Part shown: positions 1 to 64,000 of the stretch, piece after piece | How positions within the stretch are numbered: position 1 is the first letter of the stretch | Layout of the letters: every line of letters starts with the position of its first letter | Source of the DNA: Alphaproteobacteria bacterium | GTDB taxonomy: Bacteria > Pseudomonadota > Alphaproteobacteria > UBA9219 | Direction of reading: 5' to 3' | DNA length: 64,000 nt | NCBI GenBank assembly: GCA_033763555.1 | Contig: JANRKK010000045.1 | Location: 2,277-66,276 of the forward strand | The notes under the pieces: generated by a model | Database searches by the model: none | Seen by the model: the letters and a program-made list of their open reading frames with translations, nothing else | What the model was told of the DNA's origin: nothing | Translations under genes and position numbers: made by a program

Positions 1-959
1 CTGATCTGAGCCTTCCCGAGCCCATTACAGGTGGCGAAACGCGTCAGGATTCCGTGCGTTTAGGGCTCGAAGCTCTAGCAAAATTGAAGAAACCGGGCAT
101 GGTCATGATCCATGATGCCGCCCGGCCTTTAATTGATGCGGCGACCATCACGGCTGTCCGCAAAGCCCTTGATAAAAGCAAGGGCGCCATTGCCGCCAAG
201 CCTCTGGTCGACACGCTGAAGCGCGGCAAAGATGAGCTGATCGAAACCACCATTGACCGCCAAAATCTCTGGCAGGCTCATACCCCGCAGGCTTTCCATT
301 TTGATGCTATTCTTGATGCCCACCGCGCCACCATAGGCGCTAAATTGACGGATGATGCCGCCGTGGCCGAAAAAGCCGGAATGACTGTTACCCTTGTCCC
401 CTCGAACCCTGACAATATGAAAATTACCAATCCTGACGATCTTGATCGCGCCGCCCGCCTGATGGGCCACAATTTTGGCGATGTCCGCACGGGCATGGGC
501 TTTGATGTTCACCGCCTCATTCCTGGCGATGCTATTATTATCTGCGGTGTCAAAATTCCACATAACCGCAAGGCTGAAGGCCATTCTGACGCCGATGTCG
601 GTCTGCATGCGCTGGTTGATGCTATTTTGGGCGCGATGGGTGCGGGCGATATCGGTCAGCACTTCCCGCCTTCCGATCCGCAATGGAAAGGCAAGGACAG
701 CGCGCATTTCGTACGCCATGTTGTTGGGTTGCTGAGCGAGCGCGGCGGTTTTATTGCACATGTCGATGTCACTCTGATGTGCGAGCAACCTCGCATCGGT
801 CCGCATCGTGATGCGATGGTGAAACGTATGGCTGAACTTCTTGAAGTCACTCCTGATCGCGTCAGCGTCAAGGCAACAACCACCGAACGTTTAGGCTTCA
901 CAGGTCGCGAAGAAGGCATTGCAGCGCAGGCGGTGGCAACGCTTCGCTTTCCGGGTTAA
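1..959 (+). CDS. ispDF: Bifunctional 2-C-methyl-D-erythritol 4-phosphate cytidylyltransferase / 2-C-methyl-D-erythritol 2,4-cyclodiphosphate synthase (IspDF), 5' end truncated by the window edge
   Basis: ORF track 54..959. The IspD segment (MVMIHDAARPL) is followed by the IspF motif (FDVHRL...GHSDADV...). The IspD part is too short for an internal start, so the gene begins upstream of the window. Confidence 0.88.
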   Translation, partial: DLSLPEPITGGETRQDSVRLGLEALAKLKKPGMVMIHDAARPLIDAATITAVRKALDKSKGAIAAKPLVDTLKRGKDELIETTIDRQNLWQAHTPQAFHFDAILDAHRATIGAKLTDDAAVAEKAGMTVTLVPSNPDNMKITNPDDLDRAARLMGHNFGDVRTGMGFDVHRLIPGDAIIICGVKIPHNRKAEGHSDADVGLHALVDAILGAMGAGDIGQHFPPSDPQWKGKDSAHFVRHVVGLLSERGGFIAHVDVTLMCEQPRIGPHRDAMVKRMAELLEVTPDRVSVKATTTERLGFTGREEGIAAQAVATLRFPG

Positions 960-964
960 CGGCA

Positions 965-1462
965 ATGTTTCCGCCTGATATTCACGATCTGGCGCGCAAA
1001 GTTATCGAAAGCTACACGGCGCAAAAACAGAAAATTGTCACCGCGGAATCCTGCACGGGCGGTCTGGTTGCAGCGGCGCTCACGCAAATTCCGGGTTCAT
1101 CCGCCGTTGTTGAGCGCGGTTTCGTTGCTTACAGCAATCAAGCCAAGACCGAAATTCTCGGCGTGATGCCGGAAACGCTCGAGGATTACGGCGCGGTTAG
1201 CGACAAGGTTGCTGAAGAAATGGCGCAAGGCGCTTTGGAGTTTTCGCAGGCCGATATTGCTGTTTCTGTAACGGGCATTGCAGGCCCATCCGGCGCTGAA
1301 ACAGGCAAGCCTGTGGGTCTGGTCTATTTCGGATTGGCCACCCGATCAGGTGCCGTCTTCCATTACAAAAGCCAATATAACGGCGATCGCGACGACATCC
1401 GTCTTCAGGCGACCCGTGAGGCTTTGCGGCTTTCACTTTCCATGGCGGATGAAGATAAATAA
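965..1462 (+). CDS. CinA C-terminal domain protein / nicotinamide-nucleotide amidohydrolase PncC-like
   Basis: 165 aa with a CinA_C-like sequence (ESCTGGLVAAALT...GAVSDKVAEEMA...GIAGPSG). It sits 6 nt downstream of ispDF, as is common in alphaproteobacteria. Confidence 0.78.
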   Translation: MFPPDIHDLARKVIESYTAQKQKIVTAESCTGGLVAAALTQIPGSSAVVERGFVAYSNQAKTEILGVMPETLEDYGAVSDKVAEEMAQGALEFSQADIAVSVTGIAGPSGAETGKPVGLVYFGLATRSGAVFHYKSQYNGDRDDIRLQATREALRLSLSMADEDK

Positions 1463-1522
1463 TATATATTTCAATTGGTTATAATAGTTTTTTATCAGAT
1501 TTATATGCCGGGAAAGTATTTT

Positions 1523-1550
1523 CACGCTTCGCATTTGCGAAGAATTCGTG
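1523..1550. promoter_or_regulatory. Dyad-symmetric element (CACG-CTTCGCA-TT-TGCGAAG-AATT-CGTG) in the AT-rich region upstream of the priming transferase
   Basis: The palindrome was read directly from the sequence. It lies between the cinA-like stop (1462) and the 1603 start. Confidence 0.3.
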
Positions 1551-1602
1551 TATATCAATCTCTTCCGTTAATAGTCTGTTAATAACTTAAAGAGCCGTTC
1601 CT

Positions 1603-3165
1603 ATGGTCCAGATTTCATTGAAAAACAAAGCGGCTCAAGCCAAGCCGCAGATCCACGAAGATGTGGATAATATGCTCGCGCAAGTTGAGAATCTTGCCCG
1701 CGAAGCGCGTCAGCCTGAAATCACGGAAACCATCAACGAAGCGCCGCGTAGCTTCCCGAATTTTACCCGCCTGCTACAAATTTCGGGTCGTTACCTGATG
1801 ATGAGCGACATTGTCGCCCTGCTGGCTGCTTTTACATGCGGTGGCGTCGGAGCCTGGGCCGTTGATGTCTATCTGTTCAACGAAGGCTTCCAGGAATTGT
1901 TCCATATTATGTCATTGCAGCAATTTGCCATCTTCACAGGCTTGGGCGCAGTTGCGCTGCTGTGGCTGGACACCAAAGGCCATTACCGTCAGCGCCTCCC
2001 TTATTGGGAAGTCATTGGTCATCTGGTTGCCGTGGTCATGCTCGGGTTCCTTGCGGGAGGCTTTATTCAATTCGCTTCCAAGAATGACTCCTCCCGTTTG
2101 TGGATGGGGTTGAGCTGGCTGATGTTTGGCGTGTTTTTGCTGACGGGCCGCACCCTCGTGCGCCGTATGTTGGAGAAACACGGCCTCTGGAAAGTTCCAG
2201 CCGTCATGATCGGCACAGGCCCGACGGCCCAGGCAGCGATGAGTACCCTGAATCGCGAACGCAAGATGGGTTTTGCGCTGGTCAAACAAATTGATGCTTC
2301 GGCTTTGGAAACCTTGTCGAAGCCGCATGCCTGGAAGCATTTGCTGATGACGCATGGTGCATCGCATATTTTCCTCGCGCTGGAAGGCAGTGAAGTCGAA
2401 AAAAATTCAGTGGCGATCAAATCCATGGTTCGCGCGCGCGTCCCCTGCTCCATCATTCCGGCCTGGCTTGGCTTGCCGTCCAGCACGCTGTCGCCGCATC
2501 ACTTCATGATGCATGACGTTGTGCTGCTGCATAACACCAACCGCTTGCAATTGCCCTTGCCGCGCCTGCTCAAGCGCAGCTTCGATATTCTTCTCGCAGG
2601 AACAGCCCTTGTTGTACTGTCGCCTTTGTTTGCTGGCGTTGCTTTGTTGGTGCGTCGTGATGGTGGCCCGGCCTTTTTCAAGCAGGCGCGTGTTGGCCGC
2701 GGCGGACGTCTGTTCAATTGCTATAAGTTCCGCTCTATGCGCATCGATGCCGAGAAATTTCTCGCGCGTTATCTGATTGAAAATCCCGCTGCCGCACAGG
2801 AATGGCGCCAGTTTCAGAAACTGAAAAATGATGTGCGCGTCACGAAGTTTGGCCAATTCATTCGCCGCACCAGCCTCGATGAATTGCCGCAGCTGATCAA
2901 TGTGCTGAAAGGCGAAATGAGCCTTGTAGGTCCGCGTCCCTGTATGCCCGGACAGGAAGATTTCTATGCCGAAGATTTCAGCTTCTATGAATCCGTGCGC
3001 CCGGGCATCACAGGCCCATGGCAGGTCAGCGGTCGCAACAAGCTGACTTTCAAGGAACGCGTCCAGCTGGAATCCTGGTATGCGCGTAACTGGAGTCTGT
3101 GGATGGACGTTGTTATCGTTCTGAAAACAGTCCCAACGTTGCTCAAAAAAGATCAGGCGTTTTAA
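1603..3165 (+). CDS. Undecaprenyl-phosphate hexose-1-phosphate transferase (WbaP/PssA/ExoY-family priming sugar transferase) with an N-terminal multi-TM domain
   Basis: 520 aa. The C-terminal bacterial sugar transferase signature is present ([11 protein letters not shown]...[21 protein letters not shown]), with TM helices in the first 200 aa. Confidence 0.85.
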
Positions 3166-3223
3166 GAGCGTTTGCCTGATCAATATTTAAATCATTTATA
3201 CAGATCAAGCAGGCGATTTATTC

Positions 3224-3688
3224 ATGCCGCGTCCCTACAAAATATCTGATGAAACCCGTCGCCAAAAATCCGAACAACTGAAACGGCAATGGAAAGATCC
3301 TCAGTTTAAAGAGATAGCTAAAACGACTGCTAGAAACACCATGAAACAGCAATGGGCCAATCCGGAAATCAGAGCTCGGCGAACATCTGCTGCCAGAAAA
3401 CGAATGACACGATTAAATGCTGACCCTCTCTTTAAAGCTAAAGCAAGAGTAGCTGGAGGAAAAATTTTAAAGCGACTAAACGCAGATCCTGTAATGCGTA
3501 GCAGAATAATGGCCGCGTCTCGTGAAGCCATGGTGCGATTGAATGCTGACCCGGCATTTAGAGCCAAAAACGCAGCTGCGATGAGTGAGCGCATGAAAAA
3601 GCTGTGGGACAATCCCGAAAGCCGGGAAGCAATGTTGGAGGCCCGAAGAATTAAAAGAGAGCTACGCTCTAAGCCACCCACTCCGTAA
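3224..3688 (+). CDS. Hypothetical basic protein built of six tandem ~21-22 aa helical repeats (LNADPxF[KR]AK..., WxNPExR...)
   Basis: 154 aa, lacking Cys, with a run of six similar ~21-22 aa segments containing the motifs LNADP and W-x-[DN]-P-[EQ]. GC is visibly lower (~45%) than the neighbours. The 3' end overlaps the convergent GH10 gene by 27 nt. Confidence 0.55.
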   Translation: MPRPYKISDETRRQKSEQLKRQWKDPQFKEIAKTTARNTMKQQWANPEIRARRTSAARKRMTRLNADPLFKAKARVAGGKILKRLNADPVMRSRIMAASREAMVRLNADPAFRAKNAAAMSERMKKLWDNPESREAMLEARRIKRELRSKPPTP

Positions 3689-4810
3689 ACTTTCCCACAA
3701 AGGCCCGCGCTGATAATTTGTATCGAGCGGCAGGCTTCCTTGCGCATCGCCTAGGGCATCTTCCAGCCAGCTGCGGCGGTCGCTCAACCCCCATGTCAGC
3801 AGCGTATTGACGGATCCGCTTTCTTGCACCATGGCGAGGTAGGTCTGCACATAATTTTGCGCGAAGGTGCTTCGTTCATAGCCCTCACCTGGAACACGGC
3901 TAAGATCGAGATCAAGCTCGGTTATATAAATCTCAATCCCCAAACCACGAACTGTTTTCAGGAATTCGGTAAAGTCCCTGCCTCCCAAGGGCAGATGGCA
4001 TCGCAAATGGCTTTGCAGTCCCAGCGCATGAATTGGAACGTTTTTGGTTTTGAGTTTTTTGAGAAGATTCAGAAGAAGTTTTCGTTTGGCATATCCATAG
4101 CCATCACCGCGTTCCAAACCAAAATCATTGTAGACAAGCGTAAGCCCCGGATCGACCTGATGTGCATAGTGGAACACCTGAGAGATGTAATTCGGGCCAA
4201 GTGCTTTGAGCCATAGCGTCTCACGCAAACCATCCTTGCGCGGTGAACGCGGATCGATCGCCTCATTAACGACATCCCAATTGCGGATCATCGGTGAAGT
4301 TTCGGCAACTACACGCTCGATATGTGCGCGCAGAATTTTTTCTGCGGTCTTTTTATTTTTGAGTTCGGGCACAAGCCATGATGGGTTTGCATGATGCCAG
4401 ACCAAAACATGTCCACGCATCGCCAGGCTGTTGGCTTGCGCAAATTGTGCCAGACGATGATAGCCGCTGAAATCAAATTCCGCAGGCGATGGTCGCAACG
4501 CATCCCATTTCAACTCACCCTCGGGAACAAGCAACGCGACTTCCCTCTTCAACGCCTCGGCAAAGCGATGGTCATTGAGCTGGCTGCTTTTAACAGCAGC
4601 ACCATAAAGGCGGCCTTTTTTGCGGGCCAAAGCCCCCAGGCCTGGGCTGCGAAAGCCCGTTTCCGGATAAAGGCTGAGAGATTCGCATCCGGCTAGGCTC
4701 AGGCCTGAAAATCCGAGCAGCGGCAGGCCCAAAAGAGCCCGTAAAAAATCGCGGCGCAAAATATTTTTTGGGGAGAGAAAGCTCGAATGCATGCAAACGG
4801 ATAAAAACAT
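3662..4810 (-). CDS. Glycoside hydrolase family 10 (endo-beta-1,4-xylanase-like) with a twin-arginine (Tat) signal and lipobox
   Basis: The GH10 catalytic motifs WDVVNEA (acid/base) and ITELDLD (nucleophile) are present. The N-terminus carries RRDFLRALLGLPLLGF...LAGC, a Tat motif plus lipobox-like Cys. Confidence 0.8.
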   Translation of the reverse strand: MFLSVCMHSSFLSPKNILRRDFLRALLGLPLLGFSGLSLAGCESLSLYPETGFRSPGLGALARKKGRLYGAAVKSSQLNDHRFAEALKREVALLVPEGELKWDALRPSPAEFDFSGYHRLAQFAQANSLAMRGHVLVWHHANPSWLVPELKNKKTAEKILRAHIERVVAETSPMIRNWDVVNEAIDPRSPRKDGLRETLWLKALGPNYISQVFHYAHQVDPGLTLVYNDFGLERGDGYGYAKRKLLLNLLKKLKTKNVPIHALGLQSHLRCHLPLGGRDFTEFLKTVRGLGIEIYITELDLDLSRVPGEGYERSTFAQNYVQTYLAMVQESGSVNTLLTWGLSDRRSWLEDALGDAQGSLPLDTNYQRGPLWESLRSGWLRA

Positions 4811-4949
4811 AAGAAAAAGAAGGGCGAAATAGAAAAATTGGATAAAATTTAAAGTAAATCATCCGTTAATACTAAGTATAATTAAAAAGCGATTAGTCAT
4901 ACGCATCTAAGATGGACCTTGATTTCAACAAGTATTCAAGGTCTTTCCC

Positions 4950-5459
4950 GTGAAAAATTACTTAAAGATATTTTCCGTTTTGAGCCTTATTGCGCTTGCG
5001 AACTGCGCGCAAACTTCGGCTGTATCTGACGGAACCACTATCCCCTCTGAAACCCTGGCCCCCCTGGCCAGCTGGGTTGGACAGGCCACCAAAGTCCCCA
5101 TGGTGTCCTTACCCATTACAGTTGCCAGCAATACCCGGCTGAAATCAGCCATGGGCCTGGAAGGCGTTCAACAGGCCCGTGCCATGGCAGCCTATCTGCC
5201 TGGCCAGATCGTCATCAATAACCTGGCCTGGGACCCTGAATCGCTGCGTTCCCAAAGCTATTTGGTCCATGAGCTTGTCCATCATGCCCAGCTCCTTAGC
5301 GGCCGTAAGTATGCCTGCCATGCGGCCAAAGAAAGCGAAGCTTACAGGCTGCAAAATCAATGGCTTGTCGAGCATGGCCTCTCGGCTATCACCAGTGACC
5401 AATGGATCGCCGAAATTGCATCCTGCAAGGGTGATGCTGACGACCATGGGTCGCTCTAG
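4950..5459 (+). CDS. Hypothetical lipoprotein with an HExxH motif (possible small zinc metallopeptidase)
   Basis: 169 aa with signal/lipobox MKNYLKIFSVLSLIALANC and the motif HELVHHAQ. An AT-rich divergent promoter region is shared with the GH10 gene. Confidence 0.5.
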   Translation: MKNYLKIFSVLSLIALANCAQTSAVSDGTTIPSETLAPLASWVGQATKVPMVSLPITVASNTRLKSAMGLEGVQQARAMAAYLPGQIVINNLAWDPESLRSQSYLVHELVHHAQLLSGRKYACHAAKESEAYRLQNQWLVEHGLSAITSDQWIAEIASCKGDADDHGSL

Positions 5460-5706
5460 CCTGACCTAAGTCTTCCTTTGATTTTTACCGATAAGTCAAA
5501 ATATTCAATTAATTTCAATTAGTTGAATAGATATCACATTGTTTTAAAAATACCACATAGGCCTTAAAAGCTTTCCCTGGGCCTCGATTTCCCCCTGTTA
5601 ACTATAAAAATTTGTGGAAAAAATATAGCGGACTCCTTAGAACATGGGGGTCTTGTGAGGGGCTTCGACGGTCTTGGCCGCACGCAAAAAACGTAAGGGG
5701 AACATC

Positions 5707-6285
5707 ATGAAAAAGCTTCTTTTAGTCATTGCACTCGTATTCTCGATTGCCGGAATTTCTCCGGTACACGCAGCCACCTGGACGAACGAAGTTCAGGCAG
5801 CCATCCAAAGCGGCAATTTTGAACAAATCAACGTCATCGGCGCAAAAAATCCTTCGGCCGCTGGCGACATCGCCGTCTATCTGCTGCAGCAGTCTCAGAA
5901 CAAAGCTCTGTCGCAAGATGTGCGCGTGAAGCTGTTTACGGCTGCAACGCCGTTCGCAGGTCAGATTGCCCCGAACGACACGGCCGCTGCAGGCAAAATC
6001 ATCAATGCGATGCTGGCTTTGGCGAACAACCCGGCTTTCCAAAAGACCAATCCGAACGCTGCCGCTGACATCTACGCCAGCGCTCTGAACATGAGCGGTC
6101 AGCCGAACATGATTGTTGGCAACCCCAACCTGCACAACGCCGTTCTGGCTGATGCCGATGATTTCCTCGGCAACGCTCCGGCGGATGCGGACAAGAGATT
6201 GCGTGAACAGGTCAGCTTGGCTTTGTTTGTCGGCGCTCCCCCTCCCCTGGGTCCGCGCGGCATCATCAACCCGAGCTTTGAGTAA
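5707..6285 (+). CDS. Hypothetical secreted protein (Ala/Asn/Pro-rich)
   Basis: Start chosen at MKKLLLVIALVFSIAGISPVHA (signal peptide), preceded by the RBS AAGGGGAA. The ORF-track start at 5674 is probably too far upstream. Confidence 0.55.
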   Translation: MKKLLLVIALVFSIAGISPVHAATWTNEVQAAIQSGNFEQINVIGAKNPSAAGDIAVYLLQQSQNKALSQDVRVKLFTAATPFAGQIAPNDTAAAGKIINAMLALANNPAFQKTNPNAAADIYASALNMSGQPNMIVGNPNLHNAVLADADDFLGNAPADADKRLREQVSLALFVGAPPPLGPRGIINPSFE

Positions 6286-6326
6286 TCACGTTTAGGTTTT
6301 GTTAGGCTTTTGACGTCTTGAATAAC

Positions 6327-6357
6327 CCCCGGCGGGTCCTCCGCCGGGGAGTCTTTT
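6327..6357 (+). terminator. Rho-independent terminator (CCCCGGCGG-GTCCT-CCGCCGGGG followed by a T-run)
   Basis: A GC-rich hairpin plus TCTTTTG immediately follows the 6285 stop. Confidence 0.6.
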
Positions 6358-6377
6358 GAGAATAACCGGAGGGTTGA

Positions 6378-7685
6378 ATGAAGAGAGTGTTTCTTGCTGT
6401 GGTCATTCTGACTGTCAGCTTTGTGGTGGCAAAAACCGCGCAAGCCGATGCCGGATTGCTTGGCCAAAACGTGCAAGTGCTCGATGCGTCGCTGAACATG
6501 CGCCGCTCAACCACCGAACAAATCGACCCCATCCGCGGCCAATCGGTTCTAATGCGCCCGCGTCCGGATTTCGATCCTGTGCCAATTCCCGTTGGCTCGT
6601 TCCAGCTGTTCCCGGCCATCAACGTCGGCACCTACTACGACAGCAACATCTTCGCCTTGCAGAACAATGAAGAGAGAGACCTTGTATGGAAAATCAACCC
6701 GACAATGTCTTTCCTGTCCAACTGGGGTCGTCATGCGCTCGGATTTACGGGGCTGGCGGATATTGATTACTACACCGTCGATGACAAACAGAATTACGCA
6801 GGCGGCGCCATGCAGGCAGAAGGTCGCTATGACATCTCCGAACAAATGTGGCTGTCAGGCGTTGGCGGCTATCAGCGTGTAACAGAACTCAAGGGTTCTC
6901 CTGCCGACCAAGGTAATGCCGCTGGCCCCAGTCAATATGATCTTTACAGTGCTGGCGCGCAGTTTTATCGCGGCGTTGGTCTTCTGAAGACCACGGTCAA
7001 TTACAACTTTGGCTACTACGAATACAGTCCCGTTGAAATCATCGGTGGTGGCACAGCAAGCCAAAGTGCGCGTGACCGTACCCAGAACAAGGTCGATGGT
7101 GAAGTCCGTTACGATGTTACGGAAAACCTCAAGCCCTTCATCCGCGGTGCTTATAACTGGCGCGACTACACGACAACCAGCTCTCACTCATCGAATGGTT
7201 ATAATATCGATGTTGGTGCTGCGATGGATTTCGGTGGCATCACAACAGCCGAAGCCTATATCGGTTACATGTCGCAGGACTATTACAACTTCATGAGCGG
7301 CGTGGTGGATGCGATCGATTTCGGCGGCAACCTCCTCTGGAACGTAACGCCTCTCACTTCGGTTGAATTCCGTGCCCGCCGCAGCATTGAAGAAACGACG
7401 GTTGGTTCAGCTTCGTCCTTTCTGGCTTCGGAAGGCCAGATGATCCTGAGTCATGAGCTGAGACGCGACATCGTTCTCCAGTCCCGCGTGATCTATGACG
7501 GGTTGGATTACAACGAAATCGAACGCCATGATGATCTGTATGATGTCGGCGTCGGCGCGCGTTACTACATGAACCGTAACTTTTATGGCGACTTCACTTA
7601 TGACTTCCAGCGCCGCACGACGGATGCTGCTGGTCTGAACTATGACCGCCATATCGCGTTCCTACGGTTTGGCGCGCAATACTAA
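6378..7685 (+). CDS. Outer-membrane beta-barrel protein, probable partner of the downstream short OPX export protein
   Basis: 435 aa with signal peptide MKRVFLAVVILTVSFVVAKTAQA. It is Tyr/Gly/Asn-rich with alternating beta-strand patterns and a C-terminal aromatic end (...LRFGAQY). It sits 14 nt upstream of the Wza-like gene. Confidence 0.7.
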   Translation: MKRVFLAVVILTVSFVVAKTAQADAGLLGQNVQVLDASLNMRRSTTEQIDPIRGQSVLMRPRPDFDPVPIPVGSFQLFPAINVGTYYDSNIFALQNNEERDLVWKINPTMSFLSNWGRHALGFTGLADIDYYTVDDKQNYAGGAMQAEGRYDISEQMWLSGVGGYQRVTELKGSPADQGNAAGPSQYDLYSAGAQFYRGVGLLKTTVNYNFGYYEYSPVEIIGGGTASQSARDRTQNKVDGEVRYDVTENLKPFIRGAYNWRDYTTTSSHSSNGYNIDVGAAMDFGGITTAEAYIGYMSQDYYNFMSGVVDAIDFGGNLLWNVTPLTSVEFRARRSIEETTVGSASSFLASEGQMILSHELRRDIVLQSRVIYDGLDYNEIERHDDLYDVGVGARYYMNRNFYGDFTYDFQRRTTDAAGLNYDRHIAFLRFGAQY

Positions 7686-7698
7686 CTTTAACTGACAG

Positions 7699-8277
7699 GT
7701 GTCCATGCCGTTCAGGGGTCTTCTGTTCGCTGCTGTTGTGTGCGCTGGCTTAGGTTCTGCGCCTATGCTGTCTGTGGCAGAAACGGCAACGCCATCCCCT
7801 GCTCCAGCTCCCCAGAAAATCAGCGATTATGTGCTGGGTGTTGGCGATAAGCTGAAGATTACCGTCTTCGGTGAGGACAACCTCTCGGGTGACTTTGAGA
7901 TTTCTTCGACAGGCGTGATTTCCATGTCCCTGATCGGAGAAGTGAAAGCTTCGGGTTTGACTATTACGCAGGTGCAGAACACGATTACCCGCAAGCTGTC
8001 CGAGGGCTACATGAAGAACCCGCATGTCAGCCTTCAGGTCTTGAATTACAGGCCCTTTTTTATCGTGGGTGAAGTGATGAAGCCCGGCAGTTACAATTAT
8101 GTAAATGGCATGACGGTGATCAATGCTGTCGCGCTGGCCGGGGGTTATACATATAGAGCCGACAAAGACGATATTAAGGTAAAGCATGGAGGGCCCGACG
8201 CCAAGGAAGAGCCTGCAAAAGAAGGCACGGCTATTCTTCCCGGCGATGTTGTTAACGTGCCTGAAAGATTTTTCTGA
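7699..8277 (+). CDS. Polysaccharide export protein, Wza/GumB/ExoF-like OPX (short form, periplasmic Poly_export domain only)
   Basis: 192 aa with a signal peptide and a Poly_export-like core (YVLGVGDKLKITVFGEDNLSG...ITQVQNTITRKLSEGYMKNPHVSLQVLNYRPFFIVGEV). It is too short to contain a C-terminal OM-spanning helix domain. Confidence 0.8.
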   Translation: MSMPFRGLLFAAVVCAGLGSAPMLSVAETATPSPAPAPQKISDYVLGVGDKLKITVFGEDNLSGDFEISSTGVISMSLIGEVKASGLTITQVQNTITRKLSEGYMKNPHVSLQVLNYRPFFIVGEVMKPGSYNYVNGMTVINAVALAGGYTYRADKDDIKVKHGGPDAKEEPAKEGTAILPGDVVNVPERFF

Positions 8278-8327
8278 TTAATTATTAGCCCCTTCCATGG
8301 GGTCTTAATACCCGAAAGCAGGATGAT

Positions 8328-10472
8328 ATGAATCAAGAACAATTGATGATGATGACGGACGTCCGCGAAATCTGGCTTTTCGTGCGCCGTAACGCCAAGC
8401 TTATCCTGTTGATCGCCGTCAGCGCTTCTATCCTGGCCTTCATATCGACCTTTATCATCCCGCCTCGCTACACAGGCGAAGCGGTGATCATGCTCGACCC
8501 GCGCAAAACGAACCTGACCAACGTTCAGTCAGTTCTCTCCAACCTTCCTGCTGAAAACGCAGCCGTCCGAAGCGAAATCGACATCATTGAATCGCGGGCC
8601 GTCATCAACCGCGTCATTGAAGAGCTCGACCTGCTCAACAATGCCGATTTCAACCCCAGCCTGTCCGGTACGCGTTGGTTCCTCCGCCTTTTCGCCAGCC
8701 GCAAGCCCGAAAGCAAGCAGCAACAGATCAGCGAAGACCGTAGCGCTATTGCCAACAAGCTGACCAAGCGCCTGACAGTCGAGAATGACGGCCGTTCCTA
8801 CAGCATCGTCCTCAAATACCGTGATCGCGACCCCGCCCAGGCTGCCAAGATTGCCAATTCCTTTGCTGATCAATATCTCGTTGATCAGCTGGAAGTTAAG
8901 TACGACATCACCCAGCGCGCCAACGCCTGGCTGTCCAAGCGCCTTTCCGATCTACGCGATAAGGTTGGCGTCGCCGAGCGAGCGATTGAAGACTACAAGA
9001 CATCCAACAATCTGGTCGATGTCGGCGATGAAACCATCACGCAACAGCAGCTAAGCGCCATCGATGAACATTTGCTGGAAGCCCGCGCCGAAAGGTCACA
9101 GGCCGAAGCGCGCTACACCAGCGTTAAAAATATGGGCGAACATGCCCTTGAAACATCGTCCGTCATCATCGCTTCCCCGTTGATTCAACAATTAAAGCAG
9201 CAGGAAGCTGAAGTCCGCCGGAAAGAGGCTGACCTCGCCACCCGCTACGGCGACCGCCATCCGATGATCATCGATACGCGTAATGAGCTGCGCAGTATCC
9301 GCGACAAAATTGCCGAAGAAATCAAAAAAATCGTCGCGGGTCTTAAGAATGATTACGACATCGCCTCCAGCAAGACGGACAGCCTGGAGCGTGAACTGAC
9401 CCGCCTGAAGGCCGAAACGGGCGAAGGTAACAAGGCCATGGTTGTCCTGCGACAAATGCAGCGCGAAGCCAGCTCCAACCGCAGCCTGTATGAAGGTTTT
9501 TTGAACCGCTTTAAGCAGATCGCCGAGCAGCAGGATCTGCAGATTGCAGATTCCCGTATCATTGCCCGCGCAGAACCGCCGATTAAACCACACTTCCCCA
9601 AAAAGTGGATATTCACAGGTGTCGGCGCGGCGGCAGGCCTGGTTCTGGGCTTCCTCTTGACGCTTCTGCTGGAATATCTCGACCGTGGCATGCGTTCGCT
9701 GACGGCGGCTGAAAAGCTTTATGGCATTTCAGGATTGGGCATCGTTCCCCTTGCTGAAACATCCGAAGGCCAACTGCCAACCGATTATCTGCTGGAAAAA
9801 CCGCTATCGATCTATGCCGAATCCATCCGGTCTATCCGTGCTGCTATCCACTTCTCAAACGTCGACCGTCCCCCAAAAACTGTTGTCGTTACCAGTTCCT
9901 TCCCCAACGAAGGGAAGACTGTGTTTTCATCCTCCCTGGCCCGCTTGTTGGCAAAATCAGGGCAGAAAACCATCCTGATCGACGCTGATATGCGCCGCCC
10001 GCGCATCCATAGCATTCTGGGTCTCGACAAAAATAAACCTGATCTGGCCTCAGTTCTGGCTGGCAAGGCTACACTTGCCCAAGCCCTCCAGAAGGACGCC
10101 AGCGGTGCGGATGTCATCATCGCCCGGGCCCGCACCATGAATCCGCAGGATTTGCTGAATTCCCACCAGATGGAAAAGCTGCTCAATACGCTGCGCGAAA
10201 ACTATGATATGGTGATTATCGATACGCCTCCGGTCATGGCCGTGGCTGACGCCGCGCTCATCGGCCAGAAGGCGGATACGACGGTTTATGTTGCCCGTTG
10301 GTCGGCCACACCCAAGGAAGTCATCGGTGAAGGTCTGAAGCAGTTGGCAAAGTTCAATATCCGCCTTGCGGGCATGGTGCTGACGCAGGTCGATCTCCAA
10401 GACAAGAAGCAATACGGTTACGACGACTACAGCTACTATTATGGCCAGTACAAGAGCTATTACACGAATTAA
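8328..10472 (+). CDS. Polysaccharide co-polymerase PCP-2a / tyrosine autokinase (Wzc/ExoP-like chain-length determinant)
   Basis: 714 aa with an N-terminal TM, a Wzz-like periplasmic coiled coil and a second TM. The C-terminal P-loop ATPase domain carries SSFPNEGKTVFSSSLA and DTPPV, and there is a Tyr-rich tail YGYDDYSYYYGQYKSYYTN. Confidence 0.85.
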   Translation: MNQEQLMMMTDVREIWLFVRRNAKLILLIAVSASILAFISTFIIPPRYTGEAVIMLDPRKTNLTNVQSVLSNLPAENAAVRSEIDIIESRAVINRVIEELDLLNNADFNPSLSGTRWFLRLFASRKPESKQQQISEDRSAIANKLTKRLTVENDGRSYSIVLKYRDRDPAQAAKIANSFADQYLVDQLEVKYDITQRANAWLSKRLSDLRDKVGVAERAIEDYKTSNNLVDVGDETITQQQLSAIDEHLLEARAERSQAEARYTSVKNMGEHALETSSVIIASPLIQQLKQQEAEVRRKEADLATRYGDRHPMIIDTRNELRSIRDKIAEEIKKIVAGLKNDYDIASSKTDSLERELTRLKAETGEGNKAMVVLRQMQREASSNRSLYEGFLNRFKQIAEQQDLQIADSRIIARAEPPIKPHFPKKWIFTGVGAAAGLVLGFLLTLLLEYLDRGMRSLTAAEKLYGISGLGIVPLAETSEGQLPTDYLLEKPLSIYAESIRSIRAAIHFSNVDRPPKTVVVTSSFPNEGKTVFSSSLARLLAKSGQKTILIDADMRRPRIHSILGLDKNKPDLASVLAGKATLAQALQKDASGADVIIARARTMNPQDLLNSHQMEKLLNTLRENYDMVIIDTPPVMAVADAALIGQKADTTVYVARWSATPKEVIGEGLKQLAKFNIRLAGMVLTQVDLQDKKQYGYDDYSYYYGQYKSYYTN

Positions 10473-11043
10473 ATCCGTTAAGAACGGATTTGCCGCGCTG
10501 TACGGCGCGCTGGTGCTCTTTGCCCTGATCAATCTGTTCTGGACGCTGACCCCGGCCGAAGACAGCAACGCCAAAATCGATGAAAAGATGCAGACGGTGG
10601 ACAGCCTCCCCGTCCGTGAGCGGCTTGAGCTTCTGACCCAGTTGCGTCAGGACCAGGAAAGCAACCTGACGCGCAGACCGTCAGAGCCCTATGGCTGGGC
10701 CCGCCTCTCTCGCCTGCGTTCCATGACCCAGGGTGATGCAAAGGCTGCCTTTGCGGCCCTGCAGATGTCCGATCTTGTCAGCCCCTATGAGGCTGCCCAA
10801 ATGCCGGAGCGCGCCATCATGTGGTACAAGCTGCGCGGCGTTCAAACGCCGGAGCAGCGCGCCTATCAGGATATTCTCTGGAAAAAAGCCTACGGGTTTC
10901 AACGCAAGGCGACCTGGACGATTGCCGTCGATAACAATCTGATCAAGGAAGTTGGCGAATCCTTGAAGAAGACCGAGCCGTCCCTGTACGAAGAATGGAA
11001 GACATGGGACGCCATGCGCAGCCAGGGCAAAACGACGCCCTAG
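10441..11043 (+). CDS. Hypothetical membrane-anchored protein
   Basis: 200 aa with a single N-terminal TM (FAALYGALVLFALINLFWTL). Its only ATG start overlaps the Wzc-like 3' end by 32 nt out of frame. The 3' end abuts the convergent ligase-like gene. Confidence 0.4.
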   Translation: MASTRAITRIKSVKNGFAALYGALVLFALINLFWTLTPAEDSNAKIDEKMQTVDSLPVRERLELLTQLRQDQESNLTRRPSEPYGWARLSRLRSMTQGDAKAAFAALQMSDLVSPYEAAQMPERAIMWYKLRGVQTPEQRAYQDILWKKAYGFQRKATWTIAVDNNLIKEVGESLKKTEPSLYEEWKTWDAMRSQGKTTP

Positions 11044-12434
11044 CCTTTCGTGTTCGCAATGGTCTGACGGTCGGATTGCGTCCAGCTCTGCGCCAGCCCC
11101 GTTCCTAACAACGCTGCCCATACCATCGCTACACCGGGTATCTGCAGGCTGAAATCCACGCAGGCATGCAGCAGAACCATGCATGAGGTGGTCAGGGCCA
11201 GAACGGAGAAAATACCATTCTGGCGGCGGCGCATGACGCCATGGCCCAGAACGCTTAGCAGCAGCCCTATGGCCACCCACAGCAGCAACCCAAAGGGAAC
11301 GCCCAGATCCAGAAGGGATTCCAGAACATCGCTGTGCGCGCGTTTAAAGCCCATCAGCATATTATGCTGATAAAGGCGGTATTCCGCCTCAAACCCGTTC
11401 AGCCCATAGCCCAGCCAGGGATTATCAAGCAGAGCCCGCCAGACCATTTTGTAGACTTTGAGCCTGTCCAGCGATGAGCTGTCATTGAACAGCACCGAGA
11501 AGCGCTCAGACAGCTGCATGGCGATGACCGAAGCCACAATCAGAAGGCCCAGAGCCACAAGGCCCATGATGACCATCCGCTTCCAGGCTTTGAGATAGAT
11601 TTGATAAAAGAAAAAATACGCGCCAACGCCGAAGACAGCCAGCAACAGCCCCGCGCGCGAATGGCTGAATATGATGCAGAGAAAAACCATGAACAGCAAA
11701 AAGACCTGAAAGAAGCCTTCCTTCACCAGCCATTCACGGAGCAAGGCAATCCGCTTGTGTGGTTTTTGCCTTTGAACCTTCTGCTGCCATGAACGGAAGA
11801 ACAGCGACGCGCCACAGACCAGAACCATACCCGCATAAAGGGCGAAGTGGTTACGATTGACGAAAGTCGCCGTCAAATCCCCCTGATAAGCCCATTTATC
11901 AAACCAGAGAATTTTATCCATGCCCGTGATGTAGACGAGCAGGCCATAGGCGCAAATGACAGTACCGGATAGCCACAGGGTTTTGATCAGGCTTTGCGCC
12001 CTGCCCGCATCTTGCCCCAGAATGTAGCCCAGCAGCCCTGCGGCGATGTAGGTCATCAGGCCCGTAATGCCTTGCAGACTATCTTCAGGCGTAACGGCTA
12101 TCGCGCCATGGATAGAGGTGCCCAGAACGGTCGCTGCTTCATGCCAGAGCGGATGCACCCAGGAGCCGGGAACAAAGGGCATGGTCTGAAAGAAGGCCCA
12201 TAGCAGGACAACCCCAAAAAGCCCGAGAGCCCAGCGTATGCGCGGAAAGAAATGCACCTGCGACCATACGCCCGGGCTGGAAAGTAACAACAGGCAGCTT
12301 GCCGCTAGTCCGGCCTGCGCCAGCCCCATGGGTATCGGCCGATTACCGCCAAGCCCGATGGGCAACAACGCTACACTCAGGGCAAAGCACCAGAAGGCGT
12401 AGTCGGTAAAATTCAGGCGGTTTGTATGAGCCAT
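11040..12434 (-). CDS. O-antigen ligase / Wzy_C-family polytopic membrane protein (EPS polymerase or ligase, ExoQ-like)
   Basis: 464 aa with about 10-12 TM helices and a Wzy_C-like motif region (FSHSRAGLLLAVFGVGAYFFF). Confidence 0.65.
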   Translation of the reverse strand: MAHTNRLNFTDYAFWCFALSVALLPIGLGGNRPIPMGLAQAGLAASCLLLLSSPGVWSQVHFFPRIRWALGLFGVVLLWAFFQTMPFVPGSWVHPLWHEAATVLGTSIHGAIAVTPEDSLQGITGLMTYIAAGLLGYILGQDAGRAQSLIKTLWLSGTVICAYGLLVYITGMDKILWFDKWAYQGDLTATFVNRNHFALYAGMVLVCGASLFFRSWQQKVQRQKPHKRIALLREWLVKEGFFQVFLLFMVFLCIIFSHSRAGLLLAVFGVGAYFFFYQIYLKAWKRMVIMGLVALGLLIVASVIAMQLSERFSVLFNDSSSLDRLKVYKMVWRALLDNPWLGYGLNGFEAEYRLYQHNMLMGFKRAHSDVLESLLDLGVPFGLLLWVAIGLLLSVLGHGVMRRRQNGIFSVLALTTSCMVLLHACVDFSLQIPGVAMVWAALLGTGLAQSWTQSDRQTIANTKG

Positions 12435-13141
12435 TGTTTCGTCCCTTCAAGCGCCAAGGCTGTGAGGCAGCCCGTTGCATAAGCGCCTGTATCTATACTG
12501 ATGCGATTCGGGCAAAACTCAGCCTCAAATGTAATGGTATGGCCATGTACGACAACCTTGCCGAAGGAATCCTTGTGGTTCAGGAATTCATAACGAATCC
12601 AGACAAGATCCTGCTCATTTTGTGATTCGAGTGCGACGCCCGGCCGCACCCCTGCATGGCAGAAAAAATAATCGCCGTAGGTGGCTGAAAGCTCCAAATT
12701 TTCCAGAAAATCCACATGCGCTGGCGGAACCTTGGAAGCCATTTCCTTCAGAACTTCGGTGGGATTTTCGGTCAACTTGGCAGGCGACAGGCCATAGCTG
12801 AGAAGCGTCTCCCTGCCTCCGAATTGGAACCAGTCGCCAAGCAATCCAGGATCGGAATCGCGCAACAGCTGTCGCATGACTTGTTCGTGATTACCCATAA
12901 GGAAAATGGGTGGTTCTTTTTCCTTCGCGCGCCAGTCGATCAGATAGTCGATGATCTGGCAGCTATGGAGGCCACGGTCGATATAATCGCCAAGAAAAAT
13001 CTTTTTAACAGGGCCTTTTGCTGTCTTTGCATCCTCATCGATTTTGGCAAGCAGCTGTTTCAATAAATCCAGACGGCCATGCACATCGCCTACGGCGTAA
13101 AGCCGTATCCCTTCGGGAAGGCTCGGAGATGATGTGGTCAT
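12413..13141 (-). CDS. PPP-family metallophosphoesterase (bacterial Ser/Thr protein phosphatase, PrpA/ApaH-like)
   Basis: The motifs GDVHGR, GDYIDRG, GNHE and HGHT are present. The 3' end overlaps the start of the ligase-like gene by 22 nt. Confidence 0.8.
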   Translation of the reverse strand: MTTSSPSLPEGIRLYAVGDVHGRLDLLKQLLAKIDEDAKTAKGPVKKIFLGDYIDRGLHSCQIIDYLIDWRAKEKEPPIFLMGNHEQVMRQLLRDSDPGLLGDWFQFGGRETLLSYGLSPAKLTENPTEVLKEMASKVPPAHVDFLENLELSATYGDYFFCHAGVRPGVALESQNEQDLVWIRYEFLNHKDSFGKVVVHGHTITFEAEFCPNRISIDTGAYATGCLTALALEGTKQWLIQTA

Positions 13142-13236
13142 GAATGAAGCCGTAAGGCTGGTTAAGTTCGATCGATTTTTCTCAGGAAGCTATACAAACC
13201 CTTGCCAGGACTGTCAAAAATGCGCAATTCTTCTGC

Positions 13237-14793
13237 ATGGCTTTTTCCCGTTCTGTTGCAACTGTTGGGTTCTTTACGCTTCTGTCGCGCCTGCTTGGCT
13301 TTGTGCGCGATCTGGTAACCGCCAATCTGCTGGGCGTAGGCCCTGTCGCCGATGCCTATATCGTCGCTCAGCGGCTCCCCAACATGTTCCGCGCCCTATT
13401 CGCTGAAGGAGCCGTGGATTCCACCTTTGTGCCGATTTACACCCGCAAAAAGCGGCAAGAAGCTCCGGCCGAGGTCGCCGTCTTCGTCAATCACATTTTC
13501 ACGATACTGGTTCTGGTTCTTTTACCCCTGACCATTCTTGCTATCCTGCTCATGCCGTGGGTTATCCGTTTGATCGCACCCGGCTTTGCCGATGATCCCC
13601 AGCGTTTTAATCTGGCTGTCACCTATGGCAGCATTACCTTCGGTTATCTTCTGCTGGTTTCCGTTACGGCTCTCCAAGGCGGCTTGTTGAATGCCAATCG
13701 GCATTTTGCGCCCTTTGCCATTGCTCCCGTCATTCTGAACGCCATCATGATTGCCGGACTTCTCTATGCGAAATGGGAAGGTCTGGAAGCAGGGCTGATT
13801 GGCTCATGGGCTTTGATCGCGGGCGGCGTGGCGCAATGCGCTTGGCTTTATGTCTATTGCCGCCGTCAGGGTCTTTCTTTGGGTTTTGCCTGGCCCCGTT
13901 GGACAAGCGATGTCCGGCGCTTTTTCAAACTTGTCGGGCCGGGTGTGATCGGCATCAGCGCTGATCAAATCCACCTGCTGGTTTCGACCATTTTGGCTTC
14001 AACGCTGCCTTCAGGTGCCATTGCGGCGCTTTATTATGCCGACCGAGTTAATCAACTTCCTTTTGGTGTTATCGGCGGTGCAATTGCAACAACTCTGCTG
14101 CCCGTCTTGACTCATCACATCGCCGCCCGCGAAACCAAGGAAACGACCCATCATTTCAGCCGCGCGATTGAGATCGCCCTCCTCGTCAGCCTGCCTGTGG
14201 GCCTGGTTCTGCTTCTGGCGGCCGAACCGCTTATCCGCATTTTGTTCCAGCATGGTGCGTTCGATGCCGAAAATACCCGCTCTACGGCACAGGCCCTTGC
14301 CAGCTACGCGCTGGCTATTCCGGCCTATATGATGGTGCGCATTCTGAATATGCGTTTCTTCGCACATGAAGATACGAAAACGCCTGTGCTTGTGACCTTT
14401 ATTGCCGTTCTCGCGAATGGCGGTGCAGCATGGCTGCTCAAGCCTTCACTTGGCCATGTCGGCATTGCTTTGGCCTTCACCTTCGCCCTTTGGGTTAATG
14501 CCGTCTGTTTAAGCTTTCTTTTGTGGCAACGAGGTCAGTTTCGCGTTGACCGGACTTTAAAACGGCACCTACCGCGCCTTGCCGGAGCCGCAGCCATTAT
14601 GGGAGGTGTGTTGATGGTGAGCGTAAGGCTGAATGAAAGTCTGAGCGAAGTTCTTGTGTTGCCAGACTTTATCTATGATCTGGTCGTTTTGGGCATCCGA
14701 CTTGGCGTAAGCGGCATGGCTTACCTTGCAGTCCTTGATATGCTGGGTGTCGCGCGCCTGTCGGATATCAAGAAGCTTTTGAAACGCGCTTGA
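13237..14793 (+). CDS. murJ: MurJ/MviN-family (MVF) lipid-linked oligosaccharide flippase
   Basis: 518 aa with a conserved MurJ N-terminus (LLSRLLGFVRDLVTANLLGVGPVADAYIVAQRLPNMFRALFAEGA) and about 14 TM helices. Confidence 0.85.
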   Translation: MAFSRSVATVGFFTLLSRLLGFVRDLVTANLLGVGPVADAYIVAQRLPNMFRALFAEGAVDSTFVPIYTRKKRQEAPAEVAVFVNHIFTILVLVLLPLTILAILLMPWVIRLIAPGFADDPQRFNLAVTYGSITFGYLLLVSVTALQGGLLNANRHFAPFAIAPVILNAIMIAGLLYAKWEGLEAGLIGSWALIAGGVAQCAWLYVYCRRQGLSLGFAWPRWTSDVRRFFKLVGPGVIGISADQIHLLVSTILASTLPSGAIAALYYADRVNQLPFGVIGGAIATTLLPVLTHHIAARETKETTHHFSRAIEIALLVSLPVGLVLLLAAEPLIRILFQHGAFDAENTRSTAQALASYALAIPAYMMVRILNMRFFAHEDTKTPVLVTFIAVLANGGAAWLLKPSLGHVGIALAFTFALWVNAVCLSFLLWQRGQFRVDRTLKRHLPRLAGAAAIMGGVLMVSVRLNESLSEVLVLPDFIYDLVVLGIRLGVSGMAYLAVLDMLGVARLSDIKKLLKRA

Positions 14794-15550
14794 GATAAAC
14801 GCCTTTCACTTTTTCGACGATAGCGCAGACGAGTTTCTTGATAAAAACCTGATACTCGATCAGGTAACGGCGCCACAATCTGCCCGGCTCTTTGTAGAGC
14901 CTGTACAGAAAGCGTATATTCCACTCATCAACCCAGCGCGGGTAGTACGGATCAGCCAGCAAATACTGGTCAAAAAATCCGCCGCAGGTAATGGCCATGC
15001 CTTTGTATCCCGCATCGCGCAAGGCTAGCAAAAAGGCTTCCTGACGCGGCGCACCCATAGCCACAATGACGGCATCAGGCGATTTGGCGATGACACCTTC
15101 CACTTTCGGCCCGAAATCGCCGTATCCATGGAATGTGCCGACAATTTTTAATTCGGGATAATGGACATGGAGTTTTTCATGCATGGATTCATCCACGCCC
15201 GGATCGCCACCGACGAGCATAAGGGATGCTTTGCGTTCAATGACCGCCCGCAAGAAAGGATCAGCCAATGACGTCATGTCAAAGCTGACCCGCTGACAAT
15301 CCTCTTTCGTCAGTAAACGGCAGGCCAATGCAACGCCTTCGCCATCCGGCAAGTTGAGGGACATCTGTTCCAGTGTAGGAACATATTCAGGGCGCTTCTC
15401 AGCCAAAGCCCAGGCGGCTGGATTGATAAAGGTCACAAGGCGCGGCTTGCCCTTTTTCTGCAGCAACTGACAGACGCCTTCAACGCTCGCGCCGACATCC
15501 AGCGGCAATCCAAGAAAAGTGATACGCTTCATACTCATGTTTGTGTCCAA
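14768..15550 (-). CDS. WecB/TagA/CpsF-family glycosyltransferase
   Basis: 260 aa with core ITFLGLPLDV...LVTFINPAAWALAEKRPEY...DGEGVA, typical of PF03808. The 3' end overlaps the murJ 3' end convergently by 26 nt. Confidence 0.75.
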   Translation of the reverse strand: MDTNMSMKRITFLGLPLDVGASVEGVCQLLQKKGKPRLVTFINPAAWALAEKRPEYVPTLEQMSLNLPDGEGVALACRLLTKEDCQRVSFDMTSLADPFLRAVIERKASLMLVGGDPGVDESMHEKLHVHYPELKIVGTFHGYGDFGPKVEGVIAKSPDAVIVAMGAPRQEAFLLALRDAGYKGMAITCGGFFDQYLLADPYYPRWVDEWNIRFLYRLYKEPGRLWRRYLIEYQVFIKKLVCAIVEKVKGVYLKRVSKAS

Positions 15551-15552
15551 TC

Positions 15553-16632
15553 TTATGCCTGTTTGCGCGCCTGTCCGGTTAGATCCGAGCGATAGGCTGC
15601 AAAGGCAGTATCATCCTTGATCAGCCCCAGCCGCACAAGATCGCCGGAATTCCTGTACATAACGCTTTTTCCATAGAAGAACGACATGCGAGGGTCTGAT
15701 TCCATGGCCTTAAGATAACGGGCATATTCGCTTGCGCCATCAAAATGTTCACCGCGCTTGACCTCTCCCATAACCCGTTCGTGGAAATCTGAAAAAAACT
15801 TGAAATGCAGCAAGGCGCCTGTGACCGAAGCCAGCTTGAGGGGCGAAACCATGTGGCTGTTGACCAATTGGAAACCGGGTTTCACCTGAAACAGGGGAAC
15901 TTTGAAAAGAATGGGCGGCACCGAGCAATTGACCGACAGTTGAATGCCAAAACGGCTTAAAAGATCGCGCAGACGGCGTAAAATTTTGGTTTTGGCTACG
16001 GCCCACATCCCTGCCCTGTGATACTCAGGATAAAAGCGCCGCAAACGCGGGCCGCCGACAGGCTCGATACGGGGAAACGGCTTTTTGGCAAAAGGCGCCT
16101 TCAGACGTGGCCGGAATTTATATTCCGTATCAAGATAAGGGCAAACTTCGAGGAAAGGCTGGCCTTGTTTATAGACCGCCTCGGCCACAGGCCCGCGATT
16201 ATACATATCGATCATGGCCGTATAGAGCCCTTCTGCACCTGTACCTTCCAGATAGGTGCAGAACTCAGGCAGTAACACACTCTCACAGCCCGGATAGATC
16301 AGCATCTCATCGGCATCAAGGATAAGCCACCAGTGCGAGCCTTCGCCATATTGCTGCAAGATATGCTCATGCCAGAGAACGCCATATTTTGCAGTAGCGA
16401 ATGATTCTGACGTGGAAAAGACATGGCAGTCTTTCTGCTGCGCCAAAAATTCCAGGCTGCCATCTGTGGAACCATTATCGACCACAAAAAAACGGCTGAT
16501 ACCCAGCTTGCGGTAATAGCTCAGGAGCCAAGGCAGCCTCTGCGCCTCGTTGCGCGCGATGATAATAGCGCGGCATTCGGGCGTGCTGTTCTCGATAAGA
16601 TGAGAGTCGAGGCGTTGCAGGGTACTGGCCAT
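15553..16632 (-). CDS. Glycosyltransferase family 2 protein (Glyco_tranf_2_4-like)
   Basis: N-terminus RAIIIARNEAQRLPWLLSYYRKLGISRFFVVDNGSTDGS and a DxD motif LDADEML. It is 2 nt downstream of the WecB-like gene. Confidence 0.7.
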   Translation of the reverse strand: MASTLQRLDSHLIENSTPECRAIIIARNEAQRLPWLLSYYRKLGISRFFVVDNGSTDGSLEFLAQQKDCHVFSTSESFATAKYGVLWHEHILQQYGEGSHWWLILDADEMLIYPGCESVLLPEFCTYLEGTGAEGLYTAMIDMYNRGPVAEAVYKQGQPFLEVCPYLDTEYKFRPRLKAPFAKKPFPRIEPVGGPRLRRFYPEYHRAGMWAVAKTKILRRLRDLLSRFGIQLSVNCSVPPILFKVPLFQVKPGFQLVNSHMVSPLKLASVTGALLHFKFFSDFHERVMGEVKRGEHFDGASEYARYLKAMESDPRMSFFYGKSVMYRNSGDLVRLGLIKDDTAFAAYRSDLTGQARKQA

Positions 16633-16770
16633 CAGTCTGTCGTGAGATTAAGGGTTATGCGCAGGCAATGATTAAAAAATCAGCCGCTGTAATATGGGCA
16701 TTGTATATAGCATATAACGTTAAACTTCAAGTTATTACAATAAGTTATTGAATTTTCTGTAACTATAGGT

Positions 16771-17922
16771 TTAGCGTTTTGCGAGCTTTCGCCCAAGGGC
16801 CATGGCGGGCATTTCGACAAAGCGGTTCATGAGGGCTGAAGCTGTCAGGGAAGCTGCCAGTACAACCAAAACGACTGCTCCATAGGGTAATATCCCCAGC
16901 AATTCACGGAACAAAAGAATGAGGATGGGTAAGTGAAGCAGATAGAGACTGTAGGAGATATGCCCCAGCCAAACTAAAGCTTTAGCTTCCAAGAGTTTCC
17001 GAATTTGAGCAGCTTCAACGGCCAGTATTACTAGAACCACCGCGCCAACGCCGTACAGAACATCCGCATAATGCGAATGCGGAATGGGGAACATCAATAA
17101 AGGAATAAGCAGTAGCGCATAGCGCTTGGGTGCCGATAGCTTGCGCATATAGCCATGGATTTCTCTTGCGTGCTTGCTGATTAATATTCCGGCCATGAAA
17201 AACGGAATAAACCGTGCCGTAATAACCCAGGTAATAAGAAAACTGTCAGTTCGGACAAGCCAATGATCCGTCTGTCCTGAAACCAGCAAAAGCCCTGTAG
17301 CGACAACGTATAAAATGATACCTGCAATAACAGCCTTTTTTGTGCTGCGGCATAGCAGCATGAGAAGTGGGAAAATAATCGAGATGCGCATTTCATAAAC
17401 CAGCGACCACATCACGGTATTGAGGGACATGGTTTTTTCCGTTCCCACCATCAGAAGATGTCCCATGAAGGTAAGAAAATCGGGCGGCGCCGCAGGCCAT
17501 ATGCCTTGCAGCCATTGGCTTGTCCCCTCGCCTGTATGGCCAAACCCTATTTGATACAGCAAGGCCGCAAGGAAGATGGATACGAAGAAAGGTATGTAAA
17601 TCCGGCAGATGCGTTTGATAAGATAATGCGGATAATCCGGCTGTTTCCCGCGCAAAAACGGCAAGGCCAACACATAGCCGCTGAGAACAAAAAAGATAAT
17701 CACCGAAGCGTGGCCGTTGATGAAAAGCCGCAAAGGCGTATAGCGTATCCAATTCAACTGCCAGCGCAGCTCTTCCGGCCAGGTTAGATAACAATGCGAA
17801 AAAACGACTACGAGCGCGGCAATACCGCGCAAGGAATCCAGCGCTTCGATCCGCCCCGAGAAAGCGTTTTTGACGTCTTTATCCATGCGTGCTTTTAACC
17901 CATCGCCCAAAACCGGATGCAT
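16771..17922 (-). CDS. Acyltransferase family 3 membrane protein (polysaccharide O-acetyltransferase, ExoZ-like)
   Basis: 383 aa, polytopic, with the acyltransferase_3 motif LDSLRGIAALVVVFSHCY. Confidence 0.8.
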   Translation of the reverse strand: MHPVLGDGLKARMDKDVKNAFSGRIEALDSLRGIAALVVVFSHCYLTWPEELRWQLNWIRYTPLRLFINGHASVIIFFVLSGYVLALPFLRGKQPDYPHYLIKRICRIYIPFFVSIFLAALLYQIGFGHTGEGTSQWLQGIWPAAPPDFLTFMGHLLMVGTEKTMSLNTVMWSLVYEMRISIIFPLLMLLCRSTKKAVIAGIILYVVATGLLLVSGQTDHWLVRTDSFLITWVITARFIPFFMAGILISKHAREIHGYMRKLSAPKRYALLLIPLLMFPIPHSHYADVLYGVGAVVLVILAVEAAQIRKLLEAKALVWLGHISYSLYLLHLPILILLFRELLGILPYGAVVLVVLAASLTASALMNRFVEMPAMALGRKLAKR

Positions 17923-18087
17923 ACTAATGTATTGAAATGTAATAAGAAATTAATTTTTCTCTTTCCTGTGCAACCCCTTTTGCTATAGATTGCCGAGGAA
18001 ATCAGCCATATCGCAGCGCAATATTCCTGCCGAAATCGGCTCATACGAATTGATAATGAGATTTTTGTCAAAGGACACTCCGTAACT

Positions 18088-19119
18088 ATGAAGCGCGCTG
18101 TTGTTTTTCCGGGATTAGGTAGTCAAGCCATCGGTATGGGTGCGCAACTGGCGCAATCCTTTGCTGAAGCGCGTCTGGTGTTCGAGGAAGTGGATGAGGC
18201 TCTCGGCCAGAACTTGACAAGCCTGATGTTCACCGGACCGCAAAAGGAGCTCGATCTTCCCGAAAATGCTCAACCCGCGCTTGTTGCCGTAGGTGTTGCC
18301 GTCGCGCGTACCCTCGAAGGCCAAGGCGACATCGATCTGCCAGATATGGCCCATTACATCGCAGGCCACAGCCTTGGTGAATACACAGCGCTCTGCGCTG
18401 CCGGAAGCTACGCGTTGGGTGATATGGTGCGCTTTTTAAAGCAGCATGGCCAGATCGTCCGTCAGGCATTCCCTGACCCTATCGGCGGTATGGCCGTTCT
18501 GAGTGGCGTGGATTGGGCGGTTGCACAGAAAATCTGCGATGAAGCCGCGCAGGGAGAAGTCTGCTTTACCGCCAATGATAATGCTGCCGATCAGGTGGTG
18601 ATCAGCGGCCATATTGGAGCCATCAACCGGGTGCTTGAAACTGCGCCTGCGTACGGATGCCGCCGTAGCATAAAACTCCCCGTTTATGCGCCTTACCACA
18701 GCCCGTTGGCTCAGCCGATACTCGACATGACAGGTGGATTGCTCAAAGCCCTGCCCGTGAAAAAGCCGTCATTGCCATGGCTTGCCAATGGTATTGTTGA
18801 GACCGTTACCGATGCCGCTGGTATTGCCGATCTGTTGAACCGTCAGGTAACCGGGCGTGTACGCTGGCGTGAATCCATGATCTATCTGAAAGACCGTGGT
18901 GTCGGTGAAATCGTCAATTGCGGCCCTGGAAAAGTTCTTGCTGGGCTCGCCAAGAAGACTCACGAGCAGGTCCGGACAATTTCGCTGAATACGCCTGAGG
19001 AAATCTATGGCTTCCTCGATAGTCTTGCTTCCGGAACAGATTCGTTGGCGGCCGAGTCTGCTCCCGCCGAAACGCTGGAACGCAAGCAAACCATCTATTC
19101 CAGCCAGGAAAACCTATAA
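18088..19119 (+). CDS. fabD: Malonyl-CoA:ACP transacylase (FabD) with a ~30 aa C-terminal extension
   Basis: Active-site GHSLGEYTALCAAG and overall FabD collinearity. It is not linked to fabG/acpP/fabF here. Confidence 0.85.
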   Translation: MKRAVVFPGLGSQAIGMGAQLAQSFAEARLVFEEVDEALGQNLTSLMFTGPQKELDLPENAQPALVAVGVAVARTLEGQGDIDLPDMAHYIAGHSLGEYTALCAAGSYALGDMVRFLKQHGQIVRQAFPDPIGGMAVLSGVDWAVAQKICDEAAQGEVCFTANDNAADQVVISGHIGAINRVLETAPAYGCRRSIKLPVYAPYHSPLAQPILDMTGGLLKALPVKKPSLPWLANGIVETVTDAAGIADLLNRQVTGRVRWRESMIYLKDRGVGEIVNCGPGKVLAGLAKKTHEQVRTISLNTPEEIYGFLDSLASGTDSLAAESAPAETLERKQTIYSSQENL

Positions 19120-19164
19120 TTAACTAAATCCAGTGCATAACCGACGGACTGATTCTATCCGTCC

Positions 19165-20145
19165 GTGAGCAAGCCTATGGCCACTTCCAAAAAACGTGAC
19201 ATCGCACAGGATATCGCCAAGGCGATCGGCATTCTCGCTGTGGTCTACGCCCATGTTCTGTGGGGCCTGGTCAGTTCCTCTATTTTTGCAGATGGCAATC
19301 CGTTGCATTTCATCGATATGGGACTGCAAATCTACACGATGCCGCTTTTCTTCCTGCTGGCCGGGTATAACGCCCCATCCAGCCTCAAGCGTTCTACGCC
19401 TGCTGAATTTATCCGCAAACGCGCCAGTATGCTGATACCTGTTTATCTGATCTGGTCGGTGGTACAGGGCGGCATGAAATACGCGCTGAGCGGACAGGTG
19501 AATGATCCTGTAACGCTTCAGGATCTTTTAGCTATTCCCTACAAACCCATTGGCCAGTTTTGGTTTCTCTATGCTCTCTTGATTTACCATATCGCTACGG
19601 CGTTGCTTTACCGTCGGCCATGGGTTCTTGCATCTCTTGCCATTGCAGCCTTTCTGGCCAATCCATGGCTGGAGGATTTCCCCCGGGATTATTGTTACAG
19701 CGGTATTTTTTATGTTCTCGGATTCCTTCTGGCAAACAAAGATCTTCCGTCCATCAAGGCAAAACACATCGCCCCTGCCCTTGGGGTTGCGGTTATTGTG
19801 TATGCCTGCGGATTGGCCATGAATTGGAGTTATGGCCTGGACTCGCGCAATCTCTTGCTGTTGCCTGCAACATTATCCGGCATTGGGCTGGTTATGTTTT
19901 TATCTCAAAAATTGTCGGCATCGTCTGCAGGACCTGCTCTGGCCTATGTCGGCCGCGCATCACTCGCCATCTATGTGCTGCATGTCATTTGCTTTGCCGG
20001 ATGGCGCGCTTTTATACTGAAGCTTGGTGTGACGGAGGCCTATGTGCATCTCGTAACAGGTACGCTGGTTGGCCTCGGCGTACCTCTACTACTTTATAGT
20101 GTTCTAGGGCGCTTTAAGCTTCGTCGTTACGCCTATCTTGGCTGA
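19165..20145 (+). CDS. Acyltransferase family 3 membrane protein
   Basis: 326 aa, polytopic, with N-terminal AKAIGILAVVYAHVLWG. It is 45 nt downstream of fabD. Confidence 0.75.
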   Translation: MSKPMATSKKRDIAQDIAKAIGILAVVYAHVLWGLVSSSIFADGNPLHFIDMGLQIYTMPLFFLLAGYNAPSSLKRSTPAEFIRKRASMLIPVYLIWSVVQGGMKYALSGQVNDPVTLQDLLAIPYKPIGQFWFLYALLIYHIATALLYRRPWVLASLAIAAFLANPWLEDFPRDYCYSGIFYVLGFLLANKDLPSIKAKHIAPALGVAVIVYACGLAMNWSYGLDSRNLLLLPATLSGIGLVMFLSQKLSASSAGPALAYVGRASLAIYVLHVICFAGWRAFILKLGVTEAYVHLVTGTLVGLGVPLLLYSVLGRFKLRRYAYLG

Positions 20146-21654
20146 AGCCGGATCTTTCGGCATTTCAGCCTGCCAGTGCCGTGCGACCAATACACCGCTG
20201 AGCAGAAGCCACAACCCCCATCCAGCAGGTGACAGTGCTTCTTCCTGAAAAATGCCATTCACGAAAAGAATAGCCAGCGCCAGCGGAATAAGCGTGAGGC
20301 GCGGTTCGGAAACAAAATACAGGCTCGATTTCCACACGGCTTTCCAGAGATACCAGTAGAAAAAGAAAAGCACGATGGTACCGATACCCATTTGATAGAA
20401 CGCCACGCCAAAAGCGCTTTCAAATCCGAAGTTGGCGCCGAAATTCTGGAAGAATTGAAGGCCCGAGGTTGTTTCATTCAACCCCTTGCTGGACAGGGTA
20501 CCACCGACGCCGATGCCGTGGCCTGCGGGATTCATCAGAAATCCTTTGATGCCGCCAAGGAAGCCCATAACGTGGAAATCCCGGGTCGACAGGCCGTAGG
20601 CTATCCCCACCACAGCATAACCGATCATACAGGCCAGCAGTGCCGTCAAAACCCAGGCGCGATTGCGCGTCCGTATATAAAGCATGTAAAGCCCAAAACA
20701 GACGAGCAGCATAATAAGAGGGCCTTTGGCACCCACAAGAGTTGCAATGACGAAACAGAAGAAGGCCAGAAAATAAAAGCGGTATATGAAACAAACGATG
20801 CAACAAAAAACCAGATCATAGGCATAGGAAATAGGATGAAAGATAGGGCCGTTCGGACGCAAAATACGGAAATCCAGTCCCATCATGCCTGATAGATTCA
20901 GATAATTTCCACTGCTGTGATTGATGACGTCCATGACGTTATCAAACACTTCGGTTTCGGCGGAAGCCGTTGAGAATTTCAGGCGCATAAAATCGGCGGC
21001 ATTAAAGAAGGAATACAAATCATACGTCCAAAAAAACTCCACCAGCCCCCATGTCACAAGAATAAGGGCCAGAAGACGGATGATATTGATGACGTAACCA
21101 AGCCTCAGCCGGAAACCGAATGCCAAGCCGATTGCCAGCAGCAATCCGCCCGTAAGATAGACGCGCACATAGACAAGAACGCTTGACAGGTTTACCTGTA
21201 AAAGTCCCAAAACGGCATAAAATCCGACGACAACAAAGAAGAAAAACATCCAGCGCAGAAGCGGCAGATTTTCCTTTGGAAAGCGGCCGCGCAGTTTTAG
21301 CCAGACCGGAAAGCATATCAACGATGTAAAGAAAATATTCAGAAAGCCTGTCCCCAGAAGCAGACGAAAATCGTCAAAATCTTGGATATTGGCGGCTGCT
21401 AAGGCAATAAAAGCATTCTGAAGAAAAAAACATCCCATAAGCAAGGCAAAAGAGACTTCGGCACTGAGCAGGACAGCCAGAAGTGTCATGGCAATCAGCC
21501 ATATGAATCCAGGTGATCCGAATCCCGTTCCCAAAACGGCATGTACCCCAAGGATTAGCAAAGCCACGGTCATAGCCATGACGGCCTGAATCAGACTCTG
21601 CCGTTGGTCCATGGTGACGGCGTTAATTGTTTTGAATTGCGTGCGCAATGTCAT
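20104..21654 (-). CDS. Polytopic membrane protein, candidate Wzy-type polysaccharide polymerase
   Basis: 516 aa with more than 12 TM segments and a large loop. It is the first gene of an overlapping string (GH5 and UXS upstream, with ATGA/4-nt overlaps). Family assignment rests on topology and context only. Confidence 0.5.
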   Translation of the reverse strand: MTLRTQFKTINAVTMDQRQSLIQAVMAMTVALLILGVHAVLGTGFGSPGFIWLIAMTLLAVLLSAEVSFALLMGCFFLQNAFIALAAANIQDFDDFRLLLGTGFLNIFFTSLICFPVWLKLRGRFPKENLPLLRWMFFFFVVVGFYAVLGLLQVNLSSVLVYVRVYLTGGLLLAIGLAFGFRLRLGYVINIIRLLALILVTWGLVEFFWTYDLYSFFNAADFMRLKFSTASAETEVFDNVMDVINHSSGNYLNLSGMMGLDFRILRPNGPIFHPISYAYDLVFCCIVCFIYRFYFLAFFCFVIATLVGAKGPLIMLLVCFGLYMLYIRTRNRAWVLTALLACMIGYAVVGIAYGLSTRDFHVMGFLGGIKGFLMNPAGHGIGVGGTLSSKGLNETTSGLQFFQNFGANFGFESAFGVAFYQMGIGTIVLFFFYWYLWKAVWKSSLYFVSEPRLTLIPLALAILFVNGIFQEEALSPAGWGLWLLLSGVLVARHWQAEMPKDPASAKIGVTTKLKAP

Positions 21655-22793
21655 GGTGAATCAGTATGCCCGAGGCCCAAAGCTTCTGCCATGGCTTTAT
21701 CAGAATTTCCCCGTGGGTCAATCAAGCCGAAGCGGCCACGATATTCCCAAAGAGCCCAGGGAATGCCCGCTTTTTCAAGCGCCTCACGCACATCCCGCAA
21801 CCAGTTATAACGGCTCTGATCATCAATGTGGGGGCGATAGACACCGAACTCGGTGCAAATGACCCGAACCTTTGAACGCCGCCGCCATTCCTCTACGCGG
21901 CCAATTATTTCTATAATTGTCGCCCGGTTCCAGCCGCGCATGACATATTCTTGAATCTTGGCATCATCCATATCGAAATCGAACTTTGTATCGACGGGAT
22001 AGACAATGGGCGTACGGCTGCGCCATTCCGGCAACCACTCAACGCCATGATGCGTTACAATCATGGGGTCATAAAAATGAAAATCATAAAGAAGATTTTT
22101 GTCCTTATAGGGTTTCATAAGAATAAGTTCCCACCAGCCGCTATGCGGGCCTGTGGTCACGACAAAAGTATTCTTGGGAAAGTCTTTACGCAGATTGTTA
22201 ACCAGCTGTTCCTGCATCTGCCACCAGAGAAAACTTTCGACTGGTGGCTCGTTATACAAGCCCAGAAAAATCCGCTGGGACGGAAAATCCTTGATCACAG
22301 GTTGCAGGTTTTTCCATATTCCCTCGACTTGCGCCATGGTCTCGCGCGGCGTTTCCTTGAGCCTGCTTTCTCCAGCTAGGCCTGGATGCAAATCGATAAT
22401 GACACTCAAACCTTGATTTAAAAGCTCGACAAGGTCACAGCGCAGCTCGGCAAGCCGATCTTTCTGCTCATCTTCATCACTTAAAGTGAGCCAAACAGGA
22501 TGAAGCGGCAACCGGACATAATCGAACCCCTGCCCTCGCAATTTCGGTATATCTTCGCTCTTATAAGATGTGTCCCGGCGATCTTCCCACCAGCGCGATA
22601 AATTCACGCCGCGCTTGAGCGTAACAGACCGTTCTCCACGAGGCGCTTTACTGGCATCGTAGATACATGTATCGGCTGCCATGGCCTTCGATAAAGGCAG
22701 GATGGCGAGCAAAAGAAAAAGTAGGAAAAGGCGGCGCATGCCATGCCACATACACCATAATCGACTTAAATTCACGGATGTTGGCGCGCTCAC
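21651..22793 (-). CDS. Glycoside hydrolase family 5 (endoglucanase-like), secreted
   Basis: The GH5 motifs LGLYNEPP (acid/base) and ICTEFGV (nucleophile) are present, with an N-terminal signal peptide ([22 protein letters not shown]). Confidence 0.75.
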
Positions 22794-23740
22794 GCCGCCA
22801 ACAGGTTTTTAAAATATTCAATCGTCGGCTTAAGGCCGTTCTCCAAAGCAATTTTCGGTTCCCATCCCAGGGCCTTCTTGGCCAGGGAGATATCGGGGCA
22901 GCGCTGGCGTGGGTCATCCTGCATGCGCGGGTGATGGCTGATACTTGAGGAAGATTTGGTCATTTTCATAACCATCTCCGCCAGCTCTTTGATTGTAAAT
23001 TCGCCCGGATTGCCAAGATTGACGGGGCCCGTGAAATCATCCGGCGACGCCATGAGTTTTATCAGGCCATCCACCAGATCATCAACATAGCAGAAAGATC
23101 GCGTCTGGTTGCCGTCGCCATGAAGGGTCAGTGATTTGCCTTCCAGCGCCTGCACGATAAAGCTCGACACAACGCGCCCATCATTCGGGTGCGTGCGCGG
23201 GCCATAGGTATTGAAAATACGAGCAACTTTAATGTTCAGGCCGTGCTGGCGGCGGTAATCAAAGAACAAAGTTTCTGCGCAGCGCTTGCCCTCATCGTAA
23301 CAGGCCCGCGGTCCGATCGGGTTGACATTGCCCCAGTAATCTTCTGTTTGCGGGTGCACCGCAGGATCACCGTAAACTTCGCTGGTCGAAGATAAAAGAA
23401 TTTTCGCTTTCCGGCGCTTGGCCAAACCGAGCATATTGATGGAACCCACGACGCTGGTCTTGGTCGTTTGCACCGGGTCAAACTGGTAATGAATAGGCGA
23501 AGCCGGACAAGCGAGATGGTAAATTTCATCCACCTCCACATAGAGCGGGAAACACACATCATGTCGCATGACTTCAAAATGCGGATTACCAAGCATCGAG
23601 GCGATATTTTCGCGCGTGCCCGTATAGAAATTATCGACGCAGATAACAGCGCATTTCTCGCGCAGCAGCCTTTCACATAAGTGCGAGCCGACAAAGCCAG
23701 CGCCGCCAGTGACCAGAACTCGTTTATAGGCTCGTTGCAT
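22790..23740 (-). CDS. UDP-glucuronate decarboxylase (UDP-xylose synthase, UXS)
   Basis: [19 protein letters not shown]...[10 protein letters not shown]... is typical of UXS-type short-chain dehydrogenases. It overlaps the GH5 gene by 4 nt. Confidence 0.8.
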
Positions 23741-23783
23741 GGGAGGAATTTTCAGGAAAGATTGATGACTTAAGGAAGGTTGT

Positions 23784-23860
<77 letters not shown>

Positions 23861-24056
23861 GTCACCATACGAAAAATCAAAAAACCACTGAAAAGAGGCG
23901 TGTTTGTGGCTCTTTCACAGCCGCTTGTCAAATAGTCTAGCAACTATGGGTTTGAAAGGCAAAAAATAGCGCTGCCGAAAAGGCCCGTCACACAGCCGAA
24001 TCTGTCAGAAATGGGTTGCCTTTCCTTCACGCCCCGTGGCAAGAAGCCCAAGTTCA

Positions 24057-24078
24057 GCCCCGCGACGGGGCTTTTTTG
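24057..24078 (+). terminator. Terminator-like hairpin (GCCCCGCGACGGGGC + TTTTTT) inside the 5' leader of the NRAMP gene; candidate attenuator or riboswitch expression platform
   Basis: Read directly from the sequence, 55 nt upstream of the 24133 start. No upstream plus-strand gene exists for it to terminate. Confidence 0.45.
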
Positions 24079-24132
24079 CAATCTCACAGGCGCCATGTCT
24101 GACGGCATAAAACGAAGAAAGATGGCTGATAT

Positions 24133-25401
24133 ATGCGGTTTCTTTATCGCTATCCGATTAACTTCTGGCGGAGGCTGGGCCCGGGCCTGATCACAGGCGC
24201 GGCGGACGATGATCCCAGCGGCATTGCGACATATTCCCAGGTAGGCGCCGAATTCGGCTATAAAATCAGCTGGACGATACCTTTCTGCTATCCGCTGATG
24301 GTCGCCATTCAGGAAATCAGCGCCCGTATCGGTCGCACGACCAGCTACGGCCTCGCAGGTAATCTGCGGCTGTTTTATCCCATCGCCATTCTGCGCATCA
24401 TGGTGCTGCTGCTCCTGATCGCCAATACGGTCAATCTCGGCGCGGATTTGGGGGCGATGGGCTCGGCGCTGCAGCTCGTGATCGGCGGTAACACAAAAAT
24501 CTGGGCGGCTCTTTTTGGCGTTTTGTGCGTCATCGCCCAGATGTTCATGGATTACCGCCGTTATATCGCACTTCTGAAATGGCTGACCTTGTCCCTGTTT
24601 GCCTATGTCGGCGTCGTTTTGATTGTGGAGATGCCGTGGCGCGACGTAATGGTCGGTTTGTTTATCCCGCATATTGAAGCCAATGCAGGCTATCTCGCAG
24701 CTATCGTCGCCGTTTTCGGCACAACAATCAGCCCTTATTTGTTTTTCTGGCAATCCACGCAGGAAGCTGAAGATGTCATTGCTAACCCCGATGCGCAGCC
24801 TCTGCTCGTCGCGCCCGAGCAGGCAGCCAGTGAGATGAAACGTATCCGCTTCGATACGATGGTCGGCATGGGTTTTTCCAACCTGATCGCCCTTTTTATA
24901 ATTCTTACGACAGCAGCAACGCTGAATGCCCACGGCATTACGGATATTCAAACGTCCAGCCAGGCAGCGGAAGCTTTGAGGCCTATCGCCGGCCCTCTGG
25001 CCTTCACGATTTTTGCACTTGGCATTATCGGCACCGGATTGCTTGCCGTGCCCATTCTTGCGGCATCTTCTGCGTATGCCGTAGGCGAGGCACTTAACTG
25101 GCGCATCGGCCTTGGCCGACGTCCGCGCGAGGCTAAGGCCTTTTATGCCACGCTCGCGGGGGCTACTCTGATCGGTGTGGTCATCAATTTCACCAGCGTC
25201 GACCCGATCAAGGCGCTGTTCTGGGCCGCCATTCTGAATGGCATCATTGCCGTGCCGATGATGTTTGTGATGATGCACATGGCATCATCCACACGCATTA
25301 TGGGTGATCACACCATTCCCAAACCTCTCAAGATCATGGGATGGCTTTCAACGCTGGTCATGACGGCCGTGGTCGCGGCCATGTTTGTAACAATGTTTTA
25401 G
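24133..25401 (+). CDS. mntH: NRAMP-family divalent metal (Mn2+/Fe2+) transporter
   Basis: GPGLITGAADDDPSGIATYSQVGAEFGY and about 11 TM helices. The 444-aa ORF on the opposite strand is antisense noise. Confidence 0.85.
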   Translation: MRFLYRYPINFWRRLGPGLITGAADDDPSGIATYSQVGAEFGYKISWTIPFCYPLMVAIQEISARIGRTTSYGLAGNLRLFYPIAILRIMVLLLLIANTVNLGADLGAMGSALQLVIGGNTKIWAALFGVLCVIAQMFMDYRRYIALLKWLTLSLFAYVGVVLIVEMPWRDVMVGLFIPHIEANAGYLAAIVAVFGTTISPYLFFWQSTQEAEDVIANPDAQPLLVAPEQAASEMKRIRFDTMVGMGFSNLIALFIILTTAATLNAHGITDIQTSSQAAEALRPIAGPLAFTIFALGIIGTGLLAVPILAASSAYAVGEALNWRIGLGRRPREAKAFYATLAGATLIGVVINFTSVDPIKALFWAAILNGIIAVPMMFVMMHMASSTRIMGDHTIPKPLKIMGWLSTLVMTAVVAAMFVTMF

Positions 25402-25512
25402 GCCATAAAACGCAGGCAAAAGCGGCTTGCAAAGGGTGGCGGGAATTGTATGATGCGCCCCCTGCCCTACTTTTTTGGCATAAGGGACAGACGAATGTAA
25501 GTGCTTACGGAT

Positions 25513-25587
<75 letters not shown>

Positions 25588-25621
25588 ACTTTTACTTAGG
25601 CTTTCAAAAACACCCTGCTAC

Positions 25622-26326
25622 TTAATTTTTTCTACACAAATAGATATTAGCTGTCTGCGGGACTGATCCAGAGGCAGCAAGTCCATAGCTGGCAACCCAA
25701 AAACCGTTGATTTCCTGTAGGCCAGCAAGAGGTCTTTCCGACATAAATTGCAACGTCCACCCGCTCGCACAAGTGCATCCAGACGTACCTCCGGCAATAG
25801 CAGGAAAAATAGGTGTTCCCATTGTTGTGTTTGTACCATTTGAATTATTTCTCGCTTCACACCACCCCGCTACGGCGCCCGGTGGCATGAATCCGTATTG
25901 AGACCAACCATTGGCTGTGCCGTCTGTGCATGCTTCAAGTTTGTTAGTAAATGTTCCCGCTGGCCCAGGAACGGCACGTATTCCGGCCCACCCGCCGCCG
26001 CCGCAGCCACTACTTTTTGTGCCTCCAGACCATAAAAATATTTGGTCATCGATATCGACCGTACCCTTAACCGAAAATCTAGGATCAAAGCCAGGAGGCC
26101 GAGTTTCCCCAGCAACAGGAAGCCCCACACTAACCTGACCGTTTGGAAATACTTGAATTGCCGTGGTTCCTCCCGCCCCAATGGGGAGTGTTTGCCCAGA
26201 CTGAGAATTCAATCCATCCGCAGCCATCGCCGATGCAGACGCAATACATAGAGCAGCAGCAAGACTGAGCGCGCTTAAGCGGCATCGAGCCGAACCGGAC
26301 TTCAAATAAGAAATGGCGTCACGCAT
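25622..26326 (-). CDS. Hypothetical secreted Gly/Cys/Trp-rich protein
   Basis: 234 aa with a signal peptide (LSALSLAAALCIASASAMA), 8 Cys and many Gly-rich stretches. It lies directly 3' of tRNA-Gly, with a long AT-rich upstream region (26327-26675). Confidence 0.5.
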   Translation of the reverse strand: MRDAISYLKSGSARCRLSALSLAAALCIASASAMAADGLNSQSGQTLPIGAGGTTAIQVFPNGQVSVGLPVAGETRPPGFDPRFSVKGTVDIDDQIFLWSGGTKSSGCGGGGWAGIRAVPGPAGTFTNKLEACTDGTANGWSQYGFMPPGAVAGWCEARNNSNGTNTTMGTPIFPAIAGGTSGCTCASGWTLQFMSERPLAGLQEINGFWVASYGLAASGSVPQTANIYLCRKN

Positions 26327-26675
26327 GTGATCCCTCGCTTGCTTTCAGTTTAGAAGCAAAATTGAACTATCTGGGATTAAAGCTATCACACCAGCATTAA
26401 CAAGGTTTTAATCAGGGTTTCCAGCCCTTTAAGGGCTTGTTTTTATGACCCCAATGAACCGACTCGCCAGAGGGTCTATCTTAAATTGGCACATGCCAGC
26501 ATAGGTGAGTCATTTTTAACACATTGATAAATAAAAGAAAAACCAATTAAAGAAAGAGTTTTTTGCTTTCATGATTTGCGACTAAGTTACGAATCGTAAG
26601 TTACTGAAACATTTTTGGGTAGCTGCGGAATCGGTAAGAACTGCTGGAAATGGGTATCTCCAGCCCGTGTAACAA

Positions 26676-26897
26676 ATGAAGGATAAAGCCGTGGTGGTTG
26701 AGCTTTCCCCTATTGCCTATATGGCCTTATGCGGCCTTGTGCAGGACGCCTTGCAGCACCCGAGCGATGCAACGCCTCTTTTGAATCGCGTTGCGCAGGA
26801 GCTCGCCAATGCGACGGCCAACGGTATGCTGCCGTCTGATCTTCTGGAACAGCCTGAGCGTATCGAAGCCCTGCGCCGCGCTGGCATGGCTGCCTAA
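26676..26897 (+). CDS. Small hypothetical protein (73 aa)
   Basis: The ORF has native-like GC and codon usage. No recognisable domain is present. Confidence 0.35.
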   Translation: MKDKAVVVELSPIAYMALCGLVQDALQHPSDATPLLNRVAQELANATANGMLPSDLLEQPERIEALRRAGMAA

Positions 26898-26972
26898 CAG
26901 CCCTTATCTCCGTTCACCGCTAATTTCCTGAGCACTCTCGCCAGAGGCGTGAAGAGCCGTTATAGATAACGC

Positions 26973-27278
26973 ATGACCAATCTTTTTGATACAGGACTAC
27001 TGTGGATCCGCACCCATGTGACGGGATGGGTTTTGCTTGGGCTGTTCGGACAAGGTCTTTTTATGATGCGCTTTATCTATCAGTGGATCGCCAGCGAACG
27101 CGCCAAAAAAAGCATCATGCCGGAAGCCTTTTGGTATTTCAGTCTGGCAGGCGGCATTATCGTATTCACCTATGCCGTTCACCGCGAGGATATTGTATTC
27201 ATTCTGGGACAGGGCCTAGGCGTTTTTATTTATCTGCGGAATATTTATTTCATCTGGCGGCATAAACGCCATGCCTGA
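26973..27278 (+). CDS. Small membrane protein with a lipid-A-biosynthesis N-terminal (LAB_N)-like domain
   Basis: 101 aa with 3 TM helices (WIRTHVTGWVLLGLFGQGLFMMRFIYQWIASERAKKS...). It overlaps the start of the GT39 gene by 8 nt. Such small proteins typically accompany ArnT-like transferases. Confidence 0.65.
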   Translation: MTNLFDTGLLWIRTHVTGWVLLGLFGQGLFMMRFIYQWIASERAKKSIMPEAFWYFSLAGGIIVFTYAVHREDIVFILGQGLGVFIYLRNIYFIWRHKRHA

Positions 27279-28968
27279 ACGGGTGGCATCCCTGCCCGCG
27301 GTTTTCCTTGCTCCCGGCAAAAAACGCCTGAGCGTCTGGGCGTATATCTTCCTTTTTTTCCTGTGTGTAGCATTTTATGCGCCGGGATTTGTCTCTCTGC
27401 CACCAACGGACCGTGACGAGTCATCCTTCGCGCAATCCTCCAAGCAGATGATTGAGAGCAACAATTACGTCGATATAAGGATTCAAGAGAAACCGCGTTA
27501 CAAGAAGCCCATCGGCATTTACTGGCTGCAAGCCTCAAGCGTCAAACTCCTGAACCCGGATCATTTGAAGGAAATCTGGGCCTACCGCGTACCTTCTTTT
27601 CTGGGCGCGGCCACGGCTGTTCTGATGACGGCAGCGCTGGGTACATTTCTTTTTGGCCCTCTGGCGGGAATACTGGGGGCCATGATGATGGCCGGGTGTG
27701 TTGTGCTGAACGTGGAAGCACGCATGGCCAAGACCGACGCTGCCCTGCTCGGCTGCATCATGGTCATGCAATACGGTCTGGCGAAAGCCTACATAAAACG
27801 CAAAGAGAAATTTGCAACTTCCCTTGCCTTCTGGACAGCGCTTGGTCTGGGCGTTCTGATCAAGGGGCCTATCATTCTTCTGGTGTTATTCTCGACTTTG
27901 CTCTGGCTGTGGCTACAGGAAAGAAAATTAAAATGGTTTCTGACGCTCCGTCCCGCTATGGGCCTGCCTTATGCACTGGCACTGATTATTCCATGGTTCA
28001 CACTTATGATTTTGGGAAGCCAGGGACAATTTGTTGATCAATCCATCGGCCATGATTTTATTGCCAAAATATGGAACGGCGAATTCCGCGGCATCATACC
28101 GCCGGGCGTGCATCTACTGGCCCTGCCTGTGGTTTTTGCGCCTTTTGCGCTTTTCGCCTTTTTGGCGTTGCCGGATATATGGCGCCATCGGCACGAACCC
28201 GCCATCCGGTTCTGTTTGGGCTGGATCATACCCGCATGGATTGTCTTTGAATTATCGCTGACCAAACTTCCCCATTATGTCATGCCACTTTATCCCGCGA
28301 TTGCCATGCTCGCAGCAAAATTCCTGAGCGATGGTTTTCCTGCGCTGACAAAAAATATAAAACCTTGGTTTCCAGCCCTTGTCATGGGTTTGTGGCTGAT
28401 GATCTGCACCGGGCTTCTGCTGGCCTTGATCTATATGCCTTATGCCCTCGATCAGGCGTGGAACGCATGGCAGATTGGCGCCAGCGCGTTGTTTTTCCTC
28501 AGCCTGAATGCAGCCCTGTTTTTTTTAATGCAGCGGACACCCAGCCGGAGTGTTATTGCCCTGACAATCGGCAGTCTGATTTTCATGGGCGTTACTTTTG
28601 GCATTACCCTGCCCCGCCTGCAGCATATATGGCTCTCCAAGCAGGTGGCCCATATCGCGGAGCGCACCAAGCCATGCGAGAAACCAGAAATCATCACCGC
28701 AACCTATGATGAGCCGAGCCTGGTTTTTCTGGCCGGAACAGAAACGCAATTTATTGCCAGCGGCGCGCAGGCGGCTTTTGCCGTTTGGCTTAATCCCTGC
28801 CGTATGGCCTTGATCGACGGCAATCATAAGCAGCTGTTTTTGGATGTGTTCGCCAAGGCACGTTACAAACCTATTGAGGTTGGCCATGTTGAAGGACTGA
28901 ACACGGGCCGCGGCCGCAAGGTTTCCCTGACACTTTACACCTTGCCTATGGAAGCGAAACGCCAATGA
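27271..28968 (+). CDS. Glycosyltransferase family 39/83 (ArnT/PMT-like undecaprenyl-phosphate-sugar:lipid A glycosyltransferase)
   Basis: 565 aa with about 12 TM helices and an ArnT-like N-terminus (PPTDRDESSFAQSSKQMIESNNYVDIRIQEKPRYKKPIGIYWLQA). Confidence 0.8.
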   Translation: MPERVASLPAVFLAPGKKRLSVWAYIFLFFLCVAFYAPGFVSLPPTDRDESSFAQSSKQMIESNNYVDIRIQEKPRYKKPIGIYWLQASSVKLLNPDHLKEIWAYRVPSFLGAATAVLMTAALGTFLFGPLAGILGAMMMAGCVVLNVEARMAKTDAALLGCIMVMQYGLAKAYIKRKEKFATSLAFWTALGLGVLIKGPIILLVLFSTLLWLWLQERKLKWFLTLRPAMGLPYALALIIPWFTLMILGSQGQFVDQSIGHDFIAKIWNGEFRGIIPPGVHLLALPVVFAPFALFAFLALPDIWRHRHEPAIRFCLGWIIPAWIVFELSLTKLPHYVMPLYPAIAMLAAKFLSDGFPALTKNIKPWFPALVMGLWLMICTGLLLALIYMPYALDQAWNAWQIGASALFFLSLNAALFFLMQRTPSRSVIALTIGSLIFMGVTFGITLPRLQHIWLSKQVAHIAERTKPCEKPEIITATYDEPSLVFLAGTETQFIASGAQAAFAVWLNPCRMALIDGNHKQLFLDVFAKARYKPIEVGHVEGLNTGRGRKVSLTLYTLPMEAKRQ

Positions 28969-29660
28969 CAAAGAAGCATTACATTCTGAGTGGTATTTTT
29001 CTGTTTTTGGCGCTTGAGATTCTTCTGATCACCTTTGCCGACAAGCCCATTTCGCAGGAACTGCGTATCATTGAAGCGCAGAACCCGGGTTTGATCGGTT
29101 TTTTCCGTAGCTACACCGATCTTGGGAAATCCAAATGGTATCTCTGGCCTTCTGGCATAGCCATTTTGGTATTTTCTGCCCTGCTGCACATGAAGCTCTT
29201 TTCACGTCAGGCACGAATGAAGCTCAAGCGGATAGGTGAAAAGCTTTTATTCTTCTTTCTTTGTATCGCGGCTTCGGGAATTATCACGGATATTCTCAAG
29301 CGGCTTATCGGCCGCGCGCGCCCGGTAAAGCTGGAGCAGGACGGTCTCTATGGGTTTTTTCCCGTTGTTTTTGAATCCCGTTTCCATTCCATGCCGTCCG
29401 GCCATGCCACAACGGCCTTTGCTCTGGCTTTCGCGCTCGCGGTGCTGCTCCCACGCTGGCGCGTTGCATTCTTTGCTCTAGGCGTTTTTCTGGCAGTCAG
29501 CCGCATTATGGTTAATGCGCATTTTCTTTCGGATGTGCTGGCAGGCGGCGTGATCGCCTACCTCACCACCCTGCTGATGCAGCGGCTGGACGCATACCAT
29601 GGGATGTTTCTTGCGCGTGATAGTATTTTTCCCATTGACCGGAAATCCCGCCGTCGTTAA
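28965..29660 (+). CDS. PAP2-family membrane phosphatase (lipid A phosphatase LpxE/LpxF-like or PgpB-like)
   Basis: The PAP2 motifs K...RARP, PSGH and SRIMVNAHFLSD are present. It overlaps GT39 by 4 nt. Confidence 0.8.
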   Translation: MTKKHYILSGIFLFLALEILLITFADKPISQELRIIEAQNPGLIGFFRSYTDLGKSKWYLWPSGIAILVFSALLHMKLFSRQARMKLKRIGEKLLFFFLCIAASGIITDILKRLIGRARPVKLEQDGLYGFFPVVFESRFHSMPSGHATTAFALAFALAVLLPRWRVAFFALGVFLAVSRIMVNAHFLSDVLAGGVIAYLTTLLMQRLDAYHGMFLARDSIFPIDRKSRRR

Positions 29661-29669
29661 ATTTCCTGC

Positions 29670-30158
29670 ATGCAGAAAGCCAAGGCAAACCGTACACCCA
29701 ACTGGGTGCGCAATTTACGCGCCCTGATGGATGAAAAAGGCTACAACCCGCGCAGCCTGTCACTAAAAGCGGGCCTGAGCCCCACGGCGGTACGGGACAT
29801 GCTGGAAGGCCGCTCACGTTTCCCCCGGTATGATACGGCGAAAGCCCTGGCGGATGCGCTGGACACAACACCAGCCTTTCTGATGGGTGATGAAAAGATG
29901 GCCCATGAAATGAATGCCGCAGGCCAGGGCCTGGTTGAAGACATGGAGCTGCTGACTGAAATTATTGCGCGGCTTCGTGAGGTAACAGAGGAATTGAACC
30001 GCAAATTATCGCCGCGCGATTTCGCGGCCATGACGACAACGATCTATAAGCGCATCCAGGCTAGCGACGAACGTAAAGGCAAAATCGGCTCGATACGGCC
30101 GCAAATTCACGATTTACTTGATTATGAGATGTTACGGCAAAGAAGTGCAAAGCGCTGA
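29670..30158 (+). CDS. XRE-family helix-turn-helix transcriptional regulator with a C-terminal helical domain
   Basis: An N-terminal HTH_XRE-like segment (WVRNLRALMDEKGYNPRSLSLKAGLSPTAVRDMLEGRSRFPRYDTAKALADALDTTPAFL) sits in a 162 aa protein. Confidence 0.6.
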   Translation: MQKAKANRTPNWVRNLRALMDEKGYNPRSLSLKAGLSPTAVRDMLEGRSRFPRYDTAKALADALDTTPAFLMGDEKMAHEMNAAGQGLVEDMELLTEIIARLREVTEELNRKLSPRDFAAMTTTIYKRIQASDERKGKIGSIRPQIHDLLDYEMLRQRSAKR

Positions 30159-30204
30159 TTAAGCATAAATATATTTGAAGTCATTAAACATAAGGTGGTG
30201 GGTT

Positions 30205-30573
30205 ATGCATGACCAAGGCGATAAAATCGTAACGCTGGCGCGTGAGATGTTGCGCTCCGAGCCTTTTATGGAACCGGAATCCTCGCTTTCCCGGATTTCG
30301 CTGTCTTTCAAGGTTTTATGCTTTGCTACCATGCTGGCAGCCTTTGGCAGCAGTGGCGTCACCCTTCTGGCCAGCGAAGCCTGGCGGCCCCTCAACCGCT
30401 ATGAACGCACCGAACTGCAGGCTCTGTTTTATTATGCCGCCCTCAAAAAAGGGATACATGAAAAAACCTTGCGCAGCGATGTGAGAGACAAGTTTGGCTT
30501 CCATGATCTGGACGATATGACACCTTACGATTACAGCATCACACGCCGTTATCTTCAGGATATCGCGCGCTGA
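30205..30573 (+). CDS. Hypothetical protein (123 aa) with one hydrophobic segment
   Basis: The ORF track gives 30175..30573; the start was chosen at MHDQGDK. No recognisable domain. Confidence 0.45.
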   Translation: MHDQGDKIVTLAREMLRSEPFMEPESSLSRISLSFKVLCFATMLAAFGSSGVTLLASEAWRPLNRYERTELQALFYYAALKKGIHEKTLRSDVRDKFGFHDLDDMTPYDYSITRRYLQDIAR

Positions 30574-30849
30574 ATATTCCTGTATGTAAAATTACAGAAT
30601 GATCTTGATATGGGATAAATCCCATTGTAAGGAGGCAAAAGGCTTGTTTGTGTGAGTGCTAATGCCTCCGATTGCCTTGCATCGCTCCAGATTTTGTTCG
30701 ATCACGCTGAGCCGCCGCCAGCGGCCCGTCAGCTTTGATGATTTGGCGACGATCTTGGAGCTCGATCTCTTGATGGGAGATAAAAAAGGCTTTCATCGGC
30801 ATCTTGCAATCGCACTGGAAGATGCCTGGCGGCAGGGCAATAATTACCG

Positions 30850-31617
30850 TTAGATACTTTTTTTGGGAAGCCGTATTGACGGCTTAACAGAAGGCCTCAT
30901 AGGAGTTGGCTTACTTTGACGGCCTCCGTATTTTTCTTTCAGTTTTGCAAGTGATGAACCGCCCGGCAATGTACGAACGCCATTGTGAAGCGCTACATTT
31001 AATGCATTCCAGTTTCCTTCAACAGTAATCCATTTTCCTTTCTCGTTTTTATCCCAAATGACATTATCAGCAGGCTTTGGCCATCTTTTTTCCTTTTTAT
31101 GGAATAGCTCCATCCACCTCCAAATAAGGGCTTCATTGAGATTAGGACGAAATCCTCGATCGCGCATAAATTTGGACAAGGAAGAACCTCCGGGAAGGCC
31201 CCGAAAACCTCGCCTCAAATCAAGACTAATTGAAGCCCAGCTGCCTGGCACTTGAATCCACTGTCCCTTTGTATTTTTATCCCATACCACTTTGTCGGTG
31301 ATTCCGGGTAATCGGTCCTCTTTTTCTCGAAATAATTTTATCCTGCGCTCAACAATTTCTTCTGAAAGAAGGTCACATAACCCATATTCAGATTTTATCT
31401 GATTTAAAGATGAACCACCAAGAAGTCCACCGCGCCCTGTAACAAGAGCCTGATCTATAGAACTCCATGTCCCCGGAATTTGATGCCAAACACCTGCTGA
31501 ATTTTTATCCCAGATAATTTTATCCCGCGCGGAGGGCCATTTACCTTCCATCTCATGGAACAATTGAATCCACTGGACGATTTGCTTCTCTGTTAAAGGC
31601 CGAGCGGGATATGACAT
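30850..31617 (-). CDS. Hypothetical protein made of three tandem ~85-aa repeats (LFxE..W..DKN..G.W...PG.W....AL..G.RGLPGGSSL)
   Basis: 255 aa. The three repeats align by eye with conserved W/G positions and the motifs WDKN and LPGGSSL. GC is ~45%, well below the neighbours. Confidence 0.6.
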   Translation of the reverse strand: MSYPARPLTEKQIVQWIQLFHEMEGKWPSARDKIIWDKNSAGVWHQIPGTWSSIDQALVTGRGGLLGGSSLNQIKSEYGLCDLLSEEIVERRIKLFREKEDRLPGITDKVVWDKNTKGQWIQVPGSWASISLDLRRGFRGLPGGSSLSKFMRDRGFRPNLNEALIWRWMELFHKKEKRWPKPADNVIWDKNEKGKWITVEGNWNALNVALHNGVRTLPGGSSLAKLKEKYGGRQSKPTPMRPSVKPSIRLPKKSI

Positions 31618-31733
31618 AGCCGTCTTTCAAATATGATTTTCAAATACGCGGGTATTCTAAACCCAACTGCTGAAAGTAATAAATTTAACCAATAGATGTT
31701 TTTGCTTAATTCAAAAGAGGTTAGAAAGCGATC

Positions 31734-32579
31734 TTAAGGTTTAGCCAATTCCCGGACAGGCACAAAGCGGAATCCCCGGGCTTCAGCATCCGGCAGCCAG
31801 GATTCCAGAGCCTCCAAAGTTGTCGGGTGAGGATGGCCGATAACCACGGCATGGCCCTTACGGCGCGCGATATGCTCGGCCTGCTCTATCTGTTTGCGAA
31901 TGGCCGGAAGCGTTCCGTCATCATCCAGAAAAACATCCCTGCCGATGGTGGCCAGCCCATATTGCCGCGCCGTCTGTTCGCCAACGGATTGGGTGCTGGT
32001 ACGGGAGTCGAGAAAAAATAGACTGCGTTGCTGCAACTCCTTCATGACCAGATCCATACCTGCTGCATCGGCCGTAAATTTGCTGCCCATATGGTTGTTG
32101 ACTCCATCAAAGCCTGTAAAGCTGGCCAGCCCCACTTCTAACCGTCGTTGCAATTCGTCCTGCGGCAGTCCGGTCAGCAAAGCTCCGGGGCCCGGATCGG
32201 CACGCCCCATGGGCTCCATAGGCATATGCAGAAGCAATTCATGGCCATGATTGCGGGCATCCCTCGCCTGCTCTTTCAGTCGCGTTGCGTAAGGCAGAAA
32301 GGCCAGCGTCACTTGTGGCGGCAGATTAATCGCCCGCCTGGTATCGCGAATATCCAGACCGAGATCGTCGATAACCACGGCAATCAACATCTGGCCGGGC
32401 CGCTCGATTTCAGGCTCTTTTGGCAAAGGCTCTTCAGCAAGTGGTGGCAGTTCGACCTTGACGCGTGCCGATGGAACAACACGGACAGGCAGCGGCGGTG
32501 CGAAAGCCACCCATAATCCTGCGGTAGCCACGCAAAGCCAGAAAACCAGTTGAAGTTTGCGGCGGCGCGCCTTTTTCAA
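31734..32579 (-). CDS. Divergent polysaccharide deacetylase family protein (YibQ-like)
   Basis: N-terminal TM, then AVVIDDLGLD...VTLAFLPYATRLKEQARDARNHGHELLLHMPMEP, typical of PF04748. Confidence 0.7.
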   Translation of the reverse strand: MKKARRRKLQLVFWLCVATAGLWVAFAPPLPVRVVPSARVKVELPPLAEEPLPKEPEIERPGQMLIAVVIDDLGLDIRDTRRAINLPPQVTLAFLPYATRLKEQARDARNHGHELLLHMPMEPMGRADPGPGALLTGLPQDELQRRLEVGLASFTGFDGVNNHMGSKFTADAAGMDLVMKELQQRSLFFLDSRTSTQSVGEQTARQYGLATIGRDVFLDDDGTLPAIRKQIEQAEHIARRKGHAVVIGHPHPTTLEALESWLPDAEARGFRFVPVRELAKP

Positions 32580-32585
32580 AGGCGC

Positions 32586-32915
32586 CTAACCGTAGGTCTT
32601 TACGGACGGATCGATGCGTTCCGACCAGGCGTGAATGCCACCTTTTAAATTAAAGACTTTGGTGAAGCCTTGCTGCTGCAAAAACGCCGTTGCCCGCGCG
32701 CTGCGGCCGCCATGATGGCAATGCACGACGATTGTCTGGTTTTTCGGCAATTCGGCAAAGCGAGTTTGCAGCTCGCTCATCGGCATCAACTGATTACCCG
32801 GCAGGCTGCAGATGTCATTTTCGCGCTTCTCACGCACATCCAGAACCAGAGGCGGCGTCGCGGATTGCAGCATATCGCGCAACTGCTCGACCTCAACGGA
32901 AGGAATATTCACCAT
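32586..32915 (-). CDS. Rhodanese-domain sulfurtransferase (single domain)
   Basis: 109 aa with the active-site loop VVHCHHGGRSARA. Confidence 0.75.
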   Translation of the reverse strand: MVNIPSVEVEQLRDMLQSATPPLVLDVREKRENDICSLPGNQLMPMSELQTRFAELPKNQTIVVHCHHGGRSARATAFLQQQGFTKVFNLKGGIHAWSERIDPSVKTYG

Positions 32916-32926
32916 GGGCCATCCCG

Positions 32927-33634
32927 TTAAAATTTAAACTGTGCCGGAGATGAAAATCCCGGCAGAGGTTTGATATTCGCATCGAACAAGGGGCGGTACG
33001 ACAAAGCGCCATGAATTTTCTCATAAAGCCGTGCCTCGCCTGTGTGCGCTGCCTGCGCGGGGCCATAATGGCGCATAACGACCATAAGCCTGCCACCTTC
33101 GGCAAGCTGTGCGGCCAGCGCATCCGGCAAGCGGTCAATACTGCCATTGATCAGGATGATATCGTAAGGCCCGTTGTGCGACCAGCCTTCCTGCAAAGGG
33201 CCGAGCTGCGCCTCCACATTGGTGATTTTTAGGGTTTCCAGGTTGAAAACGGCTTTTTGCATCAGCACCGGGTCGCATTCGACCGCGACCACCTCCTGCG
33301 CCAGCGCCGCCAGCGCCGCCGAGGAATAACCTGTAGTTGGGCCAATATCGAGAACACGATGTCCGGGTTTAATCGCTGCCTCTTGCAACAGGCGCGCAAG
33401 AACCATCGGTTCCATTAAATAACGGTTAGGTGCGATTTGCAGATCTTCGTCACTATAGGCAATGCCTGCCATGGGCGATGGCACGAAAATCTCGCGCGGC
33501 AGGCGACCCAGGGCTTCCAAGATACGTTCATCCGTGACTTTGTTGGGGCGTATCTGGCCTTCGACCATATGAAAGCGGGCTGCCGTGAAATCACGGAAGT
33601 TCTGATTTTCAGCGGGGCGTGTGGAAGCGCTCAT
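32927..33634 (-). CDS. pcm: Protein-L-isoaspartate O-methyltransferase
   Basis: SAM-binding motif GHRVLDIGPTTGYSSAALAALAQEVVAVE and PCMT-like overall length. Confidence 0.8.
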   Translation of the reverse strand: MSASTRPAENQNFRDFTAARFHMVEGQIRPNKVTDERILEALGRLPREIFVPSPMAGIAYSDEDLQIAPNRYLMEPMVLARLLQEAAIKPGHRVLDIGPTTGYSSAALAALAQEVVAVECDPVLMQKAVFNLETLKITNVEAQLGPLQEGWSHNGPYDIILINGSIDRLPDALAAQLAEGGRLMVVMRHYGPAQAAHTGEARLYEKIHGALSYRPLFDANIKPLPGFSSPAQFKF

Positions 33635-33721
33635 ATGCTGATTGATAGACGTTAACCTTACTCATGGCAACATGAGCCATTATATCAACGTCATTCCGGA
33701 AAATTTTCTGAACGAAGTGAA

Positions 33722-33770
33722 GAAAATTTATCCGGAATCCATGGCTGTGCCGATGGGCCATGGATTCCGG
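33722..33770 (-). terminator. Rho-independent terminator downstream of rpsI (perfect 14-bp-arm hairpin CCGGAATCCATGGC...GCCATGGATTCCGG followed by a T-run on the minus strand)
   Basis: Read directly from the sequence. A second weaker hairpin lies immediately downstream (33696-33735). Confidence 0.6.
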
Positions 33771-33816
33771 GTTCGCGCTACGCGCGCCCCGGAATGACGA
33801 AACAACGTTTTGGGTA

Positions 33817-34356
33817 TTAACGCTTGCTGTACTGGAAGCGACGGCGGGCCTTGGCGCGGCCGTACTTCTTGCGCTCGACAACGCGCGGATCACGGCGCAG
33901 GAATTTGGCAACCTTAAGCGGTGCGCGCAGTTCCGGCTCGAAATAGGTCAGAGCCTTGGAGATACCATGCTTCACGGCACCCGCCTGCCCCGACAATCCA
34001 CCACCGACAACCAGGCATTCCACATCGAACTGATTGGCGCGGTTGGCGACATCGAACGGCTGGTTGACAACCATCTGCAGAACCGGACGGGCGAAGTAGA
34101 TCTTCAGCTCACGGCCATTAACGAAGATTTTGCCGCTGCCCGGCTTGATCCAAACACGAGCGATGGCGTTCTTACGCTTGCCTGTGGCATAGGCGCGGCC
34201 ATGCTTGTCCAGCTTGCGCTCATGCTTGCCGGGTTCAGCCGAAGCCGCCGCGGTAGCAACAACCTGTTCTTTGGCTTCTTCTTTCGCCTTTTCTTTAACG
34301 GTCGCCTTGATGTCGGTCAGCTTGGCAGCTCTGGGTTTGCGCGGAGGTGTTGGCAT
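33817..34356 (-). CDS. rpsI: 30S ribosomal protein S9 (with a Lys/Ala/Glu-rich N-terminal extension)
   Basis: ...[31 protein letters not shown]...[19 protein letters not shown]...[15 protein letters not shown]. The start ATG overlaps the rplM stop (TAATG). Confidence 0.92.
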
Positions 34357-34856
34357 TAGGAAGCCCTCTTGTTCTTGGGATTACGGGCGGCGAAATCAAT
34401 CGTCTTCGGGTTCTGCGCGGCGTGCGGATGTTCCTTGCCCGCATAGACCTTGAGGAAGGTCATCTGACGGCGGCCCAGCGGCCCGCGCGGCATCATACGT
34501 TCAACAGCCTTGGTAATAACCCGTTCCGGATGCGCGCCCGCCAAAATCTTGGCGCGGGTGCGGCTCTTAATCCCGCCGGGATAGCCTGTGTGATAGAAAA
34601 ATTCCTTTTCCTCAGCCTTCTTGCCCGTCATGCGAATTTTTTCGGCATTGATGACAATGACATTGTCACCGCAATCAACCGACGGTGTGAAGGTCGCGCG
34701 ATGCTTGCCGCGCAGAATGGTGGCAATCCCTGCCGCCAGACGGCCGAGAATGACGCCATCGGCATCGATCAGAACCCAGTTCTTTTTGACGTCCTGATGA
34801 CGCAGCTCAAAGCTCTTCGTCTGGACACTTGGTTTAACGCGAATTTTTCCGGCCAT
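34356..34856 (-). CDS. rplM: 50S ribosomal protein L13
   Basis: The start was moved to the internal Met preceded by the RBS AGGGAGA ([42 protein letters not shown]...). The ORF-track start at 34931 is too far upstream. Confidence 0.92.
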
Positions 34857-35066
34857 GTTGATCTCCCTAAACCCGCCTGTGGCGGAGCCGGGTTGATACA
34901 AATTGAGGGAGTCGATGTCAATAAAAATCAAGCAGGACAGCGATAAAATATATGGGGTATTATGATACCCTATATTTAACTATAAGTCTCATCTAATTGA
35001 CAGCCTTATATGTACAGGCATAGCATTCATGAGATTTCATCACACCAAATAAAGAGGGCTTCAATT

Positions 35067-35660
35067 ATGGAATTTACGCAAAATCCAACCCCCACTGATA
35101 TGGCTGCGTTTGTAAAAGAAGCCGTAGACGCAAAAACGAACACTGACTCTCCAGAACGGCAAGCACAATTGGCGGCTAAAGCCCAAGAGCATGCTGCGCT
35201 AGAAGCAAAAAAAGAACCATTTCGAGTTGCCGCGCGGGAAGTTGCCGAAACCATTCTTGGCGGTCTTCAAGCCCTCCCCCTCAATAACCGTGTGATAGAA
35301 GAAAAAAGAATTGTGCTAAATTTTCATATTGTTCCAAATCTCTTTGCGGTGACTTTGGGATCAAGCGACGCAGCTCTTCAAAAGCCTAAAGAAACTGGGA
35401 ATCTGGTAAGCTTCCTAATTCCCGGATGGGAAGGTCGTGTAACTGGCGATCACAGCTGGAACACCCGGTATATGGGATTTAAGTTTGACTGCGTGTATGA
35501 CGACGACAGAAATTTACAACATATTACCGTTAGACGGCATGAAGGATTTGAATCGGCTTTTGGCGACAGCTTAGGTAAATTTTCGTATTCTCCCGAAAGA
35601 CCTGCCGAGATGTACAGAGAACTTGCTGGGCTGTTTACGCGCTACGAATGGAACCGCTAA
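35067..35660 (+). CDS. Hypothetical protein, low-GC orphan
   Basis: 197 aa starting at MEFTQNPTPTD after the RBS AAAGAGGG. GC is ~46%. No recognisable domain. It is flanked by the rplM promoter region and a convergent GT2 gene. Confidence 0.5.
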   Translation: MEFTQNPTPTDMAAFVKEAVDAKTNTDSPERQAQLAAKAQEHAALEAKKEPFRVAAREVAETILGGLQALPLNNRVIEEKRIVLNFHIVPNLFAVTLGSSDAALQKPKETGNLVSFLIPGWEGRVTGDHSWNTRYMGFKFDCVYDDDRNLQHITVRRHEGFESAFGDSLGKFSYSPERPAEMYRELAGLFTRYEWNR

Positions 35661-35669
35661 GCTCAACAA

Positions 35670-36518
35670 TCAGCCTGCGATAATTTTTAGATAAGTCCGC
35701 ACCCAAATGGCCAGATCGAGCAGCCATAGAAATGGCTTTGGATATTCCTTGCCGAAATTCTTGTGGAAATAGCGGATAAAGCCGCGCGCCTTGTGTTTTT
35801 CAACGAAGGCTCTTGTTGCCCTGCTCGTGCTGCCAATATGCGTCACGACCACATCCGGGGCAAAATAAATCTCGCCTCCGGCACAGCGGAGACGCAGACA
35901 TAAGTCCAAATCCTCAACATGGAGGAAATAACCTTCATCGAATCCTGTGATTTTCCAAAAATCCTCGCGTGTCAGGAACATGAACGCGCCGCTGATGGCG
36001 GGTATGGGCGTTAAAGCGGATGGAATAGGTTCTTCATTAAAATTCAGCCGCGCCTTCGGGAAGAAATGATGGAGGCACAGCGCCTCGATAAAAGCCGTCA
36101 TGGGCGTCAACAAAGCGCGGCGGCAACCGCGTTGATCGCTGCCATCCTCATCCAGCAGCCGCGCACCGATCATAAAAGGCCGTTTTAAGCCTGCCGCATG
36201 GGCTTGAAGACGGGTCAAAGCATCCGGTAGCAACAGGCTGTCAGGATTAAGAAAAAGAAGGTGGGTGCCCCCGGCTGCCTTTGCGCCGAGATTACACCCC
36301 CGGCTGAAGCCAACATTGCCATGGCCTGTGACAAAGCGCAGGCGGCTTTCCTGCTCCGCCATGGCTTGCAGCTGAGCAGTAATTTCAGGGGGATTGCCGT
36401 TATCGACGAGGCAGAGCTCCACAGGCTCTGTCTGGGCCAACACACTGGCAATGGCCTGAAACAGCACAGGACCCGTGTAATAGCTGACCATGACGACGGA
36501 GGTTATGGGGGGCGGCAT
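35670..36518 (-). CDS. Glycosyltransferase family 2 (rhamnosyltransferase-like)
   Basis: N-terminus SVVMVSYYTGPVLFQAIASVLAQTEPVELCLVDNGNPPE with GT-A features. It is divergent from rfbCBDA. Confidence 0.75.
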   Translation of the reverse strand: MPPPITSVVMVSYYTGPVLFQAIASVLAQTEPVELCLVDNGNPPEITAQLQAMAEQESRLRFVTGHGNVGFSRGCNLGAKAAGGTHLLFLNPDSLLLPDALTRLQAHAAGLKRPFMIGARLLDEDGSDQRGCRRALLTPMTAFIEALCLHHFFPKARLNFNEEPIPSALTPIPAISGAFMFLTREDFWKITGFDEGYFLHVEDLDLCLRLRCAGGEIYFAPDVVVTHIGSTSRATRAFVEKHKARGFIRYFHKNFGKEYPKPFLWLLDLAIWVRTYLKIIAG

Positions 36519-36530
36519 TGGGATGTTAAT

Positions 36531-36612
36531 CGCTAGTTGCTAGTTGCTAGCATATACAAAACCCGGCAAATTGCTAATCCCCAGCAACTAGCAACTGACA
36601 GCTAGCAACTTA
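36531..36612. promoter_or_regulatory. Composite repeat/palindrome in the divergent GT2-rfbC promoter: direct TTGCTAG repeats (GCTAGTTGCTAGTTGCTAGC) facing an inverted copy (AGCAACTAGCAACTGACAGCTAGCAACT)
   Basis: Read directly from the sequence. It occupies almost the whole 93-nt intergenic space and ends at the rfbC ATG. Confidence 0.5.
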
Positions 36613-37169
36613 TGATCACCGTTAAAGAACTCGCCATACCGGATGTTAAACTACTGATGCCCAAGCTGCATCAGGATGACCGGGGCTATGTCACGGAAAT
36701 TGCCCATGACCGACACCTGCAAGAACTGGGCATTCCTATGAGATTCATGCAGGAAAACCAGTCTCTCTCCCGCCATAAAAACACCGTCCGCGGCTTGCAC
36801 GGGCAGCAACCACCGCATGCGCAGGCCAAGCTGGTACGCGTGCTGCGCGGCAAAATTTTTGATGTCGCCGTGGATGTGCGGCCTCAATCCAAAACCTATG
36901 GTCAATATGTCAGCGCCGTTTTGTCGGAAGATGAAGTCACGCAGATGTTTATCCCGGCTGGATTCCTGCATGGTTTCTGCACATTGGAAGACAACACCGT
37001 CGTGCTTTATAAAATGTCGGATTTCTATGCGCCGGGAAATGAGGTTGGCATTATCTGGAACGACCCCGATGTGAAGATCGACTGGCCCGTTGATCCGTCT
37101 AAAGCCATTCTGTCCGGCAAGGATGAGAAGCTGCCTCGCTTCAAAGATTTTCCCCGTATCGCGTGGTGA
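36612..37169 (+). CDS. rfbC: dTDP-4-dehydrorhamnose 3,5-epimerase
   Basis: 185 aa with the RmlC cupin sequence (...QENQSLSRHKNTVRGLHGQ...). Confidence 0.9.
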   Translation: MITVKELAIPDVKLLMPKLHQDDRGYVTEIAHDRHLQELGIPMRFMQENQSLSRHKNTVRGLHGQQPPHAQAKLVRVLRGKIFDVAVDVRPQSKTYGQYVSAVLSEDEVTQMFIPAGFLHGFCTLEDNTVVLYKMSDFYAPGNEVGIIWNDPDVKIDWPVDPSKAILSGKDEKLPRFKDFPRIAW

Positions 37170-38248
37170 GTTCTGTGCAAACTATTATCGTCACAGGCGC
37201 GGCAGGTTTTATCGGTTCGGCTTTGTGCCGTTATTTGCGCAGCAACAAACTGGCGCGGGTGATCGGTATCGACGCCATGACCTATGCCGCCAGCCGCGAA
37301 GCGCTGGACAGCCTCAAGAATGACCCTGATTTTCGACTGGTTGAAGCGGATATTTGTGACGGCACAGCCGTCATGGAAATTCTGGCCGCCAGCTCACCGG
37401 ATGGCGTTATCCATCTGGCCGCCGAGACGCATGTTGACCGTTCGATCGACAATCCTGGCGCATTCATTCAGGCCAATGTCGTTGGCACCTATGCTATGCT
37501 CGAGATGGTACGCTTTTATCTGGCGGTGATGCCGGAGGAACGGCGTAAGAATTTCCGCTTTCTGCATGTGTCGACCGACGAGGTTTATGGCTCACTCGGC
37601 CCCAAGGGACGCTTTACGGAAGAAACCGCCTATGCGCCAAATTCGCCCTATGCCGCCAGCAAGGCGGCGGCTGACCATCTGGCGCGCGCATGGTACAGCA
37701 CCTTTGATCTTCCGGTACTCATCAGCAATTGCTCAAACAATTATGGCCCCTATCAATTTCCGGAAAAACTCATCCCGCTCTGCATTGCTAAAGCGCTGAA
37801 CGGCGAAAAGCTTCCGATCTATGGCAAGGGAGAAAATATTCGCGACTGGCTGTTTGTCGACGACCATGCCGAAGCGCTGTACACAATCTACAACAAAGGA
37901 CGTCTTGGCGAAAAATACAACGTTGGCGGCGACGCAGAATGGAAAAATCTTGATCTGGTGCATGAGCTTTGCGCAGCGCTGGATGAGATGCTGCCAAAAT
38001 CATCGCATCGCCCACATAAAAATCTAATTACCTACGTCACCGACAGGCCCGGCCATGATGCGCGCTACGCCATGGATTTCACAAAACTGAAGAAAGAACT
38101 GGGATGGACGCCACGCACATCCCTGCGCGAAGGACTGAAGAAGACCGTGGCCTGGTATATCGAGAACCGTTCCTGGTGCGATGACATACGCCTCCGCAAA
38201 TATAGTGGTGAACGATTGGGGCAGCTTTCATCCGCTGTAAATACCTGA
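37163..38248 (+). CDS. rfbB: dTDP-glucose 4,6-dehydratase
   Basis: TGAAGFIGSALCRYL...YAASKAAADHLARAW with RmlB length. It overlaps rfbC by 7 nt. Confidence 0.92.
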   Translation: MVSSVQTIIVTGAAGFIGSALCRYLRSNKLARVIGIDAMTYAASREALDSLKNDPDFRLVEADICDGTAVMEILAASSPDGVIHLAAETHVDRSIDNPGAFIQANVVGTYAMLEMVRFYLAVMPEERRKNFRFLHVSTDEVYGSLGPKGRFTEETAYAPNSPYAASKAAADHLARAWYSTFDLPVLISNCSNNYGPYQFPEKLIPLCIAKALNGEKLPIYGKGENIRDWLFVDDHAEALYTIYNKGRLGEKYNVGGDAEWKNLDLVHELCAALDEMLPKSSHRPHKNLITYVTDRPGHDARYAMDFTKLKKELGWTPRTSLREGLKKTVAWYIENRSWCDDIRLRKYSGERLGQLSSAVNT

Positions 38249-38249
38249 C

Positions 38250-39152
38250 ATGGCGATAAAGCGCATCATGCTTCTGGGTGCAACGGGACAGATCGGGCAA
38301 GCCGTGCGGGCGCAACCCCTGCCTGGCGATTGGCAGCTTGGCGTTTATGGCCGCGCAGAATTCGATGCCACCGACCATCAGGCCATGCAAAGCGCGATAC
38401 AGACTTTTAAACCGGATCTTATTATCAACGCCGCCGCGATGACGGCTGTTGATAAATGCGAAATAGAGCAAGACGCGGCCATGGAAGCGAATTTTGAGGC
38501 TCCGGCCCATCTCGCCGTGCAATGCGGCGCAGCCGACATACCACTCATTCACTTGTCGACGGATTATGTTTTCGACGGCACGGAAAACAGGCCCTACCGC
38601 ACCGATGATGCGATGAATCCGCTCAGCACCTATGGCCAGAGCAAAATGATGGGCGAGGAATCCATCCGGCATGAGCTGGCCTGGCATGTTATCCTGCGCG
38701 TCTCATCTGTGTTCAGCGCCTTTGGCACAAATCTTCTGACCAAAACGCTGCAGATGATTGATGAGCGCGATGAGCTGAAAATCGTCACCGACCAGAAATC
38801 CTGCCCGACCCCGGCGCAGGATATTGCTAAGGCTGTCGTTGTGATGGGCGATGCCATTCTGCGCGGTAAAAGCAACGGCTTCGGTACATTCCATTTCTGC
38901 GGCACGCCGGACGTTACGCGTCTGGAATTCGTCACCGACATTATGAATGCCTATGCGCCTTATACCGCGAAGCGGCCAAAAATCACCCCGGCACTCAGCG
39001 CCGACTTCCCCGGCTTTGCCCAGCGGCCTGCCTATTCCTCGCTGGATTGCAGCCGTATTCAGGAAATTTACGGCCTTACGCAAAGGCCATGGCGCGACGG
39101 GCTGGCTGAGGCTATGGATGTGTTGATGCATGGTAAAAGGAAAGTGGCATGA
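38250..39152 (+). CDS. rfbD: dTDP-4-dehydrorhamnose reductase
   Basis: [12 protein letters not shown]... and a RmlD-like 300 aa protein between rfbB and rfbA. Confidence 0.85.
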
Positions 39153-40030
39153 CAATCAAGAAAGGCATCATCCTCGCGGGCGGCAGCGGCACGCGCCTTT
39201 ATCCTGCCACGCGCGCGATCAGCAAGCAGCTGATGCCCATTTATGACAAGCCAATGATTTATTATTCGCTCTCGACCATCATGCTGTCAGGCATCCGCGA
39301 ATTTCTGCTGATCAGCACGCCACGCGATATTCCCCTGTTCAAGGGGCTGCTCGGCGACGGCAGCCAATGGGGCATCAATATTTCCTACGCTGAACAGGCA
39401 GCGCCGAACGGGCTGGCTGAGGCCTTTATCATTGGCCGCTCATTCATTGGCAATGACAATGTGGCGATGATTTTAGGTGATAATCTTTATTACGGTCAGG
39501 GCTTGCAGGATTTGCTGCCTCAGGTGGCTGAAAAACGATCCGGTGCGACCGTGTTCGGCTATCGCGTTGCCAATCCGGAGCGCTATGGCGTGATTGTTTA
39601 TGACGATGCGGGTAGACCCATCGACATGATTGAAAAGCCGAAAGATCCGCCGTCACGTTGGGCAATCACAGGACTTTATTTCTATGACAATCAGGTTGTC
39701 GAGATTGCCAAGAGCCTGAAGCCCTCACCACGCGGCGAGCTCGAAATCACCGACCTGAACCGTGTTTATCTCAAACAGCAGAATATGGATGTCATACGGC
39801 TGGGGCGCGGTTATGCCTGGCTGGATACCGGAACACATGAATCCCTTGGCACCGCATCAGATTTCGTCCGCATCATTGAACAACGCCAGGGCTTGAAAAT
39901 CGGCTGCCCCGAAGAAATTGCCTTCGCCCGCGGCTATATCAGCGCCGAGCAGGTCCTGAAAATCGTAGGACAAATGGGCCAGACAGAATACGCGGCCTAT
40001 TTATGGGATTTGGTTGATCCAGAACCCTAA
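39149..40030 (+). CDS. rfbA: Glucose-1-phosphate thymidylyltransferase
   Basis: [35 protein letters not shown]... is canonical RmlA. Confidence 0.92.
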
Positions 40031-40887
40031 AACGCCCATTGATTCCGAAACCATGTCATTTGCCGTTTAGCATAGTTGCGCGTTGCCTGCTGGGCTTTTG
40101 CAATGGATTCATCCAACGGCATCTCATTCCGCAGATAGGCGCCAATCTCCCGAACACCGAGAGTTTTCATCGCGGGCAATTCAGCATTCAGGTTACGCGC
40201 AAGAAAAGCCCTCACTTCGTCGACGGCACCCTGTTCGATCATCCCGGCAAAGCGGCGGTCACAGGCGGCGTAGAGCGTTGTGCGCTCAGGCAAAAGCAGG
40301 TGAGGCTCAATGGAAAAAAATTCCAGATAATTTTCGGGCGTATTTTTCTGCCAATGGATAATCGGCTTCCCGGTATGCGCAGCAACCTCATAAGCGCGGA
40401 TTAGTCTTTGGCGGTCATTTTTTTCCAGACGCCGGGCGCTTTCCGGATCAAGCCTGGCCAATTCTCTACGAAATTCTTCTTCGCCTAGCTCTGCATAAAG
40501 TTTTTCGGCTTTCTCCCGAACCTCGCCCGGAATTTCAGGAATATCTGCCAGCCCACCGAGCAGCGCCCGGAAATACATTCCCGTTCCGCCGACAAGAATA
40601 GGCGTCCGCCCGTTATCGATGGTCTTCGCAATCGCTCGCTTTGCCAGAGCCACCCATTTTCCGGCCGATGAAGACTCCGATGGATCGAGAACGCCATACA
40701 GTTCATGTGGAACCTCGCGGCATTCGGATTCGCTGGGCTGCGCAGTTAAAATCGGCAATCCGGCATAGACCTGCATGGCGTCGGCATTGATGATGGTGCC
40801 GTTGGATCCGCGCGCTATCTCAAGCGCCAAAGCGGACTTTCCCGAGGCTGTAGGGCCAGCAATAAGAATGATTTTGGGCTGCAGCAT
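40027..40887 (-). CDS. miaA: tRNA dimethylallyltransferase
   Basis: P-loop [19 protein letters not shown] and MiaA collinearity. The 3' end overlaps rfbA convergently by 4 nt. Confidence 0.9.
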
Positions 40888-40982
40888 GGGTGGTTTTTAA
40901 GACAAAACAGGCCCGAAAGAATAGGCATTTGTCTCAGAACGCCAGTTTTGATAGCTTGGCAACATCAAGAAAGGCGGAAAAT

Positions 40983-41165
40983 ATGGGATTAAGCATCTGG
41001 CATCTTCTGGTCGTTTTGGCGGTTGTCCTGGTCATATTCGGGGCCGGACGGCTTCCGCAAGTGATGGGTGATCTCGGCAAAGGCATACGCAGCTTCAAGG
41101 CAGGGCTGAGCGGCGAAGACAAATCCGACAAGCCAAAATTGCCGCCTTCGGATACATCCGCCTGA
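40983..41165 (+). CDS. tatA: Twin-arginine translocase subunit TatA
   Basis: MGLSIWHLLVVLAVVLVIFGAGRLPQVMGDLGKGIRSFKAG. The start was taken at the internal Met of ORF 40890..41165. Confidence 0.85.
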   Translation: MGLSIWHLLVVLAVVLVIFGAGRLPQVMGDLGKGIRSFKAGLSGEDKSDKPKLPPSDTSA

Positions 41166-41184
41166 CGTTTTTCTGGCTTCCACA

Positions 41185-41439
41185 ATGCTCGACGTAGCCT
41201 GGCCAGAACTTATGGTGATCGGGGCGGTGGCGCTTGTGGCCATCGGTCCAAAAGACCTGCCCAAGGTCATGCACACGCTTGGCCAATGGGCTGGAAAAGC
41301 CCGCGATCTTGCGCATGATTTCCAGCGCGCCTTCGAGCAGCTGAGCTATGAAAATGAAATTGCCGAAAAATTGAAAAAGCAGGACGCAACACCGCCTGCT
41401 TCACCAGAACCGCCGAACCATGACCGACCAGCAACTTGA
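41185..41439 (+). CDS. tatB: Twin-arginine translocase subunit TatB
   Basis: MLDVAWPELMVIGAVALVAIGPKDLPKVMHTLGQWAGKARDL, located between tatA and tatC. Confidence 0.75.
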   Translation: MLDVAWPELMVIGAVALVAIGPKDLPKVMHTLGQWAGKARDLAHDFQRAFEQLSYENEIAEKLKKQDATPPASPEPPNHDRPAT

Positions 41440-42220
41440 CCCGCTGCGGCAACCCCTGCTCGCGCATCTTCTGGAACTGCGCAAGCGGCTGATCTGGTCG
41501 CTAACGGCTATTTTGATCGGCTTTGCTGTTAGCTACTGTTTTGCAGCGGAAATTTATGAGTTTCTGGTACGCCCGCTTGCGCATGTAACCGAAGGCGAAA
41601 ACCGCCGTCTGATTTATACGGGCCTGACGGAAGCCTTCGTCACCTACATCAAGCTGGCTTTGTGGACAGGATGCTTCATCGCTTTTCCAGTTATCGCCAC
41701 GCAGATATGGATGTTTGTCGCGCCGGGTCTATACAAAAACGAACGCCGCGCATTTTTTCCATTCTTGATCGCTACGCCCGTTTTTTTCTTGATGGGTGCT
41801 GCTGTGGCCTATTATTTCGTTTTTCCGATGGCATGGAAATTTTTTCTGAGCTTTGAAATTCCAGTTGCCGCTGGAGGATTGCCCGTCCAACTCGAAGCCC
41901 GCGTCAGCGAGTATCTGTCGCTTTCCATGACGGTTATTTTTGCGTTTGGTATTGCCTTTGAACTGCCCGTCATTCTGGTTTTGCTGACGCGCGTCGGGCT
42001 TTTGTCCTCGGCCAAACTCTCGGCTTTCCGGCGCTACGCCATTGTTCTGATTTTTATCGTTGCGGCCGTTATTACCCCGCCCGATGTCATCAGCCAGATC
42101 AGCCTCGCCTTGCCGCTCATGCTTCTTTACGAATTGTCGATTTTAGGCGCGAAATGGGTGGAAAGAGGGCGTATTATAGGAAGCACGAATCACGCCGCCC
42201 ATCCGGGAGACCCCTCATGA
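41420..42220 (+). CDS. tatC: Twin-arginine translocase subunit TatC
   Basis: 266 aa with 6 TM helices and the TatC N-terminus LAHLLELRKRLIWSL. Confidence 0.9.
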   Translation: MTDQQLDPLRQPLLAHLLELRKRLIWSLTAILIGFAVSYCFAAEIYEFLVRPLAHVTEGENRRLIYTGLTEAFVTYIKLALWTGCFIAFPVIATQIWMFVAPGLYKNERRAFFPFLIATPVFFLMGAAVAYYFVFPMAWKFFLSFEIPVAAGGLPVQLEARVSEYLSLSMTVIFAFGIAFELPVILVLLTRVGLLSSAKLSAFRRYAIVLIFIVAAVITPPDVISQISLALPLMLLYELSILGAKWVERGRIIGSTNHAAHPGDPS

Positions 42221-43986
42221 TAACGCAGCACACAAATAAAATCCGCGTTGCCATCGGCTTTGCACAAGGGCTCATGTTGTTCGCTCTGCACAAAGCGGCG
42301 GTTACCGGAACATGGTGGCCCGGCACGGATGCCCTCAGCTTCTCAGCGCTGCTGATGATGGTTGTTATGGTTCCACCCTTACTGATCACAGGCTATGGCC
42401 AGATGCGAACGCGCTCTTTATTCGCCTGGGGGCTTTGCGCCGCCGTCCTGCTGGCTGGCCTGGCAATGTATGATGTCAGCACCCGCGGCGGCGTCGATGT
42501 CAACGGACTGCTTTCCTACCGCGAAGCCCGGCAGGTGAATGCGCCGTCCTTTATGCTCGTATTCTTTGCAGCAGTCGGGTTTTGTATCGCTCATACTTTG
42601 ATTATGGCAGGCGATGCTGAAAGAAAATATATCTCTTCCTACCCGCGTTACTTCGATACCGCATGGAAACTGGCCGTGCAGGTTATTCTATCAGGCGTGT
42701 TTGTCGGGCTCTTCTGGGGCGTTCTGATCTTGGGCTCTGCCCTTTTCAATCTCATCAAAATCAAATTCATCTCGGACCTTATTGAAAAGGAATGGTTCTA
42801 TTATCCAGCGACAGCAATGGCTTTTGCCTACGCTCTGCATGTTACGGATGTGCGCGGCAATCTGGTGCGCAGCATCCGCACCTTGAAGCTAACGCTTTTC
42901 TCATGGCTTCTGCCGCTGATGGCCTTGTTCGGAGCTGGTTTCCTCATCGCCCTTCCCTTTCAGGGGTTGGAGCATTTGTGGAGCACCCGTTACGCCAGCG
43001 TTATCCTTCTGGCGGCAGCGGCCTGGCTGATCGTGCTGATCAACGCCGCTTATCAGGATGGCACACCAGAACATGCGCCGCCGAAAATCCTGCGTTATGC
43101 GGGTTCTCTAGCTTCCGTTCTGCTGTTGCCTCTGGTCGTGATTGCCGCTTACGCCATTTCTCTGCGCGTCGAGCAATATGGCTGGACGGCCAACCTTATC
43201 CAAAAATTCGCCTGTGTGATTGTCGGCATGTGCTACGCCGTCGGCTATTTATGGGCCGCCATTATACCGCACCCATGGCTGCGCAAGCTGGAGCGCACCA
43301 ATATTCTGGCTGCGCTGCTCACTCTGGCTGTTTTGCTGGCGCTGTTCACGCCGATTGCCGACCCGGCACGCCTCTCTGTCACCAGCCAGATCGGCCGCCT
43401 GGAAAAAGGCGAGGTATCGCCTGACAAGTTTGACTATGTCTATCTTGCCAAAGAAGGTGAGATTTACGGAACAAACGCCCTCAAAAAACTGGAAGCCGCC
43501 GCCAGCGGCCCGCAGGCTGAGTTGATCAAGAAAAAGGTCAGCGAAGCCCTGCTCTCGAAAAATAGCCCACGCCCGCTGCGCGTTCCACTGGTCGATGTTA
43601 CGGATATTACGGTTTATCCCAAAGGCCGGAACCTACCGGAAAGCTTTACGAGACAAGTATGGGATGTCTCCAAAGTTGAACGCTGGGAGATGCCGTCCTG
43701 CCTCTACAACATCGAACAGAAATGTGAAGCGTTTTTGATCGACGGAGCAAAGGGTGTGGAGTTCATTATCCTTATGGATGTTGCCGCTTATGGTAACTCA
43801 GTTATCTTTCACTCTGCCGAAGGTGGCTGGAAGAATGCAGGCAGGCTCTGGCAAGGCAAGCTGAACTGTAAAGGCATTCGTGAAGCCCTGCGCAGCAAGC
43901 CATTCAAAATGGTGCCCTCAGGCAAACAAGAACTTGAGGTTGATGGCATACGCATCCCCTTCAAACCCGACGATAAATGCCCGTAA
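42217..43986 (+). CDS. Large polytopic membrane protein with a C-terminal soluble domain (DUF4153-like), translationally coupled to tatC
   Basis: The start MITQHTNK overlaps the tatC stop (ATGA). About 10 TM helices are followed by a ~200 aa hydrophilic C-terminus. The DUF assignment is from memory only. Confidence 0.7.
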   Translation: MITQHTNKIRVAIGFAQGLMLFALHKAAVTGTWWPGTDALSFSALLMMVVMVPPLLITGYGQMRTRSLFAWGLCAAVLLAGLAMYDVSTRGGVDVNGLLSYREARQVNAPSFMLVFFAAVGFCIAHTLIMAGDAERKYISSYPRYFDTAWKLAVQVILSGVFVGLFWGVLILGSALFNLIKIKFISDLIEKEWFYYPATAMAFAYALHVTDVRGNLVRSIRTLKLTLFSWLLPLMALFGAGFLIALPFQGLEHLWSTRYASVILLAAAAWLIVLINAAYQDGTPEHAPPKILRYAGSLASVLLLPLVVIAAYAISLRVEQYGWTANLIQKFACVIVGMCYAVGYLWAAIIPHPWLRKLERTNILAALLTLAVLLALFTPIADPARLSVTSQIGRLEKGEVSPDKFDYVYLAKEGEIYGTNALKKLEAAASGPQAELIKKKVSEALLSKNSPRPLRVPLVDVTDITVYPKGRNLPESFTRQVWDVSKVERWEMPSCLYNIEQKCEAFLIDGAKGVEFIILMDVAAYGNSVIFHSAEGGWKNAGRLWQGKLNCKGIREALRSKPFKMVPSGKQELEVDGIRIPFKPDDKCP

Positions 43987-43998
43987 GGCCACCTGCCC

Positions 43999-45303
43999 AT
44001 GCATGACATACGTTTCATTCGTGAAAATCCCGATGCGTTCTACGCAGGGCTAAGACGCCGTGGATATGTATCTCCTGGATTAACAGGCTATGGCGATGCC
44101 GCAGAGGACATTCTTGACCTTGATACTGAACGCCGTAAAAAACAGACTTTAATGCAGGAGTTACAGGCCCAACGGAATGATCTATCCAAACAAGTTGGAG
44201 AGATTAAACGTAAAGGCAACAATGCTGATGCTTTAATGCAGGAAGTCACGGCTATTAAGGACAAAATCGCTACGCTAGAAAATGAAGAACAACAAGTTGC
44301 CCTCCAGTTGAACCAAATACTCTCAAGCCTTCCCAATCTTGCCGCCGATAATGTTCCCGACGGCGTCGATGAAAAAGGCAATAAAGAATTGCGCCGCTCC
44401 GGTGAACCCAAACGCACCAACTCCGCCAAGCAGCATTTCGATCTGGGCGAAGCACTCGGTTATATGGATTTTGCGACGGCAACCAAATTATCTGGTGCGC
44501 GCTTTACTCTGCTGAAAGGGCCTCTGGCACGACTGGAACGCGCCCTTGGCAATTTCATGCTGGATATTCATACGAAAGAATTCGGCTACACCGAAGTTTC
44601 CCCGCCCCTGCTCGTGCGTGAAGAAATTATGTATGGCACAGGCCAGCTGCCGAAGTTCCGTGATGATCAGTTTCAGACCAATACCGGGCTTTGGCTCATT
44701 CCCACCGCCGAAGTGCCACTAACTAATTTCGTAAACGATATGATTATCGAGCGCGAAACTCTGCCCTTCCGCTTTACCGCAAAAACGCCATGTTTCCGTG
44801 CCGAAGCTGGGGCTGCGGGCAAGGATACCCGCGGCATGTTGCGCCAACACCAGTTTTACAAGGTTGAGCTTGTGAGCATTACAACCCCCGATCAATCCGA
44901 ACAGGAACATGACCGCATGACTGCCTGCGCCGAGGCTGTTCTGAAAAAACTGGAACTGCCCTTCCGCACCATGGTTCTGTGCGCGGGCGATATGGGCTTT
45001 GCCGCCCGTAAGACCTACGACATCGAAGTCTGGATGCCGGGCCAGAATGCCTATCGTGAGATTTCCAGTTGCTCCAACTGCGGTGATTTCCAGGCGCGAC
45101 GCATGAATGCGCGCAGTAAGGCGGCAGGTGACAAGAACACCGAATTTGTCCATACGCTGAACGGATCGGGCATCGCCGTTGGCCGCGCCCTGATCGCCAT
45201 TATGGAAAACTTCCAGCAGCCGGATGGTTCCATCGTTATTCCAACGGCACTGCAACCCTATATGGACGGCATGAAACAAATCGAGGCGGGAGCCAAACCA
45301 TGA
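43999..45303 (+). CDS. serS: Seryl-tRNA synthetase
   Basis: [14 protein letters not shown]..., the class II motifs ([24 protein letters not shown]) and 434 aa. Confidence 0.92.
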
Positions 45304-46274
45304 CATCACCATCCAAAAATTTCAGTGCCTTGCTGTTCGCAAGCTTGGTGCTGGTCTCCTGCACCTTTATTCACCATCAACAGCCCAGCCTTCCGGCACG
45401 TGCCAGCCTTACGCCGGGCGAAACGGTTACCGTCGGTAAAAACCAGAATGTCTATGCCGTCGCACGCCAGCATAATGTGTCCATGCGCGACCTGATCGTT
45501 CTGAATGATTTGAAGGCGCCTTTTACATTGAAAGAAGGCCAGCAATTGACGCTGCCCTATGGCGCACGTTCCGAAACACCCTATAACGCGCCTTACAGCA
45601 CTGCATCTTCGTCATCGCCTTCCCTGCCGCCACCGCCCATGAATTCCGGGTCTGCGCGTTCGATGGATGTGGAAGCTGTTCCCCTGCCGCCGATCGAAAC
45701 ATCGCCACCGCAGCCTGTTCATTCGCCATCTAACATCCGAAGCGGCGCCGTCAGCAGCGCGCCTGTAACAGCTGCGCCCGTTGAAAGCTTGAATGCGCCT
45801 GCTACACCACCCCGGCCTGTTGCGACCACAGCCGAACCATCGCGGGCCGAGCAGATCGCATCAGAAAGATCGCCGGACGCCGAAAGCCACCCTTCCGCCA
45901 TTACCATGAAATGGCCTGTGCAAGGCCCCATCCTGTCCAGCTTTGGGCCGAAGGGTCAGGGGCTGAACAATGATGGCATCAATATCGGTGCACCCAAGGG
46001 CGCACCTGTGGTCGCGGCTGCCAGTGGCATTGTCGCCTATGCTGGAAATGAAATGAAGGGCTTCGGTAATCTTGTCCTTATCCGGCACCATGGTGGATGG
46101 GTAACGGCCTATGCGCATCTCGACCGCGCCCTCGTGACAAAAGATGTTGTCGTCGCACAAGGTGATATGATTGGTACGGTTGGCAAAACGGGCGACGCCG
46201 CTTCACCGCAACTGCATTTTGAAACGCGCTATAACGGTAAACCTGTCGACCCGAAGGGCATAATTAAGGAATAA
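45300..46274 (+). CDS. nlpD: LysM-domain / M23-peptidase lipoprotein (NlpD-like murein hydrolase activator)
   Basis: Signal/lipobox LVSC, a LysM segment ([20 protein letters not shown]), a Pro/Ser-rich linker and a C-terminal M23 domain ([24 protein letters not shown]...HLHFE). Confidence 0.8.
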
Positions 46275-47055
46275 GCAGGCTGCGTGTCGCAGCCTCGACA
46301 TCCGGTTGTTTCAGCAAGGATTCTCCAACCAAAAATGCGTGCACATTTACTGCCTGCATGCGCGCAATGTCTTCGAACGTGCTGATACCGCTTTCGCTCA
46401 CGACAAGGCGGCCCTTTGGCACAAGTGGAGCCAGCTCCTCTGTCGTCTTAAGGCTGACCTTCAAGGTTTTGAGATTACGATTATTGATACCAATCAGCCC
46501 GGATGGAAGTTTTAAGGCCCGATCGAGTTCTTTCTTATTATGCACTTCAATTAAGACTTCCATCCCGTAGTCCACGGCAGCTTTATGCAGTTCCGCTGCT
46601 TTTTTATCGTCCAATGCCGCCATAATCAGCAGGATACAATCCGCGCCAATCACCCGCGCTTCGGCCACTTGCCAGACATCCAACATAAAATCCTTACGCA
46701 AAGCGGGTAGCTTGCAATTCGCCCGCGCTTCCGCCAGATCGCTGTTACGTCCTTGAAAATAAGGCTCATCAGTCAGAACCGACAGGCACGCTGCCCCTGC
46801 TTTTTCATAAGTCTGCGCCAGCTCTTTGGGCGAGAATTCCGACCGTATTACGCCCGCTGACGGCGATGCTTTCTTGATTTCAGCAATCAGCCCGATGCTG
46901 CCCTTATCAATTTTCGTTTGCAAAGTTTCGGCAAACTTGCGCGGCGGCGCATTGGCGCGCGCTTTTTTGTCCACAATCTCAAAAGGACGCTCCTTGGATA
47001 ACTGAGCCACATGCGTGCGCTTGTCAGCGCAGATTTTTTCCAGAATATCGGTCAT
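46264..47055 (-). CDS. trpC: Indole-3-glycerol phosphate synthase
   Basis: ...LIAEIKKASPSAGVI...FLVGESLLK and IGPS collinearity over 263 aa. Confidence 0.88.
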   Translation of the reverse strand: MTDILEKICADKRTHVAQLSKERPFEIVDKKARANAPPRKFAETLQTKIDKGSIGLIAEIKKASPSAGVIRSEFSPKELAQTYEKAGAACLSVLTDEPYFQGRNSDLAEARANCKLPALRKDFMLDVWQVAEARVIGADCILLIMAALDDKKAAELHKAAVDYGMEVLIEVHNKKELDRALKLPSGLIGINNRNLKTLKVSLKTTEELAPLVPKGRLVVSESGISTFEDIARMQAVNVHAFLVGESLLKQPDVEAATRSLLIP

Positions 47056-48102
47056 TTATCCCTTGAGTATCTTGAATTTCTCGGTTGCTTCGATCAACGC
47101 TGCACGAATACCTGGCTCCAGCGCCGAATGCCCGGCATCAGGAATAATACGGTACTCGGCCTGCGGCCAGCACTGCCTTAATTCTTCCATCGCCAGAATA
47201 GGACAAATAACGTCATAGCGTCCATGCACGACAAAACCGGGAATACGATGCAGCTTGTCAGCATGGCGCAGCAGCTGATCGTCTGGCGTAAACAGGTTGT
47301 TCTTGAAGTAATGCGCTTCGATCCGCGCAAGGCCGATGCGGTGCTGATCATCATTAATGACCACAGAACCTTCTGGACCAGGGCACAGAGTTGAACATGT
47401 GCTTTCATAACCCGCCCAGGCACGAATGGCCTCCATGCGGCGTTGTTCATCCGGCCCGTCAAATATCTTGATATAGGCAGAAAGCAAATCATGCCGCTCC
47501 TCCGCGGGGATAACATTGGCGAATTTTGCCCAGGCTTCGGGAAAAATATTGCGGATACCGTACAGGAACCAATCGATCTCCCGCTTCTGCAAAAGGCAGA
47601 TGCCTCGCAGAATGAGGCCAAGGCAGCGCTCGGGGTGCGTCTGGGCATAGCTTAACGCCAGCGTGCTGCCCCACGAACCGCCAAACACATGCCAGCGCTC
47701 AACGCCGCGATGCTGGCGCAGAGTCTCAATATCCTGAACCAGAAGTTCGGTTGTATTGAGCCGGGTTTCACCGAGCGGGCGGGAGCGCCCGGCCCCACGC
47801 TGATCAAAAATGATGATGCGCCAATCGTCGGGATTGAAGAAACGGCGATGCGTCGGCGTAGCCCCCGCACCCGGTCCGCCATGCAAAAAAACCACCGGAA
47901 CACCCTTGGGATTGCCGCATTCTTCCCAATAAAGATTATGCAGATCATCGACCTGCAACATGCCTTTGGCATGCGGCTCAATCGGCGGAAAGAAATCGCG
48001 GAGGCCGGAAGACGGCGCAGATGCAGGAGTGTGAGGCGACACGGAAATTCCTGTTCGGATAGTGTTGCCAGAGGTTATAGCCCATAGACCGTCGAATGCC
48101 AA
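47056..48102 (-). CDS. pip: Proline iminopeptidase (alpha/beta hydrolase)
   Basis: LHNLYWEECGNPKGVPVVFLHGGPGAGA...FDQRGAGRS...GGSWGSTLA. An N-terminal ~45 aa extension in the ORF suggests the true start is downstream. Confidence 0.85.
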   Translation of the reverse strand: MAFDGLWAITSGNTIRTGISVSPHTPASAPSSGLRDFFPPIEPHAKGMLQVDDLHNLYWEECGNPKGVPVVFLHGGPGAGATPTHRRFFNPDDWRIIIFDQRGAGRSRPLGETRLNTTELLVQDIETLRQHRGVERWHVFGGSWGSTLALSYAQTHPERCLGLILRGICLLQKREIDWFLYGIRNIFPEAWAKFANVIPAEERHDLLSAYIKIFDGPDEQRRMEAIRAWAGYESTCSTLCPGPEGSVVINDDQHRIGLARIEAHYFKNNLFTPDDQLLRHADKLHRIPGFVVHGRYDVICPILAMEELRQCWPQAEYRIIPDAGHSALEPGIRAALIEATEKFKILKG

Positions 48103-48159
48103 AAACCCCTCGTACCTTTACCAGGGCTGTCGTAAGCTGGGATTCCCACCGGAGATTCC

Positions 48160-48562
48160 CGTGAAAACCGTTATCACCTTTGGAACCTATGATCTGTTCC
48201 ATATCGGCCATGTGCGTATCCTGACCCGCGCGCGCGCCTATGGCGACAGGCTGGTGGTTGGCGTTTCAACCGATACTCTCAATATCTCCAAGAAGAATTA
48301 CAAGCCTGTCTTCGCCCAGGAACATCGGTTGGAGATCGTCAAGGCCCTGTCCTGTGTCGATGACGCTTTCTATGAAGAAAGCCTTGAGCTAAAGGGCGAA
48401 TATATCAAGAAACACAAAGCCGATATTCTGGTCATGGGTGATGACTGGAAAGGGCGGTTCGACGAATTTAAATCGCTGTGCGAAGTCGTCTATCTTCCGC
48501 GTACAGAGGGCATCTCGACAACGCAGGTCAAGGAAGATGTTATCCAGAAAGCCCTGCGCTAG
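48160..48562 (+). CDS. Cytidylyltransferase-like small nucleotidyltransferase (TagD/glycerol-3-phosphate cytidylyltransferase family)
   Basis: A GTG start after the RBS GGAG. TFGTYDLFHIGH is the (H/T)xGH nucleotidyltransferase motif. It is 133 aa, TagD-sized. Confidence 0.7.
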
Positions 48563-49530
48563 GATTTTGTCGATCTGATTTTCTCGCGCCCCAGCGGATG
48601 ATGCTGCACCACCGTTTTGGCCAGACGATCCGAAGCGACATGCGTGTAGATCTGCGTCGTGGCAATATCGGCATGGCCAAGCATCGTCTGCACACTGCGC
48701 AAGTCCGCGCCATGCTCAATCAGGTGTGTGGCAAAAGCATGCCGCAGCACATGCGGACTGAGACGCGAGGGGTCGAGCCCGGCCTGAAGCCCGGTTGCCT
48801 TCACAAGCTGGAAGAAACGCTGCCGCGTCAAGTGCGTTGAGCCGTCGCGTGAAGGAAAGAGAAAAACCGACTTTTTCTTTTCACCGAGAGCTTCTTTGCG
48901 GAAAGGCAGCCAGGCTTTCAGTGCCTTCACAGCGGGTTCGCCCAGCGGCACGACACGTTCCTTGCCGCCTTTGCCTTTCACCTGCACAAGATTGCGGTCA
49001 AACTGCACAGACGAAAGCGGCAGACCAACAAGTTCTGTCACCCGTAGGCCAGAGGCATAGAGCAGCTCCAGCATCGCTTTCAGCCGCACGCCCTCGCTAC
49101 CGCGCTGGCGTGCGACGGTGCTCAGAAGCTTGCCAACATCTTCTTCGCTCAGATATTTCGGCAGAGATCGACCCAGTTTCGGCGCGTCGATACTGCGGCT
49201 TGGATCATCCTTGCGGTGATGTTCAGATAACAAAAAGCGAAAAAACTGCCGCAGCGCCGATAAACGTCGAGCTTGCGTACGCGGTGCGTTCTGCCCCACG
49301 GCCTGAAGATAGGCACGAATATCATCCTCATTGGCCTCGGCCAGATCGGTTTTCTTTTTTACCAGAAACAGCGCTACATCCGTCAGATCGCGTCTGTATG
49401 CCAGCCGCGTGTTCGCCGAAGCGTTACGTTCGGCCAGCAGCATATCAAGAAAGGATTCGAGCAGCGTCGAGGTGCGCCAACCGATGCCCTTATTGTCTTC
49501 GATATGTTTCTGTTTTGGCATTGCCGTCAA
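48559..49530 (-). CDS. xerD: Site-specific tyrosine recombinase XerD
   Basis: N-terminal FLDMLLAERNASANTRLAYRRDL, the C-terminal catalytic region HVLRHAFATHL...LGHADIATTQIYTHV, and the conserved neighbourhood upstream of aroK-aroB. Confidence 0.8.
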   Translation of the reverse strand: MTAMPKQKHIEDNKGIGWRTSTLLESFLDMLLAERNASANTRLAYRRDLTDVALFLVKKKTDLAEANEDDIRAYLQAVGQNAPRTQARRLSALRQFFRFLLSEHHRKDDPSRSIDAPKLGRSLPKYLSEEDVGKLLSTVARQRGSEGVRLKAMLELLYASGLRVTELVGLPLSSVQFDRNLVQVKGKGGKERVVPLGEPAVKALKAWLPFRKEALGEKKKSVFLFPSRDGSTHLTRQRFFQLVKATGLQAGLDPSRLSPHVLRHAFATHLIEHGADLRSVQTMLGHADIATTQIYTHVASDRLAKTVVQHHPLGREKIRSTKS

Positions 49531-49548
49531 ACTCCCGGCCGAGGCGCA

Positions 49549-51420
49549 TTACGGCTTCGGTGCAGACAGCAAAAGAGCAGTCGCCATTTCACGCGCCAAT
49601 GATGCGGCATCGGCTGTCAATCCTGCCGCGCGTAGGCCACGAATAACGGCAAGAACCGCTGTAAAAGGCTTGTCAGTCATGTTTTCTGCTACTAGCAGGC
49701 CAAATAAAACCGTTTCGCCACGCCGCCCGGCTGCACTGGCGGCACGGAGCCTTTCAACCAGCAAAGCAGGCGGAGCCATGCGCTTTTCGGCAGCCGCAAC
49801 CTCCATCACCTTTGCCCATTCGCTGTCCTGCACGACAAACCCGGCAGCATCCAGCAACAGAAGAATATTCCCTGCTCTTTCACGCTGAGCGCGATCGTCT
49901 GATTTAGCGTCCGCGATCTTTACGGCTTCATCAAGCCATTTGGTAAGATTTTGATTATAAGCGCTGTCCGATTCCAACCCCACCAGGACAGTCAAGGGCC
50001 AGAATCTTTCCAGCTCCACCGCAAGGGCAGGCATTCCGGCCGATGCCTGCCGGGCCAGCTTCAGCCATTCCAGGGCTGCCTCTGGCTTACCTGCCACCAT
50101 GTAAAGAAGACCAAGAGAAGCCGAGGAGGTATTATGGGTTGCATTTGGCGGAAGCGTTCCCAGCATATCTACCAGAACCTGCCCTTGCGTGCCGTTCAAT
50201 CCGGATGGAGGCGTGCTGCGCATAAATTTCAGGGCTAAATCGATTTTCTTCGCCTCGACGGTTTCCGACAGAGCTGCCTGGTAAAGCAGCGCATGCAGAC
50301 GCCCGCCTGTTTCCGAGCTGCTGGCTGCATTGGCAAGGATTTCAGGCGTAAAACTGATGGAAGCGTAAACAGCTTCAAGCTCTGCTGCCGTTATCAAGCC
50401 GCCGGATGCCGCTTTCTCGGCAAGCTCCAGCCGCCGATTATCATCCTTGGCTTTTAAACGAAGAAGCGGCGGAATGAGAGAGGCTTCGGGACGGGCGTAG
50501 ATTTCTGCCGGAACAGGCAAATCGGCCTGCTGCAATAATGCCAAAATAAGCGCGTTCAACGGCGTCAAACGACGCGGCAGCTGCTTCGTGCCCGTCAAAA
50601 GAGTTTTTTCTACCAGCGAGAAATAGGCTTCGTCCTTCACGCCCTGCGCGCGCAGCAGATCAATCGTCAGCTGCGCGGCCTTGGTATCTTTCGCTTTCAA
50701 CTGGCAAATCAGAAGCAATTTCTGCCATTCAGCGCTGGTGTGGTCCTTGATAATATCGGGCAGTTTGGCGCAGACATTATCGCTTTCGCTGCTCGTTAGA
50801 GCGGCTTCGGCGGCCCGGCGCAAAGTGATTTCGTCGATATGCTCCGGCTTGGCTAGCTGCACAAGCTTCCAGGCGCTAACAGCATCGCCCAGCATGACCA
50901 GTTTTTCCACGCGCATGGCCGTTAGATGTTGTGCGGTACCCACGACACCGACGGGCACGCCTGCTGTTGTCAGAAGAAAACGGCGCGCCAAATTATTCAA
51001 GGCAGGTGACGAAGTTGGAAGATTCAAGTGAGGCAGAAGCCGGGTAACGACCTCGCGCGAGGTTCCCTTCCACAAGGAAGCGCCAAGGCCGCCTTCATTA
51101 TTACCGTAGAGTCCTATAGATTCCGGGTCGATATCGCCAAGCATTCCGGATTCAACGGGTTTACCGACAATCTCGCTGACTGCAGGTTTTGTGATAGGTG
51201 CGGGTGGTGGAGCTTGAGAAATGGCAGGCGCTGTGGCTGAAGGGGCTACCACCGTTGCTGGCGGCAAAGCTGAAGGTTCTTTCGTCGTTATGGCTTCCGC
51301 AGGTCGCGGCAGAAAACTGGCGTCTCGCCCGTCATCGATAGAATTCTGGGCATGAATGGGGGACGCAACAAGCGCCAGAAACCCTGCAAGGGCAAAAAGA
51401 CTAACGCGGGATTTGAGCAT
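49549..51420 (-). CDS. Hypothetical periplasmic protein, N-terminal Pro/Ala-rich then large helical-repeat domain
   Basis: The start was taken at MLKSRVSLFALAGFLALVASPIHAQ (signal peptide). It is about 620 aa and occupies the conserved position between xerD and aroK. Confidence 0.6.
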   Translation of the reverse strand: MLKSRVSLFALAGFLALVASPIHAQNSIDDGRDASFLPRPAEAITTKEPSALPPATVVAPSATAPAISQAPPPAPITKPAVSEIVGKPVESGMLGDIDPESIGLYGNNEGGLGASLWKGTSREVVTRLLPHLNLPTSSPALNNLARRFLLTTAGVPVGVVGTAQHLTAMRVEKLVMLGDAVSAWKLVQLAKPEHIDEITLRRAAEAALTSSESDNVCAKLPDIIKDHTSAEWQKLLLICQLKAKDTKAAQLTIDLLRAQGVKDEAYFSLVEKTLLTGTKQLPRRLTPLNALILALLQQADLPVPAEIYARPEASLIPPLLRLKAKDDNRRLELAEKAASGGLITAAELEAVYASISFTPEILANAASSSETGGRLHALLYQAALSETVEAKKIDLALKFMRSTPPSGLNGTQGQVLVDMLGTLPPNATHNTSSASLGLLYMVAGKPEAALEWLKLARQASAGMPALAVELERFWPLTVLVGLESDSAYNQNLTKWLDEAVKIADAKSDDRAQRERAGNILLLLDAAGFVVQDSEWAKVMEVAAAEKRMAPPALLVERLRAASAAGRRGETVLFGLLVAENMTDKPFTAVLAVIRGLRAAGLTADAASLAREMATALLLSAPKP

Positions 51421-51615
51421 CGGGTATCGCCTGTTCCATTTTCTGCTGTTGCGGCGGCATCGTGGCATTTCCCAGCCACAGGAAAAATCCAGCCAGTCCG
51501 AGCACCAGGATCGTCAAAACAAGACCGAGAATGCGATTATTCTTCACTTCTACACCCCTTTTCTTGCATCCCGGCAACCGCCTGTGGGATAGTCGTGGAA
51601 ACAGCTTTATTATGG

Positions 51616-52179
51616 ATGAACATGCCGGAAGTTTCCAGCTTTGTCCCGGACCGCACGATTGTCCTTGTCGGAATGATGGGCGCAGGCAAAAGCAGCGTCG
51701 GCCGCAAGCTGGCCTCTCGGCTGTCCTTGCCCTTCTTTGATTCGGATGTCGAGATCGAGACTGCGGCACGCATGAGCATCCCTCAATTCTTCGAGCATTA
51801 CGGCGAAGCTGAATTCCGGAAGGGGGAACGGCGGGTTATTGCCCGACTGTTAGACGGGCCATTGCATGTTCTGTCCGCCGGGGGTGGTTCCTTCATGGAT
51901 ACAGAAACCCGCTCTCTTATACGCAGCCGCGCCCTGTCCATCTGGCTAAAGGCCGACTTGGATACATTGGTTGAGCGAGCGACACGCCGGGACAACCGCC
52001 CGTTGCTGAAAGGCGGCGATCCGCGGGAAAAAATGATGGAGCTTATGGTAAAACGGGAATCTCTTTATGCTGAGGCGGACGTTACCGTTCCCAGCGACAA
52101 CCGCCCGGTTGACGAAACCCTGGAACGCATCCTGAAAGCTTTAAGCGCCTATGCCGAAAAGGCCAAGGCGGCATCATGA
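51616..52179 (+). CDS. aroK: Shikimate kinase
   Basis: Internal start MNMPEV...IVLVGMMGAGKSSVGRKLA (P-loop). The ORF-track start at 51352 is too far upstream and overlaps the divergent gene. Confidence 0.85.
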   Translation: MNMPEVSSFVPDRTIVLVGMMGAGKSSVGRKLASRLSLPFFDSDVEIETAARMSIPQFFEHYGEAEFRKGERRVIARLLDGPLHVLSAGGGSFMDTETRSLIRSRALSIWLKADLDTLVERATRRDNRPLLKGGDPREKMMELMVKRESLYAEADVTVPSDNRPVDETLERILKALSAYAEKAKAAS

Positions 52180-52186
52180 GGCCCGA

Positions 52187-53356
52187 ATGAATCCACCTCC
52201 CTCCAAACGATCGGCTTCGTCCGCGCCCCATCCTTACGCGCAAGGCAAAATCGTCACGATTGATTTGTCGGGAGCGGATAACAGGCCGTCCTATGACATT
52301 GTGATCGGCGAAAACATCCTGTCCGAAGCAGGTACGCTCATAAACGTCCGGCTTGGCGCAAAACGCTGCATGGTCATTACAGATTCCAATGTCGGGCCGC
52401 TTTACCTGGCGCGGCTGGAAGCCGTTCTTGGCGCTGCCGGGCATACGGTTCTTCCGTCGCTGACTTTACCCTCAGGCGAGGGCAGCAAGGATTATGCCAC
52501 GCTTGAATCTGTTCTTGAGCATATGACGAACAAAGGTATTGACCGCAAAAGCCTGGTGATCGCTTTAGGTGGCGGCGTAATAGGCGATATTGCCGGGCTC
52601 GCGGCATCGCTGGCTCTACGCGGTATTGATGTGGTGCAAATGCCAACAACCCTACTGGCTCAGGTGGATAGTTCCGTCGGCGGCAAAACAGGCATCAACA
52701 CCGCACATGGCAAAAATACTGTCGGTACATTCTATCAGCCGCGCCTGGTGATCGCCGATGTTGCCCTGCTGGACTCCCTGCCTCGGCGCGAGTTGCTGGC
52801 AGGTTATGCCGAGATCGTTAAATACGGCCTTATCCGCGATGAGGCGTTTTTCCGCTGGTGCCAATCGCACGCAGGAAAATTGCTGAGTGGTGACCGCGAA
52901 GCACAGATCTATGCCGTGAACGCCAGCTGCAAACATAAAGCCGACATTGTCGCCGCCGATGAACGCGAGGCAGGTGAACGCGCTTTATTAAATTTTGGCC
53001 ATAGTTTTGGTCATGCTCTGGAGGCCGTAACAGGCTACAGCAACAGCCTGCTGCATGGCGAAGCCGTGGCGATCGGCATGGTGATGGCTTTCCGACTGTC
53101 GGCACAGTTGGGCCTGTGCTCGCATGATCAGGCTTACGAAGTCCGCGATCACCTGGCCAAAATGGGGCTTCCAGTTTCTCCCAAGCCTTATACGCAGGAT
53201 GTCGACAAGCTGATGGCGCTGATGAAACAGGACAAGAAGGCGCATGACGGCAAAATGACGCTTATCCTCGCACGCGGCTTCGGTCAAACCTTCATCAGCC
53301 ACAACACCAACGAAAATGATGTGCGGGATGTGTGGTACGCCTTCATGCAGGAATAA
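52187..53356 (+). CDS. aroB: 3-dehydroquinate synthase
   Basis: The start MNPPPSKR is 8 nt after the aroK stop. ...LGGGVIGDIAGLAAS...GGKTGIN... are typical AroB. Confidence 0.9.
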   Translation: MNPPPSKRSASSAPHPYAQGKIVTIDLSGADNRPSYDIVIGENILSEAGTLINVRLGAKRCMVITDSNVGPLYLARLEAVLGAAGHTVLPSLTLPSGEGSKDYATLESVLEHMTNKGIDRKSLVIALGGGVIGDIAGLAASLALRGIDVVQMPTTLLAQVDSSVGGKTGINTAHGKNTVGTFYQPRLVIADVALLDSLPRRELLAGYAEIVKYGLIRDEAFFRWCQSHAGKLLSGDREAQIYAVNASCKHKADIVAADEREAGERALLNFGHSFGHALEAVTGYSNSLLHGEAVAIGMVMAFRLSAQLGLCSHDQAYEVRDHLAKMGLPVSPKPYTQDVDKLMALMKQDKKAHDGKMTLILARGFGQTFISHNTNENDVRDVWYAFMQE

Positions 53357-53374
53357 ACGGGCACCAGGCTTTCC

Positions 53375-54475
53375 ATGGAACGCACGGACGTAGTCGTTAT
53401 CGGGGCTGGCGTCATTGGGCTGGCCATAGCCCGGGCGCTCGCGCAAAAAGGCCGCGAGGTTATTATCCTCGAAGCCGAGAACGCCATTGGCACCATGACC
53501 AGCGCGCGCAATAGCGGCGTTATACATGCAGGCATTTACTATCGGCCCGGCAGTTTGAAAGCGCGGCTGTGCGTTGCGGGACGGGACAAGCTTTATGCCT
53601 ATGCCAAGGAACGCGGCATTCCACATAAGAAATGCGGCAAACTGATTGTTTCAACCGATGAAACACAGATTGAAAAACTGACGCAATGGCATGCCATCGC
53701 CATGCAGAATGGTGTCACGGGTATTCGCCGCGTAACGCCGGAAGAAGCGCGCAAGCTGGAGCCGGAAGTTTCCTGCGTTGCCGCCCTGCATGTGCCAATC
53801 AGTGGCATCATCGATGTGCACTCTTACCTGCTTACGCTGCTGGGAGATGCTGAAGCGGCCAACGCCATTCTGGCCTTGCGCGCGCCTGTTTTAAAAGGTG
53901 AAGTCGATGGCGATGGCTTTGTGCTGGATGTTGGTGGTGAAACGCCAACGCGATTGGCCTGCCGGACGCTGATCAATGCCGCTGGGCTTGGCGCGCAGGA
54001 ATTTGCGAAAAAACTGACAGGATTAAATCCAGCCACTGTACCGCCGCTTGTGCTCGCCAAAGGCAGCTATTTCAGTTTGAGTGGCAAGACGCCATTTCAA
54101 ATGTTGATCTATCCCCTGCCCGTGCTGGGTTCATCCGGCCTGCATGCCAGCTGCGATCTGGGCGGCCAGGCGCGCTTTGGCCCCGATGTGGAGTGGATTG
54201 ATCATATTGATTACCGTGTTGACCCGGCCCGTTCAGTCCTGTTTGAAGAATCCGTACGGCGCTACTGGCCCAATCTGCCCAACCGGGCTCTGCAACCCGA
54301 TTATGCAGGCATCCGGCCCAAAACAGCACGCGCAAGCCCGCATGACAGCGACTTCATCATCCAGACATCCCGTGAGCATAATGTCCCCGGCCTGATTAAC
54401 CTCTATGGTATTGAATCCCCGGGCCTGACGGCATCACTGGCCTTGGCAGAGGAAGTGATGGCACGGCTTGCCTGA
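53375..54475 (+). CDS. FAD-dependent oxidoreductase (L-2-hydroxyglutarate oxidase/LhgO-like)
   Basis: N-terminal FAD-binding fold DVVVIGAGVIGLAIARALAQKGREVIILE and 366 aa. Confidence 0.75.
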   Translation: MERTDVVVIGAGVIGLAIARALAQKGREVIILEAENAIGTMTSARNSGVIHAGIYYRPGSLKARLCVAGRDKLYAYAKERGIPHKKCGKLIVSTDETQIEKLTQWHAIAMQNGVTGIRRVTPEEARKLEPEVSCVAALHVPISGIIDVHSYLLTLLGDAEAANAILALRAPVLKGEVDGDGFVLDVGGETPTRLACRTLINAAGLGAQEFAKKLTGLNPATVPPLVLAKGSYFSLSGKTPFQMLIYPLPVLGSSGLHASCDLGGQARFGPDVEWIDHIDYRVDPARSVLFEESVRRYWPNLPNRALQPDYAGIRPKTARASPHDSDFIIQTSREHNVPGLINLYGIESPGLTASLALAEEVMARLA

Positions 54476-54518
54476 GGCGCACTTCCCGACGCACGCAAAA
54501 AGACGTACCCTGCCCCGC

Positions 54519-55238
54519 ATGTCACAACCACAGCCCCTGGCCCTGAAACCACATATTTTGGTCGTCGATGATGATGATCGGCTGCGCAGCCTTTTGCGCC
54601 GTTATCTGGCCGAACAGGATTTTATTGTTACCACAGCTTCAAGCGCCGATGACGCCCGCGCCAAGCTGAAAAGCCTGAGCTATGACCTTATGGTGCTGGA
54701 TATCATGATGCCAGGCGAAACAGGGTTGGAGCTCACCCAATCCTTGCGTAACACCTCAAAATCCCCTGCCAAGCAGCTGCCAATACTGCTTCTTACGGCG
54801 CGCGGTGAATCTGGAGACCGGATTGAAGGGTTTGAGGTAGGAGCTGATGATTATCTGCCCAAACCTTTTGAACCGCGCGAACTTCTGCTGCGCATCAACG
54901 CCATCCTGCGCCGGATGCCAAAACCTCCGCTGACTTTGCCGAAACTCAAGCTCGGCGCATGGCAATACGACCCGCAGCGTGATGAGCTGCAATCGGACAG
55001 TGAAACTGTAAGATTGACCGATATGGAAGCCGGATTGATGCGCGTCCTGGCCGCCGAGCCGGGCGTGGCCTTCAGCCGTGAGGCGCTTGCCGAACGCAGC
55101 AAAGGCGCCATCAGTGATCGCACAGTTGATGTGCAGGTCACGCGCCTGCGCCGCAAGATCGAGCCCGATGTCAAAAATCCACGTTATCTTGTGACGGTAC
55201 GCGGTGAAGGCTATATGCTGATGCCGGATATAGGCTGA
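54519..55238 (+). CDS. OmpR-family two-component response regulator (closely OmpR-like)
   Basis: The start was taken at MSQPQP. HILVVDDDDRLRSLLRRYLAEQDF...MVLDIMMPGETG...GADDYLPKPFEPRELLLRINAILRR is nearly collinear with E. coli OmpR. Confidence 0.88.
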   Translation: MSQPQPLALKPHILVVDDDDRLRSLLRRYLAEQDFIVTTASSADDARAKLKSLSYDLMVLDIMMPGETGLELTQSLRNTSKSPAKQLPILLLTARGESGDRIEGFEVGADDYLPKPFEPRELLLRINAILRRMPKPPLTLPKLKLGAWQYDPQRDELQSDSETVRLTDMEAGLMRVLAAEPGVAFSREALAERSKGAISDRTVDVQVTRLRRKIEPDVKNPRYLVTVRGEGYMLMPDIG

Positions 55239-56593
55239 TGAGCGATACATCCAAAACACCCTCGGAACGGCGCATACCGCTGGCCCTGCGCTTCAAGCGC
55301 ATCTTGCCGCGCAGCCTGTTCGGCCGGACATTACTCATCATCGTCTTGCCGACCCTGATCACGCTGGCGGCGGCTACTTATGTTTTCTTCAATCGCCATT
55401 GGTACACAGTGACCAACCGCATGACTTACGCGGTTGCAGGCGATGTCGCGGTGGTTGTCGACCTGATGCAGAAAAGCTCGAACGCTGAAAGCGTGGCTGC
55501 CGTGGTACGACTGGCATCGGAGAAAATGGATTTATTTGTCAGTTTTGCACCCGCCACAACCCTGCCCTCAACGGCACGCGAGACGCTCAACCCTCTGCGC
55601 AATATGCTGCGCCACGCGCTGAATGATCGCCTCTCTTACCCTTTCAACATCGATATGCGGCATGCACCGGAAATGATCGCGATTGAGGTCGGCGCGCCAG
55701 AGGGCGTCTACACCATCCTGTCGCCGGAACGCCGGGTTTACACGCCAACAACGGAAGTTTTCATTGCCTGGATGACGGGAAGCTCAATCCTCCTGTCGGC
55801 CATTGCGCTGCTTTTCATGCGCAACCAGATAAGGCCCATCCGGCGGCTGGCCGATGCGGCCGAGGCCATTGGTAAAGGCCGCGATGTGCCCTGGTTCAAG
55901 CTGGAAGGCGCAGCCGAAGTGCGGCAGGCGGGCGCGGCGCTGATGGTCATGCGCGACCGCCTGAAACGCCAGATTACACAGCGCACGGCCATGCTGGCAG
56001 GTGTTTCGCACGATCTGCGGACACCACTGACACGCATGAAGCTGCAATTGGAAATGATGCCGGAATCCGACGCCAAAAAAGAATTCGCGGCGGATATTGC
56101 CGATATGGAAACCATGCTGGAAGCCTATCTCGCCTTTGCCCGCGGCGAGGAAGCCGAACCCGCGATGGAAACCGATCTGGCTGAACTGTTGAACGAAGTT
56201 ACCACGGCCGCCAAACGGCAGAACCCGCGTATCCAAATCAACGTGCCAGAGGGTGCAAAGGTGACATTACGGCGCAACGCCATGAAACGTTGCCTCGCCA
56301 ACCTCATTGGCAATGCCGCGCGGTATGGCAAGCAGGCGCAGGTGAATGTAGCCCTGCGTGACCATGCGGTTGATATTGTGATTGATGATGATGGCCCCGG
56401 CATCGCCCCTGCGCAGCGTGAGGATGTTTTTCGGCCTTTCACGCGGCTTGAGGAATCCCGCAACCCAGCCACAGGCGGTGTTGGGCTCGGCTTGACGATT
56501 GCGCGCGACATCGCACGCTTCCATGGCGGCGATGTTGTTCTGGAGAATAGTCCACTTGGCGGATTACGGGCACGGGTTTGGCTACCAGTATAA
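55238..56593 (+). CDS. EnvZ-like sensor histidine kinase
   Basis: The start overlaps the regulator stop (ATGA). Two TM helices, a HAMP region, the H-box AGVSHDLRTPLTRM and the G-box GLGLTIARDIARFHGG are present. Confidence 0.88.
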   Translation: MSDTSKTPSERRIPLALRFKRILPRSLFGRTLLIIVLPTLITLAAATYVFFNRHWYTVTNRMTYAVAGDVAVVVDLMQKSSNAESVAAVVRLASEKMDLFVSFAPATTLPSTARETLNPLRNMLRHALNDRLSYPFNIDMRHAPEMIAIEVGAPEGVYTILSPERRVYTPTTEVFIAWMTGSSILLSAIALLFMRNQIRPIRRLADAAEAIGKGRDVPWFKLEGAAEVRQAGAALMVMRDRLKRQITQRTAMLAGVSHDLRTPLTRMKLQLEMMPESDAKKEFAADIADMETMLEAYLAFARGEEAEPAMETDLAELLNEVTTAAKRQNPRIQINVPEGAKVTLRRNAMKRCLANLIGNAARYGKQAQVNVALRDHAVDIVIDDDGPGIAPAQREDVFRPFTRLEESRNPATGGVGLGLTIARDIARFHGGDVVLENSPLGGLRARVWLPV

Positions 56594-56598
56594 TTTTC

Positions 56599-57120
56599 AT
56601 GGAACAAAAAATATTTTGTATCGATTTTGAAGCTTCGGCGTTAGGCCCTCGTGGCTATCCAATTGAAGTTGGAGTGGCAGATGTGCAAACTGGCGAGACT
56701 CAAGCATGGCTTATTAAACCGACCACCGAATGGCTTCACGAAAGAATTTGGTCAGAGGCATCAGAAACTATTCATGGAATTTCACAAAACCAGCTCTTAA
56801 ATGATGGTCAAGACCCAAAGATTATTATACCTGAAGTCGTCAATATATGTTCCGATGGTATCGTCCTTTCAGATAATGTGAAAAGCGATTCCTCATGGTT
56901 CCAAACCTTGTGTGATGCCATTGAACTTCCGCGCATGCCGTTTCAGATACAATCTTTTCAAGACGCAGCATGCGAAATAGCTGGAAGGCACCATTCAGAC
57001 CCAACCCATAAGATAGAAAAGGCCATAGAGCAGGCTGTCGAAAAGTTCCCCAACCCACACAGAGCGGGACCAGACGCCAGAAGAAACGCTGAAGTTATTC
57101 GTTTGTTACTCGGGGCATAA
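56599..57120 (+). CDS. Small DEDDh (DnaQ-like) 3'-5' exonuclease-domain protein, low-GC
   Basis: 174 aa starting at MEQKIFCIDFEAS (Exo I D-x-E), with HGISQNQLL (Exo II region) and HRAGPDA (Exo III H-x4-D). GC is ~43%. Confidence 0.55.
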   Translation: MEQKIFCIDFEASALGPRGYPIEVGVADVQTGETQAWLIKPTTEWLHERIWSEASETIHGISQNQLLNDGQDPKIIIPEVVNICSDGIVLSDNVKSDSSWFQTLCDAIELPRMPFQIQSFQDAACEIAGRHHSDPTHKIEKAIEQAVEKFPNPHRAGPDARRNAEVIRLLLGA

Positions 57121-57193
57121 CTACACCTTGCAAGAAAATATCAGGGTGTAATAGAATTATCCGAATTCAAATCCAATTCATATGGGGAGTAAT

Positions 57194-57595
57194 ATGACCG
57201 CCTGTATAGTAAGAGACACCAACACGGATGGGGTGCGAATTATTGTCCATGGAGCCAATGGGCATGAAAACATGATACATTATGTTGATTCAGACGGCTC
57301 CCCCGTAATGGCCGCCTTGGGATATGGTTTACGAGAGAGTTATGTATGCAATGGAATTATTGAAAGACTCATACCAGGTCGGACAAAAACAGTTGTTCAA
57401 ATATCCGGATCTATAGAAGAGTGTGGAGAACCCATCCTGCCGCCTACGACAAGAAGAAGTCGCGCACAAGAAAGTGCCTCTGAAATTGTTCAGGCATTCC
57501 GCGAAGCAGGATTAACACCACCTCCGGTCAGACAAAGCCGCCCCTTGCAAGCCATCAATTATATGCGGCAAGCAGTTGACGGAATGTCGCTTTAA
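57194..57595 (+). CDS. Hypothetical protein, partner of the exonuclease-like gene
   Basis: 133 aa starting at MTACIV after the RBS GGGGAG. No recognisable domain. GC is below the backbone. Confidence 0.45.
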   Translation: MTACIVRDTNTDGVRIIVHGANGHENMIHYVDSDGSPVMAALGYGLRESYVCNGIIERLIPGRTKTVVQISGSIEECGEPILPPTTRRSRAQESASEIVQAFREAGLTPPPVRQSRPLQAINYMRQAVDGMSL

Positions 57596-57614
57596 GATTG
57601 TGCCCAGTATGTGA

Positions 57615-58517
57615 TCACGCAACTTGCGGCCACAGCCAGGCCGCACCGCGAACGCCGCTGCTGTCGCCATGTTTGGCGGGCCGTAAGGGCGTTTCGAGAC
57701 TGTCCGAGAATGCATATTGAGCCATGAGTGGAGGCACCAAAGTATAAAGTTCTTTCACGTTCGACATGCCACCACCCAGAACGATGACATCAGGGTCAAG
57801 AATATTTGTAAGAGCCGCCAGCGCCCGCGCCAGGCGATCAGCATAAATATTAAGACTTGTTTGGGCAGTCACCTCACCTTTAGATGCAAGCTCAACAATT
57901 TCATTACCCCTTAAATCCTGACCCGAACGCGCCTTATAATCGATACGGAATCCTGTTCCTGAAATATAGGTTTCCTGACATCCATTCTTACCGCAATAAC
58001 ATTTCGATCCGGGATATTCATCGGGCTGCATCCATGGAAGGGGATTATGTCCCCATTCGCCGCCGATGGCATTCGCGCCCCTGATCACCTCACCCTTGAC
58101 GGCAAGACCGCCGCCACAACCCGTGCCAAGAATGGCCCCGAATACGACCCGGCTGCCTTCGCCCGCGCCATCAATTGCCTCGGAAACCGCAAAACAGTTG
58201 GCATCATTCTCGACGCGCACTTCACGTTTGAGAGTCTTGGACAAATCTTGGTCAAGAGGACGGCCGTTTGTGATCGTAAGGTTGGAATTGCGCACCAGAC
58301 CTGTTTTAGGCGAAATAGACCCGGGCATACCCATGCCAATGGAAACTTGCGTATGGAGTTCGGATTCCGCTCCCGTTACAAGGGCCGCAATTTCGCGGAC
58401 AACATTTTCATAATTATCGCGCGGCGTCTTGGCACGACGACGCAGCCGTTCTGCGCCGTCGTCATCAAGCGCTATGGCCTCAATTTTCGTTCCGCCAAGA
58501 TCAATACCGATGCGCAT
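57615..58517 (-). CDS. ROK-family sugar kinase (N-acetylglucosamine kinase NagK-like)
   Basis: MRIGIDLGGTKIE... and the ROK zinc motif CYCGKNGCQE. Confidence 0.8.
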   Translation of the reverse strand: MRIGIDLGGTKIEAIALDDDGAERLRRRAKTPRDNYENVVREIAALVTGAESELHTQVSIGMGMPGSISPKTGLVRNSNLTITNGRPLDQDLSKTLKREVRVENDANCFAVSEAIDGAGEGSRVVFGAILGTGCGGGLAVKGEVIRGANAIGGEWGHNPLPWMQPDEYPGSKCYCGKNGCQETYISGTGFRIDYKARSGQDLRGNEIVELASKGEVTAQTSLNIYADRLARALAALTNILDPDVIVLGGGMSNVKELYTLVPPLMAQYAFSDSLETPLRPAKHGDSSGVRGAAWLWPQVA

Positions 58518-58537
58518 CGCGGTAACTCAAATACAGA

Positions 58538-59407
58538 TTAACGGATGGAGGGTGTCGCAGAACGCCCTAAAACTGAACGGCCCGCGGGAGAGGTATAGAT
58601 TTGCGCTTCAAAATTCGGGCGAGCATTTTTAGCCATGTCAGCTTGTAACCACATGGTCGCATGCGGCAAATCCGCCATACTGGAAATGACGATAGACGCA
58701 CCTTCGCCCAGCAAAACTTTAGCCTGTGCAGGCTTGTCCTCATAAAAGGTGGCGGCAACCGTACCAATAACGGGCGTATCAGGACGGCCAGCTTTTGCCT
58801 TTTGAACCCCCGAAGCACTGTCTTCAACAATGATCGTATCTTTTGGATTCCATCCAAGAGCACCGAAAGTTTCATCATATTTATTGGGATGGCCATAACC
58901 ACTGCGACGACGTGGTCCGGCAGGAAATATTTCAGCAAGCCTGGCATTTTCAAGTGTTTGCGCATCAACCGCGCAGTCAAGACAGATATCCATGCGTTCA
59001 GCAGGACTTGTGGTTGCCAACGCCATATTTTCGGGCCCAAACATATTACGAATTTTCATCAGCGCGGGCGTAGCCCCAGGAATAGCCTTAAGAAGTGCCT
59101 TAAAACGGCTGTTAGTTTCGAGGGTAACCAGCTCTGCGTAGGAAACGGCTACATCAACATCTTCAGGAAGCTTGTAGGCCTTTCTGATTTGATCGCGAGG
59201 TAAATTAAAATTTCGTATCAGAGTATCAACAATTCTATCCGTCGATGTCCCCGGATAAGTCCTGTAAATATAATTCTCTGGCAAATCAGCGTCAGGCTTG
59301 TAACGCAAAACCAGGACGCGTCCGCACTCATCCATGACGCGCATTGCAATATGTTCACTATCGATATTGACGCCGTCATTATCGAAGATGATATATTTAT
59401 AACGCAT
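58538..59407 (-). CDS. HAD-superfamily hydrolase (sugar-phosphate phosphatase-like)
   Basis: Motif I IIFDNDGVNIDSE. A later Asp-rich segment is consistent with a HAD core plus cap. Confidence 0.6.
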   Translation of the reverse strand: MRYKYIIFDNDGVNIDSEHIAMRVMDECGRVLVLRYKPDADLPENYIYRTYPGTSTDRIVDTLIRNFNLPRDQIRKAYKLPEDVDVAVSYAELVTLETNSRFKALLKAIPGATPALMKIRNMFGPENMALATTSPAERMDICLDCAVDAQTLENARLAEIFPAGPRRRSGYGHPNKYDETFGALGWNPKDTIIVEDSASGVQKAKAGRPDTPVIGTVAATFYEDKPAQAKVLLGEGASIVISSMADLPHATMWLQADMAKNARPNFEAQIYTSPAGRSVLGRSATPSIR

Positions 59408-59442
59408 TATTATTCCTGTGAAAAAACCAATCCCAGATCGGC

Positions 59443-60942
59443 CTAACTATACTCGATTTCAATTACTTTCCTGATTCCTTTTTCATAAATCATTGGCAGA
59501 AAGGCACAGACATGGTTAACAAAAGCAGTTTTTTCCATGACCTGTTCACCAAATACCTCTTTAACAGCCAGCAAGGGCTTGGCATCCGTTCCTGAATCTT
59601 TCGCCAGTTTTTGTAGTCGCGCGGCAAGTGGATCATTCAAAGTATAGGTTGATTTATCGTCCTGCACACCCGTCAGATAACGAAACCATGCGGCAACCAG
59701 AAGCGCCAGACCTTTGACATCCTGCCCTTTTGTCAGTCTTTCATAAACAATCGGCACAAGCTGGTTGGCGATTTTTGAGGAACCATCGGAACAAATACGT
59801 TCCCATGTATCCAGAATGGCTGGATTGGCAAAACGCTCCAGAATGGTTGTTTTATAAGGTTCCAGATCAAGCCCCGGCACGGGTGGCAAGGTCGATGTGA
59901 TTTCATCATCCATCACTTTACGCGCATAACGCGCCAAAAGTGCATCGGACGCCCCTTCATGCACATGCACAAAGCCCATGAGGAAGGCCGGATAGGCCAG
60001 AACCGTATGAATGACGTTCAGCAGGCGTATTTTGGCAAGCTCATAAGGATAAACGTCACCAACAAACTGCGCACCGACATTTTCCCATGCTGGACGACCG
60101 AGCGTGAATTTGTCTTCCAGAATCCATTGGCAGAAAGGTTCACAAACCACCAAGGCTTCATCGGTATAGCCAAACCTCTCCGTCAGGCTGACTTTGTCGG
60201 CTGCGGTCGTAACAGGCGTTATGCGGTCAACCATGGTATTCGGGAAAGCCACGTTCGCTTCAATCCAGTTCGCTAGTTTTTCATCCTGCAGGCGCGCAAG
60301 GGCGGTTACGATATCCGCTGTCTTGTGGCCATTACCGGGCAGATTATCGCAGGACAGAACGGTAAAAGGCGCAGCCCCCTGTTGCTGTCTCCAGCGCAAC
60401 GCTGCGACGATCAAACCAATAACGCTTTGCGGCTCATTCGGATTTGCCAGATCGTGCACGATGGCTGGATTTTTCTCATTCAGCTTTCCGGTTTGCGGAT
60501 TGTGGCAGTAGCCCTTTTCGGTAATTGTAAGGGACAGGATTTTAACCGCAGGATCTTCCAGACGTTTTAAAACCGCCTGCACATTACCGGGCATCAGCAT
60601 GGCTTCGCGTAAGGAACCGACGATGCGCACATCGGTGGTCTTTGGGCCCTTCATTGCCACGCTGTAGAGCGTATTTTGGGCCTGCAGCCCATCAATCAGG
60701 TTTTTGTCGGACGGCAAAGCGCCTACACCGCAAATCCCCCATGAACCGGGTTTTTGCGCCAGCGTATCATCCGTATACACCGCCTGATGCGAACGGTGAA
60801 AAGCGCCGAGGCTGACATGAACAATGCCCACAGGCACTTTCTGCCAATCATAGGCAGGCCGCTGAATAACCGAAGGGAGCGATGATAAAGTACCAGCATT
60901 CAAAGCCATAGAACTGGCTGTTTTCAAGGCTGGCCGGGTCAT
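59443..60942 (-). CDS. Mannitol dehydrogenase family oxidoreductase (long-chain polyol/aldonate dehydrogenase; mannitol 2-dehydrogenase / fructuronate reductase-like)
   Basis: N-terminal Rossmann VGIVHVSLGAFHRSHQAVYTD and 499 aa. Confidence 0.8.
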   Translation of the reverse strand: MTRPALKTASSMALNAGTLSSLPSVIQRPAYDWQKVPVGIVHVSLGAFHRSHQAVYTDDTLAQKPGSWGICGVGALPSDKNLIDGLQAQNTLYSVAMKGPKTTDVRIVGSLREAMLMPGNVQAVLKRLEDPAVKILSLTITEKGYCHNPQTGKLNEKNPAIVHDLANPNEPQSVIGLIVAALRWRQQQGAAPFTVLSCDNLPGNGHKTADIVTALARLQDEKLANWIEANVAFPNTMVDRITPVTTAADKVSLTERFGYTDEALVVCEPFCQWILEDKFTLGRPAWENVGAQFVGDVYPYELAKIRLLNVIHTVLAYPAFLMGFVHVHEGASDALLARYARKVMDDEITSTLPPVPGLDLEPYKTTILERFANPAILDTWERICSDGSSKIANQLVPIVYERLTKGQDVKGLALLVAAWFRYLTGVQDDKSTYTLNDPLAARLQKLAKDSGTDAKPLLAVKEVFGEQVMEKTAFVNHVCAFLPMIYEKGIRKVIEIEYS

Positions 60943-60945
60943 GTT

Positions 60946-62400
60946 TTAGGTTGGCGCAAGAACTGGCAATGGACCAGAACCTGATACCAACGAGCGCTCA
61001 GGATTAGTGATAAATCGTTCTGCCAAGGCAACTGCCAGCCCCTTTTCCTGGATTAAGGCGTAATCGTCAAACACCCGGTCAACAAAACTCCTTAGAACAC
61101 TAGGAGAAACTCCTTTGGCACCCGGAGTCAGAAAATCAACCAATTCCTCCGGCGTATCAATGGGATTTGTCGTTATATCTTCACCCAAAAATTCAATACC
61201 ATTCGTCTTCATGTAATTCATCCACGCCGCAATCGCAAAAGCAGAACCATCAGCTGGCAGTCCGCACTCCAGAGCTGCCGCATTAAAAAGACGCGGCACA
61301 ACTTTTGAGCAAGTAGAGACTAAAAGACGGTCAACTGTATCGGGAAGTTTGTCATTACCAAAACGCTCAAGAGTTGTGGCATGCCATTGGCTGACATCCA
61401 CATTCAAACGCACCGATAACGCATCTTCAGCTTGCTTTAAAAACTTCTCAAGATATGAGCGCAACACCGGATGCTTAGCGGTATCAATAGCTTCATGTAC
61501 AATTTGTACGCCTATGATTTTTGCCACAACCGCCAAAGCTAAATGGCCTCCATTCACAATGCCAATTTTGGCCTCTTCGTAAGGACGCGTATCGCTTACA
61601 AATTTAGCGCCCACCTCATCAAGCGGCGGACGTGTGCCCGGACTAAATCTATCTTCTATAAAAAATGCACGATGCTCTTCGGATACGATGGGGGTTCCAA
61701 CAATGACATGATGCTCATAAATATCAGCAGGAGTTCTTGGAACAATGCGATCAACCACCGAATGCGGACAGGCTACTTTTTCGGCATACTGAGCAAGTTC
61801 AGGACTCACTTCATGCGCCAACCTAACAATGGCATTACGGGTAATGGTCCCATTCCTGGGCAGATTATCAAGAGATAAAATAGTGGGATAAGGAAGATCG
61901 CGCTGTTGTCGAAGATAAAGACTTGCAACCAACCATCCCGGAACAGTTCTTACATTTTCCCAATCCTGTTTCTTTAGCGCTACAATATCGGCACTTAATT
62001 TTTCTACATCAGGCATATTTGATGCATTCAAACAGTACCCTGAATGGGTGATTGTCAGAGTTATCAGCCTTGTCTCAGGTGAAGCCATCCGCTCGATAAC
62101 GGCAGCAGGGGATTTTTGACCGCCCATAACACCCAACAAAGGCCCCAAAATATGTCGATGAATTCTTCCATTTTGAGCAATTAAAGTATACAGATGTCCG
62201 GTATCCGGAGATGGCTCCTGGTCGTCACGACATGTCGGCTTAATACCCATGACACCCCAATCTTTATAACCAAGCTCAGCCAAGTCGTGCAGATAATTGA
62301 ACAGATGCGCCCGCGCGAAATTACCCGTCCCAACATGAACAACCCCCGGCTTCAATTGAGCCGGATCATAACCGAGCATAGCTTGAGCAAGATTGTTCAT
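60946..62400 (-). CDS. Mannitol dehydrogenase family oxidoreductase, tandem paralog
   Basis: VVHVGTGNFARAHLFNYLHD and 484 aa. It is 3 nt from the neighbouring paralog. Confidence 0.8.
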   Translation of the reverse strand: MNNLAQAMLGYDPAQLKPGVVHVGTGNFARAHLFNYLHDLAELGYKDWGVMGIKPTCRDDQEPSPDTGHLYTLIAQNGRIHRHILGPLLGVMGGQKSPAAVIERMASPETRLITLTITHSGYCLNASNMPDVEKLSADIVALKKQDWENVRTVPGWLVASLYLRQQRDLPYPTILSLDNLPRNGTITRNAIVRLAHEVSPELAQYAEKVACPHSVVDRIVPRTPADIYEHHVIVGTPIVSEEHRAFFIEDRFSPGTRPPLDEVGAKFVSDTRPYEEAKIGIVNGGHLALAVVAKIIGVQIVHEAIDTAKHPVLRSYLEKFLKQAEDALSVRLNVDVSQWHATTLERFGNDKLPDTVDRLLVSTCSKVVPRLFNAAALECGLPADGSAFAIAAWMNYMKTNGIEFLGEDITTNPIDTPEELVDFLTPGAKGVSPSVLRSFVDRVFDDYALIQEKGLAVALAERFITNPERSLVSGSGPLPVLAPT

Positions 62401-62452
62401 CGCTGTTCCGCTATGACACTATGGGGGTGATGAAAAACCGCATCTGAGTGCC

Positions 62453-63451
62453 TCAGGCTACGGCTTCGGTGACGTCGCGCGGTTTCGCGCCGATGGAAAT
62501 CAAATGATAGGCAGCCGTATTGTTGGCGCCACGCAGAATATCCATCAAGGTTGCAGAGGTCAGGTTTTCAACATCCTGCTGCGTCAGGCAGCTTTTTCTC
62601 GCAAACTCGATGGTCAGTCCGGCATTGAAGTTATCGCCCGCACCAACCGTATTATAGACAACAAGATCAAGCGATTTGGCTTCAGCACTGACTTTCTTTG
62701 TATAGGCTTCAGAGCCATGCATGCCTTTGGTAAACACGGCCATGCTGGCGCCCTGAGCCAGCCAGATTTCAGCAACCTGCTTCGGCGTCATGTCCGGATA
62801 GGCCCATGCAATATCCGCATCGCTTGCCTTCATCACATGGGCGATACTGGCCCACTCCAGAACGATCTTACGGTATTGCTCTCTGTCACGGGCAATGGAT
62901 GGTCGCGTGTTCAGATCATAAAACACCAAAGATTCTTGGCGCTGCTTGCGCGCAAACTCTAGCCAGGCAAATCGCGCAGGCTCCATAACCGTTGAGATCG
63001 AACCAAAACAGCAAATCTTTTTATCACCGCCGGTTTCGAGCTTTTGTGGCAAATCTTCAATTTTTGTCATTTGCTCGGCGGTATCACGACCGTAGAAGGA
63101 AAAACTGTTCTCCTGTCCCGGACGAACCGAGACAACGGCCAGCGTTGTATTACGCTCAACCCGTTTAATCGCAGAAGTATCGATTTTAGAATCCTGGAGG
63201 GTCTTAAAAAAACGCTCCCCGAACATATCGTTGGAGAGCGGACCTACAAAACCTACTTTGACATCCATGCCTTCGCGCTTAACGGCCTTAGACGCGCCCA
63301 TGGCGCCATGAAATTGCGAACCGCCGAGCAGCAGACGAAAATCGCCAGACCCCTGGTTCTGTTCCAGAAGATCGGCAACAAACTCCCCACAAAAGAAAAC
63401 CCGAACGGCCATTCGAATTCTTTCCTTCGGTGCCAGACACAAAACCGACAT
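62453..63451 (-). CDS. PfkB-family carbohydrate kinase (fructokinase/ribokinase-like)
   Basis: GAGD motif (NTVGAGDNFNAGLT) and a ribokinase-like fold. The true start may be the internal Met at 63412. Confidence 0.8.
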   Translation of the reverse strand: MSVLCLAPKERIRMAVRVFFCGEFVADLLEQNQGSGDFRLLLGGSQFHGAMGASKAVKREGMDVKVGFVGPLSNDMFGERFFKTLQDSKIDTSAIKRVERNTTLAVVSVRPGQENSFSFYGRDTAEQMTKIEDLPQKLETGGDKKICCFGSISTVMEPARFAWLEFARKQRQESLVFYDLNTRPSIARDREQYRKIVLEWASIAHVMKASDADIAWAYPDMTPKQVAEIWLAQGASMAVFTKGMHGSEAYTKKVSAEAKSLDLVVYNTVGAGDNFNAGLTIEFARKSCLTQQDVENLTSATLMDILRGANNTAAYHLISIGAKPRDVTEAVA

Positions 63452-63883
63452 TAAGTGACAAAAGAAAAACCCAAGTAATACCGTCTGCCCTTACTTGGAT
63501 TTTTAGCAATAAAACCTTGAATAATCATGCGGTTAAATTGCCCTATGTCCTTGATTCTGATGATAGGTTTGAAAGTATATATGGTCAATATAAACTACAT
63601 TGTGCAATGCAATAAAAACTGCGCCTAGATTTTACAAACTAAGGAAAATTCGGTTTTTTAACTCTATCGGTTAACCAATTAACTTAATCAATACATAGGG
63701 AAAGCAACACGACTCGGCGCGAGCTTTAAACTTACCCACAGAGTTATTCCTGCCCTGCCCCAATCAAAAAAATAGTCTCGTGATGCCTGAATCGCTCCGG
63801 GACGCGTCGGTTGTTTTGGGTGGGTCGCTTTGCTATATCCTGTCTCGCCTTATTCCCTGAGAATCAGGCCCACGGTCAAAACC

Positions 63884-64000
63884 ATGAATCTCCGCATGAA
63901 ACGGCGCCGTCTCTATGAAGGCAAAGCCAAGGTTCTTTTTGAAGGGCCTGAGCCCGGCACGCTTGTGCAATATTTCAAGGACGATGCCACCGCCTTCAAC
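63884..64000 (+). CDS. purC: Phosphoribosylaminoimidazole-succinocarboxamide synthase (SAICAR synthetase), 3' end truncated by the window edge
   Basis: [33 protein letters not shown] is the canonical PurC N-terminus. Confidence 0.85.

Follow-up and report, generated by a model that had tools for sequence, protein, structure and literature searches.

A supposed foreign islet that probably combines a native regulatory gene trio with one horizontally acquired repeat gene

Gene content of the interval

The 2-kb interval described here lies within a 64-kb stretch of DNA (hereafter the window, meaning the whole stretch analysed) from an uncultured alphaproteobacterial lineage. It is bordered by a cluster of envelope-lipid genes on one side and a polysaccharide deacetylase gene on the other. 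The features considered are as follows.

26973–27278, plus strand: LAB_N small membrane protein (Pfam LAB_N, 2.6e-32), heading the upstream envelope-lipid cluster
27271–28968, plus strand: ArnT-like (PMT_2) membrane glycosyltransferase (Pfam PMT_2, 1.4e-11)
28965–29660, plus strand: PAP2 phosphatase, distantly LpxF/LpxE/SepP-like (Pfam PAP2, 1.5e-26)
29670–30158, plus strand: gene A, a native, conserved 162-aa XRE-family regulator with an HTH at aa 15–72 and an uncharacterised C-terminal domain
30205–30573, plus strand: gene B, a 122-aa single-pass membrane protein with a TM segment at about aa 31–57
30656–30853, plus strand: gene C, a 65-aa basic protein (63 aa if the start is the ATG at 30662)
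30850–31617, minus strand: gene D, a 255-aa basic protein with three repeats of 76 aa ahead of a basic tail, probably horizontally acquired as judged by GC3 and absence in relatives
30854–31733, no strand: probable inserted segment of about 880 bp, made up of D and a 116-nt AT-rich upstream region and delimited against an empty site in a related locus, L021
31734–32579, minus strand: YibQ-like divergent polysaccharide deacetylase, a native gene beyond the insertion (Pfam Polysacc_deac_2, 1.1e-80)

The original prediction had described genes A to D as a small foreign islet, set off from the preceding lipid A genes by an immediate change in GC content and codon usage. All four ORFs are real and lie at or near the coordinates that it gave. 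The predicted XRE domain of A was recognised by Pfam as a Cro/C1-type HTH, followed by about 90 residues without a family. The single hydrophobic segment of B was found as described; its length is 122 aa and not 123, with an ATG start at 30205 preceded by the ribosome-binding site AAGGTGG. What had been listed as a possible 65-aa ORF is the real, conserved gene C, with orthologues in related loci. D indeed consists of three tandem repeats bearing the motifs WDKN, GxW and LPGGSSL; their period is 76 aa (228 nt) instead of the proposed 85 aa. Its low GC and its lack of a family assignment were both borne out, the latter by searches of Pfam, PHROGs, PADLOC and NCBIfam and, by sequence, of the PDB. 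The compositional boundary directly past the lipid A genes was not found.

Protein A passes the Pfam gathering thresholds of three HTH families: HTH_26 (30.6 bits, cut-off 22; E 4e-7), HTH_3 (29.3 bits, cut-off 23; 9e-7) and HTH_31 (27.8 bits, cut-off 27; 3e-6). Its C-terminal 90 residues correspond to no known domain for dimerisation or sensing. The N-terminal helix of protein B, DRGEKIVxLAREMLR, is conserved, and so is a three-helix bundle at its C-terminus (aa 65–121); the structural model comprises a TM helix and this bundle. The fold of the C-terminal domain was compared with the Red-beta C-terminal domain and a NinB-like three-helix bundle. Protein C has the conserved core PVS(F/V)DDLAxxLExDLLxG...F..xL..AL, and its orthologues in related loci are 38–62% identical. 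Neither B nor C has a match in Pfam, PHROGs, PADLOC or NCBIfam.

Composition and gene order of A, B and C

The GC3 values of A, B and C (0.595, 0.593 and 0.606, respectively) are native when set against the 0.569 ± 0.066 of 40 long ORFs of the window. Genes A and B are neighbours in each of the 18 related loci examined, and the same gene order is kept in them; D occurs in none. The PAP2 gene is found directly upstream of A in 15 of the 17 related loci with upstream sequence. More than 257 homologues of A were found; among the 120 listed, lengths are 141–192 aa, mostly 157–169 aa, and identities are 58–81%. Across the relatives, A is 49–81% identical, which equals or exceeds the conservation of the flanking enzymes. 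A is a core, vertically inherited gene and not a phage gene. Conservation in relatives together with native GC, which the original prediction had named as evidence against the islet, is therefore seen for A, B and C.

According to a rival explanation, the whole interval is one mobile islet: a prophage remnant, a toxin–antitoxin pair of A (antitoxin) and B (membrane toxin), or defence cargo under the control of A. Layouts with an XRE gene ahead of a gene for a small membrane protein are common in toxin–antitoxin-like modules and prophages, D is foreign, and A has matches among the PHROGs of phage repressors (2e-11) and to the PADLOC capH model (2e-8). These matches run through the HTH only. No recognisable toxin domain was detected in B with the four libraries, its model consisting of a TM helix and a three-helix bundle, and B and C have no PHROG or PADLOC counterpart. 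A CapH/CapP-type defence regulator was likewise rejected, as the capH match is confined to the HTH and no peptidase or defence gene is adjacent to A. Neither the patchy distribution nor the foreign composition expected of a toxin–antitoxin module or mobile islet is seen for A-B-C, given their native GC3, the 49–81% identity of A across the lineage and the same gene order in 18 of 18 loci, tied to the same operon.

The neighbourhood was searched with PADLOC on A to D, where B, C and D gave no match, and with Pfam on ten long ORFs within 10 kb on either side. Among the latter, eight are Nramp, GH5, epimerases, rmlC/B/D-like enzymes and GT2, and two have no match; no integrase, transposase, phage or defence gene was found among them. 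The genes rplM/rpsI and PIMT, recognised from translations, are also present in the neighbourhood. Across PHROG matches, flanking repeats and the nearby ORFs scanned, signs of a prophage were limited to the PHROG matches of A's HTH, and no flanking repeats were seen. The mobile-islet explanation is already largely refuted by synteny, and we regard it as extremely improbable.

A candidate operator upstream of gene C

The region between B and C contains one feature of regulatory appearance.

30604–30633, plus strand: promoter-like site of C, with TTGATA at 30604–30609, a 17-nt spacer and the TA-rich −10-like element TAAGGA at 30627–30632

The spacer is filled by the 14-bp palindrome TGGGATAAATCCCA (30611–30624). 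The exact palindrome occurs once in the 64-kb window, at this promoter-like site, with no copy upstream of the LAB_N operon. The layout of a TTGA −35 element, the palindrome and a TA-rich element precedes the C orthologue in at least eight related loci (L009, L011, L013, L014, L015, L019, L020 and L021); in a further locus, L018, the palindrome is present without TTGA. The −10-like element of C is weak, and a generic sigma-70 scan did not call a promoter here.

We infer that the palindrome is a candidate operator for A. A would act on it as an XRE-type dimeric repressor and so control C. The palindrome could also be bound by a protein other than A, for example C itself. B may be a membrane-tethered partner of A that couples the state of the envelope to A activity; its three-helix bundle would then be a small protein-interaction module.

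Relation of A-B-C to the upstream envelope-lipid cluster

The three genes upstream of A are tightly packed. LAB_N and the glycosyltransferase gene overlap by 8 nt, the glycosyltransferase and PAP2 genes overlap by 4 nt, and the PAP2 stop lies 9 nt before A. In related loci where it was detected, LAB_N is syntenic and 55–74% identical. The identity of the glycosyltransferase in relatives is 35–54%, the value of 35% coming from a contig-truncated 80-aa fragment in L015. Scores of the upstream enzymes are far below the NCBIfam cut-offs for ArnT (51.6 bits against 567), LpxF (26.5 against 400) and LpxE (18.2 against 177), and the SepP match of the PAP2 protein is likewise far under its cut-off. 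As far as the sequences go, these genes can be assigned to the superfamilies PMT_2, PAP2 and LAB_N; the term "lipid A" would rest on family matches below threshold.

The gap of 9 nt between PAP2 and A is found in the window and in L003, L020 and L021, which suggests co-transcription. In the explanation that we prefer, A-B-C form a native, vertically inherited regulatory module at the 3′ end of the LAB_N/ArnT-like/PAP2 operon of this lineage. A and B are also found without the PAP2 cluster, in L016 and L017, so the link to the lipid A genes may be positional only. A second explanation builds on this observation: A-B-C would be conserved but functionally independent of the LAB_N, glycosyltransferase and PAP2 genes and would regulate only C or distant targets. 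The restriction of the palindrome, within the window, to the promoter-like site of C agrees with it, as do the gaps between A and B and between B and C, which leave room for separate promoters. It accounts poorly for the linkage of PAP2 to A in 15 of 17 loci although protein identity in the lineage drops to 35–50%, and for the short gap suggestive of co-transcription. We consider functional independence possible, if on the doubtful side, and retain the module at the end of the operon as the preferred reading, in which any link to lipid A remodelling is putative.

Gene D as a probable single-gene insertion

Gene D has a GC content of 0.436 and, at 0.363, the lowest GC3 in the window; a GC content as low is seen in 0.6% of 768-nt windows. 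It is absent from all 18 related loci. In L020, the closest relative, the contig ends inside C. In L021 the site is empty: C and the YibQ-like gene are directly convergent, with stop codons about 11 nt apart. This empty site indicates that D arrived alone, which also argues against a single mobile islet. Genes convergent with B in two other loci (L002 and L003) are not D-like. No convincing target-site duplications, direct repeats or terminal inverted repeats flank D, and neither a second copy of D nor a nuclease partner was found in the 64 kb. A tblastn search of the whole window with nuclease queries found no nuclease genes. The 90% identity cluster of D has a single member.

We consider D to be, as one half of a probable two-part explanation, a single-gene horizontal insertion at the point where C and the YibQ-like gene converge. 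Because the relatives lack D, its position among envelope genes is an accident of insertion. The weak match of the C-terminal domain of A to PF18780 (E 0.0097), a repeat family discussed below, had offered a possible link between A and D; it was set aside, since no relative that has retained A possesses D.

Repeat anatomy and predicted structure of D

The repeats were delimited by self-alignment and HMM domain calls.

31369–31596, minus strand: D repeat 1, aa 8–83
31141–31368, minus strand: D repeat 2, aa 84–159
30913–31140, minus strand: D repeat 3, aa 160–235, the best modelled (pLDDT 85–95)

Together they span aa 8–235 and are followed by a 20-aa basic tail. Shifting D on itself by 76 aa yields 68 identities in 179 positions. 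At the DNA level Tandem Repeats Finder reported nothing, and the repetition is visible only in the protein and as one 23-nt motif at 228-nt spacing. The AF2 model of D is of medium quality (mean pLDDT 76, pTM 0.44), with repeat 2 poorly modelled. Each repeat has three helices; a beta hairpin could also be resolved, in repeat 3 alone. The variable positions 39, 43, 46 and 47 lie on one face of helix 2. D is strongly basic (pI 10.1, net charge +18), and the pI values of four relatives are 9.7–11.8. Reading of the N-terminus revealed no signal peptide or TM segment. Searches of the PDB by phmmer with D and with a profile of 73 repeat units gave chance-level matches only (chalcone isomerase and the TRADD death domain; E at least 0.27).

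A family of repeat arrays, some fused to nucleases

A search for homologues of the repeat protein revealed a large family: clustering at 50% identity leaves 3,648 representatives, and single proteins carry as many as 14 repeats. Representatives named by source come mainly from Planctomycetota. None of the four libraries searched (Pfam, NCBIfam, PHROGs and PADLOC) contains the family. A scan of viral contigs with D alone found no relatives, and tblastn against GenBank phages gave no match. The closest relative of D (P0328) is 41.5% identical.

Arrays of 2–14 repeats either stand alone or lie C-terminal to an Mrr nuclease, an Mrr nuclease with an SF2 helicase, or a GIY-YIG-like domain. One relative (P0066) consists of an Mrr_cat_2 domain (1.6e-31) and two repeats. 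Another (P0059) has a weak GIY-YIG match followed by three repeats and is encoded on a 127-kb phage-like contig together with YqaJ, RecT, DnaN and DUF3310 genes. In each of eight long relatives, Mrr_cat_2, ResIII/DEAD and Helicase_C domains are followed by 5–14 repeats. For four of these, PADLOC aligned the N-terminal 610–630 residues with positions 11–652 of a 1646-position Type IIG/ISP restriction-methyltransferase model (E 1e-122 to 1e-152), and the repeats occupy the place of the remainder of the model. Since the arrays take the place that the methyltransferase and target-recognition domains have in Type ISP enzymes, they are most likely a DNA-recognition module. D itself is most likely a stand-alone DNA-binding protein without catalytic activity, to judge by the fusions in its family, its basic charge and the variable face of helix 2.

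A different ligand (RNA, a protein partner or an envelope polysaccharide) was also considered. The envelope genes around D, among them the YibQ-like deacetylase, might favour a polysaccharide. With relatives lacking D, this neighbourhood is accidental, and a strongly basic protein without recognisable signal peptide or TM segment, whose repeats are elsewhere fused to cytoplasmic DNA enzymes (Mrr nuclease with SF2 translocase, arranged in a Type ISP-like manner), fits such a ligand badly. Binding of something other than DNA therefore seems quite unlikely to us.

The fusions could be read in yet another way, with D as what remains, in decay and with no present function, of a homing or restriction nuclease gene after loss of its catalytic domain. 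Family members that carry Mrr or GIY-YIG-like domains and are found close to transposases or on phage-like contigs are in line with decay, and so are the foreign composition of D, its lack of a nuclease domain or partner and its status as a singleton with a best match of 41.5% identity. The ORF, however, is intact, and near-invariant core residues (W, P, G, L and S-L) are kept in all three repeats, though these are only about 40% identical to each other. Stand-alone arrays are moreover the norm, 183 of 217 sampled family proteins having no extra domain of at least 120 aa, and the 116-nt upstream region is too short for a nuclease remnant. A relic is on balance unlikely, and we keep to D as a stand-alone DNA-binding protein.

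Discussion

Taken as a whole, the interval probably consists of two unrelated things, the native A-B-C module and one foreign gene, D, beside it. The prediction of a single foreign islet holds for D and fails for A, B and C, that is, for three of the four genes. A and B had been viewed as phage-remnant, toxin–antitoxin-like or defence cargo, which is at odds with their native composition, their conserved order and the generic matches of the HTH. For D the view of foreign cargo fares better: the insertion, the foreign composition and the nuclease-linked family agree with it. D itself carries no nuclease domain and has no nuclease partner in the 64 kb. For this genome our result is mostly corrective, as three of the four supposed islet genes are core and one is foreign. 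A-B-C are a tightly conserved trio with a clear candidate operator, placed on an ArnT-like/PAP2 operon, and make envelope-lipid regulation in an uncultured lineage testable.

A more ambitious reading would make the D-type repeats a modular DNA-reading code and, separately, A-B-C an envelope-sensing switch that governs lipid A remodelling in this lineage. With the hypervariable face of helix 2 (39, 43, 46 and 47), each 69–76-aa unit would touch a few base pairs, and arrays of 2–14 units would supply long, evolvable specificities to Mrr-helicase motors, GIY-YIG-like homing nucleases and stand-alone regulators such as D. We think this reading very unlikely. Were it true, bacteria would have in these modular arrays a counterpart to TALE or Myb arrays that none of the four libraries contains. 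If the arrays do read DNA modularly, restriction and homing nucleases would have in them a specificity module of a new type, one that could be considered for engineering.

Comparison with known systems

For gene A, the closest systems are XRE/Cro-CI repressors with an operator in the promoter spacer. Like them, A has a Cro/C1 HTH, and a 14-bp perfect palindrome, the candidate operator, likewise sits in the spacer of C's promoter-like site, flanked by −35-like and −10-like elements, and is kept throughout the lineage. A differs from the phage repressors of this type in its C-terminal 90 residues, which are unlike known dimerisation or sensor domains, and in not being a phage gene.

The long relatives of D resemble Type ISP enzymes such as LlaGI and LlaBIII. 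A passage of PMC3553950 gives the domain order of Type ISP enzymes as Mrr nuclease, helicase, methyltransferase and target-recognition domain. The long relatives have the same N-terminal Mrr nuclease and SF2 translocase, over about 640 model positions and with E down to 1e-152. They differ in carrying 5–14 D-type repeats instead of the methyltransferase/target-recognition half, and no methyltransferase domain was detected in them. D has the repeats only and is therefore not a Type ISP/IIG enzyme.

The helicase-associated domain HA (PF03457) is found as several tandem copies C-terminal to SF2 helicases. The repeats of the D family are arranged in the same way. Like the D units, HA is a short helical domain, and it shares their position and presumed role. 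The title of Mills et al. 2013, as given in the reference list of PMC12191111, refers to DNA binding by the HA domain. None of 73 repeat units matches HA, and the weak HA match of one relative (P0061, E 0.055) lies outside its repeats. The HA structure is missing from the PDB profile search, which gave chance death-domain hits only (E >1).

The homing endonuclease-associated repeat HNH_repeat (PF18780) is, like the D repeat, tandem, mainly helical and attached to selfish or restriction-type nucleases. In both, presumably, a long helix closes with G-x-x-P and is followed by G-(S/T)-W-x-x-A-L. The closest relative of D reaches 26.5 bits against PF18780 (cut-off 26), a score summed over its repeats with no single significant stretch; neither D nor any of 73 family units matches, and one of 15 D-like units does so at E 0.089. 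The two repeats differ in unit length (54 aa in PF18780, 69–76 aa in the D family) and in their nucleases, which in the D family are Mrr and GIY-YIG-like, not HNH. Tandem three-helix DNA-binding repeats, as in Myb R1R2R3 and the double HTH of AraC, are also among the closest known systems with which the D repeats can be compared.

Genes of the interval

The interval 29670-31617 contains four real genes:

29670-30158, plus strand: gene A, 162 aa, Cro/C1-type HTH at aa 15-72
ATG at 30205, plus strand: gene B (SFW62_10080), 122 aa, RBS AAGGTGG before the start
30656-30853, plus strand: gene C, 65 aa, small and basic
30850-31617, minus strand: gene D (SFW62_10090), 255 aa, three tandem repeats

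The HTH of A matched the Pfam families HTH_26 (4e-7), HTH_3 (9e-7) and HTH_31 (3e-6); the approximately 90 residues beyond it are without family match. B comprises a conserved N-terminal helix, a single hydrophobic segment (around aa 31-57) and a conserved C-terminal domain. No match for B, C or D was found in Pfam, PHROGs, PADLOC or NCBIfam, in agreement with the original prediction, in which the repeat protein D was assigned to no family. GC and codon usage had also been said to shift as soon as the lipid A genes end. This is wrong for A, B and C, whose GC3 is 0.593-0.606 against a window value of 0.569 +/- 0.066. D is the sole deviant among the genes compared, with the lowest GC3 of the window and a GC content (0.436) equalled or undercut in only 0.6% of 768-nt windows.

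GC3 of the genes of the interval, their neighbours and the window
A: 0.595
B: 0.593
C: 0.606
D: 0.363 (window minimum)
ArnT-like glycosyltransferase: 0.597
PAP2: 0.573
YibQ-like gene: 0.582
The window's 40 long ORFs: 0.569 +/- 0.066

Other low-GC stretches (0.43-0.45 in 768-nt windows) lie at 34800-35700, 56550-56800, 58800-59250 and 62950-63100, the first including a 216-aa ORF (35010-35660) without Pfam match. A Cys- and Gly-rich 234-aa protein with a signal-peptide-like N-terminus and a low GC3 of 0.40 (25622-26326, minus strand) has no family in Pfam or NCBIfam; it could be another foreign, or a rapidly evolving, secreted protein. Beside a GH5 cellulase-like gene and an epimerase, a 516-aa ORF (20104-21654, minus strand) has no Pfam match at E <= 1e-5.

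A, B and C form a conserved module

Contigs encoding B homologues, together with a scan for B relatives in one genome per GTDB species, yielded 18 related loci from uncultured alphaproteobacterial MAGs, some labelled Rhodospirillaceae and one Bdellovibrionales. A adjoins B in every one of them. Of the 17 loci with upstream sequence, 15 have PAP2 immediately before A (exceptions L016 and L017), and the complete order LAB_N / ArnT-like glycosyltransferase / PAP2 / A / B was found in 10. Across the related loci, identity to the window protein is 49-81% for A, 35-54% for the glycosyltransferase (35% being a truncated fragment) and 36-51% for PAP2. More than 257 A homologues were found; among the 120 matches listed, lengths range from 141 to 192 aa, mostly 157-169 aa. 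C orthologues, which share the core PVS(V/F)DDLAxxLExDLLxG...F..RL..AL, are located after B in at least nine loci. In the window, the LAB_N and glycosyltransferase genes overlap by 8 nt, glycosyltransferase and PAP2 by 4 nt, and PAP2 and A are separated by 9 nt; this tight packing suggests that the genes from LAB_N to A are co-transcribed. We conclude that A-B-C is a core regulatory module, ordinary-looking and uncharacterised, with a clear candidate operator.

Several further observations concern this neighbourhood. A 73-aa ORF without family upstream of LAB_N (26676-26897, plus strand) has counterparts of 46-67% identity in nine of 16 related loci; they are mostly close to the LAB_N cluster, and the one in L017 is directly upstream of A. 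The ORF could be an additional, unannotated gene of this conserved neighbourhood. In L013 (4116-5394) the distance between PAP2 and A is about 1.3 kb, compared to 9-75 nt in other loci, and may represent another insertion in the same operon. The label 'Bdellovibrionales bacterium' of two module relatives, L006 and P0167, may reflect mis-binning or perhaps the earlier classification of Micavibrio-like predators, in which case it would give a clue to the lineage. The C-terminal domain of A (aa 97-128) weakly matched PF18780, HNH_repeat (E 0.0097), as do three A homologues in precomputed matches; probably only a generic helix-plus-proline pattern is recognized.

In an AlphaFold2 model of B, built from 10 sequences (mean pLDDT 74), aa 3-17 form an N-terminal helix and aa 33-59 a long TM helix; aa 65-121 fold into a three-helix bundle that is modelled with confidence (pLDDT 82-93).

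Fold matches of the B model, with the three values reported for each
Sak (DUF1071), 8qe9: 7.9; 3.3 A; 64
Lambda NinB, 1pc6: 7.7; 1.5 A; 58
Red-beta C-terminal domain, 6m9k: 6.8; 1.6 A; 55

In Red-beta, the C-terminal domain is a small bundle for protein interaction, and the titles of its entries name complexes with lambda exonuclease and an SSB peptide. Since small folds of this kind match easily, the matches are taken only as a hint that the soluble domain of B may dock a partner, most obviously A.

A candidate operator upstream of C

The sequence cTTGATA-TGGGATAAATCCCA-TTG-TAAGGA (30604-30633) precedes C. Here a -35-like TTGATA and a TA-rich -10-like hexamer flank a spacer of 17 nt that is occupied by a perfect 14-bp palindrome; a generic sigma-70 scan did not call this promoter-like site. 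Within the 64 kb the exact palindrome is found nowhere else. The same layout was found before the C orthologue in L009, L011, L013, L014, L015, L019, L020 and L021, while in L018 the palindrome is present and TTGA is absent. Repressor and operator are classically arranged in this way, with a palindrome inside a promoter spacer beside an HTH regulator of the dimeric type, and we therefore propose that A may repress C through this candidate operator, although the palindrome could instead be bound by C itself or by another factor.

The half-site TGGGATAAA (30611-30619) is identical to the W-D-K(-N) codons of D at 31048, 31276 and 31504, 228 nt apart. The match is probably coincidental, since the palindrome is kept in relatives that lack D.

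D is a single-gene insertion

No D-like gene was found in any of the 18 related loci. In L021 (B 59% identical), the gene next to C is the convergent one for the YibQ-like deacetylase, and the two stop codons lie about 11 nt apart. In the window the two genes are about 880 bp apart (30854-31733), a distance made up of D and a 116-nt AT-rich upstream stretch. No flanking repeats were found around the inserted segment, and a search of the 64 kb for a nuclease partner of D found none. Neither an integrase nor a transposase was found among the neighbouring ORFs scanned (+/-10 kb). The Pfam scan of this neighbourhood took in ten long ORFs, of which eight gave matches (Nramp, GH5, sugar epimerases, rmlC/B/D-like enzymes and GT2) and two gave none; nearby ribosomal-protein and PIMT genes were identified by reading translations. 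The 90% cluster of D has one member, and its best relative overall, the repeat protein P0328, is 41.5% identical.

D is a single-gene insertion, a horizontally acquired orphan of a large repeat family. The original observation is confirmed in part. The islet interpretation also holds in part: D is foreign, and A-B-C is conserved with native GC3. Neither is a toxin-antitoxin system, prophage remnant or defence island, the possibilities originally suggested.

Just downstream of B or C, relatives carry a different family-less gene each (L001, 8785-9360; L002, 8751-9506, minus strand; L003, 5684-6523, minus strand). Genes seem to have been inserted repeatedly at this end of the module, D being one case.

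The D repeat family

D contains three tandem repeats, as predicted, with a period of 76 aa (228 nt) and not 85 aa; they span aa 8-235, and a basic tail of 20 aa completes the protein. A word-indexed search revealed 67 homologues, about 30-36% identical, with 2-6 units per protein; the unit is 69-76 aa long with the consensus PPLTEEQILAWADAHHERTGKWPTKKSGPIPEAPGETWAAVDAALRRGLRGLPGGSSLAKLLAERRGVRN. The four source-named homologues are all from Planctomycetota (Urbifossiella, Zavarzinella and a 'Planctomycetota bacterium' MAG). A 73-unit profile detected 3,648 cluster representatives (50% clusters) at E <= 1e-3, of which 1,453 reached E <= 1e-30; these proteins contain up to 14 repeats and up to 1,678 aa. 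Stand-alone arrays like D account for 183 of 217 members sampled.

The family is basic (pI 10.1 in D, 9.7-11.8 in four relatives). The model of D (mean pLDDT 76) has three helices per unit, repeats 1 and 3 being better modelled. VWDKDxxGxW is a subfamily-specific insertion common to D and P0328, and forms a beta hairpin in the model of repeat 3. The most variable columns (39, 43, 46 and 47) lie on a single face of helix 2, as would be expected if this were a specificity surface.

Eight of eight long representatives scanned (1,026-1,678 aa) contain Mrr_cat_2, ResIII/DEAD and Helicase_C, then 5-14 repeats to the C-terminus; five more contain the helicase in part, and P0066 combines Mrr_cat_2 with two repeats. 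In a PADLOC scan of four long representatives, the first 610-630 residues matched positions 11-652 of the 1,646-position 'Type IIG restriction enzyme-methyltransferase' model (E 1e-122 to 1e-152). Type ISP enzymes have the domain order Mrr nuclease, helicase, methyltransferase, target-recognition domain (PMC3553950). Together with the N-terminal match, this order indicates that the repeats occupy the place of the methyltransferase and target-recognition domains. Outside the window, P0200, P0231, P0233, P0235, P0260, P0334 and P0335 carry a Type ISP-like Mrr nuclease, an SF2 translocase and 5-14 D-type repeats; a methyltransferase domain was not detected in these seven proteins.

P0059 (L005, 6001-7125; 374 aa) has three D-type repeats and a weak N-terminal GIY-YIG match (E 0.014, below threshold). 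Its 127-kb contig, with same-strand genes, YqaJ, RecT, DnaN and DUF3310, looks like a phage, and the gene like a free-standing homing endonuclease. Another repeat protein, P0010, is encoded among DDE transposases. The search for homologues and their neighbourhoods uncovered a family that none of Pfam, NCBIfam, PHROGs and PADLOC contains and that has links to nucleases of the restriction and homing types. Judging from architecture, charge and weak fold resemblance, the repeat array most likely serves as a module for DNA binding or target recognition, and D as a stand-alone DNA-binding protein. The most interesting lead, located outside the window, is this wider family and its replacing of the methyltransferase/target-recognition module in Type ISP-like enzymes.

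Comparison with known families

D belongs to no PADLOC system, nor is it a Type ISP enzyme. The PF18780 (HNH_repeat) model was matched neither by D nor by the 73 units. P0328 scored 26.5 bits (cut-off 26), reached only by summing weak repeats, and among 15 D-like units taken singly one matched (E 0.089); the D repeats may be homologous to PF18780. The helicase-associated (HA) domain, PF03457, is helical and occurs in tandem copies C-terminal to helicases. It is the closest functional analogue of the D repeats. No sequence match between the two was found. DNA binding by the HA domain is stated in the title of Mills et al. 2013, as cited in PMC12191111.

Follow-up and report, generated by a model that had tools for sequence, protein, structure and literature searches.

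The divergent control region between a GT2-family glycosyltransferase gene and the rfbCBDA operon contains a dyad of heptamer repeats that is real and non-random. The best-supported account of its left arm, based on sequence comparison with related loci, is that it represents three tandem copies of the -10 box of a conserved rfbC promoter. With roughly even confidence, we assume that the dyad as a whole is a pair of heptanucleotide microsatellites formed by replication slippage, the left one amplified from the rfbC -10, and that this pair may have remodelled the promoter spacing and the leaders. Bacterial microsatellites of this kind are known and widespread; at the GT2/rfbC locus the dyad is lineage-specific. 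All positions refer to the window, which is the whole stretch of 64,000 nucleotides (64 kb) that was analysed. The features of the locus are as follows:

35670-36518, minus strand: GT2-family glycosyltransferase gene, start codon at 36518-36516 (Pfam PF00535, 6.6e-18).
36518-36523, plus strand: TTGGGA, -35-like hexamer of the putative rfbC promoter, at the same position as TTGAnn of the relatives and overlapping the GT2 start codon; its function is presumed.
36532-36552, plus strand: left array GCTAGTTGCTAGTTGCTAGCA, (GCTAGTT) x 2.7 (TRF: period 7, 2.7 copies, 100% matches).
36545-36553, plus strand: TGcTAGCAT, putative extended -10 (TGnTAnnnT), the only intact one in the spacer, 24 nt from the -35.
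36549-36554, minus strand: TATGCT, candidate -10 of GT2, paired with TTAGCA at 36577-36572 with 17-nt spacing.
36553-36582, no strand assigned: inter-arm spacer (loop), containing the degenerate unit ATTGCTAA at 36570-77.
36583-36610, plus strand: right array AGCAACTAGCAACTGACAGCTAGCAACT, AGCAACT AGCAACT GACAGCT AGCAACT (TRF: period 7, 4 copies, 71% matches).
36612-37169, plus strand: rfbC, dTDP-4-dehydrorhamnose 3,5-epimerase, first gene of rfbCBDA (Pfam PF00908, 2.2e-64).

The intergenic spacer comprises 93 nt (36519-36611), with the GT2 gene on one side (minus strand) and rfbC-rfbB-rfbD-rfbA (36612-40030, plus strand) on the other, and Pfam identifies GT2, RfbC, RfbB, RfbD and RfbA. The GT2 protein is identical to one of an uncultured alphaproteobacterium MAG; it has 874 homologues, hundreds of them with 60-80% identity, and its N-terminus is consistent with the relatives. 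The RfbC N-terminus MITVKEL is likewise common to relatives. Within the spacer, GCTAGTTGCTAGTTGCTAGC faces AGCAACTAGCAACTGACAGCTAGCAACT with 30-31 nt between the arms, in agreement with the distance of about 30 nt given in an earlier note on this DNA. The palindrome of heptads between the two genes described there is also confirmed, but not its three exact TTGCTAG units, as the left array consists of two exact units and one TCGCTAG. The right array repeats the left one in inverted form and takes up the final 28 nt of the rfbC leader; one unit reads CAACTGA. It adjoins the rfbC start but does not end exactly at it, as had been claimed, since the array stops at 36610 and the ATG begins at 36612. 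The inverted repeat has perfect 14-nt arms (36535-48 and 36583-96), and local palindromes (TGCTAGCA and GCTAGC) are found at 36545-52 and 36601-06, with starts 56 bp and centres 55 bp apart. Due to the polarity of the dyad, both divergent genes have CTAGCAA repeats in sense orientation ahead of their start codons. These repeats end 1 nt before the ATG of rfbC and 13 nt before the ATG of GT2, neither with a Shine-Dalgarno sequence, and they are free of start codons, contain stops in all frames and are poor in G. The spacer sequence is identical in a second assembly of the same organism (L001), the only other assembly in this comparison.

The double unit has three matches in the 64-kb window against 0.32 expected, all of them at the GT2/rfbC spacer. 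A single TTGCTAG unit is not enriched in the window (7 against 6.6 expected). The tetranucleotide CTAG is depleted about eight-fold in the window (1-64000): base composition predicts 249 occurrences and a Markov model 51, but there are 32. Of these, 5 nevertheless fall within the 93-nt spacer. Furthermore, the 64-kb window, which is not repeat-rich, has no other heptamer array of 2.6 or more perfect units.

Several other kinds of element were considered. An intrinsic terminator was rejected: a scan of 36300-36800 found no terminator-like site, and the element is located between divergent starts. A miniature mobile element (MITE/REP) was rejected as well, as there is a single copy in the window and a plasmid blastn search with the element gave no match. 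A cyanobacterial origin was likewise rejected: HIP1 (GCGATCGC) is not enriched in the window, with one match against 2.7 expected, and the organism is an uncultured alphaproteobacterium. A perfect 9-nt direct repeat, GGATGTTAA, occurs next to the GT2 start (36521-36529) and in conserved rfbC codons (36641-36649). We rejected it as a target duplication because it is partly conserved rfbC coding sequence and an estimated 0.2 pairs or so are expected by chance; the repeat is probably a chance occurrence.

The promoter was analysed in 22 loci with the divergent GT2/rfbC arrangement, the window included, and in two further close GT2 relatives. For this purpose the spacers of the relatives were lined up at the GT2 start codon in the direction of rfbC. 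All 17 heptad-less relatives of the first set and two more contain, in this orientation, TTGAnn followed by a 17-19 nt spacer and TAnnnT. The TTGAnn hexamer overlaps the GT2 start codon and matches TTGACA at four to six of six positions in these 19 relatives, and six of the 17 in the first set have caTTGACA. In TAnnnT the three defining positions are invariant and the inner ones vary; the chance of finding it at the observed spacing is 0.046 per random sequence. All 12 loci with a spacer of 18-19 nt have a TGn directly upstream of TAnnnT, and none of the seven with 17 nt. This phylogenetic footprint has the sequence characteristics of an extended -10 promoter of the sigma-70 type. The conserved TCTGCTAG / TCGGCTAG motif, which at first resembled an operator half-site, is explained by the same extended -10 signature.

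In the window, candidate -10 boxes follow in tandem downstream of the -35-like hexamer: TAGTTG with a spacer of 10, TAGTTG with a spacer of 17 and TGc-TAGCAT with a spacer of 24. The intact -10 is located at 24 nt (17 + 7) because only the last of the three copies retains the final T and thereby the TAnnnT form. The hexamer TAGCAT is also present in one relative (L135). A scan with the promoter consensus detected no promoter in the window spacer, and the extended -10 that lies at 17-19 nt in 19 of 19 relatives is found here 24 nt from TTGGGA. The earlier note had placed the repeats in the divergent control region, which fits well with a left arm that appears to coincide with the -10 box of the conserved rfbC promoter. 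Taking the intact -10 as the working box, the rfbC transcription start site (TSS) would lie near 36560, and the left arm would consequently be promoter DNA outside the rfbC mRNA. For GT2, TTAGCA and TATGCT with their 17-nt spacing match at 8 of 12 positions, which is under the scan threshold of 9 of 12, and the candidate -10 overlaps that of rfbC. This pair can be proposed as a GT2 promoter only as a weak inference, and a search for a GT2 promoter in the relatives resolved none.

Most likely, replication slippage would have amplified the extended -10 box (TGcTAGnnT) of the conserved rfbC-operon promoter threefold. The copy number of the left arm would then set the promoter geometry in 7-bp steps: two units would restore the canonical spacing of 17 bp between -35 and -10, and with three copies the TGn extended -10 would have to suffice for transcription. 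The right array would be an inverted copy that supplies the rfbC leader up to the ATG. The main effects are expected on promoter spacing and on both leaders, and expression would presumably be affected through them. Simple slippage gives no account of the origin of the right array, which counts against this reading. In addition, slippage should be rare with 2.7 perfect units, and the two assemblies are identical at the locus. In favour of the reading, a Chryseobacterium site with the TTGCTAG unit varies between 3.4 and 10.3 copies.

The earlier note had made its proposal depend on conservation in relatives. Nineteen relatives share the divergent gene pair but have no arrays, among them the sister locus L002 and L005 as the next relative; a degenerate version occurs only in L131, which is not a sister. 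In detail, T-type heptads (GGTTGCC AGTTATT) adjoin the GT2 start in L131, and on the right side CTAACCA CTAGCAA CTAACAA CCAGCAA CTCA leads directly into the rfbC ATG, so that this degenerate dyad occupies the same two positions. Trees of GT2, RfbC and the concatenated proteins group the window with L002 and L131 with L128. As both partners are without arrays, the arrays were either gained twice or turn over quickly. We rejected the possibility that the dyads of the window and L131 are one inherited element, which according to the trees would require several losses. The recurrence in L131 hints at selection for the dyad, or at exchange, rather than at mutational noise.

The spacer is plastic in the relatives, and L002, L133, L134, L138 and L141 contain unrelated inserts of 150-310 nt. 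Nested G+C-rich hairpins (catgcccgcgaaagcgggcat..., caaacgggattccggc...gccggaatg) are located in the GT2/rfbC spacer of L002 (2329-2500), the 311-nt spacer of L141 contains a G/C-rich palindromic element, and in L003 a gene for a 71-aa DUF1653 protein (2213-2428) is inserted between GT2 and rfbC. On the other side of GT2, rplM-rpsI follow within 120-180 nt in the relatives. In the window, rplM (34356-34931) and rpsI (33817-34356) are both on the minus strand, and an extra stretch of about 740 nt (34932-35669) lies between GT2 and rplM. It contains an ORF of 216 aa (35010-35660) on the other strand, for which Pfam gave no match.

An exact search for CTAGTTGCTAGTTGCTAG with one genome per species revealed at least 120 loci; by a rough estimate, a random 18-mer would have fewer than 20 matches in the 596 Gb. 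The arrays among the matches listed come from Acidobacteriota, Planctomycetota, Bacteroidota, Cyanobacteria, Proteobacteria, Firmicutes and others and mostly have 3-5 units, with a maximum of 15. None of 129 TTGCTAG arrays among these matches is located inside an ORF, as expected because CTAG at period 7 gives stops in all frames on both strands. Perfect arrays in the TTGCTAG-bearing loci listed are dominated by period 7 (186), compared to 2, 7, 2 and 1 for periods 5, 6, 8 and 9. The loci L006-L125 (0.86 Mb) contain 72 further perfect heptamer arrays built from 46 different units, e.g. GGCTAGT, TTGCTAA, GGGGCTA and CAGTTGT; many other heptamer units there are one or two substitutions away from TTGCTAG and directly adjacent to TTGCTAG arrays. 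The copy number of 3.4-10.3 was observed at an orthologous Chryseobacterium site between conserved flanks. In five Chryseobacterium species (L020, L031, L051, L068, L097), the same spacer upstream of a conserved 130-aa protein (MITDKEFTLRLIRQL...) with no Pfam match contains CTAGCAA arrays with conserved flanks and about 3 to 10 units. A literature search found no paper that mentions the TTGCTAG unit.

Dyads make up about 17% of the TTGCTAG arrays listed. Those with the polarity of the window (TTGCTAG arm first, CTAGCAA arm second) account for 14 of 114 arrays listed against a background of 13 of 2261, and the opposite polarity for 5 of 114. Most dyads of other phyla occupy spacers between co-directional genes; in another alphaproteobacterium (L037) the dyad lies between divergent ORFs and ends with AGCAACTTATTT-ATG. 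Based on crude gene calls for the arrays listed, CTAGCAA is in sense orientation in 56 cases and antisense in 26 within 150 nt upstream of a gene (p = 0.0012), compared to 48 and 42 downstream of genes. This cross-phylum bias suggests a role at the RNA level, for which the microsatellite reading gives no account. Many of the arrays listed abut an ATG without a Shine-Dalgarno sequence, and several others lie upstream of a normal one. An EF-G gene (L055, 6320 onward) and a gene for a 1101-aa multi-haem cytochrome c (L012, 4117-7422) each have a sense CTAGCAA array that ends 5 nt ahead of the ATG, in both cases with no Shine-Dalgarno sequence between. No functional theme was found among the genes downstream of the arrays listed (EF-G, cytochrome c, rhodanese, GT4, HAD, NAD(P)HX dehydratase, transglutaminase).

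Two readings place the function of the repeats in the RNA. The earlier note had suggested a hairpin on the rfbC mRNA. If transcription of rfbC or GT2 started upstream of the distal arm, a hairpin of about 90 nt would hide the start codon and control translation or mRNA processing. This is thermodynamically plausible: the plus strand of the spacer folds with -32 kcal/mol as RNA (z = -3.1) and with -16.7 kcal/mol as single-stranded DNA (z = -3.3), the A of the AUG and codons 2-3 are paired at the base of the stem, and two U-G wobbles favour the plus-strand RNA over that of the minus strand, whose fold is less exceptional (z = -1.6). The predominance of dyads between co-directional genes in other phyla, where transcription is expected, the fold of the L037 dyad (z = -5.2) and the precedent of the hmw heptamer hairpin in a 5'-UTR of H. 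influenzae, which acts via RNase III (PMC12721329), point in the same direction. However, the left arm appears to be the conserved -10 box and a start downstream of this box leaves the arm out of the mRNA; a long hairpin on the mRNA would require that transcription begins upstream of the box. The 52-nt leader from the putative TSS, which is largely the right arm, folds weakly (-12.3 kcal/mol, z = -1.7), and the strong fold of the whole spacer thus does not extend to this presumed rfbC 5' UTR. The complementarity of the arms follows from the repeats themselves and is hence no evidence of selection for pairing, the fold of L131 is no better than shuffles (z = -1.2), and a search with Rfam covariance models gave no match in the spacer, the sole hit being a chance-level one elsewhere (E = 0.34). 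Taken together, we regard such a hairpin as improbable. We also consider it unlikely that sense CTAGCAA acts in the leader as a binding site for the ribosome (S1) or a single-strand RNA-binding protein and thereby allows translation without a Shine-Dalgarno sequence, with the dyad serving both genes. The position of the sense repeats before both start codons of the window, the upstream orientation bias and the many arrays that abut an ATG without a Shine-Dalgarno sequence, that of EF-G among them, are in line with it, and L131 and L037 end with AGCAACT 2-5 nt before the ATG. The TAACTGA repeats of Beggiatoaceae provide a precedent (PMC4679880); CAACTAG differs from TAACTGA by three transitions, and the window has its one CAACTGA. 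Initiation without a Shine-Dalgarno sequence does not need the repeats, though, as rfbC is without one in every relative, with or without repeats, and a Shine-Dalgarno-like motif precedes the first in-frame start in just 15 of 57 long ORFs of the window. The arrays upstream of a normal Shine-Dalgarno sequence and the crude gene calls behind the orientation counts also argue against this role, and no binding factor is known. A wider version, in which TTGCTAG/CTAGCAA together with TAACTGA and kin (YAACYRR) form a cross-phylum, start-proximal cis-element for such initiation and dyads of fixed polarity are two-way modules, selected in L131, seems quite unlikely.

The remaining readings concern the DNA. 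In the multi-site operator suggested in the earlier note, a dimeric regulator would act on both divergent genes through the TGCTAGCA / GCTAGC palindromes or the heptad arrays. This reading could draw on the two local palindromes centred on GCTAGC and on a CTAG-containing motif that is conserved at this position in relatives despite the rarity of CTAG. But the conserved motif behaves like a -10 box, with T, A and T invariant, variable inner bases and a TGn that co-varies with spacer length, and the 7-bp period would put successive sites on different faces of the helix. The 19 relatives are without arrays, no DNA-binding domain was found among the scanned neighbours, and the same arrays adjoin unrelated genes elsewhere (EF-G, cytochrome c, HAD, GT4). 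A regulon, for which the note had proposed a search, did not emerge from the 64-kb window either, where searches with the double unit, YAACYRR x 2 and spaced AGCAACT patterns revealed no second site beyond the GT2/rfbC locus. A dedicated multi-site operator is therefore unlikely, and we judge this reading very improbable. It is conceivable, if not likely, that the arrays are neutral debris, i.e. products of slippage and template switching that affect the expression of neither GT2 nor rfbC. Their lineage specificity and the plasticity of the spacer in relatives, with its inserts of various origin and the DUF1653 gene of L003, would agree with this. On the other hand, the amplification would shift a conserved -10 box by 7 bp relative to the -35, which can be expected to have an effect, and the dyad recurs at the same place in L131.

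In the reading that we prefer, a microsatellite pair built on a promoter box, this single locus would illustrate the birth of a 7-base microsatellite from a working promoter element, with a -10 box displaced in 7-bp steps ahead of surface-sugar (dTDP-rhamnose) genes; it does not appear to be a new regulator-operator system. Phase-variable promoters carry repeats in the spacer between -35 and -10, TA in the hif genes of H. influenzae and poly-G at porA of Neisseria. The window resembles them in that the number of repeat units would set the distance from -35 to -10. In those promoters, however, units of 1-2 nt form long tracts that slip often, whereas here a 7-nt unit that holds the -10 box itself is present three times and switching should be rare. 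We did not classify the dyad as a phase-variable contingency locus, as it has 2.7 perfect units and no variant between the two assemblies. Nor is it an STRR in the strict sense, a class with many arrays per host, compared to one in the 64-kb window.

Heptamers are the most abundant long simple-sequence repeats (LSSRs) in many bacteria, possibly due to polymerase slippage (Mrazek et al. 2007, as summarised in PMC4679880 and PMC4692102), and they include tandem heptamers of cyanobacteria such as Calothrix PCC 7601 (cited in PMC4692102). The dyad shares with heptanucleotide LSSRs the period of exactly 7 and the tandem, intergenic arrangement outside ORFs, and in the TTGCTAG loci heptamers outnumber other periods and different heptamer arrays abut each other. 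It differs in that the window contains one such locus in 64 kb and that the array seems to be an amplified promoter box. The GGGAATC repeats of Xanthomonas are also intergenic heptamers (Rehm et al. 2015, PMC4692102). Some of them are arranged, like the window dyad, as inverted pairs, which can fold into stem-loops or cruciforms, and at a given site close relatives differ in the length and sequence of the repeats (PMC4692102). These repeats are G-rich and form quadruplexes, whereas TTGCTAG cannot form a G-quadruplex.

In H. influenzae, hmw1A has a phase-variable (ATCTTTC)n repeat in its 5'-UTR and a hairpin that is cut by RNase III (PMC12721329). Both systems have a heptamer repeat upstream of a surface-structure gene, with the repeats as one arm of a long hairpin. 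At hmw1A, however, the repeat has 11 or more units, the transcript is proven and processed by RNase III, and changes of copy number have been measured, in contrast to the 2.7 and 4 units, the two identical assemblies and the probably untranscribed left arm of the window. The closest parallel at start codons is offered by the TAACTGA direct repeats that precede start codons without a Shine-Dalgarno sequence in forward orientation in Beggiatoaceae, cyanobacteria and Bacteroidetes (MacGregor 2015, PMC4679880). There, the corresponding sites of relatives are free of repeats, and 7-nt indels distinguish strains (PMC4679880). The window repeats share the forward orientation a few nucleotides before the ATG, the missing Shine-Dalgarno sequence, the lack of a theme among downstream genes and the repeat-free relatives. 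They differ in sequence, as CAACTAG has 4 of 7 positions in common with TAACTGA, in number, with hundreds of loci there and a dyad known here as a single locus, and in arrangement, as the genome in question has 169 direct sets and one indirect set (PMC4679880) and the window a dyad. With at least 120 loci and an orientation bias upstream of genes, the TTGCTAG family can be placed as a second heptamer family beside the still unexplained TAACTGA phenomenon.
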